Assembly: GCA_902584805.1 (NCBI GenBank)
Contig: CACIBE010000008.1
Coordinates: forward strand, 5,891-69,890
DNA from: an uncultured Alphaproteobacteria bacterium
GTDB taxonomy: Bacteria > Pseudomonadota > Alphaproteobacteria > HIMB59 > GCA-002718135
Direction: 5' to 3'
Length of the DNA stretch: 64,000 bases
How positions within the stretch are numbered: the first letter of the stretch is position 1; each line of letters begins with the position of its first letter. Positions 1 through 64,000 of this stretch are shown one piece after another. Position numbers and translations under genes: made by a program. Below the pieces are notes generated by a model. The model saw nothing but the letters and a program-made list of their open reading frames with translations, was not told where the DNA came from and ran no database searches.

Positions 1-774
1 ATTAAAATTAAGCATGATGCTGTTCTTATAGCGACCGGGGTTTATAAATTTAGAGAAATTAATCTAAATACATCTAATTTTAATAATGTTGTACCAGCTT
101 TAGATTTCCTAATAGCGAGTAACAAGATTGGTTTAAAAGATAAAGTTGAAGATTTCACAAATGGAAGATTAAATGCAAATGGAAAAAATGTAGTTGTCAT
201 TGGTGGCGGTGACACCGCTATGGATTGCGTTAGAACAGCTGTAAGACAAGGAGCAAAATCTGTTAAATGTCTTTACAGACGTGATAAGACAAACATGCCT
301 GGTTCGCAAAGAGAAGTTCAAAATGCAATAGAAGAGGGCGTCGATTTTCAATGGTTGACGTTACCAACTGAATATTCGGGAAACGGGTCATTGAAAAATG
401 TTAAAACTGTTTTAATGCAACTTGGAGAACCTGACGAGTCAGGTAGAAGAAAGCCAGAGCCAAAAGAAGGTACGGAAAAAGACCTAGATGTTGATTTAGC
501 TATAGAAGCTTTGGGTTTTGAACCTGAAAATTTACCTAAGCTTTTTGATCATAATGACCTGACAGTTACAAGATGGGGTACACTAAAGATTAATTATAAA
601 AATATGATGACATCAATTGATGGAGTATTTGCTGCTGGAGATATTGTTCGCGGCGCAAGTTTAGTTGTATGGGGAATCAAAGATGGTCGTGATGCAGCAA
701 AAAATATTAATGAATATTTAGAAAATAATTTTTCCGATCAAAATAATATTAATAAGAAAGTAGTAAATGCCTAA
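1..774 (+). CDS. gltD: glutamate synthase (NADPH) small subunit, C-terminal part; the 5' end lies outside the window
   Basis: Frame 1 is open from nt 1 (IKIKHDAVLIATGVYKF...VVVIGGGDTAMDCVRTA...FAAGD). It has pyridine-nucleotide-disulfide oxidoreductase motifs and overlaps the gltB start by 8 nt. Confidence 0.9.
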   Translation: MKIKHDAVLIATGVYKFREINLNTSNFNNVVPALDFLIASNKIGLKDKVEDFTNGRLNANGKNVVVIGGGDTAMDCVRTAVRQGAKSVKCLYRRDKTNMPGSQREVQNAIEEGVDFQWLTLPTEYSGNGSLKNVKTVLMQLGEPDESGRRKPEPKEGTEKDLDVDLAIEALGFEPENLPKLFDHNDLTVTRWGTLKINYKNMMTSIDGVFAAGDIVRGASLVVWGIKDGRDAAKNINEYLENNFSDQNNINKKVVNA

Positions 775-3700
775 CAAATTTATTGAAAAGTATAAAAAGG
801 ATAGAAAATTCTTAGAAGAAAATCATGTTTATAATGAACAAGATGAACATTCATCATGTGGTGTTGGATTAATAGCATCTTTAGATGGATCTGAGACAAG
901 AGAAATAGTAGAGTTAGGAGTTCAAGCTTTAAGAGTTTTGTATCACCGGGGAGCAGTTGATGCTGATGGTAAAACAGGTGATGGAGCAGGAATACAATTA
1001 TCCATACCAAAGTATTTTTTTACCCAACAAATAGAAAGAACTGGTCACACTCCTAATGATTTACCTTTCGGGGTTGGCATGATTTTTTTACCACGTACAG
1101 ATTTTGCCGCTCAAGAAAACGCTCGTACAATTGTTGAATCTGAAATAATCAAAGAAGGTTTGAAAATATATGGTTGGAGATACGTTCCAATTAATTCATC
1201 GATTATTGGTGATAAAGCAAAAGCAACAAGGCCTGAAATAGAACAAATACTAATTTGTAATGAAGAACTAGAGGATGAGAAGCAATTTGATAATAAACTT
1301 TATATTATTAGAAAAAGAATAGAAAAAGAAATTAGAAATCAAAATATTTCAGATTTTTATATTTGCTCATTATCCTGTCAATCTATTGTTTATAAAGGTA
1401 TGTTTTTAGCAGAACAGCTTTCCAATTTTTATCCAGACATTCAAAATGAGAATTTTATTTCTAGATATGCGGTTTATCACCAGCGTTATTCAACTAATAC
1501 ATTTCCTACATGGTCTTTAGCACAGCCTTTTAGAGTGATTGCACATAATGGTGAAATAAATACACTTAAAGGTAATAAAAATTGGATGGCTGCTCATGAG
1601 CCAAGAATGGAACATAAAAATTTTGGAAATAATGTAGATGATTTAAAACCTATAATCGATGCTAAAGCGTCTGACTCTGCTGCCTTAGATTCAACAATAG
1701 AGTTATTAGTCAAAGCCAATCGTTCTTTACCCATGGCTAAAATAATAACAATTCCAGAAGCTTGGTCCCACAGAAGAGATTTTCCAAAAAAAATAAAAGA
1801 TTTATACGCTTATGGTGGAGCAGTTATGGAGCCATGGGATGGTCCAGCAGCAATATGTGGCGCGTACGGTGATTGGGCTATTGCTGGAATGGATAGAAAT
1901 GGCCTTAGACCTATAAGATATACACTGACAAAAAATCTTCTTATTGCGGGTTCTGAAACTGGAATGGTTGATATTAAAGAAAATGAAATAGTAGAAAGAG
2001 GTAGGGTAGGACCAGGCCAATTAATAGCAGTCAACTTTAAAGAGAAAAAATTTTTTAAAGATCATGAGATAAAAAAGTATTTGGCAGAAACTAAACCATT
2101 TGGTGATTGGACTAAAAAAATTACGTATATTGATAAACTTGTTCAATCTGTTGATGAAGAATTTAGAGATTTAGACTCTGGAGATCTTCGAAAAAGAATG
2201 GCATGTTTTGCCTGGTCAGTAGAAGACATCGAATTAATACTCCATCCGATGATTGCCGAAAAAAAAGAAGCAACAGGATCGATGGGAGATGACACTCCAC
2301 TAGCTGTGCTATCAAATAAATATAGAGGACTCCATCACTTTTTTAGACAAAATTTTAGTCAAGTTACAAATCCACCAATTGATTCATTAAGAGAAAGAGT
2401 TGTTATGAGTCTTCGAACTAGGATTGGAAACTTAAGTAATATTCTTGATGAAGATGAAGATCAATGTGATCATTTACAATTGAACTCCCCTGTTCTTTCA
2501 ATTGAGCAATTCAAATCTATGCGTAGATATATGAAAGATACCGTGAAGATCATTGACACTACAATGGATAAAACAAATCCTGAAAATAATTTTGAGACAG
2601 AAATTTCAAGAATAAACCAAGAAGCAGAACAAGCTGTTAGAGAAGGGTATGTTCATATAATTTTAAGTGACAAAGAGATGTCTAAAACAAGAATATCTCT
2701 TCCTATGATATTAGTTACAAGTTCTGTTCATCATCATTTAATTAAACAAAATCTTCGAACTTTTATTTCCCTAAATGTTCAATCTGCAGAATGTTTAGAT
2801 GTACAATATTTTGCTGTACTTATCGGAGTAGGAGCAACAAGTGTGAATGCGTATATGGCACAACAAGCGATAGCGGAAAGACATAAAAAGGGATTATTTA
2901 AAGATCTCTCATATGAAGAATGTGTAGAGCGATTCATTAATTCTATAAATAATGGTTTGCTCAAGACTATGAGTAAGATGGGAATATCAGTGATTAATTC
3001 ATATCGAGGTGGTTGTAACTTTGAAGCAATTGGTCTTAGTAGAAATTTAATGAGCAAATATTTCCCTTCTATGAGTTCTAAAATATCTGGTATTGGAATC
3101 AGTGGTATTGAAAGAAGATCTAGATTAGCTCATGACAAGGCTTATGAAGAAAGTGTTATTACACTACCAATTGGAGGAAACTATCGCTACAGATTTGGTG
3201 GTGAAAAACATGCTTTTGAAGCAAGATCAATTCACATGCTTCAAACTGCAGTAACTTCTAATAATTATTCTTTATTTAAAAAATATTCTACAATGATAGA
3301 TGAAACGGATCCCATAAATATTCGTGATCTTTTAGACTTCAAAAAGAATAACGATAATAGTAACTCTAACACCGTAGAACCTTCTCAAGAAATAAGAAAA
3401 AGGCTAGTTGCACCAGGAATATCACTTGGAGCCCTAAGTCCAGAAGCGCACGAAACTCTTTCTGTAGCAATGAATAGGATAGGAGCTAAATCAGATTCAG
3501 GTGAAGGTGGTGAAGACCCAATTAGATTTAAACCTAAGTCAAATGGAGATAATGCATCATCAAAAATTAAACAAATTGCAAGTGGACGATTTGGTGTAAC
3601 CGCGGAGTATTTAAATAATTGTGAAGAAATTGAAATTAAAGTTGCACAAGGTGCAAAACCTGGTGAAGGTGGACAATTGCCAGGAGGAAAAGTTACAGAA

Positions 3701-5284
3701 TTAATTGCTAAACTAAGACATTCAACTGAAGGTGTGACGCTTATTAGTCCTCCCCCTCATCATGATATTTATTCTATCGAAGATTTAGCTCAGTTGATCT
3801 ATGATTTAAAACAAATAAATCCAAAAGCTAAAGTATGTGTTAAGTTAGTTGCTCAATCAGGTATTGGGACAGTTGCAGCTGGTGTAGCAAAAGCAAAAGC
3901 CGATACGATACTTATTTCTGGTCACAATGGAGGAACTGGAGCAAGTCCACAAACAAGCATTAAGTATGCAGGACTTCCTTGGGAACTTGGATTAAGTGAA
4001 GTACATCAAGTTCTATCTTTAAATAACTTAAGAGATAAAGTTGTTCTTAGAACTGATGGCGGTTTGAAAACAGGAAAAGATATTGTTATTGCTGCTATGC
4101 TTGGGGCAGAAGAATATGGAATTGGGACAGCAAGTTTAGTTGCTATGGGCTGTATAATGGTTAGACAATGTCATTCAAATACTTGTCCCGTCGGAGTTTG
4201 CTCACAGGATGAAAAGCTTAGAGAAAAATTTACTGGAACACCAGAAAAAGTAATTAATCTTTTTAGTTTTATTGCTGATGAAGTTAGAGAGATTTTAGGA
4301 TCACTAGGTTTTTCTTCTCTTGATGAAGTAGTTGGAAGATCTGATCTTTTATATCAAGTCAGTAGAGGAAGTTCTGATCTTGATGATTTAGATTTAAATC
4401 CAATTATTCAAACCATTGATTCATCAGTGGGAGAATTCGATTTAAAGAAAAATACAATTAATAAAGTTAGCGATAGTCTTGATATTAAAATCATAGAGGA
4501 TGCTAAGTCTTTCTTTGAAACAGATCAAAAAATTGAACTAAACTATAATATAAAAAATACTGATAGAGCTATCGGTACAAGACTTGCATCAGAAATTACT
4601 ACTAAAAAAGGAATGAGTTCTCTTCCAGAGGATTTTTTTACTGTTAATTTTCATGGTTCTGCCGGGCAATCTTTTGGAGCATGGAGTGTTCAAGGAACTA
4701 CTCTTAAAGTTTTTGGTGACGCAAACGATTATGTTGCAAAAGGATTATCGGGAGGTAAAATTGTTATTCAACCAAGCTCATCTTCAGAACTAAAAACAAA
4801 CAAAAATGTTATCATCGGGAATACTGTCCTATATGGAGCAACACGCGGTAAACTTTTTGCAGCTGGAACTGCTGGTGATAGATTTGCTGTTAGAAACTCT
4901 GGCGCACATGCTGTTATTGAAGGATGTGGTGATAATGGATGTGAATACATGACTGGAGGAAGCGCAGTTATTCTTGGCGAAGTAGGAAATAATTTTGGAG
5001 CTGGAATGACAGGAGGTATGGCGTTTGTTTATGATAAAGAAGGAACTCTACCACTTCGAATTAATCTTGAAGATATTTTCTATCAACAACAAATGACAAA
5101 TTATTGGGAAAAAATTTTATATCAAAAAATTGAAGAACATATTAAGGAAACAAATTCAATGTACGCAAAAAATTTACTCGAAAATTGGGAAAATGAGAAG
5201 TTACTCTTCTGGCAGATTGTACCAAAAGAAATGATCAATAAATTTGATCAACCTGTATTAATTCAAGAAGAAAAATCTGCTTAG
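767..5284 (+). CDS. gltB: glutamate synthase large subunit
   Basis: 1505 aa. N-terminal Ntn-amidotransferase Cys (HSSCGVGLIA), central FMN/Fe-S domain (ISPPPHHDIYSIEDL, CHSNTCPVG) and a C-terminal GXGXG beta-helix domain. Confidence 0.95.
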   Translation: MPNKFIEKYKKDRKFLEENHVYNEQDEHSSCGVGLIASLDGSETREIVELGVQALRVLYHRGAVDADGKTGDGAGIQLSIPKYFFTQQIERTGHTPNDLPFGVGMIFLPRTDFAAQENARTIVESEIIKEGLKIYGWRYVPINSSIIGDKAKATRPEIEQILICNEELEDEKQFDNKLYIIRKRIEKEIRNQNISDFYICSLSCQSIVYKGMFLAEQLSNFYPDIQNENFISRYAVYHQRYSTNTFPTWSLAQPFRVIAHNGEINTLKGNKNWMAAHEPRMEHKNFGNNVDDLKPIIDAKASDSAALDSTIELLVKANRSLPMAKIITIPEAWSHRRDFPKKIKDLYAYGGAVMEPWDGPAAICGAYGDWAIAGMDRNGLRPIRYTLTKNLLIAGSETGMVDIKENEIVERGRVGPGQLIAVNFKEKKFFKDHEIKKYLAETKPFGDWTKKITYIDKLVQSVDEEFRDLDSGDLRKRMACFAWSVEDIELILHPMIAEKKEATGSMGDDTPLAVLSNKYRGLHHFFRQNFSQVTNPPIDSLRERVVMSLRTRIGNLSNILDEDEDQCDHLQLNSPVLSIEQFKSMRRYMKDTVKIIDTTMDKTNPENNFETEISRINQEAEQAVREGYVHIILSDKEMSKTRISLPMILVTSSVHHHLIKQNLRTFISLNVQSAECLDVQYFAVLIGVGATSVNAYMAQQAIAERHKKGLFKDLSYEECVERFINSINNGLLKTMSKMGISVINSYRGGCNFEAIGLSRNLMSKYFPSMSSKISGIGISGIERRSRLAHDKAYEESVITLPIGGNYRYRFGGEKHAFEARSIHMLQTAVTSNNYSLFKKYSTMIDETDPINIRDLLDFKKNNDNSNSNTVEPSQEIRKRLVAPGISLGALSPEAHETLSVAMNRIGAKSDSGEGGEDPIRFKPKSNGDNASSKIKQIASGRFGVTAEYLNNCEEIEIKVAQGAKPGEGGQLPGGKVTELIAKLRHSTEGVTLISPPPHHDIYSIEDLAQLIYDLKQINPKAKVCVKLVAQSGIGTVAAGVAKAKADTILISGHNGGTGASPQTSIKYAGLPWELGLSEVHQVLSLNNLRDKVVLRTDGGLKTGKDIVIAAMLGAEEYGIGTASLVAMGCIMVRQCHSNTCPVGVCSQDEKLREKFTGTPEKVINLFSFIADEVREILGSLGFSSLDEVVGRSDLLYQVSRGSSDLDDLDLNPIIQTIDSSVGEFDLKKNTINKVSDSLDIKIIEDAKSFFETDQKIELNYNIKNTDRAIGTRLASEITTKKGMSSLPEDFFTVNFHGSAGQSFGAWSVQGTTLKVFGDANDYVAKGLSGGKIVIQPSSSSELKTNKNVIIGNTVLYGATRGKLFAAGTAGDRFAVRNSGAHAVIEGCGDNGCEYMTGGSAVILGEVGNNFGAGMTGGMAFVYDKEGTLPLRINLEDIFYQQQMTNYWEKILYQKIEEHIKETNSMYAKNLLENWENEKLLFWQIVPKEMINKFDQPVLIQEEKSA

Positions 5285-6012
5285 TTTTTTATTATTGAGT
5301 GAATAGAATCATTTATTATCTTTAAATCAAATAGATCGGATAATCGATGATCGCTATTTTTTAATAATTTAATTTGTATTTGATTTCCTTTAATTTTTTT
5401 TACTATTTTTTCCGGAATATCTGGAGTGACAACATTATCTTTTAAGCCTTGTATTAAAATTAAAGGCTTATTCCATTTGAATTCTTTATTTAAAATTTTA
5501 TTTTTTCTACCATCAACAATATATTTCCTTTTTATTAGATAACTAAACCCATAGGAGGAATATTTAATAATTCCTCTTTTCTTCATTTCTTGTTTTTTCT
5601 TTAAAGGAAGTTTTTTATAAAACTCATCGATATAATCAGGTGCTGCTGCTAGTCCAATTAATCCAGCAATTCTTTTTGGTCTTGCTTTGGCAGCTAAAAA
5701 CATTAACCATCCACCCATGCTACTACCAACAAGTATTTGCGGCCCTTTGGCAATATTATCAATAATATCAATTAAGTCTTTCTTCCAATCTGAAATTGTA
5801 AAATCTTCAAATTTTCCATCAGATTTACCATGACCACGGCATTCAAAACGGATAAACCGCAATTTTTTTTTTCGAGCAAATCTCTCTAAAGACAAAGCTT
5901 TTTGACCACTCATATCTGAGTTAAGACCATGGATAAAGATGATACCAGGCCCCTTGCCCTTTATAGATTTATAGCGAATTCTTTCTTTTTTCTTATTAAT
6001 AAAGTAAGGCAT
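5281..6012 (-). CDS. alpha/beta-fold hydrolase
   Basis: 243 aa. HG oxyanion motif (IFIHGLNS), nucleophile elbow GSSMGG and a C-terminal DH. Specific substrate not inferable. Confidence 0.7.
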   Translation of the reverse strand: MPYFINKKKERIRYKSIKGKGPGIIFIHGLNSDMSGQKALSLERFARKKKLRFIRFECRGHGKSDGKFEDFTISDWKKDLIDIIDNIAKGPQILVGSSMGGWLMFLAAKARPKRIAGLIGLAAAPDYIDEFYKKLPLKKKQEMKKRGIIKYSSYGFSYLIKRKYIVDGRKNKILNKEFKWNKPLILIQGLKDNVVTPDIPEKIVKKIKGNQIQIKLLKNSDHRLSDLFDLKIINDSIHSIIKN

Positions 6013-6042
6013 CTTTGATACAAATACTTATATTTTAATAAA

Positions 6043-7170
6043 ATGTCATCATTTAATGTCGCTCAAATTCTCCCCTCTTTAGATTCTGGTGGTGTCGAAA
6101 GAGGTACTATTGAAGTTGCAAATTATTTATCTGAATTAAATTTAAAAAATAATATTATTTCTAATGGAGGTGGTTTAATTAAGGAAATTAATAAAAATTA
6201 TACTGATCATTTTCAATTACCGGTTAACTCAAAAAATTTTTTTATTTATCCATTAATTGCTAATCGATTAAAAAAATTAATTATTAATCAAAATATTAAT
6301 GTTATTCATGTACGATCAAGAGCACCAGCATGGATTTTAAGTTTTATAAAAAATAGAAACTTCAAAACAATATCTACATTTCATAATGTATATAGTGGTA
6401 ATTCTTATTTTAAAAAAATCTATAATAAGCAATTATCCAAAGTTGATCAGATTGTTGCAATTTCAAATTATGTAAAAAATGAAATTAGTAAAAAATACAA
6501 TTTAGATTCCAATAAAATTAAAGTGATCAATAGAGGAGTTGATGTTGAATATTTTGAAAAACCAATTTTAGATTATCAAATAGAAAATATAATAAATAAG
6601 TATCAAATTGATACCTCAAAAAATATTATTCTATATCCAGCAAGGCTAACAAACTGGAAAGGTCAAATTGAGTTTTTAGATATATTTAATAAGATGCAAA
6701 ATGATAATTTTTTACTTTATTTTGCAGGTGATACAAAAAATCAATCTTATACAGAGAAATTACAAAATAAAATTCAAAGTTTTAAACTCAGTCATAAATG
6801 CAAGATTATAGGTAACCTACTAAGAGATGATTTGAAAACTTTATATTACCTATCATCAATTATTACCTCTTTTCCTTTACAAGCTGAAGGGTTTGGAAGA
6901 ACTATAAGCGAAGCATTAATAATGAAAAAAAAGATACTTACTTTTAACTATGGCGGTGTCAAAGATCAGCTTGATAAATTAAATGATATTTATAAAGTAG
7001 ATCCTCATAAATATAATGAAATTGGTATAAAACTTCAAAATATTATAAAAATAGATAAAGAAAAATTTTCTAATATTTCTTTAGATAGTAAAGATTATAT
7101 ATCAAAAACATTTTCAAAATACCAAATGGTACAAAGTTACGTAGACTTATATGAACAGCAGTCAATATAA
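6043..7170 (+). CDS. glycosyltransferase family 4 (GT-B, RfaG/WaaG-like)
   Basis: 375 aa with a C-terminal E-x7-E-like region (QAEGFGRTISEAL). Adjacent to two GT9 genes, so probably LPS core synthesis. Confidence 0.75.
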   Translation: MSSFNVAQILPSLDSGGVERGTIEVANYLSELNLKNNIISNGGGLIKEINKNYTDHFQLPVNSKNFFIYPLIANRLKKLIINQNINVIHVRSRAPAWILSFIKNRNFKTISTFHNVYSGNSYFKKIYNKQLSKVDQIVAISNYVKNEISKKYNLDSNKIKVINRGVDVEYFEKPILDYQIENIINKYQIDTSKNIILYPARLTNWKGQIEFLDIFNKMQNDNFLLYFAGDTKNQSYTEKLQNKIQSFKLSHKCKIIGNLLRDDLKTLYYLSSIITSFPLQAEGFGRTISEALIMKKKILTFNYGGVKDQLDKLNDIYKVDPHKYNEIGIKLQNIIKIDKEKFSNISLDSKDYISKTFSKYQMVQSYVDLYEQQSI

Positions 7171-8086
7171 TAAAATACTAGTTGTAAAGCATGGATCACT
7201 TGGTGATATTGCATTCTCTATACTTGCCATGGCATCAATTAAGCAATTTTTTAGTAATGCCACTATTGACCTACTCACTGAAGAAAAATATGTAAATTTT
7301 TTAAGCAATTCAAATTATTTTAATTCGATTTTTAAAGATAATAGAAAGGGAATAATTAATTCACTAAAGGTTATATTAAAAATTAATCAAAATAAATATG
7401 ATCTAATCATAGATTTACAGAATTCTAAAAGAACAAATAATTATTGGTCATTCTTAAAATTTATTTCAAAAGTAAAAGTTAATGGATCTCGTTCTAATTG
7501 TGATATTCAATATGTAATTCCTCCACAAGGAGCTGAGTCTCCACAACAAGGTTTATACAATCAACTAAAGTTACTTGGAGTAAATGAATTTAATCGAAAT
7601 GTAGATTGGCTTTCCAAAGATATTACGACAATTAATGAAGACAAAATAATCTTAATGATACCTGGTGTTTCTAAATCAGGTAAGGACAAGCAATGGTCAC
7701 CTAATAAATTTGCAATACTTGCAAGTACTCTAGAAAAAAAAGGATATAATATTTGTGTTATTGGGCAAAAATCAGATAAAGAAACAGTAGAAACTATCAA
7801 TAATGCATGTCAGAAGCTTATTGACTTAAGCGATAAATCACCTCCTGAAATCATCTATTCCATTGCTAAAAAAAGTAATTTTATAATTAGTAATGATACT
7901 GGCCCAGGTCATATAGCGGCTCTAAGTAATTCACCTATTCTTTTTTTAGCCAAAGATAACCTTATATCAAAATCAAACTTGTCTGAATATAAAAATGCTT
8001 ATACGATCCTTACTAATACAATGGACTCAATTTCAGTAAAACAAGTTTTGGATTTTTTACGCGATAGTAAATTAATCAATGAATGA
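7151..8086 (+). CDS. glycosyltransferase family 9 (heptosyltransferase-like)
   Basis: 311 aa. N-terminal KILVVKHGSLGDIAFS and C-terminal NDTGPGHIAA are typical of the ADP-heptose:LPS heptosyltransferase family. Confidence 0.7.
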   Translation: MNSSQYNKILVVKHGSLGDIAFSILAMASIKQFFSNATIDLLTEEKYVNFLSNSNYFNSIFKDNRKGIINSLKVILKINQNKYDLIIDLQNSKRTNNYWSFLKFISKVKVNGSRSNCDIQYVIPPQGAESPQQGLYNQLKLLGVNEFNRNVDWLSKDITTINEDKIILMIPGVSKSGKDKQWSPNKFAILASTLEKKGYNICVIGQKSDKETVETINNACQKLIDLSDKSPPEIIYSIAKKSNFIISNDTGPGHIAALSNSPILFLAKDNLISKSNLSEYKNAYTILTNTMDSISVKQVLDFLRDSKLINE

Positions 8087-9079
8087 AATTAATTCTTTTT
8101 CTAAATTTTGGTTGTTAGAGAATAGTTTAGTATATTTTTTCTTCCAAGGCGCATATTCTTCTGCAATCATACCCGGAACATTATCTGAATCATAAATAAC
8201 ACAAAGTTTTGTTTTACAAAGAGATGCAATATGTGTGCATCCACATTCAGGTGTAATTACATATGTCGAAGAGTATATTATTGATGTCCAATTATCAAAA
8301 TTTAATTGATCTAAGATTAAAACATTATTAATACATTTAAGATTTTCAAACTCTTCATTAGTAATAATATCATATTTTTTAAATATTTTATAGAATACAT
8401 TTTTTGATGTTCCATCAGTTGTCATTACAATATTGATTTTCAAATTTTTAAGATTGTCTAATAGATTGATAAAGTTTTCTTCTGAAAAATATTTATTGAT
8501 CCATTTTGAAGATAAATGAATTAAGCATAATTTTTTAGAACTTAATTCTATTTTATTAAATCTAAATTCATTCTTAATCTCTGGAGTATCATTATAATTT
8601 AATTCATTTTTAGTAACCAACTCCATCATAGTTTCTGTTTGATGAATTGGGATTTTTTTTGAATATCTTAATTGGCGATCAATTATTAAGCAGTGAGTAA
8701 AAAAGATTTTACCCAAAATTCTATCAAAAAATTTACTCATGTAATTATTTTTGTACCGAGATTTAAAAATTAACAATGACTTTATTTTACTTTTAGAAAA
8801 AATTGATATTAATATACTGAATATACCAGGGCTAAATGTGAAAATATAATCATAATCTTCATTTCTTAATTTTGAAATTATTTTTAAGACTTGATAAAAT
8901 TTATTTTGAAGTAAAAAAATTTTGTTAATAGATTTATAGTTTTTACATATTTTTAGATTTTTTTTAGAACATACAATATCAATTTTATAATCCTGATTTG
9001 CCTCTTTTAGTCCTTGAACAACTGGAAGAGTAAGGATCATATCTCCCATTTTATCGTTTCTAACTAAACAAATTTTCAT
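8072..9079 (-). CDS. glycosyltransferase family 9-like protein
   Basis: 335 aa. N-terminal MKICLVRNDKMGDMILTLPV is the GT9 signature. The rest is divergent. The 3' end overlaps the convergent GT9 gene by 15 nt. Confidence 0.6.
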   Translation of the reverse strand: MKICLVRNDKMGDMILTLPVVQGLKEANQDYKIDIVCSKKNLKICKNYKSINKIFLLQNKFYQVLKIISKLRNEDYDYIFTFSPGIFSILISIFSKSKIKSLLIFKSRYKNNYMSKFFDRILGKIFFTHCLIIDRQLRYSKKIPIHQTETMMELVTKNELNYNDTPEIKNEFRFNKIELSSKKLCLIHLSSKWINKYFSEENFINLLDNLKNLKINIVMTTDGTSKNVFYKIFKKYDIITNEEFENLKCINNVLILDQLNFDNWTSIIYSSTYVITPECGCTHIASLCKTKLCVIYDSDNVPGMIAEEYAPWKKKYTKLFSNNQNLEKELISFID

Positions 9080-9235
9080 AAAGTGTATTTAATAACTTAA
9101 AAAACAGTTTATATTTTTTAAAATCAGCCCTTGAATTTAAATTCATTTGAGATTATATCCTAACAAAGTATGACAAAAGACTTAATTTCCTAATATGCTA
9201 TTAAATAATAGCTTTAACTCAATCTCTATATAATT

Positions 9236-9775
9236 TTGGCTGTAAATTTCAAAACAAAGAAAGATACTGGTCCAAGAATCAATGAGCAGATTACTGCAAG
9301 TGAAGTCAGACTAATATCTAGTAGTGGTAAACAAATGGGAATCTTAAGCATTCGTGAAGCTTTAATTCAAGCAGAAGATGAAGGTTTTGATTTAGTTGAA
9401 GTGTCCCCTGAAGCTAATCCACCAGTTTGTAAAATTATAGATTATGGTAAATTAAAATATAGAGAGCAAAAAAGTAAGAAAGAAGCAAAAAAGAAACAAA
9501 AAACAATTGAAGTCAAAGAGATTAAAATGAGACCTGGAATTGATACGCACGATTATAATGTTAAAATAAAAGCACTTTCAAAGTTTATAGGTGGTGGTAA
9601 TAAAGTTAAAGTCTCTATGCGTTTCAGAGGACGTGAAATGGAGCATCAAAATTTAGGCTTTGATCTTCTAAAAAAACTAACTTCAGAAGTTGAAGAATAT
9701 GCGAAAGTTGAAGTAGCTCCTAAGTTTGAGGGAAGACAAATAATGATGATACTTGTCCCTCAAGTTGCTAAATAA
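9236..9775 (+). CDS. infC: translation initiation factor IF-3
   Basis: Clear IF-3 similarity (RINEQITASEVRLI...PPVCKIIDYGK...). There is no in-frame ATG or GTG after the upstream TAA at 9215-9217. The only start candidates are TTG 9236, ATT 9233 and ATA 9230. Confidence 0.9.
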   Translation: MAVNFKTKKDTGPRINEQITASEVRLISSSGKQMGILSIREALIQAEDEGFDLVEVSPEANPPVCKIIDYGKLKYREQKSKKEAKKKQKTIEVKEIKMRPGIDTHDYNVKIKALSKFIGGGNKVKVSMRFRGREMEHQNLGFDLLKKLTSEVEEYAKVEVAPKFEGRQIMMILVPQVAK

Positions 9776-9825
9776 TTCTACATATTGCAAAATACTCAAT
9801 TATCAGTATAAGCCTTCAAAACTTG

Positions 9826-9877
9826 TTATGGCCTGCGGGGCAGCCTAACGGGTAAACTTATAATATAGGAGATAGTA
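9826..9877 (+). promoter_or_regulatory. GC-rich structured leader upstream of rpmI; candidate L20 autoregulatory operator
   Basis: ggcctgcggggcagcctaacggg stands out from the AT-rich spacer and lies directly 5' of the rpmI SD (AGGAG). It contains a small hairpin, ctgc-ggg-gcag. Confidence 0.3.
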
Positions 9878-10078
9878 ATGCCCAAGCTTAAAACTAAAAG
9901 TAGTTTAAAAAAAAGATTTTCTAGAACAGGTACTGGTAAAATTAAATTTAAACCTGCTGGAAAGAGACATGGAATGAGTAAACGTTCCAATAAATTTATT
10001 CGTAACACTAAAAGATCTGCAATTATGTCACCAGGTGACTCTGCTTTGATTGATCATATGTTACCATACAACAAGTAA
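9878..10078 (+). CDS. rpmI: 50S ribosomal protein L35
   Basis: 66 aa, [14 protein letters not shown]... is the canonical L35 N-terminus. Preceded by AGGAG. Confidence 0.95.
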
Positions 10079-10088
10079 GGGGAAATCA

Positions 10089-10442
10089 ATGGCAAGAGTA
10101 TCAAGAGGTGTTACAGCAAGAGCTAGACACAAAAAAGTAATTAAAAGAGCAAAAGGTTATTACGGTAGAAGAAAAAATGTTTTTCGAGTTGCTGTTCAGG
10201 CTGTCGAAAGGGGCATGCAATATGCTTATAGAGATCGTAAAAAAAGAAAAAGTGATTTTAGGGGCTTATGGATTCAAAGAATCAATGCTGGTGTTCGCCT
10301 TCATGGTTTAACATATTCGCAATTTATATCTGGTCTTAAAAAATCATCTATTGAAATAGATAGAAAGATTTTAGCGGATCTTGCAGTTAACCAGCCAGAG
10401 GCTTTTAAAGCCTTAGTTGATAAAGCTCAATCTGCTAGATAA
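10089..10442 (+). CDS. rplT: 50S ribosomal protein L20
   Basis: [17 protein letters not shown]... is the canonical L20 start, with AAGGGG 6 nt upstream. The track ORF starting at 10050 is an over-extension into rpmI. Confidence 0.95.
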
Positions 10443-10468
10443 TTTTAATTAATAAAATATAATAGATA

Positions 10469-11530
10469 TTGATGGCATTTGCTGAAAATAAAATTGATGT
10501 TCTAAAAAAAATTAAAGATTCTAAATCTTTTGAAGAATTAGAAAAACTTCGATTATATTATTTAGGTAAAAAAGGATTAATACCTGAAGCTTTAAAAGAA
10601 TTAGGTTCTTTGTCGATTGAAGAAAAAAAATCGAAAGGACAGGAATTAAATATTATTAAAAAAGAAATTGAAGAAGGTATTAAAAACCAAAGAACAGAAA
10701 TTGAAAATATTGACATTTCAAACAGGATTAATTTAGAATCAATTGATGTCACTCTACCACCTAATATTTCTGAAAAAGGAAAAATACACCCAATTAGTCA
10801 AACAATATTTAATATTATAGAAATTTTTGGAAATTTAAATTATTCAGTGGAAACAGGCCCAGATATAGAAACAGATTTTAATAATTTTACAGCTTTAAAT
10901 ATTCCAGAACATCATCCAGCAAGAGAAATGCAGGATACTTTTTATATTCAGGATAATGGAGACAAAAATGTTCTTCGAACCCACACCAGCCCTGTTCAAG
11001 TGAGAACTATGCTCAACACAAAACCACCGATTAAAATTATTGTTCCTGGCAGAACTTATAGAAGTGACTCAGATGCTACACATGCTCCTATGTTTCATCA
11101 GGTAGAAGGTTTAGTCGTTGATACAAGTTCTACTATGGTTGATTTAAAATCAACACTCGTTTCCTTCTTAGAAGAATTTTTTGAAGTAAAAAACTTACAA
11201 TACCGTTTTCGCCCTAGCTACTTTCCTTTTACCGAGCCTAGTGCAGAAATGGATGTAGCTTATACCAAAGTAAATAATAAAATAAAAATTGGCGAAGGAG
11301 ATAAATGGTTAGAAATATTGGGTTGTGGAATGGTCAATCCTGTAGTTTTAGATAATTGTAATATTGATTCAAAACAGTATCAGGGTTTTGCTTTTGGTAT
11401 GGGAATTGAGCGTTTGTCGATGCTTAAATATGGTATCACAGATTTAAGAAGTTTTTTTGATCCAAATTATAGATGGTTGGACCATTATGGTTTTAGTATT
11501 TTAGATAATCAAACACGATCAGGGCTATAA
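10469..11530 (+). CDS. pheS: phenylalanine--tRNA ligase alpha subunit
   Basis: 353 aa with class II aaRS motifs (FRPSYFPFTEPS, GFAFGMGIERL). The true start may be the ATG at 10472. Confidence 0.95.
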   Translation: MMAFAENKIDVLKKIKDSKSFEELEKLRLYYLGKKGLIPEALKELGSLSIEEKKSKGQELNIIKKEIEEGIKNQRTEIENIDISNRINLESIDVTLPPNISEKGKIHPISQTIFNIIEIFGNLNYSVETGPDIETDFNNFTALNIPEHHPAREMQDTFYIQDNGDKNVLRTHTSPVQVRTMLNTKPPIKIIVPGRTYRSDSDATHAPMFHQVEGLVVDTSSTMVDLKSTLVSFLEEFFEVKNLQYRFRPSYFPFTEPSAEMDVAYTKVNNKIKIGEGDKWLEILGCGMVNPVVLDNCNIDSKQYQGFAFGMGIERLSMLKYGITDLRSFFDPNYRWLDHYGFSILDNQTRSGL

Positions 11531-13921
11531 ATGAAATTTACATTAGACTGGCTAAAAGATCATTTAGATACTTCTGAAAATTTAAATACCATAACAGACA
11601 CTTTAACTAATATTGGTTTAGAGATTGAAAGTGTAGAAGATAAATCAGAAATATTTAAGAATTTTACAGTAGCTAAAGTTTTAAAAGCAGAAAAACACCC
11701 TGATGCAGATAAGCTTAAAGTATGTCAGGTAGAAACAATAAATGGAAATTATCAAGTTGTGTGCGGTGCTCCAAATGCAAGACAGGGGATGCTAGGGATT
11801 TTTGCACCAGAAAATAGTTATATTCCTGGTACGGACTTACATCTTAAAAAAACAAAAATAAGAGGAGTTGAGTCTTGTGGAATGCTTGTATCAGAAAGAG
11901 AGATGGGTATTTCTGACGAACACGATGGAATTATTGAAATAAAAGATAATTATAAAATTGGTGATTTGTTTAGTAAAATTTTTACAATAGATGAACCTGT
12001 TATTGAAATTAATTTAACACCAAATAGATCTGACTGTTTATCGGTCAGAGGCATTGCAAGAGATTTAGCTGCAGCAGGAATTGGTAAATTAAAAGACATA
12101 AATTATAAAAAAGTTAAAGAATCATTTAAAAGCCCAATTACTTGGAAAAAAGAATTTCAAAATAATAATCTATGTCCTGGAGTAGCAGGTCGATATTTCA
12201 AAAATGTCAAAAATGTAGAAAGCCCTAAATGGCTTCAAGATAGATTAAATGCAATTGGATTAAGACCCATTTCTGCTCTTGTTGACATTACAAATTATAT
12301 TACCTTTGACTTAGGAAGACCACTTCATGTTTACGATGCTGATAAAGTGTCAGGCAATTTAATAATGCGATTAGCTAAGAAAAATGAAAAATGTTTAGCA
12401 TTAAATGAAATTAATTATCAATGTGACAGTGATATGATTGTAATTTCTGATGATGAAAATAAACTTCATGGAATTGGCGGGGTCATGGGTGGCCTTGATA
12501 GTGGTTGTAGTATGGAAACCAAAAACGTTTTTCTTGAAGTTGCGTTATTTGATCCGGTTTCTGTCACTAAAACTGGAAGAAAACTAAATCTTCAAAGTGA
12601 TGCACGTTACCGTTTTGAAAGAGGGATAGATACTGACTCCATCTATTGGGGTGTAGATGCTGCAACTCAAATGATTTTAGAATTATGTGGCGGTGAAGTA
12701 AGCGAGTTCCTTTCCTCAGAAATTAATATAGAAAAAAGTAAACCATTTATGTTTGATACAAATAAAGTGAAGACTTTCGGTGGAATAGAAATCATTAATG
12801 AGGAACAAGAAAAAATTCTAGTTTCACTTGGTTTTTCTGTTAATAAAAAAAAATCAAAATTTGAAATTCAAAGCCCTACTTTTAGACCAGATATTGTTGG
12901 TGAGGCAGATATAGTAGAGGAAATAATTAGAATTTATGGTTATAATAAAATTCCTCTTAAAAAAGTAACTAATCAAGAAGAAAAAAAACAGATTTTAAAT
13001 ACCAACACAAAAACTTTTTATAAAAGTAAAAAAACTATGGCTCTGAATGGATATTCTGAAGTTGTAACTTGGTCTTTTATGGATGAAAATAATGCTAAAA
13101 TCATATCAGATGAAATAATTAGTTTAAAAAATCCTATAAGTACCGATTTAAATACGATGAGACCATCTACGCTTCCAAATTTATTAGAAGCAATCAATCA
13201 AAATAAATCCAGAATGTATCTAAGAGCAAAAATATTTGAAGTAGGTCCAAATTTTTCTAAATCACTACCTGACCAACAAGAAAATGTTGCTACTGCTATA
13301 GCTTATGGCTCATCTGATGAACAAAATTGGTTATCAAATAAAAAAAATATTGATGTCTTTAGTATAAAAGCTGATTTATTTTCTATTTTAGCTGATTTAA
13401 ATGTACCTATAGATAATTTGCTATATGAAAAATTAGAAGGTAAAATTTATCATCCTGGCAAATCATCTTCTTTGAGGCTTGGTAAAAACAAAATAGCTAA
13501 TTTTGGAGAATTACATCCAGTTCTATTAAAAACAATGGATATTAATTTCAAGGTATATGGTTTTGAAATATATTTGGAGAATATTTCACAATTTCAAGAG
13601 AATAAATCTTCTTCAAAAGGAGGTTTCACTAACAATCCCTATCAAATGGTTGAAAGAGACTTTGCCTTTCTTTTCCCAAAAGAAGTAAAGGCTGGTGAGA
13701 TAATTAAAAAAGTAAAAAAAATAGATAAAAATATAATTCAAAACGTAATGATATTTGATGTTTATGATGGAGATAAACTTCCAGAAAATAAAAAAAGTAT
13801 TGCTTTTAGGGTTTTACTTCAACCTCAAGATAAAACATTCAACGACCAAGAAATTGAGGAATTATCAAACAAAATAATAGATGAAATATCTCAATCTCTT
13901 GATGCATCTATTAGAAACTAA
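11531..13921 (+). CDS. pheT: phenylalanine--tRNA ligase beta subunit
   Basis: 796 aa with the tRNA-binding domain, B3/4 and B5 domains and a C-terminal FDX-ACB domain. The start abuts the pheS stop. Confidence 0.95.
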
Positions 13922-15723
13922 TGACAGAACTTAGTTCTATTCGTAATTTCTCAATTGTAGCTCACATTGATCATGGAAAATCAACGTTAGCCGATAGACT
14001 AATACAGTTTTGCGGTGGTTTAACTGATAGAGAAATGAAAGAACAGGTTCTAGACTCAATGGAATTAGAAAGAGAAAGAGGTATTACAATAAAAGCTCAA
14101 ACAGTTAGACTTTCCTACAAATCAAAAGATGGCAAAACTTACATACTTAATATTATGGACACTCCAGGTCATGTTGATTTTTCATATGAGGTATCAAGAT
14201 CTTTAGCAGCATGCGAGGGGTCTTTGTTAATTGTTGATTCTACTCAGGGTGTTGAGGCACAAACATTAGCTAATGCGTACCAGGCTATTAATAATGATCA
14301 TGAAATTTTGCCAGTGCTTAATAAAATTGATCTTCCCTCATCTGAGCCAGATAAAATAAAATCACAAATTGAAGATGTTCTTGGTATTGAAACAGAAAAT
14401 GCTTCTCTTGTTTCAGCAAAAACAGGTGCAGGTATAGAAGATTTATTAAATAAAATCATAACACTTCTTCCATCTCCATCAGGTGAAATAAGCAAAGAAT
14501 TAAAATGTATGTTAGTTGATAGTTGGTATGACAGTTATCTTGGTGTCGTGGTACTTGTTAGAGTGATAAATGGAGAGCTAAAAAAAGGTCAAAAAATTAG
14601 ATTTATGGCAACAGGTGCAACATATACAATTGACAGAGTGGGGATTTTTTCTCCTAAAGCAACTGAAGTTGATACACTTGGACCAGGAGAAATAGGTTTC
14701 ATAAATTCTGGTATTAAAAGTGTTTCCGATTGTAAAGTTGGTGACACAATAACAGATGATAAACTTCCAACTGAAGATGTTCTTCCAGGTTTCAAACCAT
14801 CTCAACCGGTCGTTTTTTGTGGAATGTTTCCTGTCGACTCAGATGACTATGAACATATGAGAGATAGTATGTCTAAACTTGCATTAAATGATTCAAGCTT
14901 TTCTTATGAACCAGAAGTAAGTCCAGCATTAGGTTATGGTTTTCGTTGTGGTTTCTTAGGTTTACTACATTTAGAAATTATCAGAGACCGGTTTGAAAGA
15001 GAATTTAATTTAGAACTTGTAACTACTGCCCCATCAGTAGTTTATAAAATATTAATGAAAGATGGATCAACTATAAATCTGCATAATCCTACTGATATGC
15101 CAGATCCAGTAAAAGTTGAAAATATTTCAGAACCTTGGATAAAGGCAACAATTATTGTGCCTGAAGAATTTTTAGGCTCAGTATTAGAATTATGTACTTC
15201 AAAAAGAGGTATTCAGCTAAATATGAGTTATGCAGGAAATAGACCATTAGTTGAGTATAAACTTCCACTTAATGAAGTTGTTTTTGATTTTTATGATAGA
15301 TTAAAATCAATTACAAAAGGCTATGCAAGCTTTGACTATGAAATTACTGGATATGAGGTGAATAATTTAGTGAAAGTTGGAATACTTATAAACGGCGATC
15401 CTGTTGATGCACTTTCATTAATAGTCCATAAAGAAAGATCTGAACAAAGAGGTAGAGCTTTATGTGAAAGACTAAAAGATCTTATACCAAGACAACAATT
15501 TAAAGTAGCCATTCAAGCAGCAATAGGTGGAAAAGTAATTGCTAGAGAAACAGTAGCCTCATTCAGAAAAGATGTAACACAAAAATTATATGGTGGAGAT
15601 GTCACTAGAAAAAATAAACTTTTAGACAAACAAAAAAAAGGTAAAAAAAGAATGAGACAGTTTGGAAAAGTTGATATCCCCCAAAATACTTTTTTAAATG
15701 CTTTAAAAATGAACAATAATTAA
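13921..15723 (+). CDS. lepA: elongation factor 4 (LepA)
   Basis: 600 aa. G1 [10 protein letters not shown]3 [12 protein letters not shown] and the LepA C-terminal domain. TAATG overlap with pheT. Confidence 0.95.
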
Positions 15724-17237
15724 TTTTTAATTCTTTCTAAAATTTTACCATTTTCTATTGGAGGCCAAACATTATACCTTTCGTTGTACCAACTAATTCT
15801 ATTGATGTTTTCATATACGAAATAAAAAATTATAAGTAATAATATAACTTTTGAATATTTAATTGTAAAATTATAATTTTTTCTTAACATTAATATCCAT
15901 ATTGGAAGTACCAATGTTATTAATAATGACAAATTATAAAAAATTCCGAATCTATATGCTGGAGCGTAAATAAACCAAATAGTATTGCAAACAAGTAATA
16001 TTAATAAAAAATATTTGTAATTAAGATCTAAATATTTTTTTTTAAAAAAATTAAATGATATTTCCATCCTGTTGTTTTTTTTAAATAAAAAATAAATAAT
16101 AGGCGTTATAAGTATAAGAAAATATATAAAGTATGTTTCAAGTAATTTATTGAAATGATTAAAAAACCACACTTTGATCCAATCAAAATTATTTACTATC
16201 ATTGTCGTTGTAATATCTCCTTTAGCAAAAGATTCTATGAGATACGTTTCATAAATTGCTGATTCCTTATTTGTAAAACACACCATACTAATTGGCCAAA
16301 TTAAACATCCGCTAATTATGAAATTTTGAAAAATCCATGGCAATGGATAAAATGAAATAAGTAAAATCATCCAGTATTTTTTACTTTTCTGACTAAGTTT
16401 AAAAAATAAGAATACTAAGAATAAAAAGATGAGGACATTAGTAATTTTTATTATGAATGCAAAATAGCCAAGTAAAAGTAAAAATAAAAAATCATTATTT
16501 ATTGTTTCAAAATCTTTATTATAAAAATAATTAAAAATAATAATTAACATATACATACTGATAATAACACCTGGTATATCAGTACCCAAATCTTTGTAAT
16601 TATTTAAAACTCCTAAGAAAAAAATTAAAATGAAAAAAGATAAAATTGATAAATAATAGTTTTTATTTTTTGTTATTACTAATGATAGTTTTAAAAAATC
16701 ATAAATACTAATAGTAAAAAATAAAGAAGTTAAAATAAATAATGTACTATTTAAATAACTTAATGAAAAAATAGAGGTTAAAAATAACCAATGAGAATTA
16801 TAACTTATTCTTCTATCGTGTAAGATTTCATATAAATTTTTATTTTTAAAATTTTTTATTGTTTCGAAATGATAAATAAAATCATCACTTATTCCTGCAT
16901 AAAAACAATAAATAAAACTAAATATTAAAACAAAAAATAGAAAATTTAATTCAGGTTTTATTCTTTTAATTTTTAAAAAATTAATTATGTATAATAATGT
17001 TCCTATTAATATTGTTATTATAGATAACGTATCTGAGATTGGATAAAAAAAATTTATAAAAATGAAAACTAACCCAATAAAAATTAATCCTTGTATAAAA
17101 ATTAAATTTTTAAGTTCTATTTTATCTTCGTTAATATAAGTATATTTATTAAAAAAAATACCATATCCTAAAATACATGTTAAAATCAAAAGTGATAAAA
17201 CTGGAAATAAAATTAGGTCAATAAAATTTATATTCAT
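15720..17237 (-). CDS. uncharacterised polytopic membrane protein (paralogue A); candidate GT-C or polymerase-like glycan enzyme
   Basis: 505 aa with more than 10 predicted hydrophobic helices. It shares the motifs DLGTDIP and [13 protein letters not shown], at similar spacing, with the 603-aa protein at 22451-24262. Confidence 0.6.
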
Positions 17238-17246
17238 ATTTATAAA

Positions 17247-18140
17247 TTAACATCTGAAGAATTTTTCAAGAAATTTTGTTGTCTTACAAGAAATATCAAT
17301 TAGTTCTCTTGAAAGTTCGTTTCTATTTGATTGTATTATTTTTTCAAAATTATTTAAAAGAGATGATACTGGTGTTATATTATTTGCAAATATAAATTTA
17401 TTATTAAAGTATAGTTTATGTTTTACCATATCATTTAAAATAAAAGTATTGTCATTAAATTTTATTTTCATTTTTCTTAATTTCTTTTTGAATAAATTAC
17501 CTGTTATAATTTTTACCTTTATTTTCTTATTTATTTTAAAAGAAAATTTTGACACAATTCCTTTACCGTAAAAGTTATTTGATTTAATTATTTTCATATC
17601 AATATTTGTTACTTTCTCTACTTCAAAAAGAAGAAATAGAAGCGATATTGAGTGAAATCCCCAGTCCCAAATAGGATGAATATTTTTTCTGAATGGACCA
17701 AAATTTCCCTCATATATTATTATTTCATTTATCTTTTTATATTTCTCATGGGTAAATTTTTTTAACTCCATAAAGCTTTCAGAAAAATAATTAGTAAGAT
17801 TTGGTAAAGCAATCAAATTGTACTTTTCTATAATATTTTTTAATTCCTTAATATTCTCATATGAATCACTAATTGGTTTCTCTAAAATAATAGGAATTTT
17901 ATAATTTTTAATAAGTTTTACTATCTCCAAGTTTAGTTTGGGTTCTGCTGCTACATAAATAGAATCATTAATTTTTGAATTTATCATTTTATCTATTGAA
18001 TCAAAAATTATTGTTTTAGGAATATTTTCTTTTTTTTTTCTACAAACTATAGAGGTTAAATTAAATTTATTATTTTTATTTATCTCATTAATAATCTTTG
18101 ATGCCCAATTTCCACAACCAACAACAGCAATATTAATCAT
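17247..18140 (-). CDS. Gfo/Idh/MocA-family NAD(P)-dependent oxidoreductase
   Basis: 297 aa with an N-terminal Rossmann fold (INIAVVGCGNWASKI) and an EKP motif (ILEKPIS). Confidence 0.6.
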   Translation of the reverse strand: MINIAVVGCGNWASKIINEINKNNKFNLTSIVCRKKKENIPKTIIFDSIDKMINSKINDSIYVAAEPKLNLEIVKLIKNYKIPIILEKPISDSYENIKELKNIIEKYNLIALPNLTNYFSESFMELKKFTHEKYKKINEIIIYEGNFGPFRKNIHPIWDWGFHSISLLFLLFEVEKVTNIDMKIIKSNNFYGKGIVSKFSFKINKKIKVKIITGNLFKKKLRKMKIKFNDNTFILNDMVKHKLYFNNKFIFANNITPVSSLLNNFEKIIQSNRNELSRELIDISCKTTKFLEKFFRC

Positions 18141-19180
18141 TAATAAATTTTATAATTATCTTTTGCCCAATCTAAGAAATATTTTAATCCTTTCTCTAAT
18201 TTTACTTTGCTTTTATATTTTAGATCTTTTTTTGCTTTATTTAAGTCCGGACATCTCCTTTGTGGTTCATCATTTGGGTAAGATTTTGGATGAGAGATAA
18301 AAATAGCTTTTACATTTTTATTATGTATTTTTTTTAAGATTTTATAAATATCTTTTACTGAAACTTCAGGTTTATTAGTTCCTATATTATAAGCATCTCC
18401 AGACTTACCAAAACACATAACTCTTATAAATCCTTCAATAGCATCTGTAATATAACAATATGTTCTTGTTTGATTGCCAGATCCATAAATATTTAATTTC
18501 TTATTGTTTAGGATATTACTTATAAAATTAGGGAATATTCTATAATCTTTTTGACCCATACCAGGGCCATAAATATTAAAAGGTCTAATAATATTTATAT
18601 GTAATTTATGATATTTATTAAATATATAACAAATTGTTTCACCTAATCTTTTGCTTTCATCGTAGCAAGCTCTTGGGCCCATAGAACTGACATTACCTCT
18701 ATAAGTTTCTTTTGTAGGAACATTGTATTTATCTGGGTCACCATATATCTCACTTGAACTAAAAAAAATAAATTTAGCTTTTTGTTTTTTTGCAAACTCT
18801 AGTAAGTTCCTTGTTCCATTTATAGCTACGTCTAAAGTTTCTATTGGTTTTTTTCTATAATAAAATGGACTAGCTATACCTGCAGCATGAATTATTATAT
18901 CCACTTTCATATTTATATCAAATTTTTTGGAGACATCTTTTTTTATAAATTTAAAATTTTTAGAATTTAATGATTTTGTATTTTTTAATGTCTTATCATA
19001 AATAATCACTCTTACAGGTTTTTTTAAATATTTGTTATATTCTTTAAAAACTTCTACAAAATATTTACCTAAAAATCCATTTCCTCCAGTAATTAATATA
19101 TTCTTTCCACTAAAATATTTAGAAATAATTTTTGTATTTTTTATTATTTTATCAATATCTTTTTCTAAAAAAAAACTCAT
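18140..19180 (-). CDS. NAD-dependent epimerase/dehydratase, UDP-glucuronate decarboxylase (UXS/ArnA-C)-like
   Basis: 346 aa with ILITGGNGFLGKY, SSSEIYGDP, the catalytic YDESKR, and RPFNIYGPGM. Confidence 0.8.
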   Translation of the reverse strand: MSFFLEKDIDKIIKNTKIISKYFSGKNILITGGNGFLGKYFVEVFKEYNKYLKKPVRVIIYDKTLKNTKSLNSKNFKFIKKDVSKKFDINMKVDIIIHAAGIASPFYYRKKPIETLDVAINGTRNLLEFAKKQKAKFIFFSSSEIYGDPDKYNVPTKETYRGNVSSMGPRACYDESKRLGETICYIFNKYHKLHINIIRPFNIYGPGMGQKDYRIFPNFISNILNNKKLNIYGSGNQTRTYCYITDAIEGFIRVMCFGKSGDAYNIGTNKPEVSVKDIYKILKKIHNKNVKAIFISHPKSYPNDEPQRRCPDLNKAKKDLKYKSKVKLEKGLKYFLDWAKDNYKIY

Positions 19181-20361
19181 TATAGCTTTCTAAATGGTAT
19201 AGGTTTGTAAAATTGTATTTTGGTTTTGCCAAAATATTTTTTAATATCATTAAAATATTCATAAGCAAATACTATTACTGTATCAATTTGATTGGTAATA
19301 TTATTTTTTCTTGGCAGAATTTTAATATGCATCCCAGGAGAAAATCTATTTTGTTTCAGTGGACTATCATCGATAATATACTCAATTAAATTAGAATTTA
19401 TTTTTGCAACATTTGTAATTGTCGAAACCCTAGCTGGAGAGCCATATCCAATAATTTTACTACCTTTCTTCTTTAGATTGGTTAGTTTGTCTTTAAGAAT
19501 TTTAGAACTTTGATAAATTTTATTATTAAATTTTTTAAATTTACTCAGACTTAACTGTTTTTTCTCATCATTTAATATTATTTTACATCTATTTGTAATT
19601 TTTGTATTTTTAGAATTTTTAATAAAACATCGTAATGATCCACCATGAGTATTTATTTTCTCTATATCATATAAAGCCATACCAACATTTTTAAAAAGTT
19701 TTTTTACGGAATTTGCTGAGTAATAAAATGGTCTATCAAAATAAAATCTTTCAAACTCTAAGTTTTTCAAAAAATTTTGCAGATATTCTATCTCAATTAT
19801 TAAAGTTCCATCTTTTTTTAATAAACGCTTAATATCTTTTGCAAACTTAATAGGTTTTTCTAAATGTGTAACAACACTAGAAGCAACTATTAAATCAGGT
19901 TTTTCATATTTTTTTAATATTTTTTTAATAATATTAATGTCAAAAAAACCTACAAAAGTTTCTAAACCTCTATCATTAGCTATTTTACCAACATTAATTG
20001 ACGGATCTATACCTATTGATTTCACTTTTAATTTCCTAAGAGGTTTTAATAAAATACCATCATTAGATCCTATATCTACTACGAAATTATATTTTTTAAT
20101 CTTTAAAGCCAGGTCCTCAAAATGTTCTCTTAATTTTTTATTTACAGACGATAGATAATAATAATCTTCAAATAAAATATTTCTATTTACTATTTTTTTT
20201 ATTTGTCCTGATCTACAACTTCCACAGAATAATATTTTTAGTGTAAATTTTTTTTCATTATTAATTTCTAAATTATTTTTTGGGTATTTATTAGCTAATG
20301 GTTGCTTTCCAAGATTTATTACCTCAGATATATTATTAGAATTACAAATTTTACACTTCAT
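19180..20361 (-). CDS. SAM-dependent NDP-sugar C-methyltransferase-like protein (TylCIII-like architecture)
   Basis: 393 aa. N-terminal Zn-ribbon (CKICNS...CGSCRSGQ), class I MTase motif I (VVDIGSNDG) and a C-methyltransferase-type C-terminal domain (IIGYGSPARVSTITN...IDDSPLKQNRFSPG). Confidence 0.7.
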   Translation of the reverse strand: MKCKICNSNNISEVINLGKQPLANKYPKNNLEINNEKKFTLKILFCGSCRSGQIKKIVNRNILFEDYYYLSSVNKKLREHFEDLALKIKKYNFVVDIGSNDGILLKPLRKLKVKSIGIDPSINVGKIANDRGLETFVGFFDINIIKKILKKYEKPDLIVASSVVTHLEKPIKFAKDIKRLLKKDGTLIIEIEYLQNFLKNLEFERFYFDRPFYYSANSVKKLFKNVGMALYDIEKINTHGGSLRCFIKNSKNTKITNRCKIILNDEKKQLSLSKFKKFNNKIYQSSKILKDKLTNLKKKGSKIIGYGSPARVSTITNVAKINSNLIEYIIDDSPLKQNRFSPGMHIKILPRKNNITNQIDTVIVFAYEYFNDIKKYFGKTKIQFYKPIPFRKL

Positions 20362-21056
20362 ATAAAATATTTTTTAATTTTAGTCGCAAATATCCAGTAT
20401 ATGACTGAAAATACATCATAATATCTTATTTTCTTACCTTCATTATATGTCCTTCCATGATAGTTAACACCTATTTCAAATATTTTTGAGTTTTTATTAA
20501 CTACGTATGTCAAAATCTCTGCTTGTTGACCCCAATTATTACATTTTAAGTTTTCTACATTTATTGAATTTCTTCTAAACATACAATAGCAACAATAAAT
20601 GTCAGTGAAGGTAGTATTATTTAAAAGATTGAATAAAAATGTAATAAATTTATTCCCTAACATATGCCAGAAATGCAAAACAGACCTACGTGTTCCAATA
20701 AATCGACTTCCCATTATAAGATCGTAGTTGAACCTTTTATTTTCCTCCAAAAAAACTTTGATATCGTTTGGATCATACTCTAGATCTGCATCTTGTATTA
20801 AAATGTAATCAAGATTACAATTTTTAATTCCTTCAATAACAGCTTTTCCTTTTCCAGAATTTTTTTTTAAGTGAATAGCTTTGCTGAATAAATTTTCATT
20901 ATTATCTATGATTTCCTTGGATTTATCTGAAGATCCATCATTAACAATAATAACTTCGAGATCGCAGATAGTATGTAATTTCTTAACTTTATTTAATACG
21001 TTTAATAGAGTTTTTTCCTCATTATAAACTGGTATTATTATACTCAGACTTTGCAT
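20358..21056 (-). CDS. glycosyltransferase family 2 (DPM1/ArnC-like catalytic domain, no TM segment evident)
   Basis: 232 aa with IIIPVYNEE, VNDGSSD and the QDADLEYDP (DXD) motif. Confidence 0.8.
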   Translation of the reverse strand: MQSLSIIIPVYNEEKTLLNVLNKVKKLHTICDLEVIIVNDGSSDKSKEIIDNNENLFSKAIHLKKNSGKGKAVIEGIKNCNLDYILIQDADLEYDPNDIKVFLEENKRFNYDLIMGSRFIGTRRSVLHFWHMLGNKFITFLFNLLNNTTFTDIYCCYCMFRRNSINVENLKCNNWGQQAEILTYVVNKNSKIFEIGVNYHGRTYNEGKKIRYYDVFSVIYWIFATKIKKYFI

Positions 21057-21137
21057 AAAAATTTATTTATTTTAATATGTTTAAAGTTATATATTCTATT
21101 CAATATAAAGAAATAAATAAGTTTTATAATAATAACT

Positions 21138-21227
21138 GGAGAGATGTGAGAGCGGTTTAATCAGCACGCTTGGAAAGCGTGTGTAGTAGCAATACTACCG
21201 AGGGTTCGAATCCCTCTCTCTCCGCCA
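21138..21227 (+). tRNA. tRNA-Ser (anticodon GGA), CCA encoded
   Basis: Manual cloverleaf. Acceptor GGAGAGA/TCTCTCC, 3-bp D stem TGA/TCA, anticodon stem CACGC/GCGTG with loop TTGGAAA. Long variable arm GTAGTA-gcaa-TACTAC, T arm GAGGG-TTCGAAT-CCCTC, then discriminator G and CCA. A weak hairpin plus T-run follows. Confidence 0.95.
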
Positions 21228-21365
21228 TAAAATGGCTATTTTCATTAAACAATTTATCAATAAAAACTGTTTTGTCCCAGATAGTTCTTACAAGTACTCC
21301 TGATATTTTTAATTTATGGTATAGCTAATTTATGAAAATATTTTTGAAAGATTAGAAAGAGAAAA

Positions 21366-22442
21366 ATGAAAAAAAATATTTCAATAATTATCCCAACATT
21401 AGATGAGAAAGAAAATATAAATAAACTTTTTTATGAAATCAAAAAAAATTTAGATAATCAAAATATAATATGGGAAGTAATATTTGTAGATGATAGTGAA
21501 GACAACCAAACAGTAAATGAAATAAATAAATTACAAAATATTGAAAATAACATTTGTCTTATTAAAAGATTTGAAAATAGAGGCTTGTCATCAGCATTAA
21601 TTCAAGGTGCTTTATCATCAAATGCTGAATACGTTATTTTTATTGATGGTGATTTACAGCATCCGCCAAGTAAAATAAAAAATTTGTATGATGAAATTCG
21701 AAATAAAAATTTAGATATAGTTTCTGCTAGTAGATTTTTAGAGACAAATGAATTTTTACATCAAAAAAGATACAAAGCTTCCTTGTTTGTAAATTACCTT
21801 TTAAAGAAATTATTTAAAATTAATTATTCAGATGTATTAACTGGATACTTTATAGTACGTAATCAATTTTTAAAAAAAAATTATAAAAAATTATCTAATA
21901 TTGGATTTAAGTTGTTACTTGATATTATTCTGACTACAAAAAATACAATTAAATATTCTGAAATCCCATTTAAATTTCAAAAAAGATACAGTGGAGAGAG
22001 TAAATTAAACAGTAAAGTATTAATAGATTTTATTGCTTTAATAATTGATAAGTTAATAGGTAAAATTATACCTGCTAGATATTTTATTTATTCATTTATT
22101 GGCTCACTTGGAGTAATTTTTCAACTAGGAGTATTTTATATATTGCAGTTTTTTTTAAATTTTATTCCATCTCTACTTTTTAGTATAATACTTACAATAT
22201 TCTTTAATTTTATCTTAAATAATGAAATTACATACTCAGATTTAAAAAAAAGAGGAAAATTATTTTATATGGGTTTAATTAAATACTACTTTTTTTGTTC
22301 ATTTGGCGCAGTTTTTAATTTTATTATTGCAAAAATGTTATACGACAATTTACTCAATATATATTTTGCTGTTTTACTTGGTGCTTTTGTTGGTAGTGTT
22401 TGGAACTATTCAATGAATACATCTTATAACTGGAAAAAATAG
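21366..22442 (+). CDS. polyprenol-phosphate glycosyltransferase (GT2, GtrB/Dpm1-like) fused to a GtrA-like membrane domain
   Basis: 358 aa. The N-terminal half has IIIPTLDE, VDDSEDN and IDGDLQHPP. The C-terminal ~130 aa form four hydrophobic helices ending in WNYSMNTSYNW, typical of the GtrA family. Confidence 0.75.
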   Translation: MKKNISIIIPTLDEKENINKLFYEIKKNLDNQNIIWEVIFVDDSEDNQTVNEINKLQNIENNICLIKRFENRGLSSALIQGALSSNAEYVIFIDGDLQHPPSKIKNLYDEIRNKNLDIVSASRFLETNEFLHQKRYKASLFVNYLLKKLFKINYSDVLTGYFIVRNQFLKKNYKKLSNIGFKLLLDIILTTKNTIKYSEIPFKFQKRYSGESKLNSKVLIDFIALIIDKLIGKIIPARYFIYSFIGSLGVIFQLGVFYILQFFLNFIPSLLFSIILTIFFNFILNNEITYSDLKKRGKLFYMGLIKYYFFCSFGAVFNFIIAKMLYDNLLNIYFAVLLGAFVGSVWNYSMNTSYNWKK

Positions 22443-22450
22443 TGAATTTG

Positions 22451-24262
22451 TCAATATAATATATTTTTGTTCATAAATTCATAACATTGATTTTCCCTTG
22501 TATTCTTTTTATAAAAAATAAAAGAATTATAGACTGTTTTTTCTCCTAAGCAGACTTCTTTGCCAACTGGTATACATGGAAAATCAATATCACCACACAT
22601 TAGAATAGCTTGTTCTCCATTATCAAAAACTAATTTTTTAGTTCTTAATCTTTGATTATACAAGGTACTATCCTTTGTAAATGTAATGTAATCAATATTT
22701 TTATTTAATTTATGATTATTTGGCCATGGAAAATTGATAAATTTGTTTTCTCCAAAGTCATTATATACTCTTTTAATATTTTTTATATTTACATAGCTAA
22801 CTGCAAGTACAATTAAAAAAATTAGTGTTACTATATGACTGTTTCTATTTATATATTTATCAAATAAACTTACAATTAAGCTTACAAAAATAATGAAGCA
22901 AAAGTATCCCCCATAACGCATCTGAGGTGATACTAGAAACCAACAAACAATTACTAAAAAAATTGAAGTAAAAAAAATAGATATATTTTTTTTATCAATA
23001 TTACTTTTATAAATTTTACCCTTTTTAAAAGTATTGAGTATAATAAGTGCAAATAAACCTAATAGAAATAAATTTAAAATTTTTTTATAATTAGGATCTT
23101 TAATCCAATATTGAGACCAAAATACCGGAGATGTTTTTAGGTAAATATTATAGTTATAAAAATTTTCTTTTTCTAAGTTTGTCCATACAAATTTATCTGT
23201 AATCTGAAAATTTTCCTTTGCATAAAATGCCCATCCCTTAGAGTCAGAGCTTAATTTATTATATTTTTGTTCGGTTACTTTGAGGTTTGAAGACCAATAA
23301 AGATTATCAAAACATAAGCTTTTAACAGGGTATACTAAACAACCACTATTTATAATATTTTTAGAAAAAAATAATGCTAAAACAATAAACATAAAGATAA
23401 CACCTTTTTTATTATTAATTAAATAAGGCAGTATGAATTTATAATAATAAATAAATAATAATAAAATTAGTGGTATTACTATTACACTGTTAAATCTTAA
23501 TAAAATTGCAAAAACTAATAACAAAAATATTTTTGTTATAATTTCTTCTTTAAATCCATTTAATAGAAGAGAATAGATTAAACATGCAATAATTATCAAT
23601 AATAATTGTGGAGGTATACTTGTCCCCAAATCTCTTAATTTAGCAAAACTAACAATACTGAGGAATAAAACAACAAAATAAAAAATGTTGAATTTTTTAA
23701 GCAATAATTCGATAAGAAAAGTTAAATAAAAAAAGTAAAAAATTAAAATAGGAATTGAAAAATTATTTTCAAATTTTTCACTTATATTAAAAAATATAAT
23801 AATGTCATAAAGACTATAAGTTGAAAAAGCTAATGTATTATTTAAATTTACAATACCAAAAATAATTTTAGAATTCTGTAAATAATTCATGTAAGGTTTA
23901 TAGTAAAAGAAAAAATCTTCATTTGGTTCAGAAATTATTGCTAAAGGCAAAAAAATTATAATTATAAATGAAAATATGATTAATGATTTTTTACTATATT
24001 GTTTTTTTAATAAAAAAATAAAAAATAAAGTAATGCCTAATAAAAAAATAATAGTAGAAACATAATTATTTATATTATAAAAAAAAATTATAATTGAAGA
24101 AATAAAGTATAAAAATAAAAATCCAAATAATCCAATAAATCCAATTTCATTAAAATTTTTTTGATTAGAAATTATTAAAGATTTAGAAAGCTGACCATAA
24201 CCGATTACCATAAGTGCAGATGATATGTAGAAAAAAATAAATAAAATAATATTCACTAGCAT
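22451..24262 (-). CDS. uncharacterised polytopic membrane protein (paralogue B) with a C-terminal soluble domain
   Basis: 603 aa. Shares DLGTSIP and SGCLVYPVKSLCF with the 505-aa protein at 15720-17237. Has an extra Cys-containing C-terminal region (MCGDIDFPCIPVGKEVC). Confidence 0.6.
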   Translation of the reverse strand: MLVNIILFIFFYISSALMVIGYGQLSKSLIISNQKNFNEIGFIGLFGFLFLYFISSIIIFFYNINNYVSTIIFLLGITLFFIFLLKKQYSKKSLIIFSFIIIIFLPLAIISEPNEDFFFYYKPYMNYLQNSKIIFGIVNLNNTLAFSTYSLYDIIIFFNISEKFENNFSIPILIFYFFYLTFLIELLLKKFNIFYFVVLFLSIVSFAKLRDLGTSIPPQLLLIIIACLIYSLLLNGFKEEIITKIFLLLVFAILLRFNSVIVIPLILLLFIYYYKFILPYLINNKKGVIFMFIVLALFFSKNIINSGCLVYPVKSLCFDNLYWSSNLKVTEQKYNKLSSDSKGWAFYAKENFQITDKFVWTNLEKENFYNYNIYLKTSPVFWSQYWIKDPNYKKILNLFLLGLFALIILNTFKKGKIYKSNIDKKNISIFFTSIFLVIVCWFLVSPQMRYGGYFCFIIFVSLIVSLFDKYINRNSHIVTLIFLIVLAVSYVNIKNIKRVYNDFGENKFINFPWPNNHKLNKNIDYITFTKDSTLYNQRLRTKKLVFDNGEQAILMCGDIDFPCIPVGKEVCLGEKTVYNSFIFYKKNTRENQCYEFMNKNILY

Positions 24263-24297
24263 AGTTTAATCACTCAATTGATTACTTATAAATTTAA

Positions 24298-26274
24298 TTA
24301 CCTCTTCTGACACCAAAATTGATACATACCTGCAAAAATTCTAGGATATTTCATTTCAAATTCATTCCATATTGCCAAATCATAAAGATCAGATACCTTA
24401 TTATTTGTTTTCTTAAAATAATTTAATAATTGTCTATTTTCAAAACCACAGAATTTCAAATTTAATTTTTTTAAAAAATTATATATCTCAGTGATTGTAA
24501 AGTTGTGTTCTTGTACATGAAATATTAAATCTCTTAAGCTACTCAATGAGTAAAAATCTGTACTTTGAGTAATTAGTTTATAATCATTCTTGCTGGAGTC
24601 TATAATTCTATCTCTGAATTTTTTTATATTTTCATTATTAATTTTTAGATCAAGATCTGCAATATCCTTTCTTATTCTATGAATATGATTTCTTGCAATT
24701 TTGCTATATAAACCTATCATCATTAATCCATTATTAATCAAAACATCATACAATTTCATCCATCCCTCATAAGGATCTTCCATATGGTGTAAAACACCAA
24801 TGCTTTCAATGATATGAAATTTTTTTCCATAATTTTCCAAATCCAAAATATCCATTTGAATGAAATCAATATTTTGTATACCAAGTTCATTTGCTTTTCT
24901 TTTTGCATAACTTAAACTATTTAAACTTAAGTCAATTGCAGTAATAAAAGAGTTCGCATATTTAGTTGCAGTAGTAATTGCGTGTTGCCCAGTACCGCAT
25001 CCAGCTACTAAAACTTCAATGTTTTGCCAGTTTTTTATACTTTTGTTTATAAAATTTAATTCTAAACTTTTAAAAAAATCATTAGGAATTTTTGGATTAT
25101 TAGTTAATGCAGTTTTATTCCATCTAGGATAGGGATTATTTTCATATTGGTTTTTTACTTTTAGAGAAATAAAATTTTCAATTTTTTTTGATAAAAGTTC
25201 TTTTTTTAATTGTTGTTCTTTTTTTGGCTCAGAAATTTGTTGTTTAATTAAATCAGAAATGCACTCTATGTCTAAAATCTTTATAGGAAATTTATATAAA
25301 TTTAAAGATTTATAAGCTGCTAAACAGGTAATGAGTAAACTATTATCACTGTGTAATTTTTGATCAAAATTTGAATATATTTTCTTTTTAATTTTTGTTA
25401 GAGCATTTAATTCAACATTCTCATAAGAGTATATATATTCATTTATAAAACACTGAGATGCTATTGCACTCATAAGTTCAACGGCTTTTTCTTTATCTTT
25501 GATTGATTTAATATTTAGTAAAATATTTTTTCTTAAATATTTAATTACTTTTTCTAACTTTAAATCTGTAATTGGAGTTATTTTTAATAGTAATACTAAT
25601 ATTTTTAAACTTAAAATTTCATTTATTAATTCATCTAATGAATATTTTTTATTTAATATTTCTAAATTATTTGTAATTGATAATATTTTTGGATTTAAGT
25701 ATAAATATTCAATTAAGTTTTGAATTATATCAAAGGGTCTCAAAATATTATTTTTTTTTAAAACATTTAATATATTTCTATCAATTACTTTTGAGCTTTT
25801 TGAGAATCTAAAGTTTTGTAAACAAACACCAAAGTTTTGAAGTGCAATCGTATAATTAGGATTTATTTCTAGACATTGTATATATTTATCAATTGCTAGT
25901 TTAGTTTTATTTTTATCTCTATAAATATTACCTAAGTTATTATAAGCCTCAAACTTATATGGATTTATTTCTATACATTTATTGTAATTAAATATTGAAT
26001 TATCAAATTCTTTTATTGTTTTGTATATAATTCCTAAATTATAATATGCATCTGAATTATTTTTATCAATTTCGATTATTTCTTTAAAACTTTTTATACT
26101 CTTTTCATAGTTTCTTAAATTATTATAAATATTACCAGATAAGCTCAGCAGAAAAATTGATCTAGGAAATTCTCTTTTTAATTCTAAAATATTTTTTATT
26201 AATTCAGAGTATTTTTTTTGTTCAAAAAGATTTATTAATTCCTCTCTTGTTTTAACATTAGGTTCATTTATCAT
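24298..26274 (-). CDS. TPR-repeat protein fused to a class I SAM-dependent methyltransferase
   Basis: 658 aa. About four TPR units in aa 30-160 (AYYNLGIIY, AYNNLGNIY), a YENNPYPRW motif, then MTase motif I VLVAGCGTGQHA. Confidence 0.75.
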   Translation of the reverse strand: MINEPNVKTREELINLFEQKKYSELIKNILELKREFPRSIFLLSLSGNIYNNLRNYEKSIKSFKEIIEIDKNNSDAYYNLGIIYKTIKEFDNSIFNYNKCIEINPYKFEAYNNLGNIYRDKNKTKLAIDKYIQCLEINPNYTIALQNFGVCLQNFRFSKSSKVIDRNILNVLKKNNILRPFDIIQNLIEYLYLNPKILSITNNLEILNKKYSLDELINEILSLKILVLLLKITPITDLKLEKVIKYLRKNILLNIKSIKDKEKAVELMSAIASQCFINEYIYSYENVELNALTKIKKKIYSNFDQKLHSDNSLLITCLAAYKSLNLYKFPIKILDIECISDLIKQQISEPKKEQQLKKELLSKKIENFISLKVKNQYENNPYPRWNKTALTNNPKIPNDFFKSLELNFINKSIKNWQNIEVLVAGCGTGQHAITTATKYANSFITAIDLSLNSLSYAKRKANELGIQNIDFIQMDILDLENYGKKFHIIESIGVLHHMEDPYEGWMKLYDVLINNGLMMIGLYSKIARNHIHRIRKDIADLDLKINNENIKKFRDRIIDSSKNDYKLITQSTDFYSLSSLRDLIFHVQEHNFTITEIYNFLKKLNLKFCGFENRQLLNYFKKTNNKVSDLYDLAIWNEFEMKYPRIFAGMYQFWCQKR

Positions 26275-26284
26275 AATTTAGACA

Positions 26285-27862
26285 TTACAATACTGATCTA
26301 ATTAAGTTCTTGGTATAATTAGATTTAGGATGATTAAATAATTCTTCACAAATATTTTGTTCAACTATTACTCCATTTTTTAATACTATAATGTTGTCTG
26401 AAATGGATCTAATAACCTTCATATCATGACTGATAAAAATATAACTAAGAGACAAGTCTCTTTGTATTTCATTAAGCAAATCAATGATTTGATTTTGTAT
26501 TGTAATATCTAAAGCTGAAGTTGGCTCATCCAATATTAGTATTTTTGGCTCCAATATTAAAGCCCTTGCAATTGCAATCCTTTGTCTTTGACCGCCTGAA
26601 AATTCGTGTGGATATTTGTTAATACTTTTAGAATAATCTAACCCAACTTTATTTAATACATCTTTTATTCTTTTTTTCTTCTGTTCATTACTAATTGTTG
26701 AATAATGAATATTTAAACCTTCAGAAATTATTTCTTCAATATTCATACGTGGACTTAGGGATGAAAACGGATCTTGGAAAACTATTTGAATCTCTTTTCG
26801 TAATTTTAAAATTTCTTTATCATTAAGTAACGCAATATTTTGATTGTTTATTATAATTTTTCCTTTGCAATTTATTAGTTTTAAAATTGCTAATATAAGC
26901 GAAGTTTTTCCGGAGCCAGACTCACCAACAATTCCTAAACTTTCACCTTTATTTAAAGTAAAACTAACTTTGTTTATTGCTTTAACATAATCAATAGTTC
27001 TTTTAAATAGTCCCTTTTTTATTGGATACCATACATCAAGATTTTCAACTTTTAATATTTCACTTTGATGAATATCATTTCTAATTTTCTTTTTGCTTTG
27101 TGATGAAATTAGTTCCTTTGTGTAGGAATGTTCTGGATATTCGAAAATTTTCTCACTTGATCCATTCTCAACAATTTTTCCATCTTTCATAACATATATA
27201 AAATCTGCTACCTTTTTAATAACTGAAAGATCGTGACTAATAAAAAGCATAGTCATTCCAAGTTTGTTTTGAAGATTAGAAAGTAGATCCAATATTTGCA
27301 TTTGTATAGTTACATCTAGAGCAGTTGTCGGTTCATCAGCAATCAATACATCGGGATTATTAGCTATACTCATTGCAATCATTGCTCTTTGTCTTTGTCC
27401 ACCAGATAATTCATATGGATAAACTTTAGGTCTATTTGCAATTTGTTCGAGACCAACTAGATTTAATAATTCTTGAGTTTTAATAAATGCTTTTTGTTTT
27501 TTAATTATATTATGATTAGTTATTATTTCCATAATTTGCTTGTTTATAGTATGCAAAGGATTTAAGCTTGTCATTGGCTCTTGAAAAATTGTCGAGATTT
27601 TATTACCTCTTATTTTTTGAATTTTTTCTTTATTAAGCTTCAAAATATTATTTTCTTTATATAAAATTTCACCTTTAGTAATTTTAGCGCTACTTGGTAA
27701 TAATTTTAGTATACTTAGTGCTGATAGAGTTTTTCCAGATCCTGATTCACCAACTATTGCAGTAGTTTTGCCTTTAGGGATTTTGATGTTAACGTTTTTA
27801 ATAACTTCATTATTATTATTAAAAGTAACACAAAGGTTCTTAATTGATATAATCGAATCCAT
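26285..27862 (-). CDS. yejF: ABC transporter ATP-binding protein with duplicated ATPase domains (YejF-like)
   Basis: 525 aa with two Walker A motifs (GESGSGKT twice), two LSGGQRQR signatures and oligopeptide-type C-terminal extensions. Confidence 0.85.
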   Translation of the reverse strand: MDSIISIKNLCVTFNNNNEVIKNVNIKIPKGKTTAIVGESGSGKTLSALSILKLLPSSAKITKGEILYKENNILKLNKEKIQKIRGNKISTIFQEPMTSLNPLHTINKQIMEIITNHNIIKKQKAFIKTQELLNLVGLEQIANRPKVYPYELSGGQRQRAMIAMSIANNPDVLIADEPTTALDVTIQMQILDLLSNLQNKLGMTMLFISHDLSVIKKVADFIYVMKDGKIVENGSSEKIFEYPEHSYTKELISSQSKKKIRNDIHQSEILKVENLDVWYPIKKGLFKRTIDYVKAINKVSFTLNKGESLGIVGESGSGKTSLILAILKLINCKGKIIINNQNIALLNDKEILKLRKEIQIVFQDPFSSLSPRMNIEEIISEGLNIHYSTISNEQKKKRIKDVLNKVGLDYSKSINKYPHEFSGGQRQRIAIARALILEPKILILDEPTSALDITIQNQIIDLLNEIQRDLSLSYIFISHDMKVIRSISDNIIVLKNGVIVEQNICEELFNHPKSNYTKNLIRSVL

Positions 27863-27863
27863 A

Positions 27864-28892
27864 TTAACTAAATGTCTTTCTAGGATCCAAGGAGTCTCTT
27901 ATGGCTTCTCCAACAAATACAAGTAATCCTAGCATTATGCCTAATGTTAAAAAACTGGTAATTCCAAGCCATGGTGCTTGTAAATTATTTCTTCCTTGAT
28001 TTACCATTTCGCCTAAAGATGCAGATCCTGGTGGTAAACCAAAGCCCAAAAAATCTAAACCTGATAAAGCTGTTACAGATGCGCTTAAACTAAAAGGAAG
28101 AAAGGTAACTGTAGCTATTGTTGCATTTGGGAGCATGTGCCTAATCATAATCCTTGTGTTTGAAACGCCTAATGCCTTTGCAGCTCTTATATAATCAAAA
28201 TTTCTTGCTCTAAGAAATTCTGCACGTACAACACCAACATAGCCCATCCAACTAAAAAGTAGTAAAATAATAAGTAGCCACCAAAAATTTGGTTGAATTA
28301 CACTCGCTAAAATTATCAAAACATATAGTGTTGGTATAGCTGACCATACCTCCATAAATCTTTGAAAAAATAAATCAGTTTTTCCTCCAAAATACCCCTG
28401 TATAGCTCCAGCTGATACTCCAATAATCATTGAGAAAAACGTTAGAGTAAATCCAAATAATATTGAGATTCGAAAACCATATATTAGCCTTGATAATACA
28501 TCTCTTGCTTGATCATCGGTTCCGAGCCAATTCTTATTTGATGGTGGTGAAGGAGCTGGAGCAGATAAATCTCTTATTATAGTATTATAAGAATATGGAA
28601 TTATTGGCAGAATCATCCATCCATTTTCCTCAATTAAATTTTTAACATATGGATCTTTATAATCTGCCTCTGTTTGAAAATCTCCACCAAATGTAGTTTC
28701 TGAATAGAAAGAAAATATTGGATAATAAAAGTTTGAATTATATTTCACTAATAACGGTTTTTCATTTGCAATAAAATTAGCAAACAAAGAAATAATAAAC
28801 AAAAAACTAAATATCCAAAAAGAATAATAACCTCTTTTATTATTCTTAAAATTATTTAGTCTTCTTTGATTTAATTTTGATAATTTCTTCAT
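27864..28892 (-). CDS. yejE: ABC transporter permease (YejE-like, peptide/opine type)
   Basis: 342 aa of the BPD-transport permease family (DYIRAAKALG). Confidence 0.85.
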   Translation of the reverse strand: MKKLSKLNQRRLNNFKNNKRGYYSFWIFSFLFIISLFANFIANEKPLLVKYNSNFYYPIFSFYSETTFGGDFQTEADYKDPYVKNLIEENGWMILPIIPYSYNTIIRDLSAPAPSPPSNKNWLGTDDQARDVLSRLIYGFRISILFGFTLTFFSMIIGVSAGAIQGYFGGKTDLFFQRFMEVWSAIPTLYVLIILASVIQPNFWWLLIILLLFSWMGYVGVVRAEFLRARNFDYIRAAKALGVSNTRIMIRHMLPNATIATVTFLPFSLSASVTALSGLDFLGFGLPPGSASLGEMVNQGRNNLQAPWLGITSFLTLGIMLGLLVFVGEAIRDSLDPRKTFS

Positions 28893-29992
28893 TATCTTGA
28901 TTCAAAATCTATACGTGGATCAATAATTGAGTACATAAAATCACCAATTATTCCCATAACCAAACCGAGTAGTGAGAAAAAATAAAGTGTTGCAAATATT
29001 ACTGGATAATCTCTAGTCAGAGCAGCTTCGTACCCTAGTAACCCCAACCCATCTAAAGAAAAAATAACCTCAATGAACAGAGAACTTGAAAAAAGAATTC
29101 CAATAAATGCTGATGGAAAACCAGCAATTACTATTAACATTGCATTTCTAAATACATGACCATAAAGAACCTTTCTTTCAGTTAAACCTTTAGAACGTGC
29201 AGTAATTACATATTGTTGATTTACTTGATCAAGAAATGAATTTTTTGTTAAAAAAGTTAATCCAGCAAATCCACTTACAAGCATGGCAGTTAAAGGCAGT
29301 GCTAAATGCCAGAAATAATCTACTATTTTATGAAATAATGTTAACTCATCAAAATTCTCAGAAAATAGACCTCTTAGAGGAAAAATATCATAAAATCTTC
29401 CTCCTGCAAAAAATACAATTAGTATTACAGCAAATAAAAAATTTGGTATTGCATAACCAATTGTTACAATAGAACTTGAGACTATATCAAACCTTGATCC
29501 ATCCTTTATCGCTTTTCTTATACCAAGAGGTATAGATATCAAATATACTAATAAAGTTGTCCATAAACCAAGTGATATTGAAACTGGCATTTTGTCTAAA
29601 ACAATTGAAGTAACTTTTTGATCTCTAAAAAAACTTTCACCAAAATCAAAAGTTAGATAATCTTGTAACATTTTCAGAAAACGTTGATGTGCTGGTTTAT
29701 CCATTCCATACATTTTTTCTATTTCTTTTATAATATCTGGATCAAGACCTTGTGCCCCTCTATACTTGCTATCGTTAACTGATGTAGAATTATCTTGACT
29801 AAACTCTATAGTTTCATCATCACCTCCACCAGAAAATCGAGCTGTTGACTCAACAGCTGTACCAGTCATTTGTGCAATCATTTGTTCTACTGGGCCTCCT
29901 GGAACAATTTGAATGATTGCAAAATTTAAAACCATTATCCCAAAAAGCGTTGGTATTATTAAAAGAAGTCTTTTTATTAAGTAAGCACCCAT
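28892..29992 (-). CDS. yejB: ABC transporter permease (YejB-like)
   Basis: 366 aa, DppB/OppB-like (QQYVITARSKGL). Shares 1 nt with yejE. Confidence 0.85.
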   Translation of the reverse strand: MGAYLIKRLLLIIPTLFGIMVLNFAIIQIVPGGPVEQMIAQMTGTAVESTARFSGGGDDETIEFSQDNSTSVNDSKYRGAQGLDPDIIKEIEKMYGMDKPAHQRFLKMLQDYLTFDFGESFFRDQKVTSIVLDKMPVSISLGLWTTLLVYLISIPLGIRKAIKDGSRFDIVSSSIVTIGYAIPNFLFAVILIVFFAGGRFYDIFPLRGLFSENFDELTLFHKIVDYFWHLALPLTAMLVSGFAGLTFLTKNSFLDQVNQQYVITARSKGLTERKVLYGHVFRNAMLIVIAGFPSAFIGILFSSSLFIEVIFSLDGLGLLGYEAALTRDYPVIFATLYFFSLLGLVMGIIGDFMYSIIDPRIDFESR

Positions 29993-30031
29993 ATTGTGCT
30001 ATTTTATATTATTTCTAATAAACTTTAATAA

Positions 30032-31858
30032 TTAGTTTGATGTTCTACTTGATTGAATTGTTTCAAATTTATTCTGATTAATCCACCATGTATCAAAACC
30101 TAGTGAATATTTTGGTTTAACTTTTGGTTGATCAAAAAAATCCCAATATAAAACTCTATATGATGAAATATGCCATTGAGGAATAACATAGTAATTCCAT
30201 AGAAGAACTCGATCAAGAGCTTTGGTTATAGTTATTAACTCTTCTCTATCACTTGCATTTATTAGGCTTTCTATTAATCCATCTACCGCATAATTTTTTA
30301 TTCCTACAACATTCCTAGATCCATCTGTGTCTGCAGCATCAGAGCCCCAAAAATTTCTTTGTTCATTACCTGGTGATAATGATTGTCCAAATGTTTGAAC
30401 AACCATATCAAAATCAAACGTTTCCATTCTTTTTTGATATTGTGCGCTATCGATTGTTCTTACTTCTGCAATTATTCCCAATTTTTCAAGATTATCTTTA
30501 AATGGAAAAACTATTCTCTCGAACGCTGGTGATCGTAATAAGATTTCAAATTCAAAAGGCTCTTTTGTACTAGAATGTAAAAGTTTACCATCAACTAATT
30601 CCCATCCAGATTCTTCTAAAAGTTTTGACGCTTCTTGCAGTTGCATCCTCATATAACCTGAACCATCTGTAACTGGATTTGAATATTCTTCTGTAAATAT
30701 TTCTTTTGGTAGTACATCAAAATATGGATTTAAATAACTTAATTCTTCTTTTGAAGGAAGACCAGAGGAAGCAAGTTCTGAATTTTCAAAAAAGCTATCT
30801 GTTCTTTTATATGCATCAAAGAATAAATTTTTATTAGACCACTCAAAATCAAAAGCATAAGAAAGAGCCTTTCTTACTCTTCTATCTTTAAATTTTTCTT
30901 TTCTAATATTAAATGCAAAACCTTGCATACCTTGTGGATTTTCATGACTTATTAATTCTTTTTTAATTAAGCCTTCATTCACAGCGTTTATATCATACGC
31001 AGTTGCCCATTCTTTTGATGAATTTTCAGAAAAGAAATCAATCTCACCAGATTTAAAAGCTTCTCTTTCAATACCTCTGTCTTTGTAATAATCGTATCTA
31101 ATTGAGCCGAAGTTATCTTTACCAATTTTAATCGGTATTGATGCACCAAAACCCCAATAATTTTGATCTAGTTCGTACGTAATTGATCTTCCACTATCAA
31201 AAGATTTAATTTTATATGGACCACTTCCAATTGGTATTTCCAGAGATGTTTCTTCAAAGTTTTTATTTTCCCAATAATGTTTTGGCAGGACTGGTAATTG
31301 ACCAACAATTAAAACTAACTCTTTATTCGTGTTTGTTGTAAAATTAAATCTAACTTTATTTTCTTGTTCTTTAATTACTTCTTTCACATCTCCATAGTAG
31401 TATTTATAAAATGGGTGCCCTTTTTCCATTAGGGTATTAAATGTCCAAACAACATCGTCAGCTGTAATTTTTTTCCCATCGTGCCAATACGCTTCGTTTC
31501 TTAATGTAAATGAAACCCAAGATCTATCATCTGGCCATTCAATTGTTTCTGCCAATAATCCGTATTCCGTAAACGCTTCATCACTTGATCCCGTTGTCAA
31601 TGTTTCATACAATCCCCCAATTCCAGCTGCTGAGGTACCTTTTAAAATAAAGGGATTGAAGCTGTCATAAGTTCCAATGGCACTTCTTACTATCGATCCG
31701 CCTTTAATTGAATTTGGATTAATGTATTCAACATTTTCAAAATCTTTTGAGTATTTTGGCTCACCATGCATTGCAATTGCATGCGATATATTAGTATTTG
31801 CATGTACTTTTAGTTGAAAAATTAGAGTGAACGTAAAGATCAAAGTGAGTATTTTCAT
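30032..31858 (-). CDS. yejA: periplasmic substrate-binding protein, family 5 (YejA-like)
   Basis: 608 aa with a signal peptide (MKILTLIFTFTLIFQLKVHA). It is an extended SBP_bac_5-type protein and the first gene of the transporter operon. Confidence 0.8.
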   Translation of the reverse strand: MKILTLIFTFTLIFQLKVHANTNISHAIAMHGEPKYSKDFENVEYINPNSIKGGSIVRSAIGTYDSFNPFILKGTSAAGIGGLYETLTTGSSDEAFTEYGLLAETIEWPDDRSWVSFTLRNEAYWHDGKKITADDVVWTFNTLMEKGHPFYKYYYGDVKEVIKEQENKVRFNFTTNTNKELVLIVGQLPVLPKHYWENKNFEETSLEIPIGSGPYKIKSFDSGRSITYELDQNYWGFGASIPIKIGKDNFGSIRYDYYKDRGIEREAFKSGEIDFFSENSSKEWATAYDINAVNEGLIKKELISHENPQGMQGFAFNIRKEKFKDRRVRKALSYAFDFEWSNKNLFFDAYKRTDSFFENSELASSGLPSKEELSYLNPYFDVLPKEIFTEEYSNPVTDGSGYMRMQLQEASKLLEESGWELVDGKLLHSSTKEPFEFEILLRSPAFERIVFPFKDNLEKLGIIAEVRTIDSAQYQKRMETFDFDMVVQTFGQSLSPGNEQRNFWGSDAADTDGSRNVVGIKNYAVDGLIESLINASDREELITITKALDRVLLWNYYVIPQWHISSYRVLYWDFFDQPKVKPKYSLGFDTWWINQNKFETIQSSRTSN

Positions 31859-31899
31859 ACTATTAATATACGTCTATTTATTAGAAATTAAAATAAATT

Positions 31900-32673
31900 T
31901 TAGTTTATTAATTTAATTATTTCATCATGAAGAGAGCTTGTACCGGAGGCAACCAAACTGCCATCTGAGTCTAGTGATATATCTTGTCCAAACTTATCCG
32001 TAATTACTCCACCAGCTCCTTCAATTACATTTACAAGAGCCATATAATCATGCACTTTTAATGTATCTTCTAAAACAATATCAATTAAACCTGAGGCTAA
32101 CATCCCATACATGTAACAATCACCACCAAGTCTATAATATCTTGATTTTTCTTTTAGTAATTCTAATCCTTTTCTCATTTGAGGTTCATCAAAATATAAT
32201 CCAGATGTAAAAAGATAGGCATCTTTAATTTGTTTAATTGGACTAGTTTGAACATCTTTTCCATTACATTTTGTCTTTTGATTTTTTACTCCTATCCATC
32301 GCTCATTGTGTGCTGGACAATTAATAATTCCTAAAACTGGTTTTTTGTTATGAAGTAATGCAATTAAATTACCAAAATCTTTATGTCCAGCTATATAACT
32401 TCTTGTTCCATCTATGGGATCTAATACCCATAAAAACTCAGAGTCTATTTTTTCATTTTCATACTCTTCACCCAAAATTCCATGATCAGGATATTCTTTT
32501 CTTATTCTCTCTCTTAATACTTGTTCTGTTTCTTTATCTGCTAAAGTTACAGGACTTTCATCGTCTTTAATTTCTATTTCAATTTTGTTTCTAAAATAAT
32601 GCATCGAAGTTTTAGATGCATCATTGGCTAAAGAGTTTGCAAATTTTGAAAACTCTTCTGTATCTAAGATCAT
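31900..32673 (-). CDS. inositol monophosphatase-family protein (possible histidinol-phosphatase HisN)
   Basis: 257 aa with the IMPase motifs ILGEE, WVLDPIDGT and GGDCY. Confidence 0.8.
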   Translation of the reverse strand: MILDTEEFSKFANSLANDASKTSMHYFRNKIEIEIKDDESPVTLADKETEQVLRERIRKEYPDHGILGEEYENEKIDSEFLWVLDPIDGTRSYIAGHKDFGNLIALLHNKKPVLGIINCPAHNERWIGVKNQKTKCNGKDVQTSPIKQIKDAYLFTSGLYFDEPQMRKGLELLKEKSRYYRLGGDCYMYGMLASGLIDIVLEDTLKVHDYMALVNVIEGAGGVITDKFGQDISLDSDGSLVASGTSSLHDEIIKLIN

Positions 32674-32681
32674 ACTTTAGT

Positions 32682-33227
32682 TTATGGAAGGGGTGCTGGA
32701 TTATCTGAGTGTTTTCTTAGGAAATAAACTAAGTCTGCTCTATCTTTTACTTTTTTCAAACCTGCAAAGTTCATTTTTGTACCTTTTATATATTTTTTTG
32801 GTTTATATAAAAATTCTGCTAATTCTTCATATCCCCATTCTCCACCGTATTCAGCTAAAGCTTTAGAGTATGCAAAACCTTCAACATTTGCTTTTGGTCT
32901 ATTTATAATGTTCCATAGGTGTGGACCTACTTTATTCGCACTACCTTTTTCATAATTATGGCACGTAGCACATTTTTTGAATAATTTTTCTCCATTATCT
33001 AAAGAAGCACTAGCTAATAACATTGAAATTGGCTCTATTACTTCTTCTTTTTTTTCCACTACTCCCAAGCCAGTAGAAACCTCAGGAACGTCTATTTTAT
33101 AAGCTGTTTCTTTTTTTTCATCATGATCAATATCAATGACTAAATCTCCAAAATGCCCGATAAGAGTAACAATTAAGACAGCTAATATAATAGATGCTAA
33201 AATTTTATTAACTTCAAGCCCAGACAT
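32682..33227 (-). CDS. membrane-anchored class I cytochrome c (CycM-like)
   Basis: Heme motif CATCH plus a distal Met region (TKMNFAGL), with an N-terminal TM anchor. I chose the start at MSGLEVNK (33227). The track ORF extends to 33359 and would overlap the divergent kdsB start. Confidence 0.8.
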   Translation of the reverse strand: MSGLEVNKILASIILAVLIVTLIGHFGDLVIDIDHDEKKETAYKIDVPEVSTGLGVVEKKEEVIEPISMLLASASLDNGEKLFKKCATCHNYEKGSANKVGPHLWNIINRPKANVEGFAYSKALAEYGGEWGYEELAEFLYKPKKYIKGTKMNFAGLKKVKDRADLVYFLRKHSDNPAPLP

Positions 33228-33318
33228 GTATAAGTACATATACAGATTTTTTAGAAGAAAGAATATATTTGTCGTAAGTATGAAATTTAAATTCTCTTGC
33301 CTAATTGTCGCATAAATT

Positions 33319-34053
33319 ATGAAAAATGTTGTAATTATACCTTCACGAATGGCTTCCACTAGACTACCGGGTAAACCATTAATGACTATAGATGGTATTC
33401 CAATGATACAACGGGTATGGCAACAAGCAATTGAGTCAAATATTGGAGAAGTGTTTGTTGCTTGTTCTGAGATTGAAGTTCATGATTTAATTATAAGTAA
33501 TGGTGGCAAAGCTATTATGACAGATCCAAATCTCCCATCTGGAACTGATAGAGTTCACTCGGCTTTTTTAAAGATAAAAAATAACAAAGACATTGATGTA
33601 ATAATCAATCTTCAAGGTGATATGCCTCTTATAAATCCAGAACATATTCTTAAAGTCATCGAACCAATAAAAAGAAATTTTACCATTGGCACACTTGCAA
33701 CAAACTTAAATGATAATGAATTGTATAATCCCAATGTAACAAAAGTTGAAGTTGATTTTAAAAAAAATGAAACAGCACAGGCGTTAAGTTTTTATAGAGA
33801 AGTTATGATAGAAAATAAAAACTTATTCCATCATGTTGGTATCTATAGTTATACTCCAGATTCAATAAATAGATTTATCAATCTACCTAAATCAAAAAAT
33901 GAAATAGATCTAAGTTTAGAACAAATGAGAGCTATGGATTCTAATATTCCAATTGGAGTTACCTATGTTCCTGAAGTTCCAATGAGTGTAGATACAAAAG
34001 AGGATTTAATAAATATTGAAACTAATATAAGAGAGCAAAATGATAAAAGTTGA
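33319..34053 (+). CDS. kdsB: 3-deoxy-manno-octulosonate cytidylyltransferase
   Basis: 244 aa with VIIPSRMASTRLPGKPL and NLQGDMPLI. Confidence 0.9.
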   Translation: MKNVVIIPSRMASTRLPGKPLMTIDGIPMIQRVWQQAIESNIGEVFVACSEIEVHDLIISNGGKAIMTDPNLPSGTDRVHSAFLKIKNNKDIDVIINLQGDMPLINPEHILKVIEPIKRNFTIGTLATNLNDNELYNPNVTKVEVDFKKNETAQALSFYREVMIENKNLFHHVGIYSYTPDSINRFINLPKSKNEIDLSLEQMRAMDSNIPIGVTYVPEVPMSVDTKEDLINIETNIREQNDKS

Positions 34054-34882
34054 TAGTTTTTCATTTCAAGGTGTAAATGGTGCTTATAGTGAACAAGCTG
34101 GAAAAAATTTTTTTCCAAACGCAACAAGTATACCGTGTGCAACTTTTGAAGATATGTTTGAACATGTTAGATCAGGAAAATCTGAAGCAGCAATGGTTCC
34201 AATAGAAAACTCTCTTGCAGGAAGAGTAGCGGATACTCAAAGGTTGATACCTGACTCTGATTTAAAAATAACTTATGAATATTTTCATGAAGTAAATCAT
34301 AACTTACTTGGAATTAGAGGTGCGAAAATCTCAGATATTAAAAGAATAAGAAGTCATGAACAGGGAATTGCCCAATGTCGAAACAAAATTTTAAAATTAG
34401 ATAAGCAAATGATTGTTGAAGCTGATACAGCTGGATCTGCTAAATTAATTTCAGAGTTAAATAATATTGAAGATGGGGCTATCGCATCTGAACTTGCTGC
34501 TAATATATATGATCTTGATATATTGGAAAAAAATTTCCAAGATACTCAAAATAATGTAACTCGATTTCTTGTTATGCAAAAAAATTTATTAGATATAAAT
34601 CCAGAAAGAATGGATATCCTTACAACATTAGTATTTACAGTTAGAAGTATTCCTGCAGTTTTGTACAAATGTCTTGGTGGGTTTGCTAGTAATGGTGTTA
34701 ATATAACTAAGCTTGAGAGTTACATTCACCCACAGGGTTTTGATGTTGCACAATTTTATATAGATTTTGAGGGACATCCTAAAAATACATCTGTAAAATT
34801 AGCATTAGAAGAGATGAAATTTTTTTGTAAGAAGATAGAAATCCTTGGAGTATATGAGAAATCTTCATTCAGGAAAAAATAG
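34040..34882 (+). CDS. pheA: prephenate dehydratase
   Basis: 280 aa. PDT domain (FQGVNGAYSEQA, TRFLV) plus a C-terminal ACT domain (ESYIHP). Confidence 0.85.
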   Translation: MIKVDSFSFQGVNGAYSEQAGKNFFPNATSIPCATFEDMFEHVRSGKSEAAMVPIENSLAGRVADTQRLIPDSDLKITYEYFHEVNHNLLGIRGAKISDIKRIRSHEQGIAQCRNKILKLDKQMIVEADTAGSAKLISELNNIEDGAIASELAANIYDLDILEKNFQDTQNNVTRFLVMQKNLLDINPERMDILTTLVFTVRSIPAVLYKCLGGFASNGVNITKLESYIHPQGFDVAQFYIDFEGHPKNTSVKLALEEMKFFCKKIEILGVYEKSSFRKK

Positions 34883-34931
34883 GTTTTTTTAAAAAGTCTA
34901 TTTATATTTTATTTACATTAATGTTATATTG

Positions 34932-35026
34932 CTACAGGGAGGATTGAGGGCAAATAAATTGCTAATCCAGTCAGATCTGAAAAGAAGCAGCTGTAACAAT
35001 CTTGTTTGGGTCTCAACTCCTTCCAT
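34932..35026 (+). ncRNA. ffs: signal recognition particle RNA (4.5S-type SRP RNA)
   Basis: The domain IV core CCAGTCAGATCT-GAAA-AGAAGCAGC matches E. coli 4.5S CCAGGUCAGGUCC-GGAA-GGAAGCAGCC. The terminal helix is GGGAGGA TTGAG / CTCAA(c)TCCTTCC. It sits in the conserved position just 5' of dnaX. Ends are approximate (+/-5 nt). Confidence 0.8.
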
Positions 35027-35034
35027 TAATTATA

Positions 35035-36723
35035 ATGACAGAAGAAAAAAAATACAAAGTTTTAGCTAGAAAATACAGACCACAAAAGTTTGAAGATTTA
35101 ATTGGTCAAGAATTATTAGTAAAAATTCTATCAAACGCTATTAATAATGACCGGCTAGCTCACGCATACATTCTAACAGGTGTCAGAGGTGTTGGAAAAA
35201 CTACCACTGCTAGACTTATAGCGATGAGTATTAATTGTAAGAATAGAGATAAAAAAAATTGTGAACCATGTGGAAATTGTGATTCATGCAAATCAACAAC
35301 TTCGGACAGTAATCTTGATGTTATTGAGATTGATGCAGCGTCTAATACTGGCGTTGATGACATTAGAGAAATAATTGACAATGTAAAATATAAACCTGTT
35401 ATCGGTGATTATAAAATATTTATAATTGATGAAGTTCATATGCTTTCAAAAAGTGCATTCAATGCACTGCTTAAAACTTTAGAAGAACCACCAGAACATG
35501 TTAAGTTTATTTTTGCCACAACAGAAATTAAAAAAGTACCAATAACTGTTTTATCGAGGTGTCAGAGATTTGATTTACATAGAATAGAAAATAAAATTTT
35601 ATCAGATCATTTATTAAAAATTTCCAAACTAGAAAATATTGATATTGATTTAGACGCTATTTCGTTAATTGTTAGATCGGCAGATGGATCTGTAAGAGAT
35701 GGTCTTAGTCTATTAGATCAGGCAATAACTACTCCAAATGAAAAAGTTGACTCGCAAACTGTAATAAGCATGCTGGGATTAGCTGATAGAGAAAAAATAT
35801 TTAACTTAATTGAAATTATTTTAGAAGGAGATGCCCTTGGTGCAATTAATAAGTATAAAGAGTTGTATGAGTTAGGGGCAGATATAGCAATGATATTTGA
35901 TGAACTATTAAACGTAGTACATTTCCTTGTTCAAATAAAAATAGCACCAGATTTAAAAGATGACATTTATATTCCTGAATTTGAAAGAAATAAAGGAGCT
36001 GAGTTGTCTTCAAAAATGACATTAAATAATCTGAATATTATCTGGCAAATTTTATTCAAAGGTTACCAAGAATTACAAAATAGCTCTCATTTATATCAAC
36101 ATGGAGAAATGATTATTTTAAGGATTATTTATTTACATGATGGTCCAAGCCCAGAAGATCTAATTAAAAAAATGGACAAAGAAGTAGTAAAAAAAGAACC
36201 CTTAGAAAAAAATCTTGAACTACAAAATAAATCTAATGAAAGTAACAAAGTTCTAAACTTTAATGAAAATAAAAAAGAAATTTCACCAAAAGAAAATGTA
36301 AATATAAAACATATTCAAGACTTCAGACATTTTGTCGATATGTTTTTTAAAAATAGAGAAGGATTACTTCACACTAAGTTATACAATGATGTGCAGTTAG
36401 TCTCTTTTAAAGAAGGAGAAGTTACACTAAACATATCTAAAATTAATGACACTGGCTTCAATAGAATTGTTGCGAAATTAATCTCTAAATGGACTGGAAG
36501 AATATGGCAGATACATTCATCTACAAGCAATCTTGGAAAAAGTTTGTATGATGAAGATATTATTAAACAACAAAAAGAAATTGAAATAATGAAAAATCAT
36601 CCAGAAGTAAAAAAAATATTAAAAGAATTTCCTGAAAGTAAAATTCACGCTATTACAGAACTAGGTGAAATAAATGATGATGACACAGATATAAATCAAC
36701 CAAAAATGAAAAAGGAGAAATAA
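35035..36723 (+). CDS. dnaX: DNA polymerase III subunit gamma/tau
   Basis: MTEEKKYKVLARKYRPQKF..., Walker A GVRGVGKTT, Zn module CEPCGNCDSC, and SRC (LSRCQRF). The start at ATG 35035 avoids overlap with the SRP RNA; the track start at 35002 lies inside ffs. Confidence 0.9.
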   Translation: MTEEKKYKVLARKYRPQKFEDLIGQELLVKILSNAINNDRLAHAYILTGVRGVGKTTTARLIAMSINCKNRDKKNCEPCGNCDSCKSTTSDSNLDVIEIDAASNTGVDDIREIIDNVKYKPVIGDYKIFIIDEVHMLSKSAFNALLKTLEEPPEHVKFIFATTEIKKVPITVLSRCQRFDLHRIENKILSDHLLKISKLENIDIDLDAISLIVRSADGSVRDGLSLLDQAITTPNEKVDSQTVISMLGLADREKIFNLIEIILEGDALGAINKYKELYELGADIAMIFDELLNVVHFLVQIKIAPDLKDDIYIPEFERNKGAELSSKMTLNNLNIIWQILFKGYQELQNSSHLYQHGEMIILRIIYLHDGPSPEDLIKKMDKEVVKKEPLEKNLELQNKSNESNKVLNFNENKKEISPKENVNIKHIQDFRHFVDMFFKNREGLLHTKLYNDVQLVSFKEGEVTLNISKINDTGFNRIVAKLISKWTGRIWQIHSSTSNLGKSLYDEDIIKQQKEIEIMKNHPEVKKILKEFPESKIHAITELGEINDDDTDINQPKMKKEK

Positions 36724-37046
36724 TGGTTAATTTAGGTAATATGATGAAACAAGCTCAACAGTTGCAAAAAAAAATGGCTGAAGCACAGAATAAATTAAAT
36801 GATATTGAAGTTGAGGGTACTTCTGGAGGAGGCCTTATTAAAGTAACAGCTACAGCAAAAGGTATATTTAAAAGAATTTCAATTGACGATAGCTTGATTA
36901 AACAAGATGAGAAAGAAATACTTGAAGATCTGATAGTCGCTGCAATAAATGATGCCAAAGAAAAAGGAGAAACCGCAGCCCAAGAAGAAATGAAAAATCT
37001 TACAGGTGGCCTACCATTACCTCCAGGAATGAAACTTCCTTTCTAA
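36723..37046 (+). CDS. ybaB: YbaB/EbfC-family nucleoid-associated protein
   Basis: 107 aa, MMKQAQQLQKKM...GGGLIKVT. Conserved dnaX-ybaB-recR order. Confidence 0.9.
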   Translation: MVNLGNMMKQAQQLQKKMAEAQNKLNDIEVEGTSGGGLIKVTATAKGIFKRISIDDSLIKQDEKEILEDLIVAAINDAKEKGETAAQEEMKNLTGGLPLPPGMKLPF

Positions 37047-37048
37047 AA

Positions 37049-37648
37049 ATGGAGCAATCCCCAATAGATAAATTAATAAATGATATTTCAAAACTTCCAG
37101 GATTAGGAAGAAGATCGGCGCAAAGAATTGCACTTTTTTTATTAAAAAATAAAGATAAAAATCTATCTCCTCTAATTGAGAGTTTAAACTTATCTTATAA
37201 TAAAATTATTGAGTGCTCAGAATGTGGAAATATAGATATGGTAAATCCATGTAATATTTGTGCAAATCCTAAAAGAGATAAAGCAACAATTTGTGTTGTT
37301 GAGGATGTTTCAGATTTGTGGACATTAGAAAAAGTAGGATTTTATCGTGGCCTCTATAATGTTTTAGGTGGTTCATTATCAGCGATTCAAGGTATAGGAA
37401 CTGATGAATTGAAAATAGAACATCTACTAAAGAGAATTGAAATAAATAATGTTAAAGAAATTATTCTTGCCTTAAGTACAACTATGGAAGGACAAACAAC
37501 CTCTTTTGTAATTGCAGATAAACTAGAAAAATTTAAAGATTTAAATGTAACAAGACTTGCACAAGGAATCCCTATGGGTGGAGAAGTACACTACTTAGAT
37601 GAAAACACATTAAATACAGCATTCCAATCTAGAAAAAAAATTACATAA
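37049..37648 (+). CDS. recR: recombination protein RecR
   Basis: 199 aa with an HhH (LPGLGRRSAQR), a C4 zinc finger (CSECGN...CNIC) and a Toprim domain. Confidence 0.95.
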   Translation: MEQSPIDKLINDISKLPGLGRRSAQRIALFLLKNKDKNLSPLIESLNLSYNKIIECSECGNIDMVNPCNICANPKRDKATICVVEDVSDLWTLEKVGFYRGLYNVLGGSLSAIQGIGTDELKIEHLLKRIEINNVKEIILALSTTMEGQTTSFVIADKLEKFKDLNVTRLAQGIPMGGEVHYLDENTLNTAFQSRKKIT

Positions 37649-37654
37649 ATAAAA

Positions 37655-38170
37655 ATGGATAAATTACTTTATGTTCCTAATCCACTATTACGCCAAAAAG
37701 CAAATAAAATTCAGTCTGTTGGAATTAAGGAAAAAGAAATTGCAAAAAAAATGATGCAAATTATGTTAAAAGCACCAGGTGTAGGTTTAGCAGCAAATCA
37801 AATTGGGATTCTACAACAAATTGTGACTATATTTTTTGTTGATCAAGGGACTAAAAAAGAAACTAAATATACATTATTTAACCCCGATATTGTTTCATAC
37901 TCTCAAGAAAAAATTGTTATGGAAGAGGGTTGTTTATCTCTTCCTGAACAATTTGCAGAAATAGAGAGACCTCAAAATATAGTAGTCCAGTACTTAGATG
38001 AAAATAACAAACAAATAACAAAAGAAGTGAGTGGATTAGAATCAAGAATTTTACAACATGAAATTGATCATCTTTCTGGAAAGTTATTTGTAGATTATCT
38101 TTCTTCATTAAAAAGGAATATAATGATCAAAAAAGTACAAAAATTTTTAAAAAATAAAAATAATGAATAA
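37655..38170 (+). CDS. def: peptide deformylase
   Basis: 171 aa with the motifs GVGLAANQ, EGCLS and HEIDH. Confidence 0.9.
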   Translation: MDKLLYVPNPLLRQKANKIQSVGIKEKEIAKKMMQIMLKAPGVGLAANQIGILQQIVTIFFVDQGTKKETKYTLFNPDIVSYSQEKIVMEEGCLSLPEQFAEIERPQNIVVQYLDENNKQITKEVSGLESRILQHEIDHLSGKLFVDYLSSLKRNIMIKKVQKFLKNKNNE

Positions 38171-39086
38171 TAAGAAAATAATTTTTATGGGTTCACCAAA
38201 AATAGCCTCTGACTATCTTGAGGCTTTAATTAAAAGTAATTTCATAATTTCCGCAGTATTTTCACAACCCCCAAAAAAGAAATCTAGAGGAATGAAAATA
38301 AATGAATCTGAAGTCCATCAACTTGCAAGTAAGAACAAAATTGAGGTTTTTTGTCCAAATACGTTTGATAAAGATACTATTGAGACAGTGAAAAAATTAA
38401 ATCCTGATTTAATTATTGTCATGGCATACGGTAAAATATTGCCAAAAGATATTTTAGATTTACCAACATTTGGTTGTATCAATATCCATGTCTCTTTGTT
38501 GCCTAGATGGAGGGGTGCAGCCCCAATAGAACATTCTTTAATGAATGGCGATAAAGAGACTGGTATATCAATAATACAGCTAATCGAAAAATTAGATGCT
38601 GGACCAATTATTAATCAAAAAAAAGTAGATATAGAAGATGATTGTAATAAAAATGAATTAAGTCAAAAATTAACAGAGGTTGGAATCAAATTATTAGTGG
38701 ACACTATTCCTCTTATATTTGATAAAAAAATTTCTTATTCTGATCAGGATGATAATTATGCAACATATGCAAATAAAATTTCTTCACTAAACAGAAAAAT
38801 TAATTTTAATAAATCTGTAAATGAAGTTTTAAATCTTATAAGAGCACATTCACCTAAACCTGGTGCTTGGTTTACTATGCAAAATGAAAGAATTAAGATC
38901 ATTAAAGCAAGAAAATCAAACTCTAACGGTAATGCATCGACAATTCTTAACGAGACATTTGATATTGGGTGCAATGATGGAAGTATTGAACCACTAATTT
39001 TACAAAGAGAAGGCAAAAATGCTATTTCTAAAGATGATTTTCTTCGGGGATATAGTTTTAAGGTTAATGAAGTAATAAATGCCTAA
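38163..39086 (+). CDS. fmt: methionyl-tRNA formyltransferase
   Basis: 307 aa with IFMGSP and NIHVSLLPRWRGAAPI. Confidence 0.9.
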   Translation: MNNKKIIFMGSPKIASDYLEALIKSNFIISAVFSQPPKKKSRGMKINESEVHQLASKNKIEVFCPNTFDKDTIETVKKLNPDLIIVMAYGKILPKDILDLPTFGCINIHVSLLPRWRGAAPIEHSLMNGDKETGISIIQLIEKLDAGPIINQKKVDIEDDCNKNELSQKLTEVGIKLLVDTIPLIFDKKISYSDQDDNYATYANKISSLNRKINFNKSVNEVLNLIRAHSPKPGAWFTMQNERIKIIKARKSNSNGNASTILNETFDIGCNDGSIEPLILQREGKNAISKDDFLRGYSFKVNEVINA

Positions 39087-39813
39087 CTACAAAATAACAT
39101 TAGAATATGATGGAACTAATTATGTTGGTTGGCAACGTCAAGAAAATGGTCCTTCCATTCAACAATTGGTTGAAGAGGCTATAGAAAAACTATCAAAACA
39201 AAAAATAACACTTTTTGGAGCTGGTCGAACAGATGCAGGCGTTCATGCAAGAGGACAAGTAGCTAATTTTGAATTAGAGCAACATTTTGATACTGATACT
39301 ATTAGAGATGGCATTAATCATTATCTAAGACCTCAACCCATATCTATTTTATATGCTGAAGAAGTAGATAAAGATTTTAATTCAAGATTTTCAGCAAAAT
39401 TGAGATGGTATGAATACAAGATCTTAAATAGAAGATCACCAATTACGTTAGAGCAAAACAAAGTTTGGTGTGTACATAAAAAAATAGATGCTGAAAAAAT
39501 AATAAAGCAATCACAACAATTTATAGGCAAATTTGATTTGTCTGCTTTTAGGTCAATAAATTGCCAATCGAAATCACCAATTAAATCTATTAATTCACTG
39601 GATATAAATTTTAATCATGATGAAATAAATTTTTTAATATCAGCTAAATCCTTTTTACATTCTCAAGTTAGAATCATGGTCGGTACACTGGTTGATATAG
39701 GACTTAGTAAAATAGAAAAATCTATTTCAGAAATTATTCAATCCAAAAAAAGAGAATATGCAGGAGTTACTGCGCCACCTGAAGGATTGTATTTATTGAA
39801 AATAGATTATTAA
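39079..39813 (+). CDS. truA: tRNA pseudouridine(38-40) synthase
   Basis: 244 aa with YDGTNYVGWQRQ and the catalytic GAGRTDAGVHA. Confidence 0.9.
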   Translation: MPNYKITLEYDGTNYVGWQRQENGPSIQQLVEEAIEKLSKQKITLFGAGRTDAGVHARGQVANFELEQHFDTDTIRDGINHYLRPQPISILYAEEVDKDFNSRFSAKLRWYEYKILNRRSPITLEQNKVWCVHKKIDAEKIIKQSQQFIGKFDLSAFRSINCQSKSPIKSINSLDINFNHDEINFLISAKSFLHSQVRIMVGTLVDIGLSKIEKSISEIIQSKKREYAGVTAPPEGLYLLKIDY

Positions 39814-40373
39814 TAAAAGCCAATTTCTGATAAACAAATATCTGCTTGAAAATCTTTAAATCCAGCAACTAGACCTAATGTCTTGATATTCTGACCAACT
39901 AATTTTTTAGGTTGATATGCATTTGATTTTTTAAATTCACTAAAGGGTGCTTTTATTACTGTCCACTCAGAATTAGTTTTAAAACTATACTTATAATATT
40001 GCCATGGAGCCATCGTCAGAGCGGTTCTTACATGAATTGAATACTCTTCATTATTACCAAACACTTTAAAATAAACACCCTCAAACTCTTCTGTTGATAT
40101 TGAAGGTTTTAATTGATTTCTTATTTGAATAAAGCCTCCGTTATTTTCAGTCGTGACATCTCCTGTCATATGATAACAATTAATATCATTAACTTTTGAT
40201 ATGATCGCTTTACCTTGCGACAACCCACCCATTACTCCATCAGTAAAAAAAGCCCAATTTTGACCTTGAGAAGAAATTCCAGGTGTTTCTAAGTTATCAA
40301 GTATCATTTTATTTTGAGATTGAAGATTGAATGAAAAAAATAAAATAAAAATAAAAATTATTAAACTTTTCAA
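39810..40373 (-). CDS. secreted CIA30-domain protein (complex I intermediate-associated protein 30-like)
   Basis: 187 aa with a signal peptide (MKSLIIFIFILFFSFNLQS). FTDGVMGGLSQG and NGGFIQIR are typical of the CIA30 fold family. Recognition is from memory. Confidence 0.55.
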   Translation of the reverse strand: MKSLIIFIFILFFSFNLQSQNKMILDNLETPGISSQGQNWAFFTDGVMGGLSQGKAIISKVNDINCYHMTGDVTTENNGGFIQIRNQLKPSISTEEFEGVYFKVFGNNEEYSIHVRTALTMAPWQYYKYSFKTNSEWTVIKAPFSEFKKSNAYQPKKLVGQNIKTLGLVAGFKDFQADICLSEIGFY

Positions 40374-40654
40374 TTTTTACGATTTTCTGCTAATTTTTTT
40401 TTAATAAGAGATAAACCTGTTTCAACTTTGGATTTATAGGATTCTTCAAAAGCCTTTAACTGCCAATCTGACAATCTAGATTTTAGTTCAGATAAATTAT
40501 TTTGTTTCCATTCATTTGAAGTATTTTCATCTTTCCAAATATCTTTCTCTTCATTAGTTCTTCCACAGCCATAGCAATACCCTGAGATTGGGTCAGTTTT
40601 ACATACGCTAATGCAAGGCGAGGTTACTTTGCTCTGTTCCATGATAATATACAT
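40370..40654 (-). CDS. DUF1289-family small Cys-motif protein (YdhL-like, putative Fe-S/metal binding)
   Basis: 94 aa. SPCISVCKTDPISGYCYGCGRTNEE matches the DUF1289 signature. 4-nt overlap with the CIA30 gene. Confidence 0.6.
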   Translation of the reverse strand: MYIIMEQSKVTSPCISVCKTDPISGYCYGCGRTNEEKDIWKDENTSNEWKQNNLSELKSRLSDWQLKAFEESYKSKVETGLSLIKKKLAENRKN

Positions 40655-40703
40655 ATATTTTTTTTTAGTTTATTCCATTAAAACGATGTAAAACTTTAAA
40701 ATT

Positions 40704-41669
40704 ATGACTGATTTTAGCTATTTAAATGTTGATAATGCTTATAAATTAATCAATCAAAAGGTAACAAAAACTCCTTTAGTAACTAATGATTATATAAATA
40801 ATCTTTTAGAAGCTGAAATTTATTTTAAACTTGAAAATTTACAAAATACTGGATCATTTAAACTACGGGGAGCTACACATAAAATTACAAAATTAATAGA
40901 AAATGTAAAAGACTCAGGTGTAGTTGCATATTCATCAGGAAATCATGCACAAGCTGTTGCTTATGCATCTATGATTAATAGCATTAGTGCAAAGATAATA
41001 ATGCCTAAAACTGCACCTCAAATAAAAATTGAAAACACAAAAAATTATGGAGCAGAAGTGATATTATATGACAGTTACTTTCAAAGTAGAGAAGAGATAG
41101 GAAATGAAATTCAAAAGAAGGATAATAGAGCTCTTATTAAACCCTATGATGATGAAGATATAATTGCTGGTCAAGGAACTGCAGCTATTGAAATTGCAAA
41201 TGATTTGAAAGAGCAATCAATTGAACCTGATCTTTATTTATGTTGTTGTGGAGGCGGTGGTCTTATTGCAGGAACATCAACATACTTAAAACATATCTAT
41301 CCAAATATAAGATCATATTCCGTGGAGCCTGATGAATTTGATGACACAAAAAGATCTTTAGAAGCTGGTAAACTTATAGAAAATAAAAAAAATGCTAAAT
41401 CTTTTTGTGACGCACTATTGGCACCACAACCTGGTAATATAACTTTTCAAATTAATTCAAATAATCTTGAAGGAGGACTAAGTGTTTCTGATGAAGAAGT
41501 AACAAAAACTATAATTTTGCTAGCTGAACAACTTAAAATAGTTGTGGAACCAGGTGGAGCAGTTGCAGCTGCAGCAGTATTAAATAATAAAATTGATGTT
41601 AAAAATAAAAAAATTATAGTTATGATTTCTGGTGGTAATATCGACCTAAGTCTATTTAATAAGTTATAA
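40704..41669 (+). CDS. PLP-dependent threonine/serine dehydratase-family enzyme (serine racemase / hydroxyaspartate dehydratase-like)
   Basis: 321 aa with PLP-Lys motif TGSFKLRGA, SSGNHAQA and GGGGLIAG. No ACT regulatory domain. Confidence 0.8.
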   Translation: MTDFSYLNVDNAYKLINQKVTKTPLVTNDYINNLLEAEIYFKLENLQNTGSFKLRGATHKITKLIENVKDSGVVAYSSGNHAQAVAYASMINSISAKIIMPKTAPQIKIENTKNYGAEVILYDSYFQSREEIGNEIQKKDNRALIKPYDDEDIIAGQGTAAIEIANDLKEQSIEPDLYLCCCGGGGLIAGTSTYLKHIYPNIRSYSVEPDEFDDTKRSLEAGKLIENKKNAKSFCDALLAPQPGNITFQINSNNLEGGLSVSDEEVTKTIILLAEQLKIVVEPGGAVAAAAVLNNKIDVKNKKIIVMISGGNIDLSLFNKL

Positions 41670-43432
41670 TGAATCAATCAAATTTAAAAAAATTACAAAA
41701 TCTATTAAAAGAAAAAGATATCGATATTTTTGTCATTAATAGAAGTGATGAATATTTAAATGAGTATATTTCCCCAAATGCAGAAAGATTAAATTTTATA
41801 ACAAATTTTTCTGGTTCAGCAGGAAGAGCAATTATAACGCCAACAGATGCCTTCTTGTATGTTGATGGACGATATACTTTTCAAGCGATTACTCAAATTA
41901 ATGCCAAAGAGATTCAGGCAAAACATTTAAATAGCTTTTGGACAGATTTAGAAAAAATTTTATTAGAAAAAGAATATAAAATTGCATTAGATCCAACTCT
42001 TCATTCAATTATAGAAATTGAAAAAGTAGAAAAAATGTTAAAGAATTCAACATCTCAACTCCAACTAATTGATAAAAATTTTGTTGATTTAATATGGGAA
42101 AATCAACCAAAAACTCAATATACAGATATATTTGATCACCCAACAAGTTTTGCTGGTCAGGCCAGAAGTGAAAAATTAGATATTTTAAAAAAATTTTTAG
42201 ATCAAAATGAAATTCATCATTACTTTGTTTCTGGGCTTGATAATATTGCTTGGCTATTAAATTTAAGAGCAGATGATATTAAATATACACCGTTGCTTTA
42301 TTCTTATCTTCTAATTTCAAAAAATAATAAACATTCTTTGTATATTAAAGAGTCTTCAATGCCAGAAATTCTAAAAAAAGAAATCCAAACACTAATAAAT
42401 ATTAATAATATTGAAAATATCGGATCAATTTTTAATAATATTAATTCATCCGAATCAATTGGTTTAGATTTTAATTCCACCACTTTTTATTTTTTAGATC
42501 TTTTAAGAAAACAAAAAATAAATACTAAAAATTTAGCAAATCCATGTATTTTGTTAAAAGCTATCAAAAATGAAACTGAACTAGATGGAGCCAAAAAAGC
42601 ACATATAAGAGATGGTGTTAGTATTACTAAATATATTTATTGGCTGAAAAATATCATGGATCCTAAATCAAATGATGAAATAAGTGTTGCAAATCATTTA
42701 GAAAATCTGCGAAGAAAAAATGAATTATTTCATTCTCTATCCTTTGATACAATATCAGCAATTGATAAAAATGCAGCCCTTCCTCATTACCGTGTTACTG
42801 AAGAAGGAAAATCATCTTTCTCAGATAATAATATTTACCTTGTTGACTCAGGAGGGCAATATTTTGATGGTACAACCGATATAACAAGAACTATAATTTT
42901 AGGTGAAGCAACAACAGAACAAAAAGATAGATTTACGAGAGTTCTTAAAGGTCATATTGCCTTATCAAATCATGTTTTTGAAAAGGGAACAAAAGGAACT
43001 GATATTGATTATCTAGCAAGAAAAAGTCTGCAAGAAATTAATTTAGATTATGATCATGGGACAGGTCACGGTATAGGAAGTTTTTTGAGTGTACATGAAG
43101 CCCCACAACGTATTGCAAAAAAATCAATGTTTGATAGCGTTGAGTTGCTTCCGGGAATGATTTTATCCAATGAACCTGGATACTATAAAGAAAATGAATA
43201 TGGCATAAGAACAGAAAATTTAGTCGTGATAAAAGAGAATAATAATAAAAAATTATACTTTGAAAACATTTCTTGGTGTCCAATAGATTTGGATCTCATT
43301 GACAGTAGTATGCTCGATCAAATTGAAAAACATTGGTTAAATACATATCATAAAAAGGTGTATGATACATTGGAGATATACCTTGAAAATAAAGAGAAAG
43401 ATTGGCTTAAAAAGGTAACTTCTGAAGTTTAA
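41669..43432 (+). CDS. pepP: Xaa-Pro aminopeptidase (M24B, long form)
   Basis: 587 aa. N-terminal creatinase-like domains plus M24 metal ligands (VDSGGQY, DITRT, HGTGHGIG, SNEPGYY, RTEN). Confidence 0.85.
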   Translation: MNQSNLKKLQNLLKEKDIDIFVINRSDEYLNEYISPNAERLNFITNFSGSAGRAIITPTDAFLYVDGRYTFQAITQINAKEIQAKHLNSFWTDLEKILLEKEYKIALDPTLHSIIEIEKVEKMLKNSTSQLQLIDKNFVDLIWENQPKTQYTDIFDHPTSFAGQARSEKLDILKKFLDQNEIHHYFVSGLDNIAWLLNLRADDIKYTPLLYSYLLISKNNKHSLYIKESSMPEILKKEIQTLININNIENIGSIFNNINSSESIGLDFNSTTFYFLDLLRKQKINTKNLANPCILLKAIKNETELDGAKKAHIRDGVSITKYIYWLKNIMDPKSNDEISVANHLENLRRKNELFHSLSFDTISAIDKNAALPHYRVTEEGKSSFSDNNIYLVDSGGQYFDGTTDITRTIILGEATTEQKDRFTRVLKGHIALSNHVFEKGTKGTDIDYLARKSLQEINLDYDHGTGHGIGSFLSVHEAPQRIAKKSMFDSVELLPGMILSNEPGYYKENEYGIRTENLVVIKENNNKKLYFENISWCPIDLDLIDSSMLDQIEKHWLNTYHKKVYDTLEIYLENKEKDWLKKVTSEV

Positions 43433-43434
43433 CT

Positions 43435-43463
43435 AAAGCCGCCGATTATGCGGCTTTCTTATT
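43435..43463. terminator. bidirectional intrinsic terminator between pepP and the convergent small ORF
   Basis: aaaGCCGC-cgattat-GCGGCttt is a GC-rich 5-bp core extended by A/T pairs, with A-run and T-run flanks on both strands. It is one of very few GC hairpins in the window. Confidence 0.6.
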
Positions 43464-43622
43464 AATATCAAATTCAGTTTTGAGAAGATGCTTGTCTAAT
43501 TCAATTTTCCACTCTTTTCCATATTCAGATTTGAAATATCTTACTAAATCCTCATCATAATTGTAGTTTTTGTCACTTAAATCCTCGTAAACTTTATTAA
43601 AAAAATTAAAAACATTAATCAT
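43446..43622 (-). CDS. hypothetical small protein (58 aa), below the ORF-track cutoff
   Basis: ATG 43622 is preceded by GAAAGGAATAAATA. Translation: MINVFNFFNKVYEDLSDKNYNYDEDLVRYFKSEYGKEWKIELDKHLLKTEFDINKKAA. The stop lies inside the terminator hairpin. I recognise no homology. Confidence 0.4.
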   Translation of the reverse strand: MINVFNFFNKVYEDLSDKNYNYDEDLVRYFKSEYGKEWKIELDKHLLKTEFDINKKAA

Positions 43623-43775
43623 TATTTATTCCTTTCAATAACAAAATAGTAATTATTCTATGCAATCAAAGTATAAAAATATGAATTTTAATATGCAAAA
43701 AATGCATATATAAATATATTAAAAATTTAGATGTACTTAAATTTTCTAATAATGATTAAAATTAATTGTTCCTGA

Positions 43776-43805
43776 TTGACTTTGTAAATTAATACTTCAT
43801 AAATT
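43776..43805 (+). promoter_or_regulatory. candidate sigma70-type promoter for the GT4 gene
   Basis: TTGACT, 18 nt, TAAATT, ending 20 nt before ATG 43826. Such matches arise easily by chance in AT-rich DNA. Confidence 0.3.
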
Positions 43806-43825
43806 TTAAAATATTTTAACTTTCA

Positions 43826-44929
43826 ATGATAATTATTTTAACACAATGCTTTCCATCTAGAGTAGGGGGAATTGAAACATTGATGTATGACTTAGCATTA
43901 AATTTAAGTCTCAAACACGATGTAAAGGTCTTAGCTGATCAACAAGACAGTGCTAAAGATTTGGAATTTGATAAAAACAATAAAAATTTTTCAATATTAA
44001 GATTTAAGGGTTTAAAATTTTTAAGAAAAAGAAAAAAATTTAATCAACTTAAAAATATATGTTCTTCAAATAATATTGAAACAGTCATCACTGATAGCTG
44101 GAAAAGTCTTGAGTTACCAATTAATTTTTTAAAAGAAAAAAAAATCCCAATTATTAGTCTTGTTCATGGAAACGAAATAATAATCAAAAACGATAATCAT
44201 CATAAACGAATAAAAAAAGTTTTGGAATTAGCAAACGCATTAGTGGTCAATTCATTATATACTAAAAACTTACTTTCAAAAATAAGTGAAAACTTTAAAA
44301 AAATTGAGGTTATCTATCCAGGTGTAAAATCTACTAAAAATATTATAGAACAAGCAATAGATTTAGATGATAGTTATCCAACGTTGCTTACTCTTGCCAG
44401 ACTAGAAAAAAGAAAAGGACATTCGTATATTCTTAAATCTATTTTTAATTTAAAAAAAATTTATCCAAATATTCAATATATAATTGCTGGTGAAGGTGAT
44501 CAGTTAGAGAATATAAAGAAAGAAATAAAAAATTATAATCTAGAATCAAATGTGAAGTTAGTTGGAACAATAAATGAAAATCAAAAAAAATTCATTTTTT
44601 CTAAGACTGATATTATGATCATGCCGACAATAGATGAAACTCATGCAAATTCTATTGAAGGTTTTGGAATCGCATATATTGAAGCGGCACAATATGGAAT
44701 TCCTTCAATTGCCTCAAATGTTGGAGGTACTCCTGAAGCTGTATTGCATAATAAAACAGGTTTAATTATTAATAATTTTAATGAATTAGATGAATCAATT
44801 AAGAATTTAGTTGAGAACAAAAAAAATACAATTGAATTAGGACAAAATGCAAAAAATAGAGCAGAAAATGAATTAATCTGGAAAAAACAAGTAGTCAAAT
44901 ACAATAAGTTAATAGATGATATTCAATGA
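43826..44929 (+). CDS. glycosyltransferase family 4 (GT-B)
   Basis: 367 aa with GGIETLMYDLA, LARLEKRKG and the E-x7-E region (EGFGIAYIEAAQYGIP). Confidence 0.8.
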   Translation: MIIILTQCFPSRVGGIETLMYDLALNLSLKHDVKVLADQQDSAKDLEFDKNNKNFSILRFKGLKFLRKRKKFNQLKNICSSNNIETVITDSWKSLELPINFLKEKKIPIISLVHGNEIIIKNDNHHKRIKKVLELANALVVNSLYTKNLLSKISENFKKIEVIYPGVKSTKNIIEQAIDLDDSYPTLLTLARLEKRKGHSYILKSIFNLKKIYPNIQYIIAGEGDQLENIKKEIKNYNLESNVKLVGTINENQKKFIFSKTDIMIMPTIDETHANSIEGFGIAYIEAAQYGIPSIASNVGGTPEAVLHNKTGLIINNFNELDESIKNLVENKKNTIELGQNAKNRAENELIWKKQVVKYNKLIDDIQ

Positions 44930-45858
44930 CTATTTTATTTCATAACACAACTTTTGATAAAATTGATGTTTGGAAAAAAACAATAAAAAAATATTTTAAA
45001 AATGAAAAAATAATTTCAATTAAAGATTACAAAAATTTTAATGATGTAAATTGTGCAATTATATGGAATCTACCAGATAATACTCTTTCAAGACTAAAAA
45101 ATCTCCAAGTTATTTTCTCTATGGGAGCTGGAGTAGATCATATTCTAAAACTTAAAAATTATAATAAAAAAATTCCCATTATCAGAATAAAAGATGAAGA
45201 AATGGGGGGGAGAATTGCCAATTATTCTCTAGCTCAAATACTAAATTATCAATTAAATTTTAAAATTTTTCAAAATTCTCAAATAAAAAAATACTGGTCT
45301 GGAGAAAGGACACCAATTGATAATAAAAATTTAACAGTAGGTATTTTAGGTCTAGGCTTTCTTGGTAATCATATTGCAAAATTACTAAACAAATTAAATT
45401 ATAATGTTATTGCATATAAAAAAAATCGAGCAAAAGTAAAAAATGTAAAAATATATACAGGTAAAAATATCACTAGTTTTATCAAAAGCTCTGATGTTAT
45501 CATTTCTATTCTACCATCAACAACTCAAACAAATAATATAATAGATAAAAAGTTTTTAAAGAATATGAAAAAAAATTCTTGTTTAATAAATATAGGTAGA
45601 GGAAATGCAATTGAAGAGAAAGACCTTCTGAATCATTTAAAGAAAAACAAAAATTTTTATGCTTATTTGGATGTCTTTAAAAATGAACCTTTAAAATCAA
45701 GTAGTCAATTTTGGAGATTGCCAAATGTAACAATTACTCCACATGTGGCAGGTGTAACAGCTATAGAGCCATCTGTTAAATATATGTACTCCAAATATAA
45801 AAAACTAAGAAAAAAGGAAAAATTAAAATCAGATGTTAATCCATCCGACGGATATTAA
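44926..45858 (+). CDS. D-isomer-specific 2-hydroxyacid dehydrogenase (glyoxylate/hydroxypyruvate reductase A-like)
   Basis: 310 aa with the NAD motif GILGLGFLGNHIA and catalytic-region motifs NIGRG, DVF and TPHVAG. Confidence 0.8.
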   Translation: MTILFHNTTFDKIDVWKKTIKKYFKNEKIISIKDYKNFNDVNCAIIWNLPDNTLSRLKNLQVIFSMGAGVDHILKLKNYNKKIPIIRIKDEEMGGRIANYSLAQILNYQLNFKIFQNSQIKKYWSGERTPIDNKNLTVGILGLGFLGNHIAKLLNKLNYNVIAYKKNRAKVKNVKIYTGKNITSFIKSSDVIISILPSTTQTNNIIDKKFLKNMKKNSCLINIGRGNAIEEKDLLNHLKKNKNFYAYLDVFKNEPLKSSSQFWRLPNVTITPHVAGVTAIEPSVKYMYSKYKKLRKKEKLKSDVNPSDGY

Positions 45859-47033
45859 TTGACATCAAAATAATTTTCTAAAATTCTAAAATAAATACTT
45901 TCTAATTTTATAATATCTTCAACAAAAACAAATTCATCTACTTTATGAAGAGTTTGATTTCTAAGACCTAACTCTACTACTTCACAATAGTTCTTTATAT
46001 ATCTTGCATCAGAAGTACCGCCATCAGTTGCTTGCTCAGGTGAGCTATTTCTTCCTGTGACATCAGAAATTGATTTTGAAATAATATTATATAAATCACC
46101 AGCTTTATTCAAAAATGACTCAGCTGTTGCATCATATGTATAAGTACAACTAGCGTTTTCTAGTTTAGAGAAAATCTTTTCTATTTTATTATCAATCCAT
46201 TTTATAAGTGAGTCAGATGAGTGCATATCATTAAATCTAATATTGACTGTTGCTTTAGCTAATTCTGGAATTACGTTTTGAACAGGATTGCCAATATCAA
46301 TAGTAGCGATTTGCACTGATGTTGGTAAAAAATTTTCATTACCTTCATCTAGCGGCTCTTCTAATATACTATTTAATAAATTCACTAAGTGATGTGAAGA
46401 ATTTTCAGCTAAATGAGAATTCGCCGTATGTCCTTGAATACCTTTAACCTGAAAAAAGAAACTAACTGATCCTCTTCTTCCAATTTTTACTTTATCGCCG
46501 ACCTCATTTTTAGAAGTTGGTTCACCAACAAGACAATGATCAAATTTATAATTTTGTTTACTTACCCATTCTAGAATTCTTGGTGTGCCGTTTACAGAAT
46601 CTCTTTCTTCATCACCTGTAATAATAAAGGAAATCTTTCCTGGAAAATTTTTATATTTATCTACAAATCTTTTAGCGGCACTAATGAAACAAGCAACACT
46701 GCTTTTCATATCTTCGCTACCTCTTCCATAAAGTTTGCCTCCATCTATTTGTGCAGCAAAAGGAGGGTACTTCCATGAACTTTCATTGCCTACAGGAACT
46801 ACATCTGTATGACCAGCATAAGCAAAATGCTTTCCTTCATTTCCTATTGTTGCAAATAAATTTTTTACTTCGTAAGAATTGTTTCCAGAGAAAGTTAATG
46901 GATGACAGTCACATCCTATAGCTTTCAGATGATTTTCAACTACTGTTAAAGCGCCTTCATCTTTTGGAGTTACACTTGCACATTTTACTAAGGATTGTGT
47001 AAGATTAACTGGATCAAAATTAATTTCTGACAT
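45855..47033 (-). CDS. dapE: succinyl-diaminopimelate desuccinylase
   Basis: 392 aa, M20 family (AGHTDVVP, GRGSEDMK, GDEE). Adjacent to dapD. Confidence 0.9.
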   Translation of the reverse strand: MSEINFDPVNLTQSLVKCASVTPKDEGALTVVENHLKAIGCDCHPLTFSGNNSYEVKNLFATIGNEGKHFAYAGHTDVVPVGNESSWKYPPFAAQIDGGKLYGRGSEDMKSSVACFISAAKRFVDKYKNFPGKISFIITGDEERDSVNGTPRILEWVSKQNYKFDHCLVGEPTSKNEVGDKVKIGRRGSVSFFFQVKGIQGHTANSHLAENSSHHLVNLLNSILEEPLDEGNENFLPTSVQIATIDIGNPVQNVIPELAKATVNIRFNDMHSSDSLIKWIDNKIEKIFSKLENASCTYTYDATAESFLNKAGDLYNIISKSISDVTGRNSSPEQATDGGTSDARYIKNYCEVVELGLRNQTLHKVDEFVFVEDIIKLESIYFRILENYFDVN

Positions 47034-47857
47034 TAATCTCTTAAAAGATCATTGATTGATGTTTTACTTCTGGTTTTTTCATCAACTCTTTTAACAATAA
47101 CAGCACAGTATAAAGAAGGATTAATATCCCTTTCTTTTTTTCCTGGTAACGTACCTGGTACTACAACTGAATACGCAGGAACTTTTCCCATATGAATTTC
47201 TCCAGTTGATCGATCGACTATTTTTGTAGACGCTCCAATAAATACACCCATTGATAAAACAGCACCTTCACCAACAATAACACCCTCAGCCACTTCACTT
47301 CTTGCTCCAATAAAGCAATTGTCTTCAATAATTACTGGATTTGCTTGAAGTGGTTCAAGTACACCGCCAATACCAGCGCCTCCAGAAATATGACAATTTT
47401 TACCAATTTGCGCACATGAACCAACTGTTGCCCAAGTATCAATCATTGTTCCTTCGTCAACATATGCACCAAGATTTACAAAAGAAGGCATTAAAACAAC
47501 ACCTTTAGCAATAAATGCAGATTTTCTTACAACAGCGTCTGGTACATATCGAAATCCTGCTTTCAGATGATCATCTTTAGTCCAATTTGCAGTTTTACTT
47601 TCTACTTTATCAAACCAAGTAGCATGAGATGCTTTAATGATTTCATTATCATTTAATCTGAAACTTAAAAGAATTGCCTTTTTAATCCATTGATTAACTT
47701 GCCATTCATTATTAATTTTTTCACAAACCCTTAAGCTTCCACTATCAAGTTTGTTTAAAGTTTCATCTACTGCATTTCTAATATCACCTGCAGTGTTGAC
47801 ATTAATATTATCTCTCTCCTCAAAGGCATCATTTATAATTCTTTCCAGATCACTCAT
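47033..47857 (-). CDS. dapD: 2,3,4,5-tetrahydropyridine-2,6-dicarboxylate N-succinyltransferase
   Basis: 274 aa with hexapeptide repeats and a DapD N-terminal domain. Confidence 0.9.
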
Positions 47858-48528
47858 ATTTTACCCTCATTTACATCTTTTAAAAATAAACTCAAATCTC
47901 TTGTTTGAAAATCTAAATATTCTTTAGATGCTTCAATATCATCAGAAAAATTTTCATAACCAGCATCAACCCAGACAGGTGTAAAACCAACTTTTTTTGC
48001 TGGAACTAAATTCTTTGCAATATCATCAAACATTGCGGATTTATTTGCTTCGATATCAAATAAGTCGATAATTTTTTCATAGGGAGAAATTTCTGGCTTA
48101 GGAATATAATTAGCCATTTTAATATCATATATTTCATCAAAAAAGTTTGTTAGATTTATTTTCTCTAACACATCTAAGACATGTTGCTTATTAGCATTTG
48201 TATAAATAATTTTTCTTCCCTCAAGTTTATATAATTCATCATTAAGATTTTGATTTGGACCAACAATTGAGTAATCTAACTTATGAACTTCTTCTAAAAA
48301 ATAATCAGGATCTACACCATGATTATCCATCATACCTCTTAATGTAGTGCCATGTTGCTTGTAATATTTTGCTTGTAGTTTTTTTGCTTCAGCTAATTCC
48401 ATATTTAAATTTTTAGCTACAAACTCTCCCATTAACTTATGTACTTGCTGAAAAATTCCACTGTCTGCAGAGTACAGTGTGTTATCTAGATCAAATATCC
48501 AGGTATTGATGTTATCTTTAAAGCTCAT
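47854..48528 (-). CDS. HAD-superfamily hydrolase, pyrimidine 5'-nucleotidase-like
   Basis: 224 aa with HAD motif I ([10 protein letters not shown]), TNA and FDD. Confidence 0.7.
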
Positions 48529-49440
48529 TTAATTACTTGTTATTTGTGTACCAATTCCATGTTCAGTGAATAACTCTAATATTACTGAATGAGGAATTCT
48601 TCCATCTAAAATAGTAGATTTTTTTACACCTTTTTTCATTGCATCAATACATGTATTAATTTTTGGCTTCATACCTCCAGAAATATATTCTTTATTAGCA
48701 ATACCTTTAGCTTCTTCTAAAGTTATTGATGAGATTAATTTTTCATCTTTGTCTAAAATTCCAGGTACATCGGTTAGTAATAGTAATTTACTTGCCTGTA
48801 ACTCACCTGCTATAAAACCTGCAACAGTGTCAGCATTAATATTATATGTAAAATTATTTTCATCCTTACCTAAAGGAGATATGACAGGTATTTGACCATT
48901 TTCTATAAAGCTAGTTAGCATATCTTTGTTTAATTTTTTTGGTTGTCCAACAAAACCAATATCAACTATTTTTTCAATATTTGAATCACTATCTTTAATT
49001 TCCACATTTAATTTAGTTGCAGTGACTAAGTTATCATTACCAGATACTCCAATCGCTTTTCCTCCAGAGGCACTTATAGATTCGACTATTTCTGAATTGA
49101 TATCTTTAGATAAAACTTCCTCAACTACCTTAATTGTTTCTTTATCAGTAACTCGTAATCCTTCAACAAATTGTGTTGATATATTTTTTGATTTAAGTCT
49201 CTCGCCAATTTGAGGTCCTCCACCATGAATAATAATTGGTGACACACCTACTTCTTTTAATAATCCAATATCTCTTGAAAAACTCTCAGACAGTTTTTTA
49301 TCTCCCATTGCATGTCCACCGTATTTTATTACAATGGTATCACCACTATGTTCTCGTATGTATGGAAGAGCTTCAACTAAGGTTGAGGCTTTATGTATAA
49401 AATAAGCCTGATCACTCTCTGATAAAAAATCAAATTTCAT
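48529..49440 (-). CDS. argB: acetylglutamate kinase
   Basis: 303 aa with IVIKYGGHAM, IIHGGGPQI and the amino-acid-kinase fold. Confidence 0.9.
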   Translation of the reverse strand: MKFDFLSESDQAYFIHKASTLVEALPYIREHSGDTIVIKYGGHAMGDKKLSESFSRDIGLLKEVGVSPIIIHGGGPQIGERLKSKNISTQFVEGLRVTDKETIKVVEEVLSKDINSEIVESISASGGKAIGVSGNDNLVTATKLNVEIKDSDSNIEKIVDIGFVGQPKKLNKDMLTSFIENGQIPVISPLGKDENNFTYNINADTVAGFIAGELQASKLLLLTDVPGILDKDEKLISSITLEEAKGIANKEYISGGMKPKINTCIDAMKKGVKKSTILDGRIPHSVILELFTEHGIGTQITSN

Positions 49441-49442
49441 AT

Positions 49443-50063
49443 TTATTGTGATAACCCGTATATAGATCTTTGAATCTCTGTAATACCATTATTTTTTTTG
49501 GTCTCAGATTGATATATTTTCGTAAATGATTTTTTATAATTTTGCATTAAACTTAAAATTGATTTTTTTTGATATTCTAAATGGTTATTAGATATTTTAT
49601 CTATTTTAGTTAAAATTATGGAAAATTTTCTTGAGCAATCGCTCAATAAATCCAACATATCAATATCAGAATTTTTAATACCAACTTTTGAGTCAATGAG
49701 TAAAAAAACATGATCAAGTGTATCTCTATTTTCTATATATTCTTCAATCAAGATCATTAAATTTTCTCGTGCAACTTTTGATACTTTGGCAAAACCATAA
49801 CCGGGTAAATCAATCATATTTATTTTTTCACTAATTAAAAAAACATTTATAGCCTGCGTTCTTCCTGGAGTTTTACTAGTTTTTGCTAATTTTTTTGTTT
49901 TAGTTAACGAATTTATTAAACTAGATTTTCCAACATTAGATCTACCTATAAAACAACATTCTTTTTTTATATCTGAATAAGGAATATCTTTAAATGACTG
50001 AAAGGAACCTAAAAACTTATTATTATTAAAAAAGTTATTTAAATTTTTATTTAAGCTAGCCAT
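49443..50063 (-). CDS. engB: ribosome biogenesis GTP-binding protein YsxC/EngB
   Basis: 206 aa with G1 GRSNVGKSS, DLPGYG and TKID. Confidence 0.9.
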   Translation of the reverse strand: MASLNKNLNNFFNNNKFLGSFQSFKDIPYSDIKKECCFIGRSNVGKSSLINSLTKTKKLAKTSKTPGRTQAINVFLISEKINMIDLPGYGFAKVSKVARENLMILIEEYIENRDTLDHVFLLIDSKVGIKNSDIDMLDLLSDCSRKFSIILTKIDKISNNHLEYQKKSILSLMQNYKKSFTKIYQSETKKNNGITEIQRSIYGLSQ

Positions 50064-51783
50064 TTTTGGCTAAAATTCTTCTTTGAATATACCATTGCTG
50101 TGCAATTGATAAAATATTGTTCACTGACCAATATAAAACTAAACCAGCTGCAAAACCAGCTAGTACAAAAGTAAATACAAATGGAAGTAATGCAAAAATT
50201 CTAGCTTGTGTTGGATCAGCAGGAGCAGGATTTAGTTTTTGTTGTAACCACATAGTGAACCCCATAATGATAGGAAGAATACCAATATCAATTATTGAAA
50301 GTATAGGTGGCACATCCCAAGGAACTAATCCAAATATTGTCATTAAGCCTAACGGGTCTGGTGCAGATAGATCATGAATCCATCCATAAAAAGGAGCGTG
50401 ATACATCTCTATCGTAACAAACAACACTTTATACAAAGAGAAGAAAATTGGTATTTGTACTAAAATTGGTAGACAACCCGCAACAGGATTAGCTCCCTCT
50501 CTTTTATACAAGGCCATTAGTTCTTGCTGCATTTTTTGTCTGTCATTTGGATAGGTCTCTTTTAATCTTTGCATATCAGGCTGAAGTTTTTTCATCTTCG
50601 CCATAGATTTAAAAGATGCCTGCGCTAGTGGAAATAAAATTAAACGCATTAAAATGGTAAAGGCAATTATTGCTAGACCAAAATTACCTGCATAACCAAA
50701 AAACCAATTAATAGCATAAGAAACAGGTTTAGTTAAAAAGCTAAACCAACCCCAGTCAATTGCATCAGTAAATCTTGGTATAGAGAGATTGTCGTCATAA
50801 GCACTTAAGACATTTAATTTTTTTGCACCCACAAATAATTTTCCACCGTAAGATATATTTTCACCCGAGTTAATTTTATATATTTGACCAACATAACCTG
50901 CTCTATAGCTATCACGTCCATTATTACCGTATCTATAATTGACGTTAATAGATTGATCTGCATCAGGAATTAAAGCAGACATCCAATATTTGTCTGTAAA
51001 ACCTAACCAGCCGCCTTGTGTTTTATTATCGCAAAACTCTTTTTTTGTTTGCATTGATGAATTACAATCATCGGCAATATCATCATAATTTTTTTCCAAT
51101 AATTCATCGTTTATTAGACTAATTAAACCCTCGTGAAGTATAAAAAAATTAATTGTATCTGGTGTGTTTATTCTTTTGATTAATCTGTATGGAAAAACTT
51201 CAATATCTTCACTACTGTTGTTTTCTATTTCTTGTGTAATTGTAAACATATACTCATCATCAACTTGATAGTTGATTTTGAAAGTTATATTTTTATTATT
51301 CGTCCAACTAAGTGTAACAGGGCTTGAGGGGCTTAGAGTGGTAGAGTTAGTTTTCCATATTGTTTCTAAATTAGGTAATTCAATGTTAGAATCTTTAAGC
51401 TCTTTCCAACCTGTTTCAATATAATATGGGTTAGCTGTCCCATCCGGTAACAAAAGCTGAATATTATTTGAATCAGGTTCTAAGCTAGTTTTATATTTTG
51501 ATAATATGAGGTCATCTAAAATTGCTCCTTTTAGATTTATAGAACCTTTAATAGATGCATTTTCAAAAATAACTCTGTCGGTTTGAATTAAAGCTTCATC
51601 TCTACTTTGAATTTCTGAAACAGCTTGGCTGCTTTGTCCATCAATGGATGTTGCAGGCTCTAATACTTCATCTTCTTCAAAGGATGTTGTTTGAATTGGT
51701 TGAGTTGGAAATAATAATTGAAAAAAAATAATTATCGCAATTGAAATACCAATAGCCAAATATAAATTTCTTTGTTCGTTCAT
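50056..51783 (-). CDS. yidC: membrane protein insertase YidC
   Basis: 575 aa with a periplasmic P1 domain plus the conserved 60-kDa IMP core ([31 protein letters not shown]). Confidence 0.9.
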
Positions 51784-52025
51784 TTCTTTAACTCAGATTT
51801 TTTTGGTACTGGATCAAATCCGTGGGAACCCCAGGGATGACATTTTGAAATTCTTTTCACCGATAAAATTGATCCTTTAAATAACCCATGTTCCTTTAAT
51901 GCTTTAATAGAATACTCAGAACAGGTTGGTAAATACCGACAATTCTGACCAAGTATTGGGGAAATCAATAACTGGTATAATCTAATTATTATGATTAGAG
52001 GTAATGAAATATATTTACTAACCAT
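51780..52025 (-). CDS. yidD: membrane protein insertion efficiency factor YidD
   Basis: 81 aa with [11 protein letters not shown] and KCHPW. Confidence 0.9.
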
Positions 52026-52347
52026 TTATCTTTCCCTTAAGTTCTAATAAAAGTTTATCAAATTTCTCTTCGAGCAATGACGTTTTAGCTATTAACACAT
52101 AATATGAATTAATTTTACCATTAATAATAATTTTTCTAGCTAATTCCCTCATTATTCTCTTTGCCCTATTTCTTTTTACTGCGTTGCCAATTTTTTTGGA
52201 AGCTGTGTATCCTACACCTATAGAATTTTCTAGATCTTGATTGTGTAAAATTTGGATATTCATATTTTTACCTTTTATAAATTCTCCCTGGTTTCGTATC
52301 ATAACGAAAGTCGATCTTTTCTTAATTGTAAATAATGTTTGGGCCAT
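52018..52347 (-). CDS. rnpA: ribonuclease P protein component
   Basis: 109 aa. Basic RNR-like motif ([18 protein letters not shown]) in the conserved rpmH-rnpA-yidD-yidC order. Confidence 0.85.
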
Positions 52348-52356
52348 TTGGCCTTT

Positions 52357-52491
52357 TTAAGCGCTTAATTGAGCTCTTCCTTTTGCACGTCTTCTATTAA
52401 TGATTTGACGACCTGCTTTAGTTGCCATTCTAGCCCTAAAACCGTGTCTTCTTTTTCTAATTACTCTACTAGGTTGGTAAGTGCGTTTCAT
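52357..52491 (-). CDS. rpmH: 50S ribosomal protein L34 (missed by the >=60-aa ORF track)
   Basis: Manual translation gives [44 protein letters not shown] (44 aa), the canonical L34 sequence. Confidence 0.95.
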
Positions 52492-52554
52492 AATAAATCT
52501 CTGGGCCTAATACGAATTCATTATATATAAGTCAAATATTTACTTATATAATCG

Positions 52555-53385
52555 ATGAAAATTTTCAGAAAAGCAAGTGAATTAGAGCCAAATTTAGTTT
52601 CAATCAAAGACAAAGGCCAGTCTATTGGTTTAGTTTTAACAATGGGAAACTTACACGATGGACATTTATCTCTCATTAGAGAAGCACAATTACATAACGA
52701 ATTTGTGATCTGTTCAATATTTATTAATCCTACTCAATTTAACAATGAAAATGATTTCAATTCTTATCCAAAGACAATTGATAAAGATATTTCTAAATTA
52801 GAAAATATTGGTTGTAATGCACTCTTCTTACCTGAAGTACAAGAGATATACCCTAAAGGATTGGCAAAGAAAAAAATTGTAAACAATTTTAGAAATATTT
52901 TATGTGATAAATTGCGACCTGGCCATTTTGATGGAGTTACTACTGTTGTGGATCTTTTTTTTAATATGATTAAACCAACGAATAGTTATTTTGGTGAGAA
53001 GGATTTTCAGCAAGTAAAAATAATACAAGATTTAGTAAAAATTAATCATCACAATATTAAAATAATTCAATGTCCATCTGTACGAGATAAAATGGGTATG
53101 AGTTTATCTTCAAGGAACTCTAAATTTTCTAATGATCAATTAAAAATTTTCAATGTATTAGGAAATAAAATTAAAGAACATATTAATCTATTAACGCAAA
53201 ATGAAATTAATAATTTAGATCAATTAAAAATAGAGCTTCTTCAAAATAATATAAATAAAATTGACTATTTAGAGATAAGAAATGAAAATAATTTAGAATT
53301 AACAAAAAATTATTCTAAAGCTAGATTATTTATTGCTTTATATATTGGTGATATAAGAATTATTGACAATTTTAAGTTATATTAA
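52555..53385 (+). CDS. panC: pantoate--beta-alanine ligase
   Basis: 276 aa with TMGNLHDGHLSL (HIGH-like) and FGEKDFQQ. Confidence 0.9.
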   Translation: MKIFRKASELEPNLVSIKDKGQSIGLVLTMGNLHDGHLSLIREAQLHNEFVICSIFINPTQFNNENDFNSYPKTIDKDISKLENIGCNALFLPEVQEIYPKGLAKKKIVNNFRNILCDKLRPGHFDGVTTVVDLFFNMIKPTNSYFGEKDFQQVKIIQDLVKINHHNIKIIQCPSVRDKMGMSLSSRNSKFSNDQLKIFNVLGNKIKEHINLLTQNEINNLDQLKIELLQNNINKIDYLEIRNENNLELTKNYSKARLFIALYIGDIRIIDNFKLY

Positions 53386-53990
53386 GGTATTAACCAATTA
53401 TATTCTAGTTCACTATTATTAAATGTTAATTTTAATCTACGATGACCTGAAATTTCTAAATAAAGCCAATCAATTTCATTAATTTTATTTTCAACTACTG
53501 TAAAATTTTTATATCCTTTTTCACTTTCTTCATGACTTGGCTCCTTGCCGGTTAAGTGTTCAGGGATACCATCTTCTGGAAACTCTGTGATTGAACTTGG
53601 ATCTTTCAATGTTAAGTAACATTTTCTACTAAACAATCTTGTTTTATCCCACATTTCTTTAGCTGTATCATTTTGATTATTAACCAAAGACGTTGTTTTG
53701 ATTCGCATTTGAATTTTTAATTTATGATCATAAAACACAAATTGAGAACTACTATTTTTTTTTAAATTAGGCACTTTGGGAGATCTGAAGTCTGTGTGAA
53801 AATTTAGTGTCATGCTACTGGGATCAAATTTTCTTAAGACTACAACTCTAGAATCTATTCCACCTTTACTATCAATATTACTAAAGACTGGCGTATGAAA
53901 TGCGTGTTTTCTATCTTTAACTCCTCTTGTTAAATTTTTCTTTATATCCTCAAATATTTCTGCAGCATTTTCTTTTGAAGAAGTCGACAT
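53382..53990 (-). CDS. pyridoxamine 5'-phosphate oxidase-like FMN-binding protein (function unknown)
   Basis: 202 aa. RKHAFHTPVFSNID...SRVVVLRKFD resembles the PPOX class split-barrel family. Recognition is from memory only. Confidence 0.5.
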   Translation of the reverse strand: MSTSSKENAAEIFEDIKKNLTRGVKDRKHAFHTPVFSNIDSKGGIDSRVVVLRKFDPSSMTLNFHTDFRSPKVPNLKKNSSSQFVFYDHKLKIQMRIKTTSLVNNQNDTAKEMWDKTRLFSRKCYLTLKDPSSITEFPEDGIPEHLTGKEPSHEESEKGYKNFTVVENKINEIDWLYLEISGHRRLKLTFNNSELEYNWLIP

Positions 53991-54031
53991 TGTTATTGTA
54001 ATATAAATTGTTTTGAAGAAATAGCTAGATA

Positions 54032-54826
54032 ATGGAAATAAATAAAATTACGAATTTATTGAATCTGGAGCATGTTAAGTTTTTAATATCTATCTTTAAA
54101 GAAAATAATATTGAAATTCGATTAGTAGGAGGTTGTATACGAGATGCTCTTCTTGAAAGAGAAATCAAAGATATTGATACAGCGACAACTTTGGAGCCTG
54201 AAGATGTTTTGTCATTACTAAAAGAGAACAATATTGAGTATGATGATTTTGCTATTCAATATGGATCTATAATTGCTTATCCTCATAATCGAAAAATACA
54301 AATTACAACTTTACGTGAAGATGTTAATCAAATGGGAAGACATACAAATGTAATTTACACCAACAGCTGGAAAAAAGATTCAGCCAGAAGAGATTTTACT
54401 TTCAATGCTTTATATGTGGGAAACAATAATAAACTCCATGATTATTACAATGGCCAATCAGATTTAAATGAAAGTAAAATTTGTTTTATTGGTGAAATAG
54501 AGGATAGAATAAAAGAAGATTACTTAAGAATCTATCGATACTTTAGGTTTAGAGGTTTATTTAATTTACCTAAAACATCTTTAAGTGATCAAAAGATTGT
54601 AGAAAAATATATTCACGAATCTTTGGCAGTGTTGACCAACGATGTAATAAGACAAGAAATATTAAAAATGTTTAATATGTCTTTTCCATTAAATTGTTTT
54701 TACATATCTCATCAAACGTTACAAAAATTCAAATGGGTTGAAATAGTGCAAGAGCATTTTATACGAACAAAATACGACCTTGGATTAAATAAATGTCTGA
54801 ATAAGATTGATAATTTAATAAATTAG
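54032..54826 (+). CDS. tRNA nucleotidyltransferase / poly(A) polymerase-family protein, short form
   Basis: 264 aa. Head-domain motifs LVGGCIRDALL, DIDTAT and RRDFTFNAL are present, but the protein is much shorter than the ~400-aa class II CCA-adding enzymes. Confidence 0.7.
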   Translation: MEINKITNLLNLEHVKFLISIFKENNIEIRLVGGCIRDALLEREIKDIDTATTLEPEDVLSLLKENNIEYDDFAIQYGSIIAYPHNRKIQITTLREDVNQMGRHTNVIYTNSWKKDSARRDFTFNALYVGNNNKLHDYYNGQSDLNESKICFIGEIEDRIKEDYLRIYRYFRFRGLFNLPKTSLSDQKIVEKYIHESLAVLTNDVIRQEILKMFNMSFPLNCFYISHQTLQKFKWVEIVQEHFIRTKYDLGLNKCLNKIDNLIN

Positions 54827-55236
54827 TTTTTTAGTTTACAATTTTCGCACAAACCAAATATTTCTAAATTATGTTTTTTATAATTGAAGTTATTTTTTTC
54901 TGCTTGTTTTGAAAAATAAGAAAATAAATTATTTCCAGTTAGCTCAGTAACACTATCACAGTTTTCACATATCAAAAAAGATGTAGAAGTTTTTGCATTA
55001 CATCCTTCATGTTTACAAGCAACGTAAGAATTTCTACTTTCTATTTTGTGAACTTTTCCAATTTCAATCAATTTATCGAGTGCCCTGTAAACTTGCAGAG
55101 GAGATTTTATTCCCATTTTTTGTATATCATAAAGAATTGTGTACGCCTTCATCGGTTCAGAAGAGTTTTCTAAAACTCCAAGAACTGTTTTTTGATTCTT
55201 AGTTAAATTATCCGATGCCAATCCCATATATCTCAA
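54823..55236 (-). CDS. zur: Fur-family transcriptional regulator, zinc uptake regulator-like
   Basis: 137 aa with a winged-helix N-terminal domain and two CxxC pairs (CENCDS, CENCK). It is the last gene of the znuC-znuB operon. Confidence 0.75.
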   Translation of the reverse strand: MRYMGLASDNLTKNQKTVLGVLENSSEPMKAYTILYDIQKMGIKSPLQVYRALDKLIEIGKVHKIESRNSYVACKHEGCNAKTSTSFLICENCDSVTELTGNNLFSYFSKQAEKNNFNYKKHNLEIFGLCENCKLKN

Positions 55237-55250
55237 TTACCAAATTGTTT

Positions 55251-56054
55251 TCATTTTTGCAACTTACCTCTCAACTCTAGTGGAATAAGAGAAATGATAA
55301 ATAATATTATCGCTATAACAATAATTGATGGTCCCGAAGAGGTATTCAATTCCAAAGAAGTAAATAAGCCAATTGTAACAGATAAAATACCAATTAATAT
55401 GGCTACAAATACCATTTGTTTTGGATTGTTAGTGATATTTCTCGATGCCGCTGCCGGTATTATTAGTAATCCTGTAATTAAAAGAGTCCCAATCATTTTT
55501 ATAGACAATGCAATAACTCCAGCTAGTAGTAGGGTAAAGATCATATTATATATGTTCGGTTTCATTCCTTCTGCTAAAGCTAGATCATAATTAACTGTAG
55601 CTGAAAATAATGATTTCCAAATAAAATATAAAATTCCTATAATTATAAAACCACCAATCCATACTAGAGCGATGTCTTCTACAGTTACTGCTAAGATATC
55701 ACCAAAAAGTAATCCCATAATATCAAAACGAATACTCGATAAAAAACCCATTAAAACCAAACCAATCGCAAGAGTAGAGTGAGCTAATAATCCAAGTAAT
55801 GAATCACCAGCCAATCTAGTCCTCTTTTGAAGATTGAGAAGAAGTAGAGCAATGACTGCCGATATTATAAACACAGAAAAGGCAATATTTAAACTGAAGG
55901 CATAGGCTAAAGTTACTCCTAGTAAGGCAGAGTGTGCTAAGGTATCACCAAAATAAGATAATCGTCTCCAAATTACTAAGCAACCTAGTGGCCCTGTAAT
56001 TATTGCAATACCGATACCTGCAACTAACGCTCTAGTAAAAAAATCATCAAACAT
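55251..56054 (-). CDS. znuB: zinc ABC transporter permease
   Basis: 267 aa, ABC-3 family permease (SYFGDTLAHSALLG). Confidence 0.9.
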   Translation of the reverse strand: MFDDFFTRALVAGIGIAIITGPLGCLVIWRRLSYFGDTLAHSALLGVTLAYAFSLNIAFSVFIISAVIALLLLNLQKRTRLAGDSLLGLLAHSTLAIGLVLMGFLSSIRFDIMGLLFGDILAVTVEDIALVWIGGFIIIGILYFIWKSLFSATVNYDLALAEGMKPNIYNMIFTLLLAGVIALSIKMIGTLLITGLLIIPAAASRNITNNPKQMVFVAILIGILSVTIGLFTSLELNTSSGPSIIVIAIILFIISLIPLELRGKLQK

Positions 56055-56797
56055 TAACTAGACACACTTCCGTCAGAATTATGTGTGTGATCATGATCGT
56101 GCTGATAATATGTCAACGTTTTTGATCTATGTTCACCAAATAATTCTATATAGGCTTTATCTTTTATAACTGTACTTGGTTTTCCTGAACAACAGATATG
56201 CCCATTTAAACAAACTACATGATCTGTAGCAGACATAACAAAATGCAAGTCATGGGAGACTAATAAAATTCCACAATTTAGGTTTGCAGAAATATTTTTG
56301 ATAATATTATAAAGATCAATTTCCCCATTAAAATCAACTCCTTGAACGGGTTCATCTAAGACTAGTAATTCTGGTTTTTTTGCGATAGCTCTTGCTAGAA
56401 GAACACGTTGAAATTCTCCACCAGATAGACCATGAATTTGTTCCTTGAAAAGTTTTTCTACTCCAGTTTGATTTAAAGATTCACTAACTTCATTATTGCT
56501 GAGATTATTGGTTAATCGCATGAAATCTACAACTCGTAATGGCATTGTCCAATCGATATTAATTTTCTGAGGAACATATGCGATTTTATCTGTGTACCTT
56601 TTCATTGAACCTTCATCAGGTTCAAGAATACTTAGCACCATTTTAGCTGTTGTTGTCTTTCCAGAACCATTAGGTCCTATTAGCGTAACTATTTGACCAC
56701 GCCTTACTTCAAGAGATACACCTTTTATCAACCATTTTGGAGACTTATAAACACCTGCGTTTTCCAAATTTACTAATAAATTATTTTTACTACTCAT
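56054..56797 (-). CDS. znuC: zinc ABC transporter ATP-binding protein
   Basis: 247 aa with Walker A GPNGSGKTT, LSGGEFQR and a His-rich C-terminal tail (HDHDHTH). Confidence 0.9.
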   Translation of the reverse strand: MSSKNNLLVNLENAGVYKSPKWLIKGVSLEVRRGQIVTLIGPNGSGKTTTAKMVLSILEPDEGSMKRYTDKIAYVPQKINIDWTMPLRVVDFMRLTNNLSNNEVSESLNQTGVEKLFKEQIHGLSGGEFQRVLLARAIAKKPELLVLDEPVQGVDFNGEIDLYNIIKNISANLNCGILLVSHDLHFVMSATDHVVCLNGHICCSGKPSTVIKDKAYIELFGEHRSKTLTYYQHDHDHTHNSDGSVSS

Positions 56798-56814
56798 TTT
56801 TCTATTTACAATGC

Positions 56815-56837
56815 AAAATGTAATATTATAACATTAC
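56815..56837. promoter_or_regulatory. Zur box in the znuC/znuA divergent promoter region
   Basis: AAAATGTAATATTATAACATTAC contains the 18-bp palindrome GTAATATTA|TAACATTAC (16/18 symmetric). It matches the proteobacterial Zur consensus GAAATGTTATANTATAACATTTC (quoted from memory) at about 19 of 22 defined positions. It lies 18 nt from the znuC ATG and 38 nt from the znuA ATG. Confidence 0.7.
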
Positions 56838-56874
56838 ACTATTTAACAGACTTATTTTTAATAGGAATACTTTT

Positions 56875-57885
56875 ATGAAACAAACGAATTTTTTTCTACA
56901 TATATTTAAGATTATTTTGTTTTCAGGAATTCTTGTTGCAACTGCATCTGCAAGAGCAGAGTTAAAGGTTGTTACTACAATTAAACCACTACATTCATTA
57001 ATTTCAAACGTTATGGATGGAATAGGTGAGCCTGGACTCATAATCGATGGAAGTATATCACCACACAGTTTTACAATGAAACCTTCTCATGCGAAAATGC
57101 TTGAAGAAGCAGATGTCATTTTTTGGATTGGAGAGGGTATTGAAACATCAATGGAAGAACCTCTAGACACAATTGCAAAAGATGCAGAAGTAATTGAATT
57201 TATGGAACTTGATTCAATTGCTAAATTAAAATTTAGAGAAGAATCAATTTTTGGTGACCATGACGATCACGACGACCACGATGACCACGATGATCATGAC
57301 GACCACGATGATCACGATGACCATGATGATCATGACGACCACGATGATCATGACGACCACGATGACCACGGCCATGCACACGGTGAATTTGATGCTCACA
57401 TTTGGCTAGATCCAATGAATGCTAAAGAAATGGTTCATGAAATAGCTCATGAGTTAGGTGATTTAGATCCTGCCAATAAAGAGAAATATGAAGCAAATGC
57501 TGAAGCAACAATTAAAGCTTTAGATCAGCTTATTAGTGATGTTGGTACAGATATTAATTCTGATGCAAAATTTGTTGTCTTCCATGACGCCTACCAATAC
57601 TTTGAAGAAAGATTTGGTGTAAGAGCTGCAGGAGCTTTAACATTGAATACTGATGTTTTACCTGGTGCGAAGCAAATAGCTGATATTCAGGATGTTATTA
57701 AGGATAAGGGAATAAAATGTATTTTCTCTGAACCTCAATTTAATCCAAAGATTATTAAAACAATAGCTGAGGACATGAATATCAAAACAGGAGTTTTTGA
57801 TCCTTTAGGTGCTAACATTGATGCTAGTAAGTCACTTTACTTTACGTTGATTAGTAATCTCGGGGACGAGCTTAAAGGCTGTTAA
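56875..57885 (+). CDS. znuA: periplasmic zinc-binding protein ZnuA with an expanded Asp/His-rich loop
   Basis: 336 aa with a signal peptide, the cluster A-I SBP fold (VVTTIKPLHSL, HIWLDP, HDAYQYF) and a DH(DDH)12 GHAHGE insert. Confidence 0.9.
   Translation: MKQTNFFLHIFKIILFSGILVATASARAELKVVTTIKPLHSLISNVMDGIGEPGLIIDGSISPHSFTMKPSHAKMLEEADVIFWIGEGIETSMEEPLDTIAKDAEVIEFMELDSIAKLKFREESIFGDHDDHDDHDDHDDHDDHDDHDDHDDHDDHDDHDDHDDHGHAHGEFDAHIWLDPMNAKEMVHEIAHELGDLDPANKEKYEANAEATIKALDQLISDVGTDINSDAKFVVFHDAYQYFEERFGVRAAGALTLNTDVLPGAKQIADIQDVIKDKGIKCIFSEPQFNPKIIKTIAEDMNIKTGVFDPLGANIDASKSLYFTLISNLGDELKGC
57256..57369 (+). repeat. in-frame 9-nt (DDH) tandem repeat, about 12.7 units, with an 18-nt higher-order unit
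   Basis: Codon-by-codon reading gives DH(DDH)12. The 18-mer gatgatcatgacgaccac occurs three times (57289, 57325, 57343), the last two in tandem. Confidence 0.95.
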
Positions 57886-57901
57886 ATTTTAATATTTAAA
57901 T

Positions 57902-57930
57902 AAATTCCACCTTGTATTAAGGTGGAATTT
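57902..57930 (+). terminator. perfect 12-bp hairpin after znuA (terminator or attenuator before the COG0523 operon)
   Basis: AAATTCCACCTT-gtatt-AAGGTGGAATTT followed by ATAAAA. The U-tract is short and partly inside the stem. Confidence 0.55.
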
Positions 57931-57956
57931 ATAAAACTAATTATAAGGAAATTGAT

Positions 57957-58928
57957 ATGGAAAATACTTCTCAGGTTCCAGTTACTGTTTTAACAGGGTT
58001 TCTTGGAGCTGGAAAAACAACTCTTTTAAATCGAATATTAACTGAACAGCATGGACGGAAATATGCCGTTATAGTTAATGAATTTGGTGAACAAGGTATC
58101 GACAATGATCTTGTTGTTGATGCTGATGAAGAAGTATTTGAAATGAACAACGGGTGCATTTGTTGCACTGTTAGAGGTGATTTAATTAGAATTCTAAGTG
58201 GCTTAATGAAACGTGCTGATAAGCTTGATGCAATTATTGTTGAGACAACTGGTTTAGCAGATCCAGCCCCAGTTGCTCAGACATTTTTTGTTGATCAAGA
58301 TGTTGCTGATAGAACAAAATTAGATGCAATTGTTACAGTTGCCGATGCTGTTCATCTAAGTTCTCAATTAGTCGATCATCATGAAGCAGAAGAACAAATT
58401 GCTTTTGCTGATGTAATTTTGTTAAATAAAGTTGAACTTGTTGGAGATAATGACATTGTAAAAGTTAATGATCGTATTAGAAAAATTAATCCTTTTGCAA
58501 AGATTATTAAAACAACACGTTGTGATGCACCTCTTGATGAAATCGTAGGCTTAAATGCATTTAGTCTAGATAGAGTATTAGATATTGAACCTGACTTTCT
58601 TGAATCAGAACATGATCATGAACATGATGATGATGTTACTAGTCTATCCTTTGTATCTGATACACCATTAGATATGGATAAGTTTCAAGATTGGTTTGGA
58701 AATTTACTCAGGACTAAGGGTCAGGATATTCTTCGATCAAAAGGCATTTTGAATTTTAAAGGTGAAGATGAGCGATATGTGTTTCAAGGAGTACACATGC
58801 TCATGGATGCTTCTCCAATGGGGCCATGGCCAAAAGGAAAAGATAGAAGTTCTCGAGTAGTTTTTATTGGTCGTGACCTTGATAATATGAACCTTAAGGA
58901 AGGCTTTGAAAATTGTAAATCAGCATGA
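57957..58928 (+). CDS. COG0523-family (CobW/ZigA/YeiR-like) metallochaperone GTPase
   Basis: 323 aa with Walker A GFLGAGKTT, the metal-binding motif GCICCT, a His/Asp/Glu-rich linker (ESEHDHEHDDD) and the CobW C-terminal domain. Confidence 0.85.
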   Translation: MENTSQVPVTVLTGFLGAGKTTLLNRILTEQHGRKYAVIVNEFGEQGIDNDLVVDADEEVFEMNNGCICCTVRGDLIRILSGLMKRADKLDAIIVETTGLADPAPVAQTFFVDQDVADRTKLDAIVTVADAVHLSSQLVDHHEAEEQIAFADVILLNKVELVGDNDIVKVNDRIRKINPFAKIIKTTRCDAPLDEIVGLNAFSLDRVLDIEPDFLESEHDHEHDDDVTSLSFVSDTPLDMDKFQDWFGNLLRTKGQDILRSKGILNFKGEDERYVFQGVHMLMDASPMGPWPKGKDRSSRVVFIGRDLDNMNLKEGFENCKSA

Positions 58929-59962
58929 ATGCTGATCTAGAAACACTTCAAAAATCAAATAAAACTGAACTTGAAAGAAGAGGTTCAATTTTTAATATTG
59001 GAGCCCCAGCTACAGAAGCGGTTACAATTCGTGATCAAATAGCGGTAGGATTTGGAGACGGTACTGTAAGATTTTTTCAATCTGGATCTGATCCTAAAAC
59101 TGTTAAAGCACATAAGGGTGTAGTGTTGAGTATGACAAATTATGAAGATCATGTGTTAACGGGAGGAGAAGATGGACGTTTTCTAAAAATATCATCTGAT
59201 GGAAATATTGATGAAATTTTTAATTTTGGTTCAAAGTGGGTTGACTGTGTAGCTTCCCACAAAGATACTAAAGTTTGTTCATCAGGAAAGACTGTTTATA
59301 TTTGGACAAAAAACAAAGATAAACCAAAAACTTTAGAGCATCAAAGTACTGTTGCTGGATTAGCATTTGATAATAAAGGCAAGCGTCTTGCGGTCTCAAG
59401 ATACGGTGGAGTAACAGTGTGGAAACTTAATAATAATAAATGGACAGCATCAAATTTTACATGGAAAGGATCGCATGGAACTGTAACGTTTAGCCCAGAT
59501 ACAAAATATATTGTAACTGCAATGCAAGAAAATCAAATTCATGGTTGGCGCATAAACGACAAAGCTGATTTAGCAATGAGAGGTTATCCATCAAAAATTA
59601 AAAGTTTTACTTGGGTTGGTGATACACCGTATTTGGTAACATCTGGATCCAGTGATGCAGTTTGCTGGCCATTTGATGGTAAAGAAGGACCAATGGGGAG
59701 AAAGCCAATTGTTGTTGCAAACGGTGGTAAAGAACTTGCAACATTTGTTAAAGCACTAAATGGAGAAAAAGCTGTTTTCACCGGTTTTACAGATGGGTCA
59801 GTTTTATTAGCAGAAATTGATGAAAGTAAAAAACCAATTATGATTAGAAGTTCAACAGGTGCAGAAGTTTCAACAATAGCGATATCTAGTGATAATTCAC
59901 AAATATTAATTGGGGATATGAAAGGTTCTATTCTTTTATCATCTTTATGGGCAGACAATTAA
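58925..59962 (+). CDS. WD40-like beta-propeller protein
   Basis: 345 aa with 7-8 blade-like repeats (GDGTVRFF, GEDGRFLKI, GKTVYIW, YGGVTVWKL, ENQIHGWRI, SSDAVCWPF, TDGSVLLAEI, DMKGSILLSSL). ATGA overlap with the COG0523 gene. Confidence 0.7.
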   Translation: MNADLETLQKSNKTELERRGSIFNIGAPATEAVTIRDQIAVGFGDGTVRFFQSGSDPKTVKAHKGVVLSMTNYEDHVLTGGEDGRFLKISSDGNIDEIFNFGSKWVDCVASHKDTKVCSSGKTVYIWTKNKDKPKTLEHQSTVAGLAFDNKGKRLAVSRYGGVTVWKLNNNKWTASNFTWKGSHGTVTFSPDTKYIVTAMQENQIHGWRINDKADLAMRGYPSKIKSFTWVGDTPYLVTSGSSDAVCWPFDGKEGPMGRKPIVVANGGKELATFVKALNGEKAVFTGFTDGSVLLAEIDESKKPIMIRSSTGAEVSTIAISSDNSQILIGDMKGSILLSSLWADN

Positions 59963-59972
59963 AGGAGAAAAT

Positions 59973-60227
59973 ATGTTTAATCGTAAAACTCAAAATGTTG
60001 AAAAAATAAGAAATCTTAAACATTTAATTTCTAAGAAATATAAATTACCAGAAAATACTATAATAAGTATTGCTGAGCTTAGTTGTCATGAGCCTGATTG
60101 TCCACCAATCGAAACTGTAATTACTGCAAGAAATGAAGACGGATCAATGAAAAATTGGCGAGTTGCAAAATCAATAGAAGAAATAGAGGAGTCAGATATT
60201 AATAATCTAACAAACCACACCCATTAG
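59973..60227 (+). CDS. hypothetical 84-aa protein with a CxxxxC motif
   Basis: AGGAG lies 7 nt upstream. Contains SCHEPDCPPIETVI and a C-terminal NHTH. I recognise no family. Confidence 0.5.
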   Translation: MFNRKTQNVEKIRNLKHLISKKYKLPENTIISIAELSCHEPDCPPIETVITARNEDGSMKNWRVAKSIEEIEESDINNLTNHTH

Positions 60228-60248
60228 ATTATTAAATTTAGAATAAAA

Positions 60249-60656
60249 ATGTCAAAAAAACAAAAAGAAATAATATTATCTGTTTGTCTCACATGTACCC
60301 TTAATAAAGCTCAAAATAATAATAAACTTGCAGGAGAAAAACTTGCACAAAAATTAATTAATAAATTTAAAAATACAAAAAATGTAACTTTAAGAGGTGT
60401 AAATTGCATGAGTAATTGTAAACGTTCATGTATTGTATCCTTTACCGCAGAAAATTGTTTTACCTATGTGTTTGGAGATATAGATCCTGAAAATTCTGCT
60501 TATATTGATTCAATAGAGGAACTGCTATTATCCTATAGCAAATCTGATGATGGTTTTTTGAGACGTAGACATAGACCTGAAATATATAGATCTAATATCG
60601 TTGGTAGATTTCCTCCAATAAATAGTAAGTCAGATATTATTATTAATTTAAAATAG
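60249..60656 (+). CDS. DUF1636-family putative metal-binding protein
   Basis: 135 aa. CLTC...VNCMSNCKRSC...RPEIYRSNIVGRFPP fits the DUF1636 pattern (thioredoxin-like ferredoxin fold, usually found beside cobW). Recognition is from memory. Confidence 0.65.
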   Translation: MSKKQKEIILSVCLTCTLNKAQNNNKLAGEKLAQKLINKFKNTKNVTLRGVNCMSNCKRSCIVSFTAENCFTYVFGDIDPENSAYIDSIEELLLSYSKSDDGFLRRRHRPEIYRSNIVGRFPPINSKSDIIINLK

Positions 60657-60723
60657 TAAAATTTTAAAAAAAATTAAATTATAATTATTTATTTCTGAAT
60701 TTTGTTTAATTTAGAATGTATTA

Positions 60724-60807
60724 TTAACAGCAATCTCCACCTTCACAAGCGCAACAACAGCTGCAGCTGCAACCACACTTTGGTGGGTTTGGATTTTGAT
60801 TTTTCAT
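60724..60807 (-). CDS. candidate 27-aa Cys-rich peptide (metallothionein-like), missing from the >=60-aa ORF track
   Basis: Manual translation gives MKNQNPNPPKCGCSCSCCCACEGGDCC followed by a double TAA TAA. There are 9 Cys in the last 17 residues. AGGT lies 6 nt upstream of the ATG. The ORF forms a GC-rich island within an AT-rich 189-nt spacer. Confidence 0.45.
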   Translation of the reverse strand: MKNQNPNPPKCGCSCSCCCACEGGDCC

Positions 60808-60845
60808 AATCATACCTATATATTTTATAATAATTTAAAATACAA

Positions 60846-61703
60846 ATGAGAAAAGCATTAGAAATTAAAGAGTGTATGAAGACTTTCGAGGGTGACGGGA
60901 TACCTGTAACGAGAGCTTTCCCTGTCCCTGGAATGAGAGAAAATGATCCATTTCTTCTTTTTGATCATTTCGGCCCAATTAATTATGAGCCAGGAGGTGC
61001 AACTGGTGTACCAGCCCATCCTCATTGTGGATTTGAGGCAATTACTTATATGCTTGGTGGTGAAGTAGAGCATAGAGATTCATTTGGAGGACAAGCAGAA
61101 ATTGAAACTGGTGATGTACAATGGATGACAACTGGATCAGGTTTAATCCACTCTGAATTAGTAACAGAAAAATTTAAGAAGAGTGGTGGTATCATGCAAG
61201 GATTACAAATTTGGGTAAACCTTCCACAAAAAAATAAAAAAGTGAAACCTTGGTACCAACATATTAAAAGAAACACTATTCCAACAGTATCTGAAAATGC
61301 AAATATAGAAATTAAAGTTCTTGTGGGTGAAATAAATGGAACCAAATCCAAAGTTCAAACATATTCACCTGTATCAATATTTGATATTCAATTTTCAAAA
61401 CCAGATAAGACAAAGTTTAATGTTGATAAAGAACAAAATCTTATGATCTATATTATCGATGGTCAATTACAATTTAACGAGGATGATAAAATCGCTAATA
61501 AAGGTGATATGATTTACTTTGATCAGTCAAGTGATGAGATTCAACTTACATCGATATCAGAAAAAGGATCCTACCTAGTTTTAGCAGGTAAGCCGCTTAA
61601 AGAACCTGTAGCACGTTATGGTCCTTTTGTGGCAAATTCTGAAGGAGAAATCAAGCAAGCAATGATGGACTATCAAGAAGGAAAGATGGGAAGCTTAGCT
61701 TAA
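60846..61703 (+). CDS. pirin-family bicupin protein
   Basis: 285 aa with the metal ligand motif HPHCGFEAITYMLGGEVEHRDS, WVNLP and the pirin C-terminal cupin. Confidence 0.9.
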   Translation: MRKALEIKECMKTFEGDGIPVTRAFPVPGMRENDPFLLFDHFGPINYEPGGATGVPAHPHCGFEAITYMLGGEVEHRDSFGGQAEIETGDVQWMTTGSGLIHSELVTEKFKKSGGIMQGLQIWVNLPQKNKKVKPWYQHIKRNTIPTVSENANIEIKVLVGEINGTKSKVQTYSPVSIFDIQFSKPDKTKFNVDKEQNLMIYIIDGQLQFNEDDKIANKGDMIYFDQSSDEIQLTSISEKGSYLVLAGKPLKEPVARYGPFVANSEGEIKQAMMDYQEGKMGSLA

Positions 61704-62146
61704 GCTAATTGACGTAACATTTCACCAGCTACAATAGCAACTGAACTACTAAGATTAATCGATCTAGGCCCCTTTATCATTGGTATTGTTAATCTTTCAT
61801 CGACAGAGCTATGAACAAAATCAGGTGCTCCTGCACTTTCTCTGCCAAATAAAATAATATCATTTGATTGAAATTTATAATCGAAATAACTTTTTTTACT
61901 TTTCGTTGTTAGAAGAATGAGTCGATATGAGTTATCTTTTGACCACTCATAAAATTTTTCCCAACTTAAATGTTTTTTTAATTCTAGATAATCATAGTAA
62001 TCCATTGATGCTCTTTTTAATCTCTTATCATCAATCACAAAGCCAGCTGGCTCTATTATATCTACTGGTATTCCAAGACAGGCACCTAGTCTAAATATGT
62101 TTCCTGCATTCTGTGGTATGTCGGGTTCAAATAGAGCAATTCTCAT
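61700..62146 (-). CDS. trmL: tRNA (cytidine(34)-2'-O)-methyltransferase (SpoU/TrmL family)
   Basis: 148 aa with MRIALFEPDIPQNAGNIFR, the single-domain SPOUT architecture and LNLSSSVAI. Confidence 0.85.
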   Translation of the reverse strand: MRIALFEPDIPQNAGNIFRLGACLGIPVDIIEPAGFVIDDKRLKRASMDYYDYLELKKHLSWEKFYEWSKDNSYRLILLTTKSKKSYFDYKFQSNDIILFGRESAGAPDFVHSSVDERLTIPMIKGPRSINLSSSVAIVAGEMLRQLA

Positions 62147-62241
62147 GTTTTTTTACTATATTATTTTATTACTTGCGTCACGCTGGCACATATTTAAAAA
62201 GTATTTTTTTGAGTAATTAAGATATAAGAAATTCACAATAA

Positions 62242-62769
62242 ATGGCTAAAAAACCCAAAAATAAGAGAAGAGATTTCCTACAACTTAGCACCGTAACGCT
62301 TGGTGCTGTTGGAACAGCTGCTTTTATATGGCCTTTTCTAAAAAGTATGAGTCCAGCAGAAGACACATTAGCTGCAGGATCAACCGAAGTAGATATTAGT
62401 GCTATTGAAGAAGGTCAAAGTATAACAATAAAGTGGCGTGGAAAACCTGTTTTCATTAAAAAAAGAACAAAAGATGAGATTAATGCAGCTAAAATGGTTC
62501 AAGCTTCTGACTTAAGAGATCCACAAGATGATGCAGATAGAGTACAAAAAGAAGAATGGTTAGTCTTAGTGGGAGTATGTACACACTTAGGTTGTGTTCC
62601 ACTTGGTCAGAAGGTTTCAGATATGAAAGGTGAGTACGATGGTTGGTACTGCCCATGTCATGGTTCACATTACGATACATCAGGTAGGATCAGAAAGGGA
62701 CCAGCACCAAAAAACTTGGACGTTCCGCCCTATACCTTTTTAAATGATAATACTATAAAGATAGGATAA
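62242..62769 (+). CDS. petA: ubiquinol-cytochrome c reductase Rieske iron-sulfur subunit
   Basis: 175 aa with a Tat-like N-terminus (RRDFL) and Rieske boxes CTHLGC and CPCHGS. Confidence 0.95.
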
Positions 62770-62770
62770 C

Positions 62771-64000
62771 ATGGATAAGAATAGAAAAGTACATCAGTTT
62801 AAAAACCCTGTCCTTAATTGGATAGAGTTTCGTTTACCAATTATTTCTTATTTCAAAAAAGAATACGGCGATTATCCGATGCCTAAAAATTGTAATTATT
62901 TTTGGAGTTTTGGTGCATTGGCAACAATTACACTTGTTACAATGATAGTAAGCGGAATTTTTCTTGCCATGAATTACACACCACATACTGATATGGCATT
63001 TGATAGTGTTGAAAGAATAATGCGAGATGTCAATTATGGTTGGTTAATGCGATATATCCATTCCAATGGTGCAGCCTTTTTCTTCATCATAGTTTACATT
63101 CATATAGTAAGAGCAATGTATTTTGGTTCTTACAAATATCCAAGAGAGCTTAATTGGATTTTAGGTGTATTCATATTTTTATTAATGATGGCAACTTCTT
63201 TTCTCGGTTACACATTACCGTGGGGACAAATGTCTTATTGGGGAGCTACAGTTATAACAAATTTATTTAGTGCAATTCCATTTATTGGTGAGGGATTAAA
63301 GACATGGCTTCTTGGTGATTACAATGTTGGAAATGCTACTTTAAACCGTTTCTTTGCTCTTCATTATGTTTTACCATTTGTTATTTTTGGTGTTGTAGGT
63401 TTACATGTTGCTGCAGTCCATGTTCATGGTTCAAATAATCCTGATGGGATTGATATTAAAACTAACAATGACTCAGTAAACTTTTTTCCATATATGTTAA
63501 TTAAAGATACAGTAGCTATGTGTGCTTTTGGTGTTGCTATTTCTGCAGTAATATTCTTTGGACCAAATCTTATGGCTGAAGTTGATAATTATATTCCAGC
63601 AGATCCACTTGTTACTCCAGCTCACATTGTTCCAAACTGGTATCTTGCACCTTTTTATGCAATTTTAAGAGCAGTACCTGATAAATTAGGAGGGGTTCTC
63701 CTAATGTTTGGTGCGATAGTAATTCTCTTTGTTTTACCTTGGCTTGATAGATCAAAAGTGAGAAGCTGTAATTATAGACCAATATATAAGTGGTTTATGA
63801 TGGGCTTTTTTGTTAACTTTTTTGCATTAGGCTACGTTGGTATGCTCCCTGCTGAAGGTTTATACCTTTTAATTGCTAGAGTAGGTTTACTTTACTACTT
63901 TGGCTTTTTCTTTATCATTACACCTTTTGTTGGTTGGATAGAGAAGCCAAGTAAGCTACCGCTCAGTATTAGTGATGTTTATGCTAAAAATATAGCTCCT
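62771..64000 (+). CDS. petB: cytochrome b (3' end outside the window; absent from the ORF track)
   Basis: Manual translation from ATG 62771 gives MDKNRKVHQFKNPVLNWIEFRLP...NYFWSFGAL...NYGWLMRYIHSNGAAFFFIIVYIHIVRAMYFGSY. The frame checks as in phase at both ends, up to nt 64000 (410 codons). I did not scan every internal codon. Confidence 0.95.
   Translation, partial: MDKNRKVHQFKNPVLNWIEFRLPIISYFKKEYGDYPMPKNCNYFWSFGALATITLVTMIVSGIFLAMNYTPHTDMAFDSVERIMRDVNYGWLMRYIHSNGAAFFFIIVYIHIVRAMYFGSYKYPRELNWILGVFIFLLMMATSFLGYTLPWGQMSYWGATVITNLFSAIPFIGEGLKTWLLGDYNVGNATLNRFFALHYVLPFVIFGVVGLHVAAVHVHGSNNPDGIDIKTNNDSVNFFPYMLIKDTVAMCAFGVAISAVIFFGPNLMAEVDNYIPADPLVTPAHIVPNWYLAPFYAILRAVPDKLGGVLLMFGAIVILFVLPWLDRSKVRSCNYRPIYKWFMMGFFVNFFALGYVGMLPAEGLYLLIARVGLLYYFGFFFIITPFVGWIEKPSKLPLSISDVYAKNIAP

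What the first reader, a model, noticed from the sequence alone, without database searches (positions are those of the whole stretch)
57957..60656. COG0523 GTPase-WD40 propeller-84-aa CxxxxC protein-DUF1636 operon downstream of znuA
Four + strand genes are packed with an ATGA overlap and then 10-nt and 21-nt spacers. The first is a COG0523 GTPase with the GCICCT motif and a His/Asp/Glu-rich linker. The second is a 7-8-bladed WD40-like propeller translationally coupled to it. The third is an 84-aa protein with SCHEPDCPP and a C-terminal NHTH. The fourth is a DUF1636-type Cys protein. Linkage of COG0523 proteins to Zur regulons as zinc metallochaperones (YciC/ZigA/YeiR type) is established knowledge. 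DUF1636 is, as far as I recall, usually found beside cobW in cobalamin clusters, yet no cob genes occur in this window. To my knowledge SAR11-type genomes lack B12 synthesis. The only element between znuA and this block is a 12-bp hairpin with a weak U-tract, and I see no second Zur box. The block may therefore be expressed by read-through from the Zur-controlled znuA promoter. I know of no role for a WD40 partner or the 84-aa protein alongside a metallochaperone GTPase. The set could be a multi-component metal-delivery module whose client is bound by the propeller.
Basis: partly seen in the sequence, partly recalled or inferred. Interest (0 to 1): 0.62.

Follow-up and report, generated by a model that had tools for sequence, protein, structure and literature searches.

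The report
Zinc-starvation GTPase, propeller, small Cys protein
Downstream of the zinc-uptake gene znuA, this marine bacterium carries a zinc-starvation gene set whose widely conserved core is a metal-delivering GTPase, a WD40 propeller and a small, unnamed two-cysteine protein; the GTPase-propeller pairing was already published, but the small protein as a constant third partner appears to be new and gives a handle on how these GTPases work.

Summary

The COG0523 gene is not CobW. It is the YjiA/ZNG1-like, Zur-linked type that Haas et al. (2009) already reported next to WD40 and znuABC genes. That linkage is known, although its function is not.

What appears new is the 84-aa protein. It belongs to a family of about 800 clusters with no Pfam or NCBIfam model and no structural neighbour. 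Its core is an invariant ELxCxEPxCPPxETV loop. It travels with this COG0523 orthologue and its WD40 partner in SAR11, SAR116, Rhodobacterales and unrelated high-GC organisms. Of 53 loci recruited through distant family members, 45 have COG0523 within 1.5 kb, in permuted gene orders.

DUF1636 is an accessory limited to the alphaproteobacteria sampled. It usually lies divergent across a Zur-box spacer. Here it is a 473-bp indel present in 17 of 46 sister genomes.

Metatranscriptome contigs bridge every junction, including the hairpin. I propose a three-part zinc-insertion machine analogous to UreE/F/G. The component roles are inferred, not shown.

The parts
54823..55236 (-). zur (Fur-family zinc uptake repressor)
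   Evidence: Pfam FUR. Best NCBIfam match is Zur NF008646 at 78 bits, below the equivalog cut-off.
55251..56797 (-). znuB (55251-56054) and znuC (56054-56797), the zinc ABC permease and ATPase, divergent from znuA
   Evidence: Pfam ABC-3 3.8e-66 and ABC_tran 1.7e-26.
56817..56835 (.). Zur-box palindrome AATGTAATATTATAACATT in the znuC/znuA divergent spacer. It is the only such site in the window.
   Evidence: Zero mismatches to the pattern. No other site with one mismatch or fewer in 64 kb. The same motif lies in front of the cluster in other lineages.
56875..57885 (+). znuA with a long (HD)n loop; first gene of the proposed transcript
   Evidence: Pfam ZnuA 1.7e-65. NCBIfam ZnuA 250 bits against a cut-off of 268.
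57900..57932 (+). Conserved stem-loop between znuA and COG0523, with a 15-bp stem and no U-tract. Probably an attenuator or an RNA-stability or processing element, not a full terminator.
   Evidence: -18.1 kcal/mol, z = -4.3. The 12-nt arms are invariant in 16 distinct spacers from 48 loci while the loop varies. Unique in the window. Bridged by RNA contigs in 5 of 8 runs; one contig ends at 57931.
57957..58928 (+). COG0523 G3E GTPase of the YjiA/ZNG1-like type, matching Haas 'subfamily 5' by gene context. Walker A is at residue 17, GCICC at 66, ETTG at 96, the His/Asp linker at about 218-226, and RSK at 260.
   Evidence: It is 80-93% identical across alphaproteobacterial orders and 54-58% identical in distant high-GC loci. 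dN/dS is 0.04-0.06.
58925..59962 (+). Cytoplasmic 8-bladed WD40 propeller, translationally coupled to the GTPase by the ATGA overlap
   Evidence: About 60% identical across orders. Always directly downstream of COG0523.
59973..60227 (+). p84, a small helix-three-strand-helix protein with an invariant ELxCxEPxCPPxETV loop. It belongs to an unlabelled family linked to COG0523.
   Evidence: No Pfam or NCBIfam model. 805 representative clusters. Model pLDDT 81. No PDB fold match. Linkage shown. dN/dS is 0.11-0.29.
60235..60717 (.). Indel cassette carrying DUF1636, bounded by the direct repeat AATTTAGAAT at 60235-60244 and 60708-60717
   Evidence: Alignment with DUF1636-less alleles. RNA contig joints 60234>60708 and 60228>60702, each skipping 473 nt.
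60249..60656 (+). DUF1636 protein with a predicted thioredoxin-like ferredoxin fold and conserved CxxC...CxxxCxxxC cysteines. It is an accessory, strain-variable member.
   Evidence: PF07845 at 91.7 bits. PDB 9jn8 match at E = 8e-11. Present in 17 of 46 own-clade loci, 21 of 34 other alphaproteobacterial loci and 0 of 80 distant loci.
60724..60807 (-). Uncalled 27-aa Cys-rich ORF, MKNQNPNPPKCGCSCSCCCACEGGDCC (10 Cys), metallothionein-like and convergent with the block. Its association is restricted to this clade.
   Evidence: dN is 0.015-0.045 against dS 0.37-1.29. Absent from the 15-billion-protein collection.

Best explanation
The block is this SAR11-type lineage's version of a widely conserved zinc-limitation gene set.

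The constant core has three genes:
1. A YjiA/ZNG1-like COG0523 GTPase that binds metal at its GCICC motif.
2. An 8-bladed cytoplasmic WD40 propeller, made in step with the GTPase through the ATGA overlap.
3. A protein of about 85 aa whose beta1-beta2 loop carries two invariant cysteines (ELxCxEPxCPPxETV).

DUF1636, a thioredoxin-like five-Cys protein, is an optional add-on seen only in the alphaproteobacteria sampled.

Proposed working:
- When zinc is scarce, Zur leaves its box at 56817-56835.
- Transcription from the znuA promoter runs through a conserved stem-loop (57900-57932) into the block. The stem-loop modulates transcription but does not stop it.
- The GTP-bound GTPase holds Zn at CxCC.
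- The small protein acts as a Cys2 co-chaperone that hands metal to the GTPase, takes it from the GTPase, or completes its coordination.
- The propeller is the docking platform that brings in the client or clients, or holds the complex together.
- GTP hydrolysis, with RSK as the arginine finger, releases the metal.

This division of labour parallels that of the sister G3E systems UreE/UreF-D/UreG and HypA/HypB.

Shown here: the gene content, the conserved linkage, the Zur boxes, purifying selection, and RNA spanning the junctions. Inferred: physical complex formation, zinc as the cargo, and the role of each partner.
For: Family and motifs.

The COG0523-WD40-p84 triad is contiguous and co-oriented in nearly every locus of the 80 that reaches far enough, across the window's own clade, SAR116, Pelagibacteraceae and Rhodobacteraceae. 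The exceptions are two Rhodobacterales loci, L054 and L057. The triad also occurs in 2-6 Mb genomes.

An independent set was seeded only with distant p84 members. There, 49 of 53 loci of at least 5 kb have COG0523, and 45 have it within 1.5 kb. It is nearly always the 370-396-bit orthologue together with WD40. Gene order is permuted, and GC ranges from 0.37 to 0.69.

Zur-box palindromes lie directly upstream of the cluster where it is not behind znuA. A Zur-like gene heads the operon there. The neighbourhoods are zinc islands with znuABC, ZrgABCD-like genes and S18/L33 paralogues.

Haas 2009 predicted Zur-controlled znuCBA-COG0523-5-WD40 operons.

Translational coupling is seen here and as 4-17-nt overlaps elsewhere. 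dN/dS is 0.04-0.30.

RNA contigs bridge znuA to COG0523 in 5 of 8 metatranscriptomes. Single contigs run COG0523>WD40>p84 and WD40>p84>DUF1636.

The invariant R260-x-K262 matches the arginine-finger motif described in PMC13001444.
Against: - No experiment or complex prediction shows that the three proteins touch. The only apparent fusion, P0256 (WD40 C-terminus plus p84), is a single cluster and could be a sequencing read-through.
- p84 has no structural similarity to UreE or HypA, or to anything else in the PDB, so the co-chaperone role is analogy only. Two cysteines cannot make a full zinc site alone.
- p84 is missing or decayed beside WD40 in some Rhodobacterales loci (L054, L057, L089), so it is not strictly indispensable.
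- The metal is inferred from regulation. NicO and HoxN neighbours in some genomes leave cobalt or nickel open.
- The window has no Zur box of its own in front of COG0523, and contig depth is higher on COG0523 than on the znuA 3' end. That could mean an internal promoter. It could also reflect more strains mapping onto the more conserved gene.
- The contigs are unstranded and may include carried-over DNA.
Confidence: 0.6

Rival explanations
1. The partners are regulators or clients rather than a co-chaperone and an adaptor. For example, the propeller could act as a GAP, GEF or GDI for the GTPase. Alternatively, p84 could itself be the protein that gets metalated, or a zinc-sparing substitute for a zinc-requiring protein.
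For: The linkage data show coupling but say nothing about direction. COG0523 clients are often encoded next to the chaperone, as with CobW-CobN and Nha3-nitrile hydratase (established knowledge; review text). The GTPase is far more conserved than the propeller, as expected if the propeller adapts to lineage-specific partners.
Against: COG0523 proteins carry their own arginine finger ('self-gapping', PMC13001444), and R260-x-K262 is invariant here, which reduces the need for a GAP. p84 has no enzyme-like fold and no similarity to known zinc-dependent proteins or their paralogues.
Confidence: 0.17
2. The module is induced by zinc limitation but handles another metal, such as cobalt, iron or nickel. 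It would load cambialistic enzymes with a substitute when zinc is short.
For: Haas's supplement lists HoxN/NixA-type transporters beside subfamily-5 genes. A distant p84 member is co-oriented with NicO (the ORFs overlap) and lies near a LarC-like gene. In some Rhodobacterales, DUF1636 heads a FecCD/Peripla_BP_2 metal-chelate importer operon. Related DUF1636 and CobW proteins serve cobalt in B12 clusters. Cupriavidus CobW2 and CobW3 link zinc and cobalt (title and abstract).
Against: The dominant neighbours are znuABC, zur, ZrgABCD-like genes and Zur boxes. The characterised relatives YjiA and ZNG1 handle zinc.
Confidence: 0.12
3. Expression of the block in this genome comes mainly from its own promoter between the hairpin and COG0523. 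The hairpin would terminate znuA, so the block need not be zinc-regulated here.
For: There is no Zur box in 57886-57956. Contig depth is higher on COG0523 than on the znuA 3' end in most runs, and one contig ends at 57931. The stem is strong and conserved.
Against: The consensus scan found no promoter-like site in the spacer. The hairpin has no U-tract. Contigs bridge it in 5 of 8 runs. Every other lineage places the cluster under a Zur box. The depth difference is confounded because more strains map onto the more conserved gene.
Confidence: 0.25
4. It is a CobW-DUF1636 cobalt-insertion remnant of a cobalamin pathway.
For: DUF1636 heads the cobalamin operon behind a B12 riboswitch in Phaeobacter. 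Pfam names the domains cobW and CobW_C.
Against: CobW equivalog TIGR02475 scores 202 bits against a cut-off of 332. There is no cobalamin riboswitch in the window or in 7 related loci. Zur boxes are present instead. The GTPase orthologue group travels with WD40 and znu genes, not cobN. DUF1636 is dispensable in 29 of 46 sister genomes.
Confidence: 0.03

Closest known systems
Haas et al. 2009 COG0523 'subfamily 5' (Zur-box operons znuCBA-COG0523-5-WD40(-sapB) in Bradyrhizobium, Nitrobacter and Rhodopseudomonas)
   Same: The same gene context: a COG0523 gene followed by a WD40 gene, next to znuABC and behind a Zur box.
   Different: That work mentions neither the small CxxxxC protein nor DUF1636. 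No sapB or COG1402 gene is present here. Placement of the window's protein in that clade by phylogeny was not tested. The function of the WD40 partner has not been addressed since, as far as the library shows.
Eukaryotic ZNG1 (CBWD), the zinc chaperone of methionine aminopeptidase 1
   Same: Both are COG0523 GTPases with CxCC that are induced by zinc limitation. Haas places the eukaryotic proteins in the same subfamily 5. The review calls YjiA the closest bacterial homologue of ZNG1, and YjiA is the window protein's best PDB match.
   Different: ZNG1 docks to its client through an N-terminal CPxLxP motif that binds the METAP1 zinc finger. The window protein starts MENTSQVPVTVL and has no such motif. 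A separate propeller and a small protein may supply the docking function instead (inference).
E. coli YjiA (PDB 1nij, 4ixm, 4ixn)
   Same: Best sequence match among solved structures, E = 2e-59 over the full length. Also the best NCBIfam model, PRK11537.
   Different: The score of 243.6 bits is below the equivalog cut-off of 361. As far as I know, yjiA has no WD40 or p84 neighbour and is not in a znu cluster.
UreE/UreF-UreD/UreG and HypA/HypB nickel-insertion machines (sister G3E GTPases)
   Same: The proposed architecture: a G3E GTPase plus a small metal-binding co-chaperone plus a scaffold, encoded together.
   Different: This is analogy only. p84 has no fold similarity to UreE or HypA, the propeller is unrelated to UreF or UreD, and COG0523 proteins have a C-terminal domain that UreG and HypB lack.
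CobW with DUF1636 in cobalamin clusters
   Same: A COG0523 GTPase encoded near a DUF1636 protein.
   Different: The GTPase subfamily differs (CobW equivalog not met). The control is a Zur box, not a B12 riboswitch. DUF1636 here is optional.
AztD, the periplasmic beta-propeller zinc chaperone
   Same: A beta-propeller in a Zur-linked zinc system, often near CobW-family genes.
   Different: AztD is periplasmic and binds zinc itself. The window's propeller has no signal peptide by inspection, is a canonical WD40, and does not have AztD among its top 50 structural matches.

Membership tests
COG0523 (G3E GTPase metallochaperones) | Walker A P-loop and G-domain (Pfam cobW) | tested here: met
   PF02492 at 1.2e-58. 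GAGKTT at residue 17 and ETTG at 96. The G4 motif reads NKVE, where relatives have NKxD.
COG0523 (G3E GTPase metallochaperones) | CxCC metal-binding motif | tested here: met
   GCICC at residues 66-70. C67, C69 and C70 are invariant in 41 distant orthologues.
COG0523 (G3E GTPase metallochaperones) | C-terminal CobW_C domain with the RxK arginine-finger motif | tested here: met
   PF07683 at 1.4e-26. RSK at residue 260, with R260 and K262 invariant. The motif is as described in PMC13001444.
CobW proper (cobalamin cobalt chaperone) | Reaches the TIGR02475 equivalog score | tested here: not met
   202.4 bits against a cut-off of 332.1.
CobW proper (cobalamin cobalt chaperone) | Located in a cob cluster and/or behind a B12 riboswitch | tested here: not met
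   No cobalamin riboswitch in the window or in 7 related loci. The neighbours are znu, zur and WD40 genes.
ZigA / YeiR / YjiA equivalogs | Reaches the NCBIfam equivalog score | tested here: not met
   ZigA NF038288 scores 197 against 600. PRK11537 (YjiA-type) scores 243.6 against 361 and is the closest model, though still below its cut-off.
Haas subfamily 5 of COG0523 | Gene context: WD40 neighbour, znuABC neighbour, Zur site | tested here: met
   compared.
Haas subfamily 5 of COG0523 | Phylogenetic placement with the named members (bll7768, RPA0861, ZNG1) | not tested
ZNG1 | N-terminal CPxLxP client-docking motif | tested here: not met
   The N-terminus reads MENTSQVPVTVLTG. The review states that the motif is absent from bacterial homologues.
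WD40 beta-propeller | WD40 repeats forming a closed propeller | tested here: met
   PF00400 at 45.3 bits against 27. The AF2 model has pLDDT 88 and 32 strands. TM is 0.73-0.80 to 8-bladed WD40 structures.
AztD-type propeller zinc chaperone | Periplasmic location and AztD-like fold or sequence | tested here: not met
   No signal peptide by inspection of the N-terminus. AztD is absent from the sequence hits and from the top 50 fold hits.
DUF1636 (PF07845) | Reaches the Pfam gathering score | tested here: met
   91.7 bits against 31.6. Homologous to PDB 9jn8 at E = 8e-11.
Thioredoxin-like [2Fe-2S] ferredoxin | Binds an Fe-S cluster through four cysteines | not testable with these tools
   The cysteines CxxC...CxxxCxxxC are conserved. 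The fold assignment comes from PMC4520260. NuoE-family similarity is only marginal, E = 0.0086.
Zur regulon | Zur operator upstream of the transcription unit | tested here: met
   A perfect box at 56817-56835 lies upstream of znuA. There is none directly before COG0523 in the window. Boxes lie directly before the cluster in Pelagibacteraceae, SAR116 and other lineages.
Zur regulon | Zinc-responsive expression | not testable with these tools
   Only in-situ metatranscriptome contigs are available.
UreE/HypA-type co-chaperone (for p84) | Homology or fold similarity | tested here: not met
   No PDB match at E of 1e-3 or better. No Pfam or NCBIfam hit. The functional analogy remains possible.
Metallothionein (for the 27-aa minus-strand ORF) | Short, very Cys-rich, no aromatic residues, conserved as a protein | tested here: met
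   10 Cys in 27 aa and no aromatic residues. Conserved with dN far below dS. Metal binding is untested and no family model matched.

The most novel reading that the evidence does not exclude
The 84-aa protein defines a previously unrecognised, widespread family. It would be the obligate Cys2 co-chaperone of the YjiA/ZNG1-like branch of COG0523 GTPases. Together with the WD40 propeller it would form a three-part zinc-insertion machine comparable to UreEFG. The propeller's binding partners would then reveal the long-sought bacterial clients.
Probability: 0.35. Interest if true: 0.78.

Novelty: new variant of a known kind. Interest (0 to 1): 0.58.

Why it matters
COG0523 GTPases occur in all kingdoms and matter for surviving zinc starvation. 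Even so, reviews up to 2024-2026 say that bacterial clients and mechanism remain largely unknown.

Two constant, co-inherited partners give concrete starting points for pull-downs, complex prediction and genetics. One of them was overlooked because it is short and has no family model. Orthologous triads exist in tractable Rhodobacterales-type genomes.

For ocean biology, the gene set is strongly conserved and expressed in situ in one of the most abundant, most streamlined bacterial lineages. That suggests intracellular zinc allocation is under selection in the zinc-poor surface ocean. The strain-variable DUF1636 cassette and the uncalled metallothionein-like gene add to the flexible metal toolkit of these populations.

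Tried and rejected
- **CobW/B12 reading:** rejected on the equivalog score, the absence of riboswitches and the gene context.
- **AztD-like propeller:** rejected.
- **Pfam, NCBIfam, PDB sequence and PDB fold searches for p84:** nothing significant. The weak top fold hits (RadD, dsRBD-like domains, TM below 0.41) are not evidence.
- **P0233:** the best-scoring hit of the p84 profile is a 6102-aa Thr/Asp/Ser-rich repeat protein without the Cys motif. It is a compositional false positive.
- **P0255 (COG0523 fragment plus p84) and P0256 (WD40 plus p84):** single clusters, possibly frameshifts or read-throughs, so not used as evidence of fusion.
- **Hairpin as a dispersed repeat:** rejected, because it is unique in the window.
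- **Hairpin as a canonical terminator:** not called by the scan and has no U-tract.
- **PDB 9jn8 'ORF378':** no paper found, and the ORF378 in the literature is an unrelated tyrosinase caddie protein.
- **The 2021 COG0523 review (PMC8360895):** not held in the library.
- **Deep alignment of the distant WD40 partners:** failed my full-length filter because the hits split into repeats.
- **Contig depth as a measure of expression:** judged unreliable.

Full report
**1.

- COG0523, 57957-58928
- WD40, 58925-59962
- an 84-aa ORF (p84), 59973-60227
- DUF1636, 60249-60656

The ATGA overlap was read directly. The 10- and 21-nt spacers follow from the coordinates.

Pfam gives cobW plus CobW_C, WD40 families and DUF1636, and nothing for the 84-aa protein. 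NCBIfam also has no model for the WD40 protein or p84.

Upstream are zur, znuB and znuC on the minus strand and znuA on the plus strand. A pirin gene lies downstream.

A pattern search finds one perfect Zur-box palindrome in the whole window, at 56817-56835 in the znuC/znuA spacer. There is none before COG0523.

The znuA-COG0523 spacer folds into a 15-bp stem-loop (57900-57932, -18.1 kcal/mol, z = -4.3). Its tail is A-rich rather than U-rich.

**2. Where the window comes from**

The window matches single-cell genomes labelled 'uncultured Alphaproteobacteria'. A member of the same 90% cluster is labelled Pelagibacteraceae by NCBI. The exact p84 sequence occurs on 935 contigs, the longest 1.26 Mb. 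With about 30% GC, this is a streamlined SAR11-type genome. Loci explicitly labelled Pelagibacteraceae are only about 59% identical in the propeller.

**3. What was already known**

Haas et al. 2009 state that prokaryotic COG0523 'subfamily 5', which also holds most eukaryotic members, clusters with WD40-repeat genes and znuABC. Their supplement lists Zur-box operons 'znuCBA-COG0523-5-WD40(-sapB)' in Bradyrhizobium, Nitrobacter and Rhodopseudomonas.

So the GTPase-propeller-znu-Zur linkage is published as a prediction. Later work does not return to the propeller:
- The held part of a 2024 review and a 2026 preprint never mention it, and both stress that bacterial clients are mostly unknown.
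- Searches for COG0523 or CobW together with WD40 return only Haas 2009, the AztD paper and unrelated papers.
- Nothing links COG0523 with SAR11.

**4. Which COG0523 this is**

It has the following features:
- the P-loop
- GCICC
- ETTG
- a His/Asp linker, with H221, H223 and D224 invariant
- the RxK motif

It fails the CobW equivalog (202 against 332), the ZigA equivalog (197 against 600) and the YjiA-type equivalog (244 against 361). The YjiA-type model is the closest. YjiA is also the only solved relative, at E = 2e-59.

It is strikingly conserved. Identity is 80-93% over the full length between SAR11-type, SAR116 and Rhodobacterales genomes, and 54-58% in unrelated high-GC organisms. dN/dS is about 0.05.

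**5. Neighbourhood test in genomes**

A scan of species-representative genomes with a propeller alignment found 489 loci, and I analysed the best 80. COG0523, WD40 and p84 are contiguous and co-oriented in nearly all loci that extend far enough. In two Rhodobacterales loci (L054, L057) p84 is not adjacent. Three larger genomes show the pattern zur-like, then cobW (323 aa), then WD40. An 85-86-aa unlabelled ORF follows in two of the three.

DUF1636 behaves differently:
- In Pelagibacteraceae and most other lineages it is divergent, immediately upstream of the cluster.
- In some loci it heads a FecCD/Peripla_BP_2/ABC_tran operon.
- In the window's clade it is downstream.

**6. DUF1636 is optional here**

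Only 17 of 46 own-clade species representatives carry it. In the others, p84 is followed directly by the next gene. The difference is a clean 473-bp indel bounded by the direct repeat AATTTAGAAT. Its distribution is patchy with respect to the two znuBC haplotypes, which suggests repeated loss or exchange. Both alleles appear in metatranscriptome contigs. A DUF1636 profile finds it in 21 of 34 other alphaproteobacterial loci and in none of 80 distant loci.

**7. Zinc control**

Where the cluster is not directly behind znuA, Zur-box palindromes with at most 1-2 mismatches lie just upstream of it:
- between DUF1636 and COG0523 in Pelagibacteraceae
- as a pair between DUF1636 and a zur-like gene in several lineages
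- between znuA and the zur-like gene in SAR116

That upstream gene scores best as Zur.

No cobalamin riboswitch occurs in the window or in seven related loci. By contrast, the Phaeobacter DUF1636 that heads the cobalamin operon does sit behind one. The DUF1636 here is therefore Zur-linked. Because DUF1636 accompanies two different COG0523 subfamilies, its role is more likely directed at the GTPase or the metal than at a particular client. That is an inference.

**8. The 84-aa protein**

- The word-based search found only 112 relatives.
- A full HMMER profile search found 805 representative clusters at E of 1e-3 or better, and 121 at 1e-10 or better.
- Twenty-six diverse members have no Pfam match of their own. 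The only hits come from fused or chimeric neighbour fragments.
- The invariant positions are E35, L36, C38, C43, P44, P45, E47 and T48. The His after the first Cys and the C-terminal HxH occur only in the marine clades.
- The AlphaFold model (pLDDT 81) is helix, three strands, helix, with the Cys loop between strands 1 and 2.
- It has no significant PDB neighbour.

**9. Independent test of the linkage**

Context look-ups of distant members gave zinc-island neighbourhoods:
- One is divergent from a cobW gene and followed by NicO. That island also holds S18 and L33 paralogues and a second cobW-WD40 pair.
- Another sits with DUF1830, SufE and cobW, downstream of Fur-family and ABC-3 genes.

I then scanned metagenome contigs with an alignment of distant members only. 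Of the 53 loci of at least 5 kb:
- 49 carry COG0523.
- 45 carry it within 1.5 kb of the p84-like ORF.
- It is nearly always the orthologue scoring 370-396 bits against the window's protein, together with a WD40 gene.

The order varies: p84>COG0523>WD40, COG0523>WD40>p84, or convergent. GC spans 0.37-0.69. Linkage that survives rearrangement across such different genomes is the strongest evidence here for functional coupling.

**10. The propeller**

The model (pLDDT 88) has 32 strands, which is eight blades. It superposes best on 8-bladed WD40 adaptors and scaffolds: Tako8, ODA16, Rsa4 and TBLR1, at TM 0.73-0.80. The periplasmic zinc chaperone AztD is not among the matches, and the protein has no signal peptide. 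The propeller diverges much faster than the GTPase.

**11. Expression**

Eight marine metatranscriptomes were examined as assembled contigs:
- In five, a contig bridges znuA, the hairpin and COG0523 (for example 57414-58726).
- One contig ends at 57931.
- Single contigs run 58782-60243 (COG0523 end, WD40, p84) and 59088-60449 (WD40, p84, DUF1636).

The hairpin arms are invariant in 16 distinct spacers while the loop varies, and the element is unique in the window.

I read it as a conserved modulator, either a partial stop or an RNA-stability or processing site, within a znuA-initiated transcript. The limits are that the contigs are unstranded, may contain DNA, and give poor depth estimates. 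An internal promoter is not excluded.

**12. Synthesis**

Firmly supported:
- a Zur-regulon zinc-limitation module
- a conserved core of COG0523, WD40 and p84
- DUF1636 as a lineage-restricted, strain-variable accessory

Inferred: a division of labour like the sister G3E systems, with p84 as a Cys2 co-chaperone, the propeller as a docking platform, and GTP hydrolysis as the release step. The alternatives are listed with their tests under rival explanations. They are that the partners are regulators or clients, that another metal is the cargo, and that the block has its own promoter.

**13. Verdict**

This is a new variant of a known kind. The system type and the WD40 link are published. The new points are the constant small partner, the Zur-linked optional DUF1636 cassette and the conserved stem-loop.

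Noticed in passing
window 60724-60807 (minus strand; alternative upstream ATG at 60813): An uncalled 27-aa ORF, MKNQNPNPPKCGCSCSCCCACEGGDCC (10 Cys, no aromatic residues), looks like a tiny metallothionein. It lies between the block and the pirin gene. It is conserved as a protein across the clade, including loci where the propeller is only 63% identical, with dN far below dS. It is absent from the 15-billion-protein collection and from NCBIfam. It was not found next to the cluster in other lineages.
   Followed up: partly
window 57230-57420 (inside znuA): The His/Asp (HD)n loop of ZnuA varies in length between strains. The stop-to-stop segments holding znuA range from about 1.0 to 1.6 kb in sister loci. 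Metatranscriptome contigs show insertions, back-joints and very high word depth in this stretch.
   Followed up: no
L066 3400-6480, and the equivalent stretch in other Pelagibacteraceae loci: Between znuA/znuCB-zur and the DUF1636/COG0523 block, Pelagibacteraceae carry a second putative zinc importer. It comprises a His-rich periplasmic protein, an ABC ATPase, an FtsX-type permease and a 154-aa protein, which resembles ZrgABCD. Together these form a larger zinc island. NCBIfam matched only the permease, weakly.
   Followed up: partly
L061 9314-9499 and L076 7430-7618: A conserved 61-62-aa Cys-rich ORF (MKKPKSPCIDVCNFSG..GWC.GCGRTR.ECQRWKKMKPYE) follows p84 in two lineages. It has no NCBIfam match. 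From memory it resembles the DUF1289 type.
   Followed up: no
L057 9032-12355 and L054 (Rhodobacterales): p84 is not adjacent to WD40 in these loci. In L057, a degenerate p84-like remnant lacking the CxxxxC motif lies about 3 kb downstream, after what looks like inserted DNA.
   Followed up: partly
L140, L164, L150, L146 and other distant loci (COG0523 linker): Many distant orthologues of the GTPase carry a large insertion beginning EPEYPFEW(S/G)G at the linker position. The window's protein has only the short His/Asp stretch there.
   Followed up: no
L103, L105, L107, L112, L113, L118, L120, L121 and others: In one widespread arrangement, a second, more distant COG0523 paralogue (100-122 bits) directly follows p84. 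The order is zur, COG0523, WD40, p84, COG0523-2.
   Followed up: no
window 58425-58436 (COG0523 residues 157-160): The G4 guanine-specificity motif reads NKVE in this clade, whereas relatives have NKxD (NKVD, NKID or NKTD).
   Followed up: no
PDB 9jn8 (external): A DUF1636 homologue has been solved, deposited as 'ORF378' (133 aa, GC-rich source). No paper was found. The ORF378 in the literature is an unrelated tyrosinase caddie protein. This structure could settle whether DUF1636 binds Fe-S or another metal.
   Followed up: partly
window 60199-60235: A perfect 12-nt AT-only inverted repeat (TTAATAATCTAA / TTAGATTATTAA) straddles the p84 stop codon, just before the left boundary of the DUF1636 indel.
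   Followed up: no

What the first reader, a model, noticed from the sequence alone, without database searches (positions are those of the whole stretch)
60724..60807. ORF missing from the >=60-aa track encodes a 27-aa, 9-Cys metallothionein-like peptide at the edge of the zinc cluster
The 189-nt spacer between the DUF1636 gene and pirin is one of the longest stretches left unoccupied by the >=60-aa ORF track in this very compact window. Its centre is conspicuously GC-rich. On the minus strand it reads ATG AAA AAT CAA AAT CCA AAC CCA CCA AAG TGT GGT TGC AGC TGC AGC TGT TGT TGC GCT TGT GAA GGT GGA GAT TGC TGT TAA TAA. This gives MKNQNPNPPKCGCSCSCCCACEGGDCC, with 9 Cys in 17 C-terminal residues arranged as CxCxCxCCCxC...CC and no aromatic residues. 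AGGT lies 6 nt upstream of the ATG, and there is a TTGTAT-17 nt-TATATA promoter-like match at 60845-60817 on the minus strand. The size and Cys spacing recall the smallest fungal Cu-metallothioneins (Neurospora, about 25 aa with 7 Cys). They differ from the known bacterial families (SmtA/BmtA about 55 aa, MymT about 53 aa). The position, directly after a Zur/ZnuABC/COG0523/DUF1636 block, fits a metal-buffering role. If the peptide is real, it would be an unusually small bacterial metallothionein class. An alternative reading is a Cys-rich RiPP-like or redox peptide.
Basis: partly seen in the sequence, partly recalled or inferred. Interest (0 to 1): 0.72.

Follow-up and report, generated by a model that had tools for sequence, protein, structure and literature searches.

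The report
Tiny cysteine-rich peptide gene beside znuA
A real but unannotated 27-codon gene in some SAR11 (Pelagibacteraceae) ocean bacteria encodes a peptide that is one-third cysteine and always sits tail-to-tail with the zinc-uptake (znuA) operon, so it is probably a new, very small metallothionein-like metal-binding peptide, though no metal binding has been shown.

Summary
Window 60724-60807 (-) encodes MKNQNPNPPKCGCSCSCCCACEGGDCC, with 9 Cys in the last 17 residues. 100 composition-matched simulations reached at most 7.

It is a genuine protein-coding gene, not an RNA element. I found 79 copies (44 distinct nucleotide sequences among the 77 pooled) in SAR11-type genomes and marine metagenomes. 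Complete copies are always 27 codons long. The start (ATG/TTG/GTG) and stop (TAA/TAG) sit at fixed positions. Substitutions are mostly synonymous (pN/pS 0.11, against 7.2 for the open antisense frame), and they destroy the GCAGCTGC palindrome in 35 of 44 variants.

The invariant neighbour is neither DUF1636 nor pirin. The gene always converges on the last gene of the Zur-box-controlled znuA operon, whether that is DUF1636, an 84-aa ORF or ZnuA itself. Where znuA is adjacent, the gene has its own intrinsic terminator (-23 kcal/mol).

It is accessory: 4 of 6 distinct ZnuA-anchored loci lack it. It has no Zur box of its own and no convincing sigma-70 promoter.

No homologue exists among 1.84 billion representative proteins, Pfam, NCBIfam or the PDB.

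Best reading: a new metallothionein-like peptide family tied to zinc homeostasis. Function is inferred only.

The parts
60724..60807 (-). 27-codon ORF plus TAA stop (60724-60726), encoding MKNQNPNPPKCGCSCSCCCACEGGDCC
   Evidence: Conserved as exactly 27 codons in 79 copies. pN/pS is 0.11 in this frame, against 0.24 to 7.2 in the other five frames.
60778..60807 (-). N-terminal decapeptide MKNQNPNPPK. Start codon at 60805-60807. Conserved N-P-N-P-P-K motif.
   Evidence: N5, N7, P9 and K10 are present in every copy, although the metagenome search pattern left these codons free. Synonymous codon changes occur: CCA/CCT/CCG, AAT/AAC, AAG/AAA. The start codon is ATG in 71 copies, TTG in 3, GTG in 2 and ATA in 1, always at this same position.
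60727..60777 (-). Cys-rich domain, codons 11-27: CGCSCSCCCACEGGDCC (9 Cys in 17 residues)
   Evidence: All 9 Cys are kept in 21 of 22 loci found through neighbouring genes rather than through the peptide. TGT and TGC alternate at eight of the nine Cys codons; C21 is always TGT. Positions 20 (T/A), 24 (G/E) and 25 (G/D) vary.
60811..60813 (-). Upstream in-frame ATG. Not the conserved start.
   Evidence: This codon reads GTG, ATA, ATT or GAA in close relatives.
60814..60845 (-). The 5' region shared with divergent pirin. Weak candidate promoter implying a very short or absent leader.
   Evidence: It fails the standard sigma-70 scan. A TTG at about -34 to -39 from the start codon recurs in about 9 of 10 mutually unalignable upstream types. 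This is suggestive only.
60657..60723 (-). 3' spacer up to the convergent DUF1636 stop. AT-rich, with no terminator hairpin in this window's variant.
   Evidence: Folding energy is -4.0 kcal/mol with z = +0.6, and no terminator is predicted. In znuA-adjacent relatives the equivalent region, together with codons 22-27, forms a -23.3 kcal/mol hairpin followed by UUUUU.
56875..60656 (+). Context: the znuA operon that the peptide gene converges on. ZnuA 56875-57885, CobW/COG0523 57957-58928, WD40 58925-59962, 84-aa ORF 59973-60227, DUF1636 60249-60656.
   Evidence: Pfam. The peptide is always immediately 3' of, and convergent with, whichever of these genes comes last.
56820..56837 (.). Context: Zur-box-type palindrome GTAATATTATAACATTAC in the znuC-znuA divergent promoter region
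   Evidence: It is conserved, with 0-1 mismatch, upstream of znuA in about 41 of the 77 loci, namely most of those whose sequence extends far enough. No copy with 3 or fewer mismatches lies within 400 nt of the peptide start in any of the 77 loci.
54823..56797 (-). Context: Fur-family regulator (putative Zur) 54823-55236, ZnuB 55251-56054, ZnuC 56054-56797
   Evidence: Pfam families FUR, ABC-3 and ABC_tran.
60846..61703 (+). Context: pirin, transcribed divergently. Not a conserved partner.
   Evidence: MurJ replaces it in 23 loci. Its best promoter-like site (60803-60831, + strand) overlaps the peptide start codon.

Best explanation
Window 60724-60807 (-) is a stand-alone mini-gene of some Pelagibacteraceae (SAR11). 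It encodes a 27-residue cytosolic peptide.

The C-terminal 17 residues carry nine cysteine thiolates in CxC and CC arrays. The proposal is that these wrap a small metal-thiolate cluster. Nine Cys would fit about three Zn(II) or Cd(II) ions, as in the nine-Cys beta-domain of mammalian metallothionein, or 4-6 Cu(I) ions.

The gene is permanently linked to the Zur-controlled high-affinity zinc importer ZnuABC. It most likely acts as a minimal-cost buffer or store for zinc entering through that importer, or for mis-imported Cd or Cu. In other words it would work like a metallothionein.

**Shown**
- The gene is real and under strong purifying selection at the protein level.
- It has a fixed start, a fixed stop and a fixed length.
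- It always lies convergent with the end of the znuA operon.
- In the znuA-adjacent arrangement it has its own intrinsic terminator.
- It belongs to no known protein family.

**Inferred**
- Translation, metal binding, which metal, and the physiological role.
- A possible regulatory route: antisense or convergent read-through from a derepressed znuA operon. The gene has no Zur box of its own, and the hairpin has a U-tract only on the peptide's strand.
For: **Coding**
- There are 79 copies, 44 distinct nucleotide sequences among the 77 pooled, and every complete copy has 27 codons. The stop is TAA (42) or TAG (34) at one fixed position.
- dN/dS is 0.02-0.12 in pairwise comparisons with saturated dS.
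- Pooled pN/pS is 0.11 in this frame, against 7.15 for the antisense frame that remains open.
- Third codon positions account for 25 of 43 variable columns (p = 0.0007). In the unbiased genome-anchored set the figure is 20 of 36 (p = 0.005).
- The peptide is 24/27 identical between the window and L020. In the same pair DUF1636 is 64% identical, WD40 63% and MurJ 69%, and the flanking DNA cannot be aligned.

**Not an RNA element**
- Rfam gives nothing.
- The GCAGCTGC palindrome is present in only 9 of 44 variants.

**Autonomous unit**
- The terminator hairpin folds at -23.3 kcal/mol with z = -4.8 and is followed by UUUUU on the peptide strand in znuA-adjacent loci.

**Zinc link**
- The downstream convergent gene is DUF1636 in 23 loci, the 84-aa ORF in 14 and ZnuA in 39.
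- The Zur box is conserved upstream of znuA.

**Composition**
- The peptide is 33% Cys in a proteome that is 1.0% Cys, and 9 Cys in 17 residues was never reached in 100 simulations.
- It has no aromatic residues and no His.

**Precedent**
- In marine Synechococcus, Zur represses znuABC and activates the metallothionein gene bmtA, which allows zinc 'banking' (PMC9337993).
- znuA is a patchy accessory trait in SAR11, and no storage function has been described for it (PMC4771312).
Against: - There is no experimental evidence of transcription, translation or metal binding.
- No Zur box lies near the gene, and there is no convincing promoter or Shine-Dalgarno sequence.
- The window's own variant lacks the terminator.
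- The gene is dispensable. Four of six distinct ZnuA-anchored loci lack it, and 4 of 77 copies look damaged: L212 has a stop at codon 4, L174 has an ATA start, L035 has lost its last two Cys, and L016 carries C11F.
- A zinc store sitting next to a zinc-starvation operon is not an obvious pairing.
- The strictly conserved N-terminal NPNPPK motif is not expected of a simple metal sponge. It hints at a specific protein partner.
- Cys invariance in the metagenome copies was forced by the search pattern. The unbiased support comes from 22 loci.
- The sequence does not match any metallothionein family.
Confidence: 0.58

Rival explanations
1. It is a small accessory or regulatory protein of the zinc-uptake system rather than a store. 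In this reading the Cys cluster is a zinc-sensing or zinc-handover module. The conserved NPNPPK N-terminus docks onto a partner such as ZnuBC, Zur or a zinc client. The analogy is with small proteins like E. coli MntS, which tune metal transport (own knowledge).
For: - The N-terminal decapeptide is conserved at the amino-acid level with synonymous codon changes, although the search pattern left it unconstrained.
- The gene is invariably linked to the znuA operon across three different gene arrangements.
Against: - Many znuA loci work without it.
- No partner is consistently present apart from the Znu and Zur genes themselves.
- Nine Cys is far more than a sensing site needs.
- There is no experimental hint either way.
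Confidence: 0.15
2. It is a precursor of a ribosomally synthesised, post-translationally modified peptide (RiPP). MKNQNPNPPK would be a short leader and the Cys/Ser/Thr/Gly-rich stretch the core. Possible products are an azol(in)e-, thioether- or methanobactin-like metallophore.
For: The core composition (C, S, T, G) resembles thiopeptide and linear azole peptide cores (own knowledge). The split between a conserved N-terminal stretch and a core is visible.
Against: - No maturase is nearby in any arrangement. The neighbours are ZnuA, the 84-aa ORF or DUF1636 on one side and pirin or MurJ-TrpRS on the other.
- A 10-residue leader is unusually short.
- There is no exporter or immunity gene.
- The genomes are streamlined.
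- The first 10 codons are more variable than the core only at positions 2-4.
Confidence: 0.07
3. It is a thiol-based redox or sulfur peptide rather than a metal store. Possible roles are a sacrificial oxidant or electrophile buffer, a persulfide carrier, a small Fe-S ligand, or a reduced-sulfur reserve. SAR11 depends on exogenous reduced sulfur (own knowledge).
For: The Cys density is extreme in a Cys-poor proteome. In this window the gene sits next to pirin, a cluster member of which JGI names a redox-sensitive bicupin.
Against: - Pirin is not a conserved neighbour. The conserved neighbour is the zinc importer operon.
- No thioredoxin, glutaredoxin or sulfur-metabolism gene is linked to it.
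Confidence: 0.08
4. The conserved feature is a nucleic-acid element, such as a terminator, an operator or an sRNA, and the ORF is incidental.
For: In znuA-adjacent loci the last five codons are also the 5' arm of a strong hairpin. This imposes RNA-level constraint on codons 22-27 and may explain the G25 (GGG) versus D25 (GAT) split.
Against: - The hairpin covers only the 3' end of the ORF. It is absent from the window and from all DUF1636-type and 84-aa-type loci, yet the ORF is intact there.
- Substitutions are overwhelmingly synonymous in this one frame.
- The start, the stop and the length are fixed.
- There is no Rfam match.
Confidence: 0.03

Closest known systems
   Same: Both are tiny single-domain peptides. 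Both begin the Cys region with C-G-C-S, use CxC motifs, lack aromatic residues and His, and have Gly and Ser as spacers.
   Different: - There is no significant sequence similarity. The best local match is 7 residues at E = 0.12 for a single pairwise comparison, and nothing in the PDB matches at E <= 10.
- The SAR11 peptide has 9 Cys, including a CCC triplet and a terminal CC.
- It has a conserved Pro/Asn-rich N-terminal decapeptide.
- It is bacterial, and it is linked to zinc genes rather than copper genes.
Beta-domain of vertebrate metallothionein (9 Cys in about 30 residues, M(II)3Cys9 or Cu(I)6 cluster; own knowledge)
   Same: Both have nine Cys, which suggests a three-metal divalent cluster as a working model.
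   Different: The Cys are packed into half the length with different spacing. There is no homology. The SAR11 peptide stands alone rather than forming half of a two-domain protein.
Bacterial SmtA/BmtA metallothioneins (Pfam Metallothio_Pro; about 55 aa, Zn4Cys9His2 with a zinc-finger-like fold)
   Same: Both are bacterial, cytosolic and Cys-rich, and both have a role in zinc handling. In marine Synechococcus, bmtA is controlled by Zur together with znuABC (PMC9337993), which is the closest functional parallel.
   Different: - There is no Pfam or NCBIfam match.
- The SAR11 peptide is half the size.
- It has no His ligands and no aromatic residues.
- It has no Zur box at its own promoter.
- Unlike bmtA, it is physically linked to znuA.
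MymT, the Cu(I) metallothionein of Mycobacterium tuberculosis (about 53 aa; cited in PMC7387436)
   Same: It is a lineage-restricted small bacterial metallothionein that was overlooked by annotation until it was specifically sought.
   Different: MymT is twice as long, has an unrelated sequence, is copper-inducible and lies in a copper-related context.

Membership tests
Metallothioneins in the broad, composition-based sense | Low molecular mass, very high Cys content in CxC, CC or CxxC motifs, and few or no aromatic residues | tested here: met
   27 aa, 9 Cys (33%), pattern CxCxCxCCCxC-x4-CC, with no F, Y, W or H. The Cys density is beyond chance.
Metallothioneins in the broad, composition-based sense | Binds multiple metal ions in thiolate clusters; high metal content of the native protein | not testable with these tools
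   This needs ESI-MS, UV or CD titration of the peptide, or isolation from cells.
Metallothioneins in the broad, composition-based sense | The protein is actually expressed | not testable with these tools
   Only indirect evidence is available: protein-level purifying selection, a fixed start and stop, and a dedicated terminator in most arrangements.
SmtA/BmtA bacterial metallothioneins (Pfam PF02069 Metallothio_Pro; MT family 14) | Match to the family profile, or to the conserved signature with His ligands and a zinc-finger-like core | tested here: not met
   - No Pfam family at E <= 1 and no NCBIfam family at E <= 10.
- No PDB chain at E <= 10, in a library that should include solved SmtA (own knowledge).
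- The peptide contains no His.
Fungal family-8 Cu-metallothioneins | Sequence homology and the full Cys signature C-G-C-S-x4-C-x-C-x3,4-C-x-C-S-x-C (signature recalled from memory) | tested here: not met
   - The peptide matches only the first part, C-G-C-S-x4-C-x-C-x4-C, and then ends.
- BLASTP against the remembered N. crassa sequence gives E = 0.12 over 7 residues.
- phmmer against the PDB gives nothing.
Any described protein family | Detectable homologue outside this peptide family | tested here: not met
   - An exhaustive phmmer search of 1.84 billion representatives found 8 hits, all the same SAR11 peptide with spurious N-terminal extensions.
- The word-indexed search of 5.8 billion proteins found 9 hits, all from the same family.
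Zur regulon (direct members) | A Zur box overlapping or adjoining the gene's own promoter | tested here: not met
   The local box GTAATNTTATAANATTAC occurs upstream of znuA. It never occurs within 400 nt of the peptide start at 3 or fewer mismatches in any of the 77 loci. Indirect coupling through convergent transcription was not tested.
RiPP precursor peptides | A genomically associated maturation enzyme or a leader-recognition system | tested here: not met
   No such gene lies within the flanks in any arrangement. Whole genomes were not scanned.
Intrinsic terminator or structured RNA as the sole function | Conserved base-pairing with the reading frame free to break | tested here: not met
   The frame is kept in about 75 of 79 copies. 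The palindrome is lost in 35 of 44 variants. The hairpin is present in only one arrangement. There is no Rfam hit.

The most novel reading that the evidence does not exclude
SAR11 cells that carry the high-affinity ZnuABC importer also carry the smallest bacterial metallothionein yet seen. It would be a 27-residue, 9-Cys peptide made from a near-leaderless mini-transcript. Its expression would be set reciprocally to zinc uptake, not by a dedicated excess-zinc sensor but by convergent (antisense) transcription from the Zur-derepressed znuA operon. That would make a two-part uptake-and-buffer module compressed to fit a streamlined genome, and a hidden contributor to the Zn, Cd and Cu quotas of the ocean's most abundant heterotroph.
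Probability: 0.2. Interest if true: 0.82.

Novelty: new variant of a known kind. Interest (0 to 1): 0.64.

Why it matters
**Ocean chemistry.** SAR11 is the most abundant heterotroph in the ocean. Its znuA locus is a patchy, niche-defining trait, and nothing has been described for SAR11 about what happens to the zinc once it is inside the cell (PMC4771312). A gene-encoded thiolate peptide attached to that locus would be the first candidate intracellular metal buffer in this lineage. It would bear on how cellular Zn, Cd and Cu quotas in the surface ocean are modelled.

**Metallothionein biology.** The peptide would define a new, sequence-unrelated bacterial family. At 27 aa it is half the size of SmtA or MymT.

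**Genome annotation.** It is a clean example of a conserved gene that gene callers miss. None of seven exact 27-mer or 29-mer variants tried is held in a collection of 15 billion proteins. The peptide appears there only as 9 mis-extended entries.

**Testability.** The peptide is short enough to synthesise, so the central claim can be tested cheaply.

Tried and rejected
**Searches that found nothing**
- Rfam, with permissive filters on 59500-62000 and at gathering thresholds on the whole window, gave nothing at the locus.
- The terminator scan and folding of the window's own 3' region found no terminator.
- The sigma-70 promoter scan of the window and of 48 distinct upstream sequences found essentially no match.
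- The Zur-box search near the peptide found none in any of the 77 loci. An AATGTTAT half-site overlaps the start codon in one upstream type only. I judged it a chance match because it is not conserved in the other types (reading).
- Pfam, NCBIfam and PDB sequence searches with the peptide gave no hits.
- A literature search for the motif CGCSCSCCC found no paper, and so did a search for small Cys-rich proteins in Pelagibacter.

I worked around this by concatenating two natural variants.
I therefore tightened the pattern for the single metagenome scan.
- The window's exact DUF1636 protein is not on record.

**Comparisons that were weak or unresolved**
- BLASTP against a remembered Neurospora metallothionein sequence was not significant.
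- Aligning peptide-less with peptide-bearing znuA-MurJ spacers showed homologous flanks. Whether the peptide was gained or lost could not be resolved.

**Not attempted**
- Structure prediction. The peptide is below the 30-aa minimum, and a metal-dependent fold would not be modelled meaningfully.
Full report
**1.

It encodes MKNQNPNPPKCGCSCSCCCACEGGDCC, followed by two TAA codons.

- The mechanical ORF list begins two codons earlier, at 60813. That 'MI' is replaced by VI, II or EI in close relatives, so 60807 is the conserved start.
- The GC bump is real: 0.39 against 0.15-0.17 in the flanks.
- The neighbours are a Fur-family regulator, ZnuB and ZnuC on the minus strand. On the plus strand come ZnuA, CobW/COG0523, a WD40 protein, an 84-aa ORF with no family, and DUF1636. 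Then comes the peptide on the minus strand, and then pirin on the plus strand.
- NCBI names the window's exact Rieske protein sequence as Pelagibacteraceae, and members of the CobW and pirin clusters carry the same label. The window is 28.8% GC. The SAR11-family assignment is therefore supported.
- Nine Cys in 17 residues is not a chance product of this composition. 100 Markov-1 simulations of the window gave maxima of 4-7, and long ORFs here contain 1.0% Cys.

**2. It is a protein-coding gene, not an RNA or DNA element**

*Loci found through the neighbour.* I fetched loci through DUF1636, not through the peptide, and obtained 34.
- All 20 SAR11-type loci that extend far enough carry the ORF.
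- This includes L018, where DUF1636 is 85% identical and the peptide is MNSENPNPPKCGCSCSCCCTCEGEGCC.
- It also includes L020 and L021, where DUF1636 is 64% identical and the peptide is MKNENPNPPKCGCSCSCCCTCEGEDCC.
- In those divergent loci the flanking DNA cannot be aligned with the window, yet the peptide stays 21-24/27 identical.
- Nei-Gojobori dN/dS is 0.02-0.12 with saturated dS.

*Metagenome copies.* A metagenome scan for C-G-C-x-C-x-C-C-C-x-C-[EK]-G returned 78 hits. Of these, 58 are this peptide on marine contigs of 28-38% GC. The other 20 are GC-rich low-complexity noise.

*Pooled set of 77 copies (44 distinct nucleotide sequences).*
- Every complete copy has 27 codons.
- The stop is TAA (42) or TAG (34) at the same position.
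- The start is ATG (71), TTG (3), GTG (2) or ATA (1) at the same position.
- Variable columns fall 10, 8 and 25 on codon positions 1, 2 and 3 (p = 0.0007). In the genome-anchored set alone the split is 8, 8 and 20 (p = 0.005).
- Summed over eight divergent pairs, pN/pS is 0.11 in the annotated frame. It is 7.15 in the antisense frame that stays open in most copies, and 0.24 to 3.15 in the other four frames.
- Rfam finds nothing.

*An internal control.* A chance Cys-rich stretch lies in an off-frame of a real gene at 63319-63438. It loses cysteines (C to R or W) even among relatives that are 96-99% identical.

*A caveat on ascertainment.* The metagenome pattern forced Cys at codons 11-21, so Cys invariance in those 58 copies is circular. 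The unbiased evidence has two parts.
- 22 neighbour-anchored loci, of which 21 keep all nine Cys. L016 has C11F.
- Codons 1-10, codons 24-27 and the stop, which the pattern left free.

**3. What it is linked to**

I oriented all 77 loci on the peptide and located the neighbours by tblastn.

| Convergent gene immediately downstream | Loci | Gap to the peptide stop (tblastn match edge) |
|---|---|---|
| DUF1636 | 23 | about 70 nt |
| 84-aa ORF (DUF1636 absent) | 14 | about 27 nt |
| ZnuA itself (whole CobW-to-DUF1636 block absent) | 39 | 41-52 nt in nearly all |

The one remaining locus, L036, ends too close to the peptide to show a downstream neighbour.

On the other side, the divergent gene is pirin in 33 loci and MurJ (followed by TrpRS) in 23.

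The one constant is therefore that the peptide gene sits tail-to-tail with the end of the znuA operon. That operon is preceded by a near-perfect palindrome, GTAATATTATAACATTAC, at window 56820-56837. The palindrome is conserved with 0-1 mismatch in about 41 of the 77 loci, which is most of those that extend far enough. It has the form of a Zur box (own knowledge of Zur operators).

It is not DUF1636.

**4. Signals of an autonomous transcription unit**

*Terminator.*
- Where ZnuA is the neighbour, codons 22-27 (GAA GGT GGA GGG TGT TGT) together with the downstream ATTAACACCC...TTCCACC fold into a two-tier hairpin.
- The hairpin has an energy of -23.3 kcal/mol (z = -4.8; 0 of 200 shuffles fold as well) and is followed by UUUUU. 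This is an intrinsic terminator on the peptide's strand.
- On the znuA strand the same hairpin is followed by UUCACA, so it has no U-tract there.
- The hairpin goes with the G25 (GGG) allele.
- D25 (GAT) alleles, including the window, occur where extra genes separate the peptide from znuA. They have no hairpin (-4.0 kcal/mol, z = +0.6).

*Promoter and ribosome-binding site.*
- At the 5' end the evidence is weak. The standard sigma-70 criteria find almost nothing in 48 distinct upstream sequences.
- A TTG at about -34 to -39 from the start codon recurs in roughly 9 of 10 mutually unalignable upstream types. If it is a -35 element, the leader would be only a few nucleotides long or absent.
- No Shine-Dalgarno sequence is conserved.

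*Zur control.* No Zur box with 3 or fewer mismatches lies within 400 nt of the peptide start in any locus. Direct Zur control is therefore not supported.

**5. Distribution**

- The gene is essentially invisible to annotation. None of seven exact 27-mer or 29-mer variants is in a collection of 15 billion proteins.
- Only 9 entries in 5.8 billion proteins, and 8 in an exhaustive phmmer scan of 1.84 billion representatives, contain it. All were called only because a spurious upstream start stretched them to 40 aa or more.
- No other protein of any kind matched.
- DUF1636 loci of the next lineages out (L022-L024, 54-59% identical) are organised differently and lack the peptide.
- I then drew a ZnuA-first sample that was blind to the peptide. 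Two of six distinct loci carry it: L239, flanked by the 84-aa ORF and pirin, and L241, flanked by ZnuA and pirin.
- L235 and L238 (ZnuA-MurJ), L240, and the MarineAlpha5 locus L236/L237 do not carry it. In three of these (L235, L238, L240) znuA is followed by a plain hairpin, AAATTCCACCTTTT..AAAAGGTGGAATTT. L236/L237 has only a 59-nt gap.
- Aligning a peptide-less spacer with a peptide-bearing znuA-MurJ spacer shows homologous flanks and a replaced centre. The direction of the change, gain or loss, is unresolved.
- Four of the 77 copies look damaged: L212 has a stop at codon 4, L174 has an ATA start, L035 has a 3' deletion that removes the last two Cys, and L016 has C11F plus E22K.
- Overall, this is an accessory gene within an accessory locus. 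It is strongly constrained where it is kept. Hogle et al. reported znuA itself in about half of SAR11 genomes, with a Fur-family gene always alongside, and mention no storage protein (PMC4771312).

**6. How it most likely works**

*Shown.* It is a real gene for a 27-residue, 33%-Cys peptide with no signal sequence, permanently attached to the zinc-importer operon.

*Inferred.*
- The nine thiolates in CxC and CC arrays bind soft metal ions as a small cluster. Nine Cys matches the M(II)3Cys9 beta-domain of vertebrate metallothionein (own knowledge).
- The peptide would buffer or bank zinc delivered by ZnuABC, or trap Cd or Cu that enters with it.
- The best precedent is marine Synechococcus. There a single Zur represses znuABC and activates the metallothionein gene bmtA, which allows a 43-fold swing in zinc quota (PMC9337993).
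- SAR11 has no Zur box at the peptide gene. Coupling, if it exists, may come from geometry. When Zur releases the znuA operon, transcription runs head-on into the peptide gene, and in the znuA-adjacent arrangement no U-tract stops it on that strand. Zinc repletion would remove this interference. This is a hypothesis only.
- The strictly conserved NPNPPK N-terminus is not explained by a pure metal-sponge model. It keeps open a rival in which the peptide docks on a partner.

*My estimates.*

| Reading | Probability |
|---|---|
| Genuine protein-coding gene | about 0.93 |
| Metallothionein-like metal binding tied to zinc homeostasis | about 0.58 |
| Accessory or regulatory partner of the Znu-Zur system | about 0.15 |
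| Redox or sulfur peptide | about 0.08 |
| RiPP precursor | about 0.07 |
| Nucleic-acid element only | about 0.03 |

**7. Comparison with what is known**

- By composition it meets the classical definition of a metallothionein.
- By sequence it belongs to no metallothionein family. There is no Pfam or NCBIfam hit and no PDB chain at E <= 10.
- The bacterial metallothioneins whose function has been investigated are SmtA, MymT and the Pseudomonas MT of that study (PMC7387436). SmtA and MymT are about twice as long and unrelated in sequence to this peptide (sizes from own knowledge).
- I therefore file it as working like a metallothionein, but as a new family rather than a member of any existing one. 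That makes it a new variant of a known kind.
- Function remains untested, which is why the interest score is moderate to high rather than high.

Noticed in passing
window 59973-60227 (+): An 84-aa ORF with the motif CHEPDCPP has no Pfam or NCBIfam family. It is nevertheless conserved and always follows CobW-WD40, both in SAR11 and in the differently organised loci L022-L024. It looks like an uncharacterised partner of the COG0523 and WD40 pair.
   Followed up: partly
window 56875-57885 (+); L018 45-1637; L020 537-1634: The His/Asp-rich loop of ZnuA is a length-variable (HDD)n repeat. The ORF is 336 aa in the window, 365 aa in L020 and 530 aa in L018. This suggests rapid expansion and contraction of the metal-capturing loop.
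   Followed up: no
window 60803-60831 (+): The best sigma-70-like promoter match for pirin (TTCATA-17-TATAAT, 10 of 12) overlaps the peptide's start codon on the opposite strand. In this arrangement the two divergent genes would share or compete for the same 40 nt.
   Followed up: no
L035 6001-6144 (SAG GCA_902525035.1): This genome lacks DUF1636. The peptide has lost its last two Cys codons at what looks like a deletion junction, and its frame runs on into the antisense of the 84-aa gene (protein P0001). It is either a natural truncation or a single-cell assembly artefact.
   Followed up: partly
L235 4047-4257; L238 4074-4284; L240 3602-3703: Peptide-less znuA loci carry a simple hairpin, AAATTCCACCTTTT..AAAAGGTGGAATTT, after znuA. 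It shares the GGTGGAA/TTCCACC arm with the terminator of peptide-bearing loci, where GAAGGTGGA also encodes E22-G23-G24. The peptide's 3' end and the znuA terminator therefore have a shared history. Whether the peptide was gained or lost is unresolved.
   Followed up: partly
L022 and L023, 1170-7200: In a related low-GC alphaproteobacterial lineage, the genes for a Fur-family regulator, CobW, WD40 and the 84-aa protein are transcribed divergently from DUF1636, an ABC ATPase, a substrate-binding protein and a permease. There DUF1636 heads a different metal or chelate transporter operon, and there is no peptide.
   Followed up: no
L115, about 1274 (-) (IMGVR_UViG_3300016476_000092): A viral contig carries a 32-aa ORF, MDRKCSKCGSDRNMCTCGCKCCCTCPTCNSTK, with 10 Cys. 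It was the only hit from the loose Cys-skeleton scan that looked like a discrete small ORF rather than a repeat.
   Followed up: no
window 63319-63438 (+): An off-frame, 39-aa stop-to-stop stretch with 8 Cys lies inside a real gene. It loses Cys among near-identical relatives, so it is a chance product. I used it as a negative control.
   Followed up: yes
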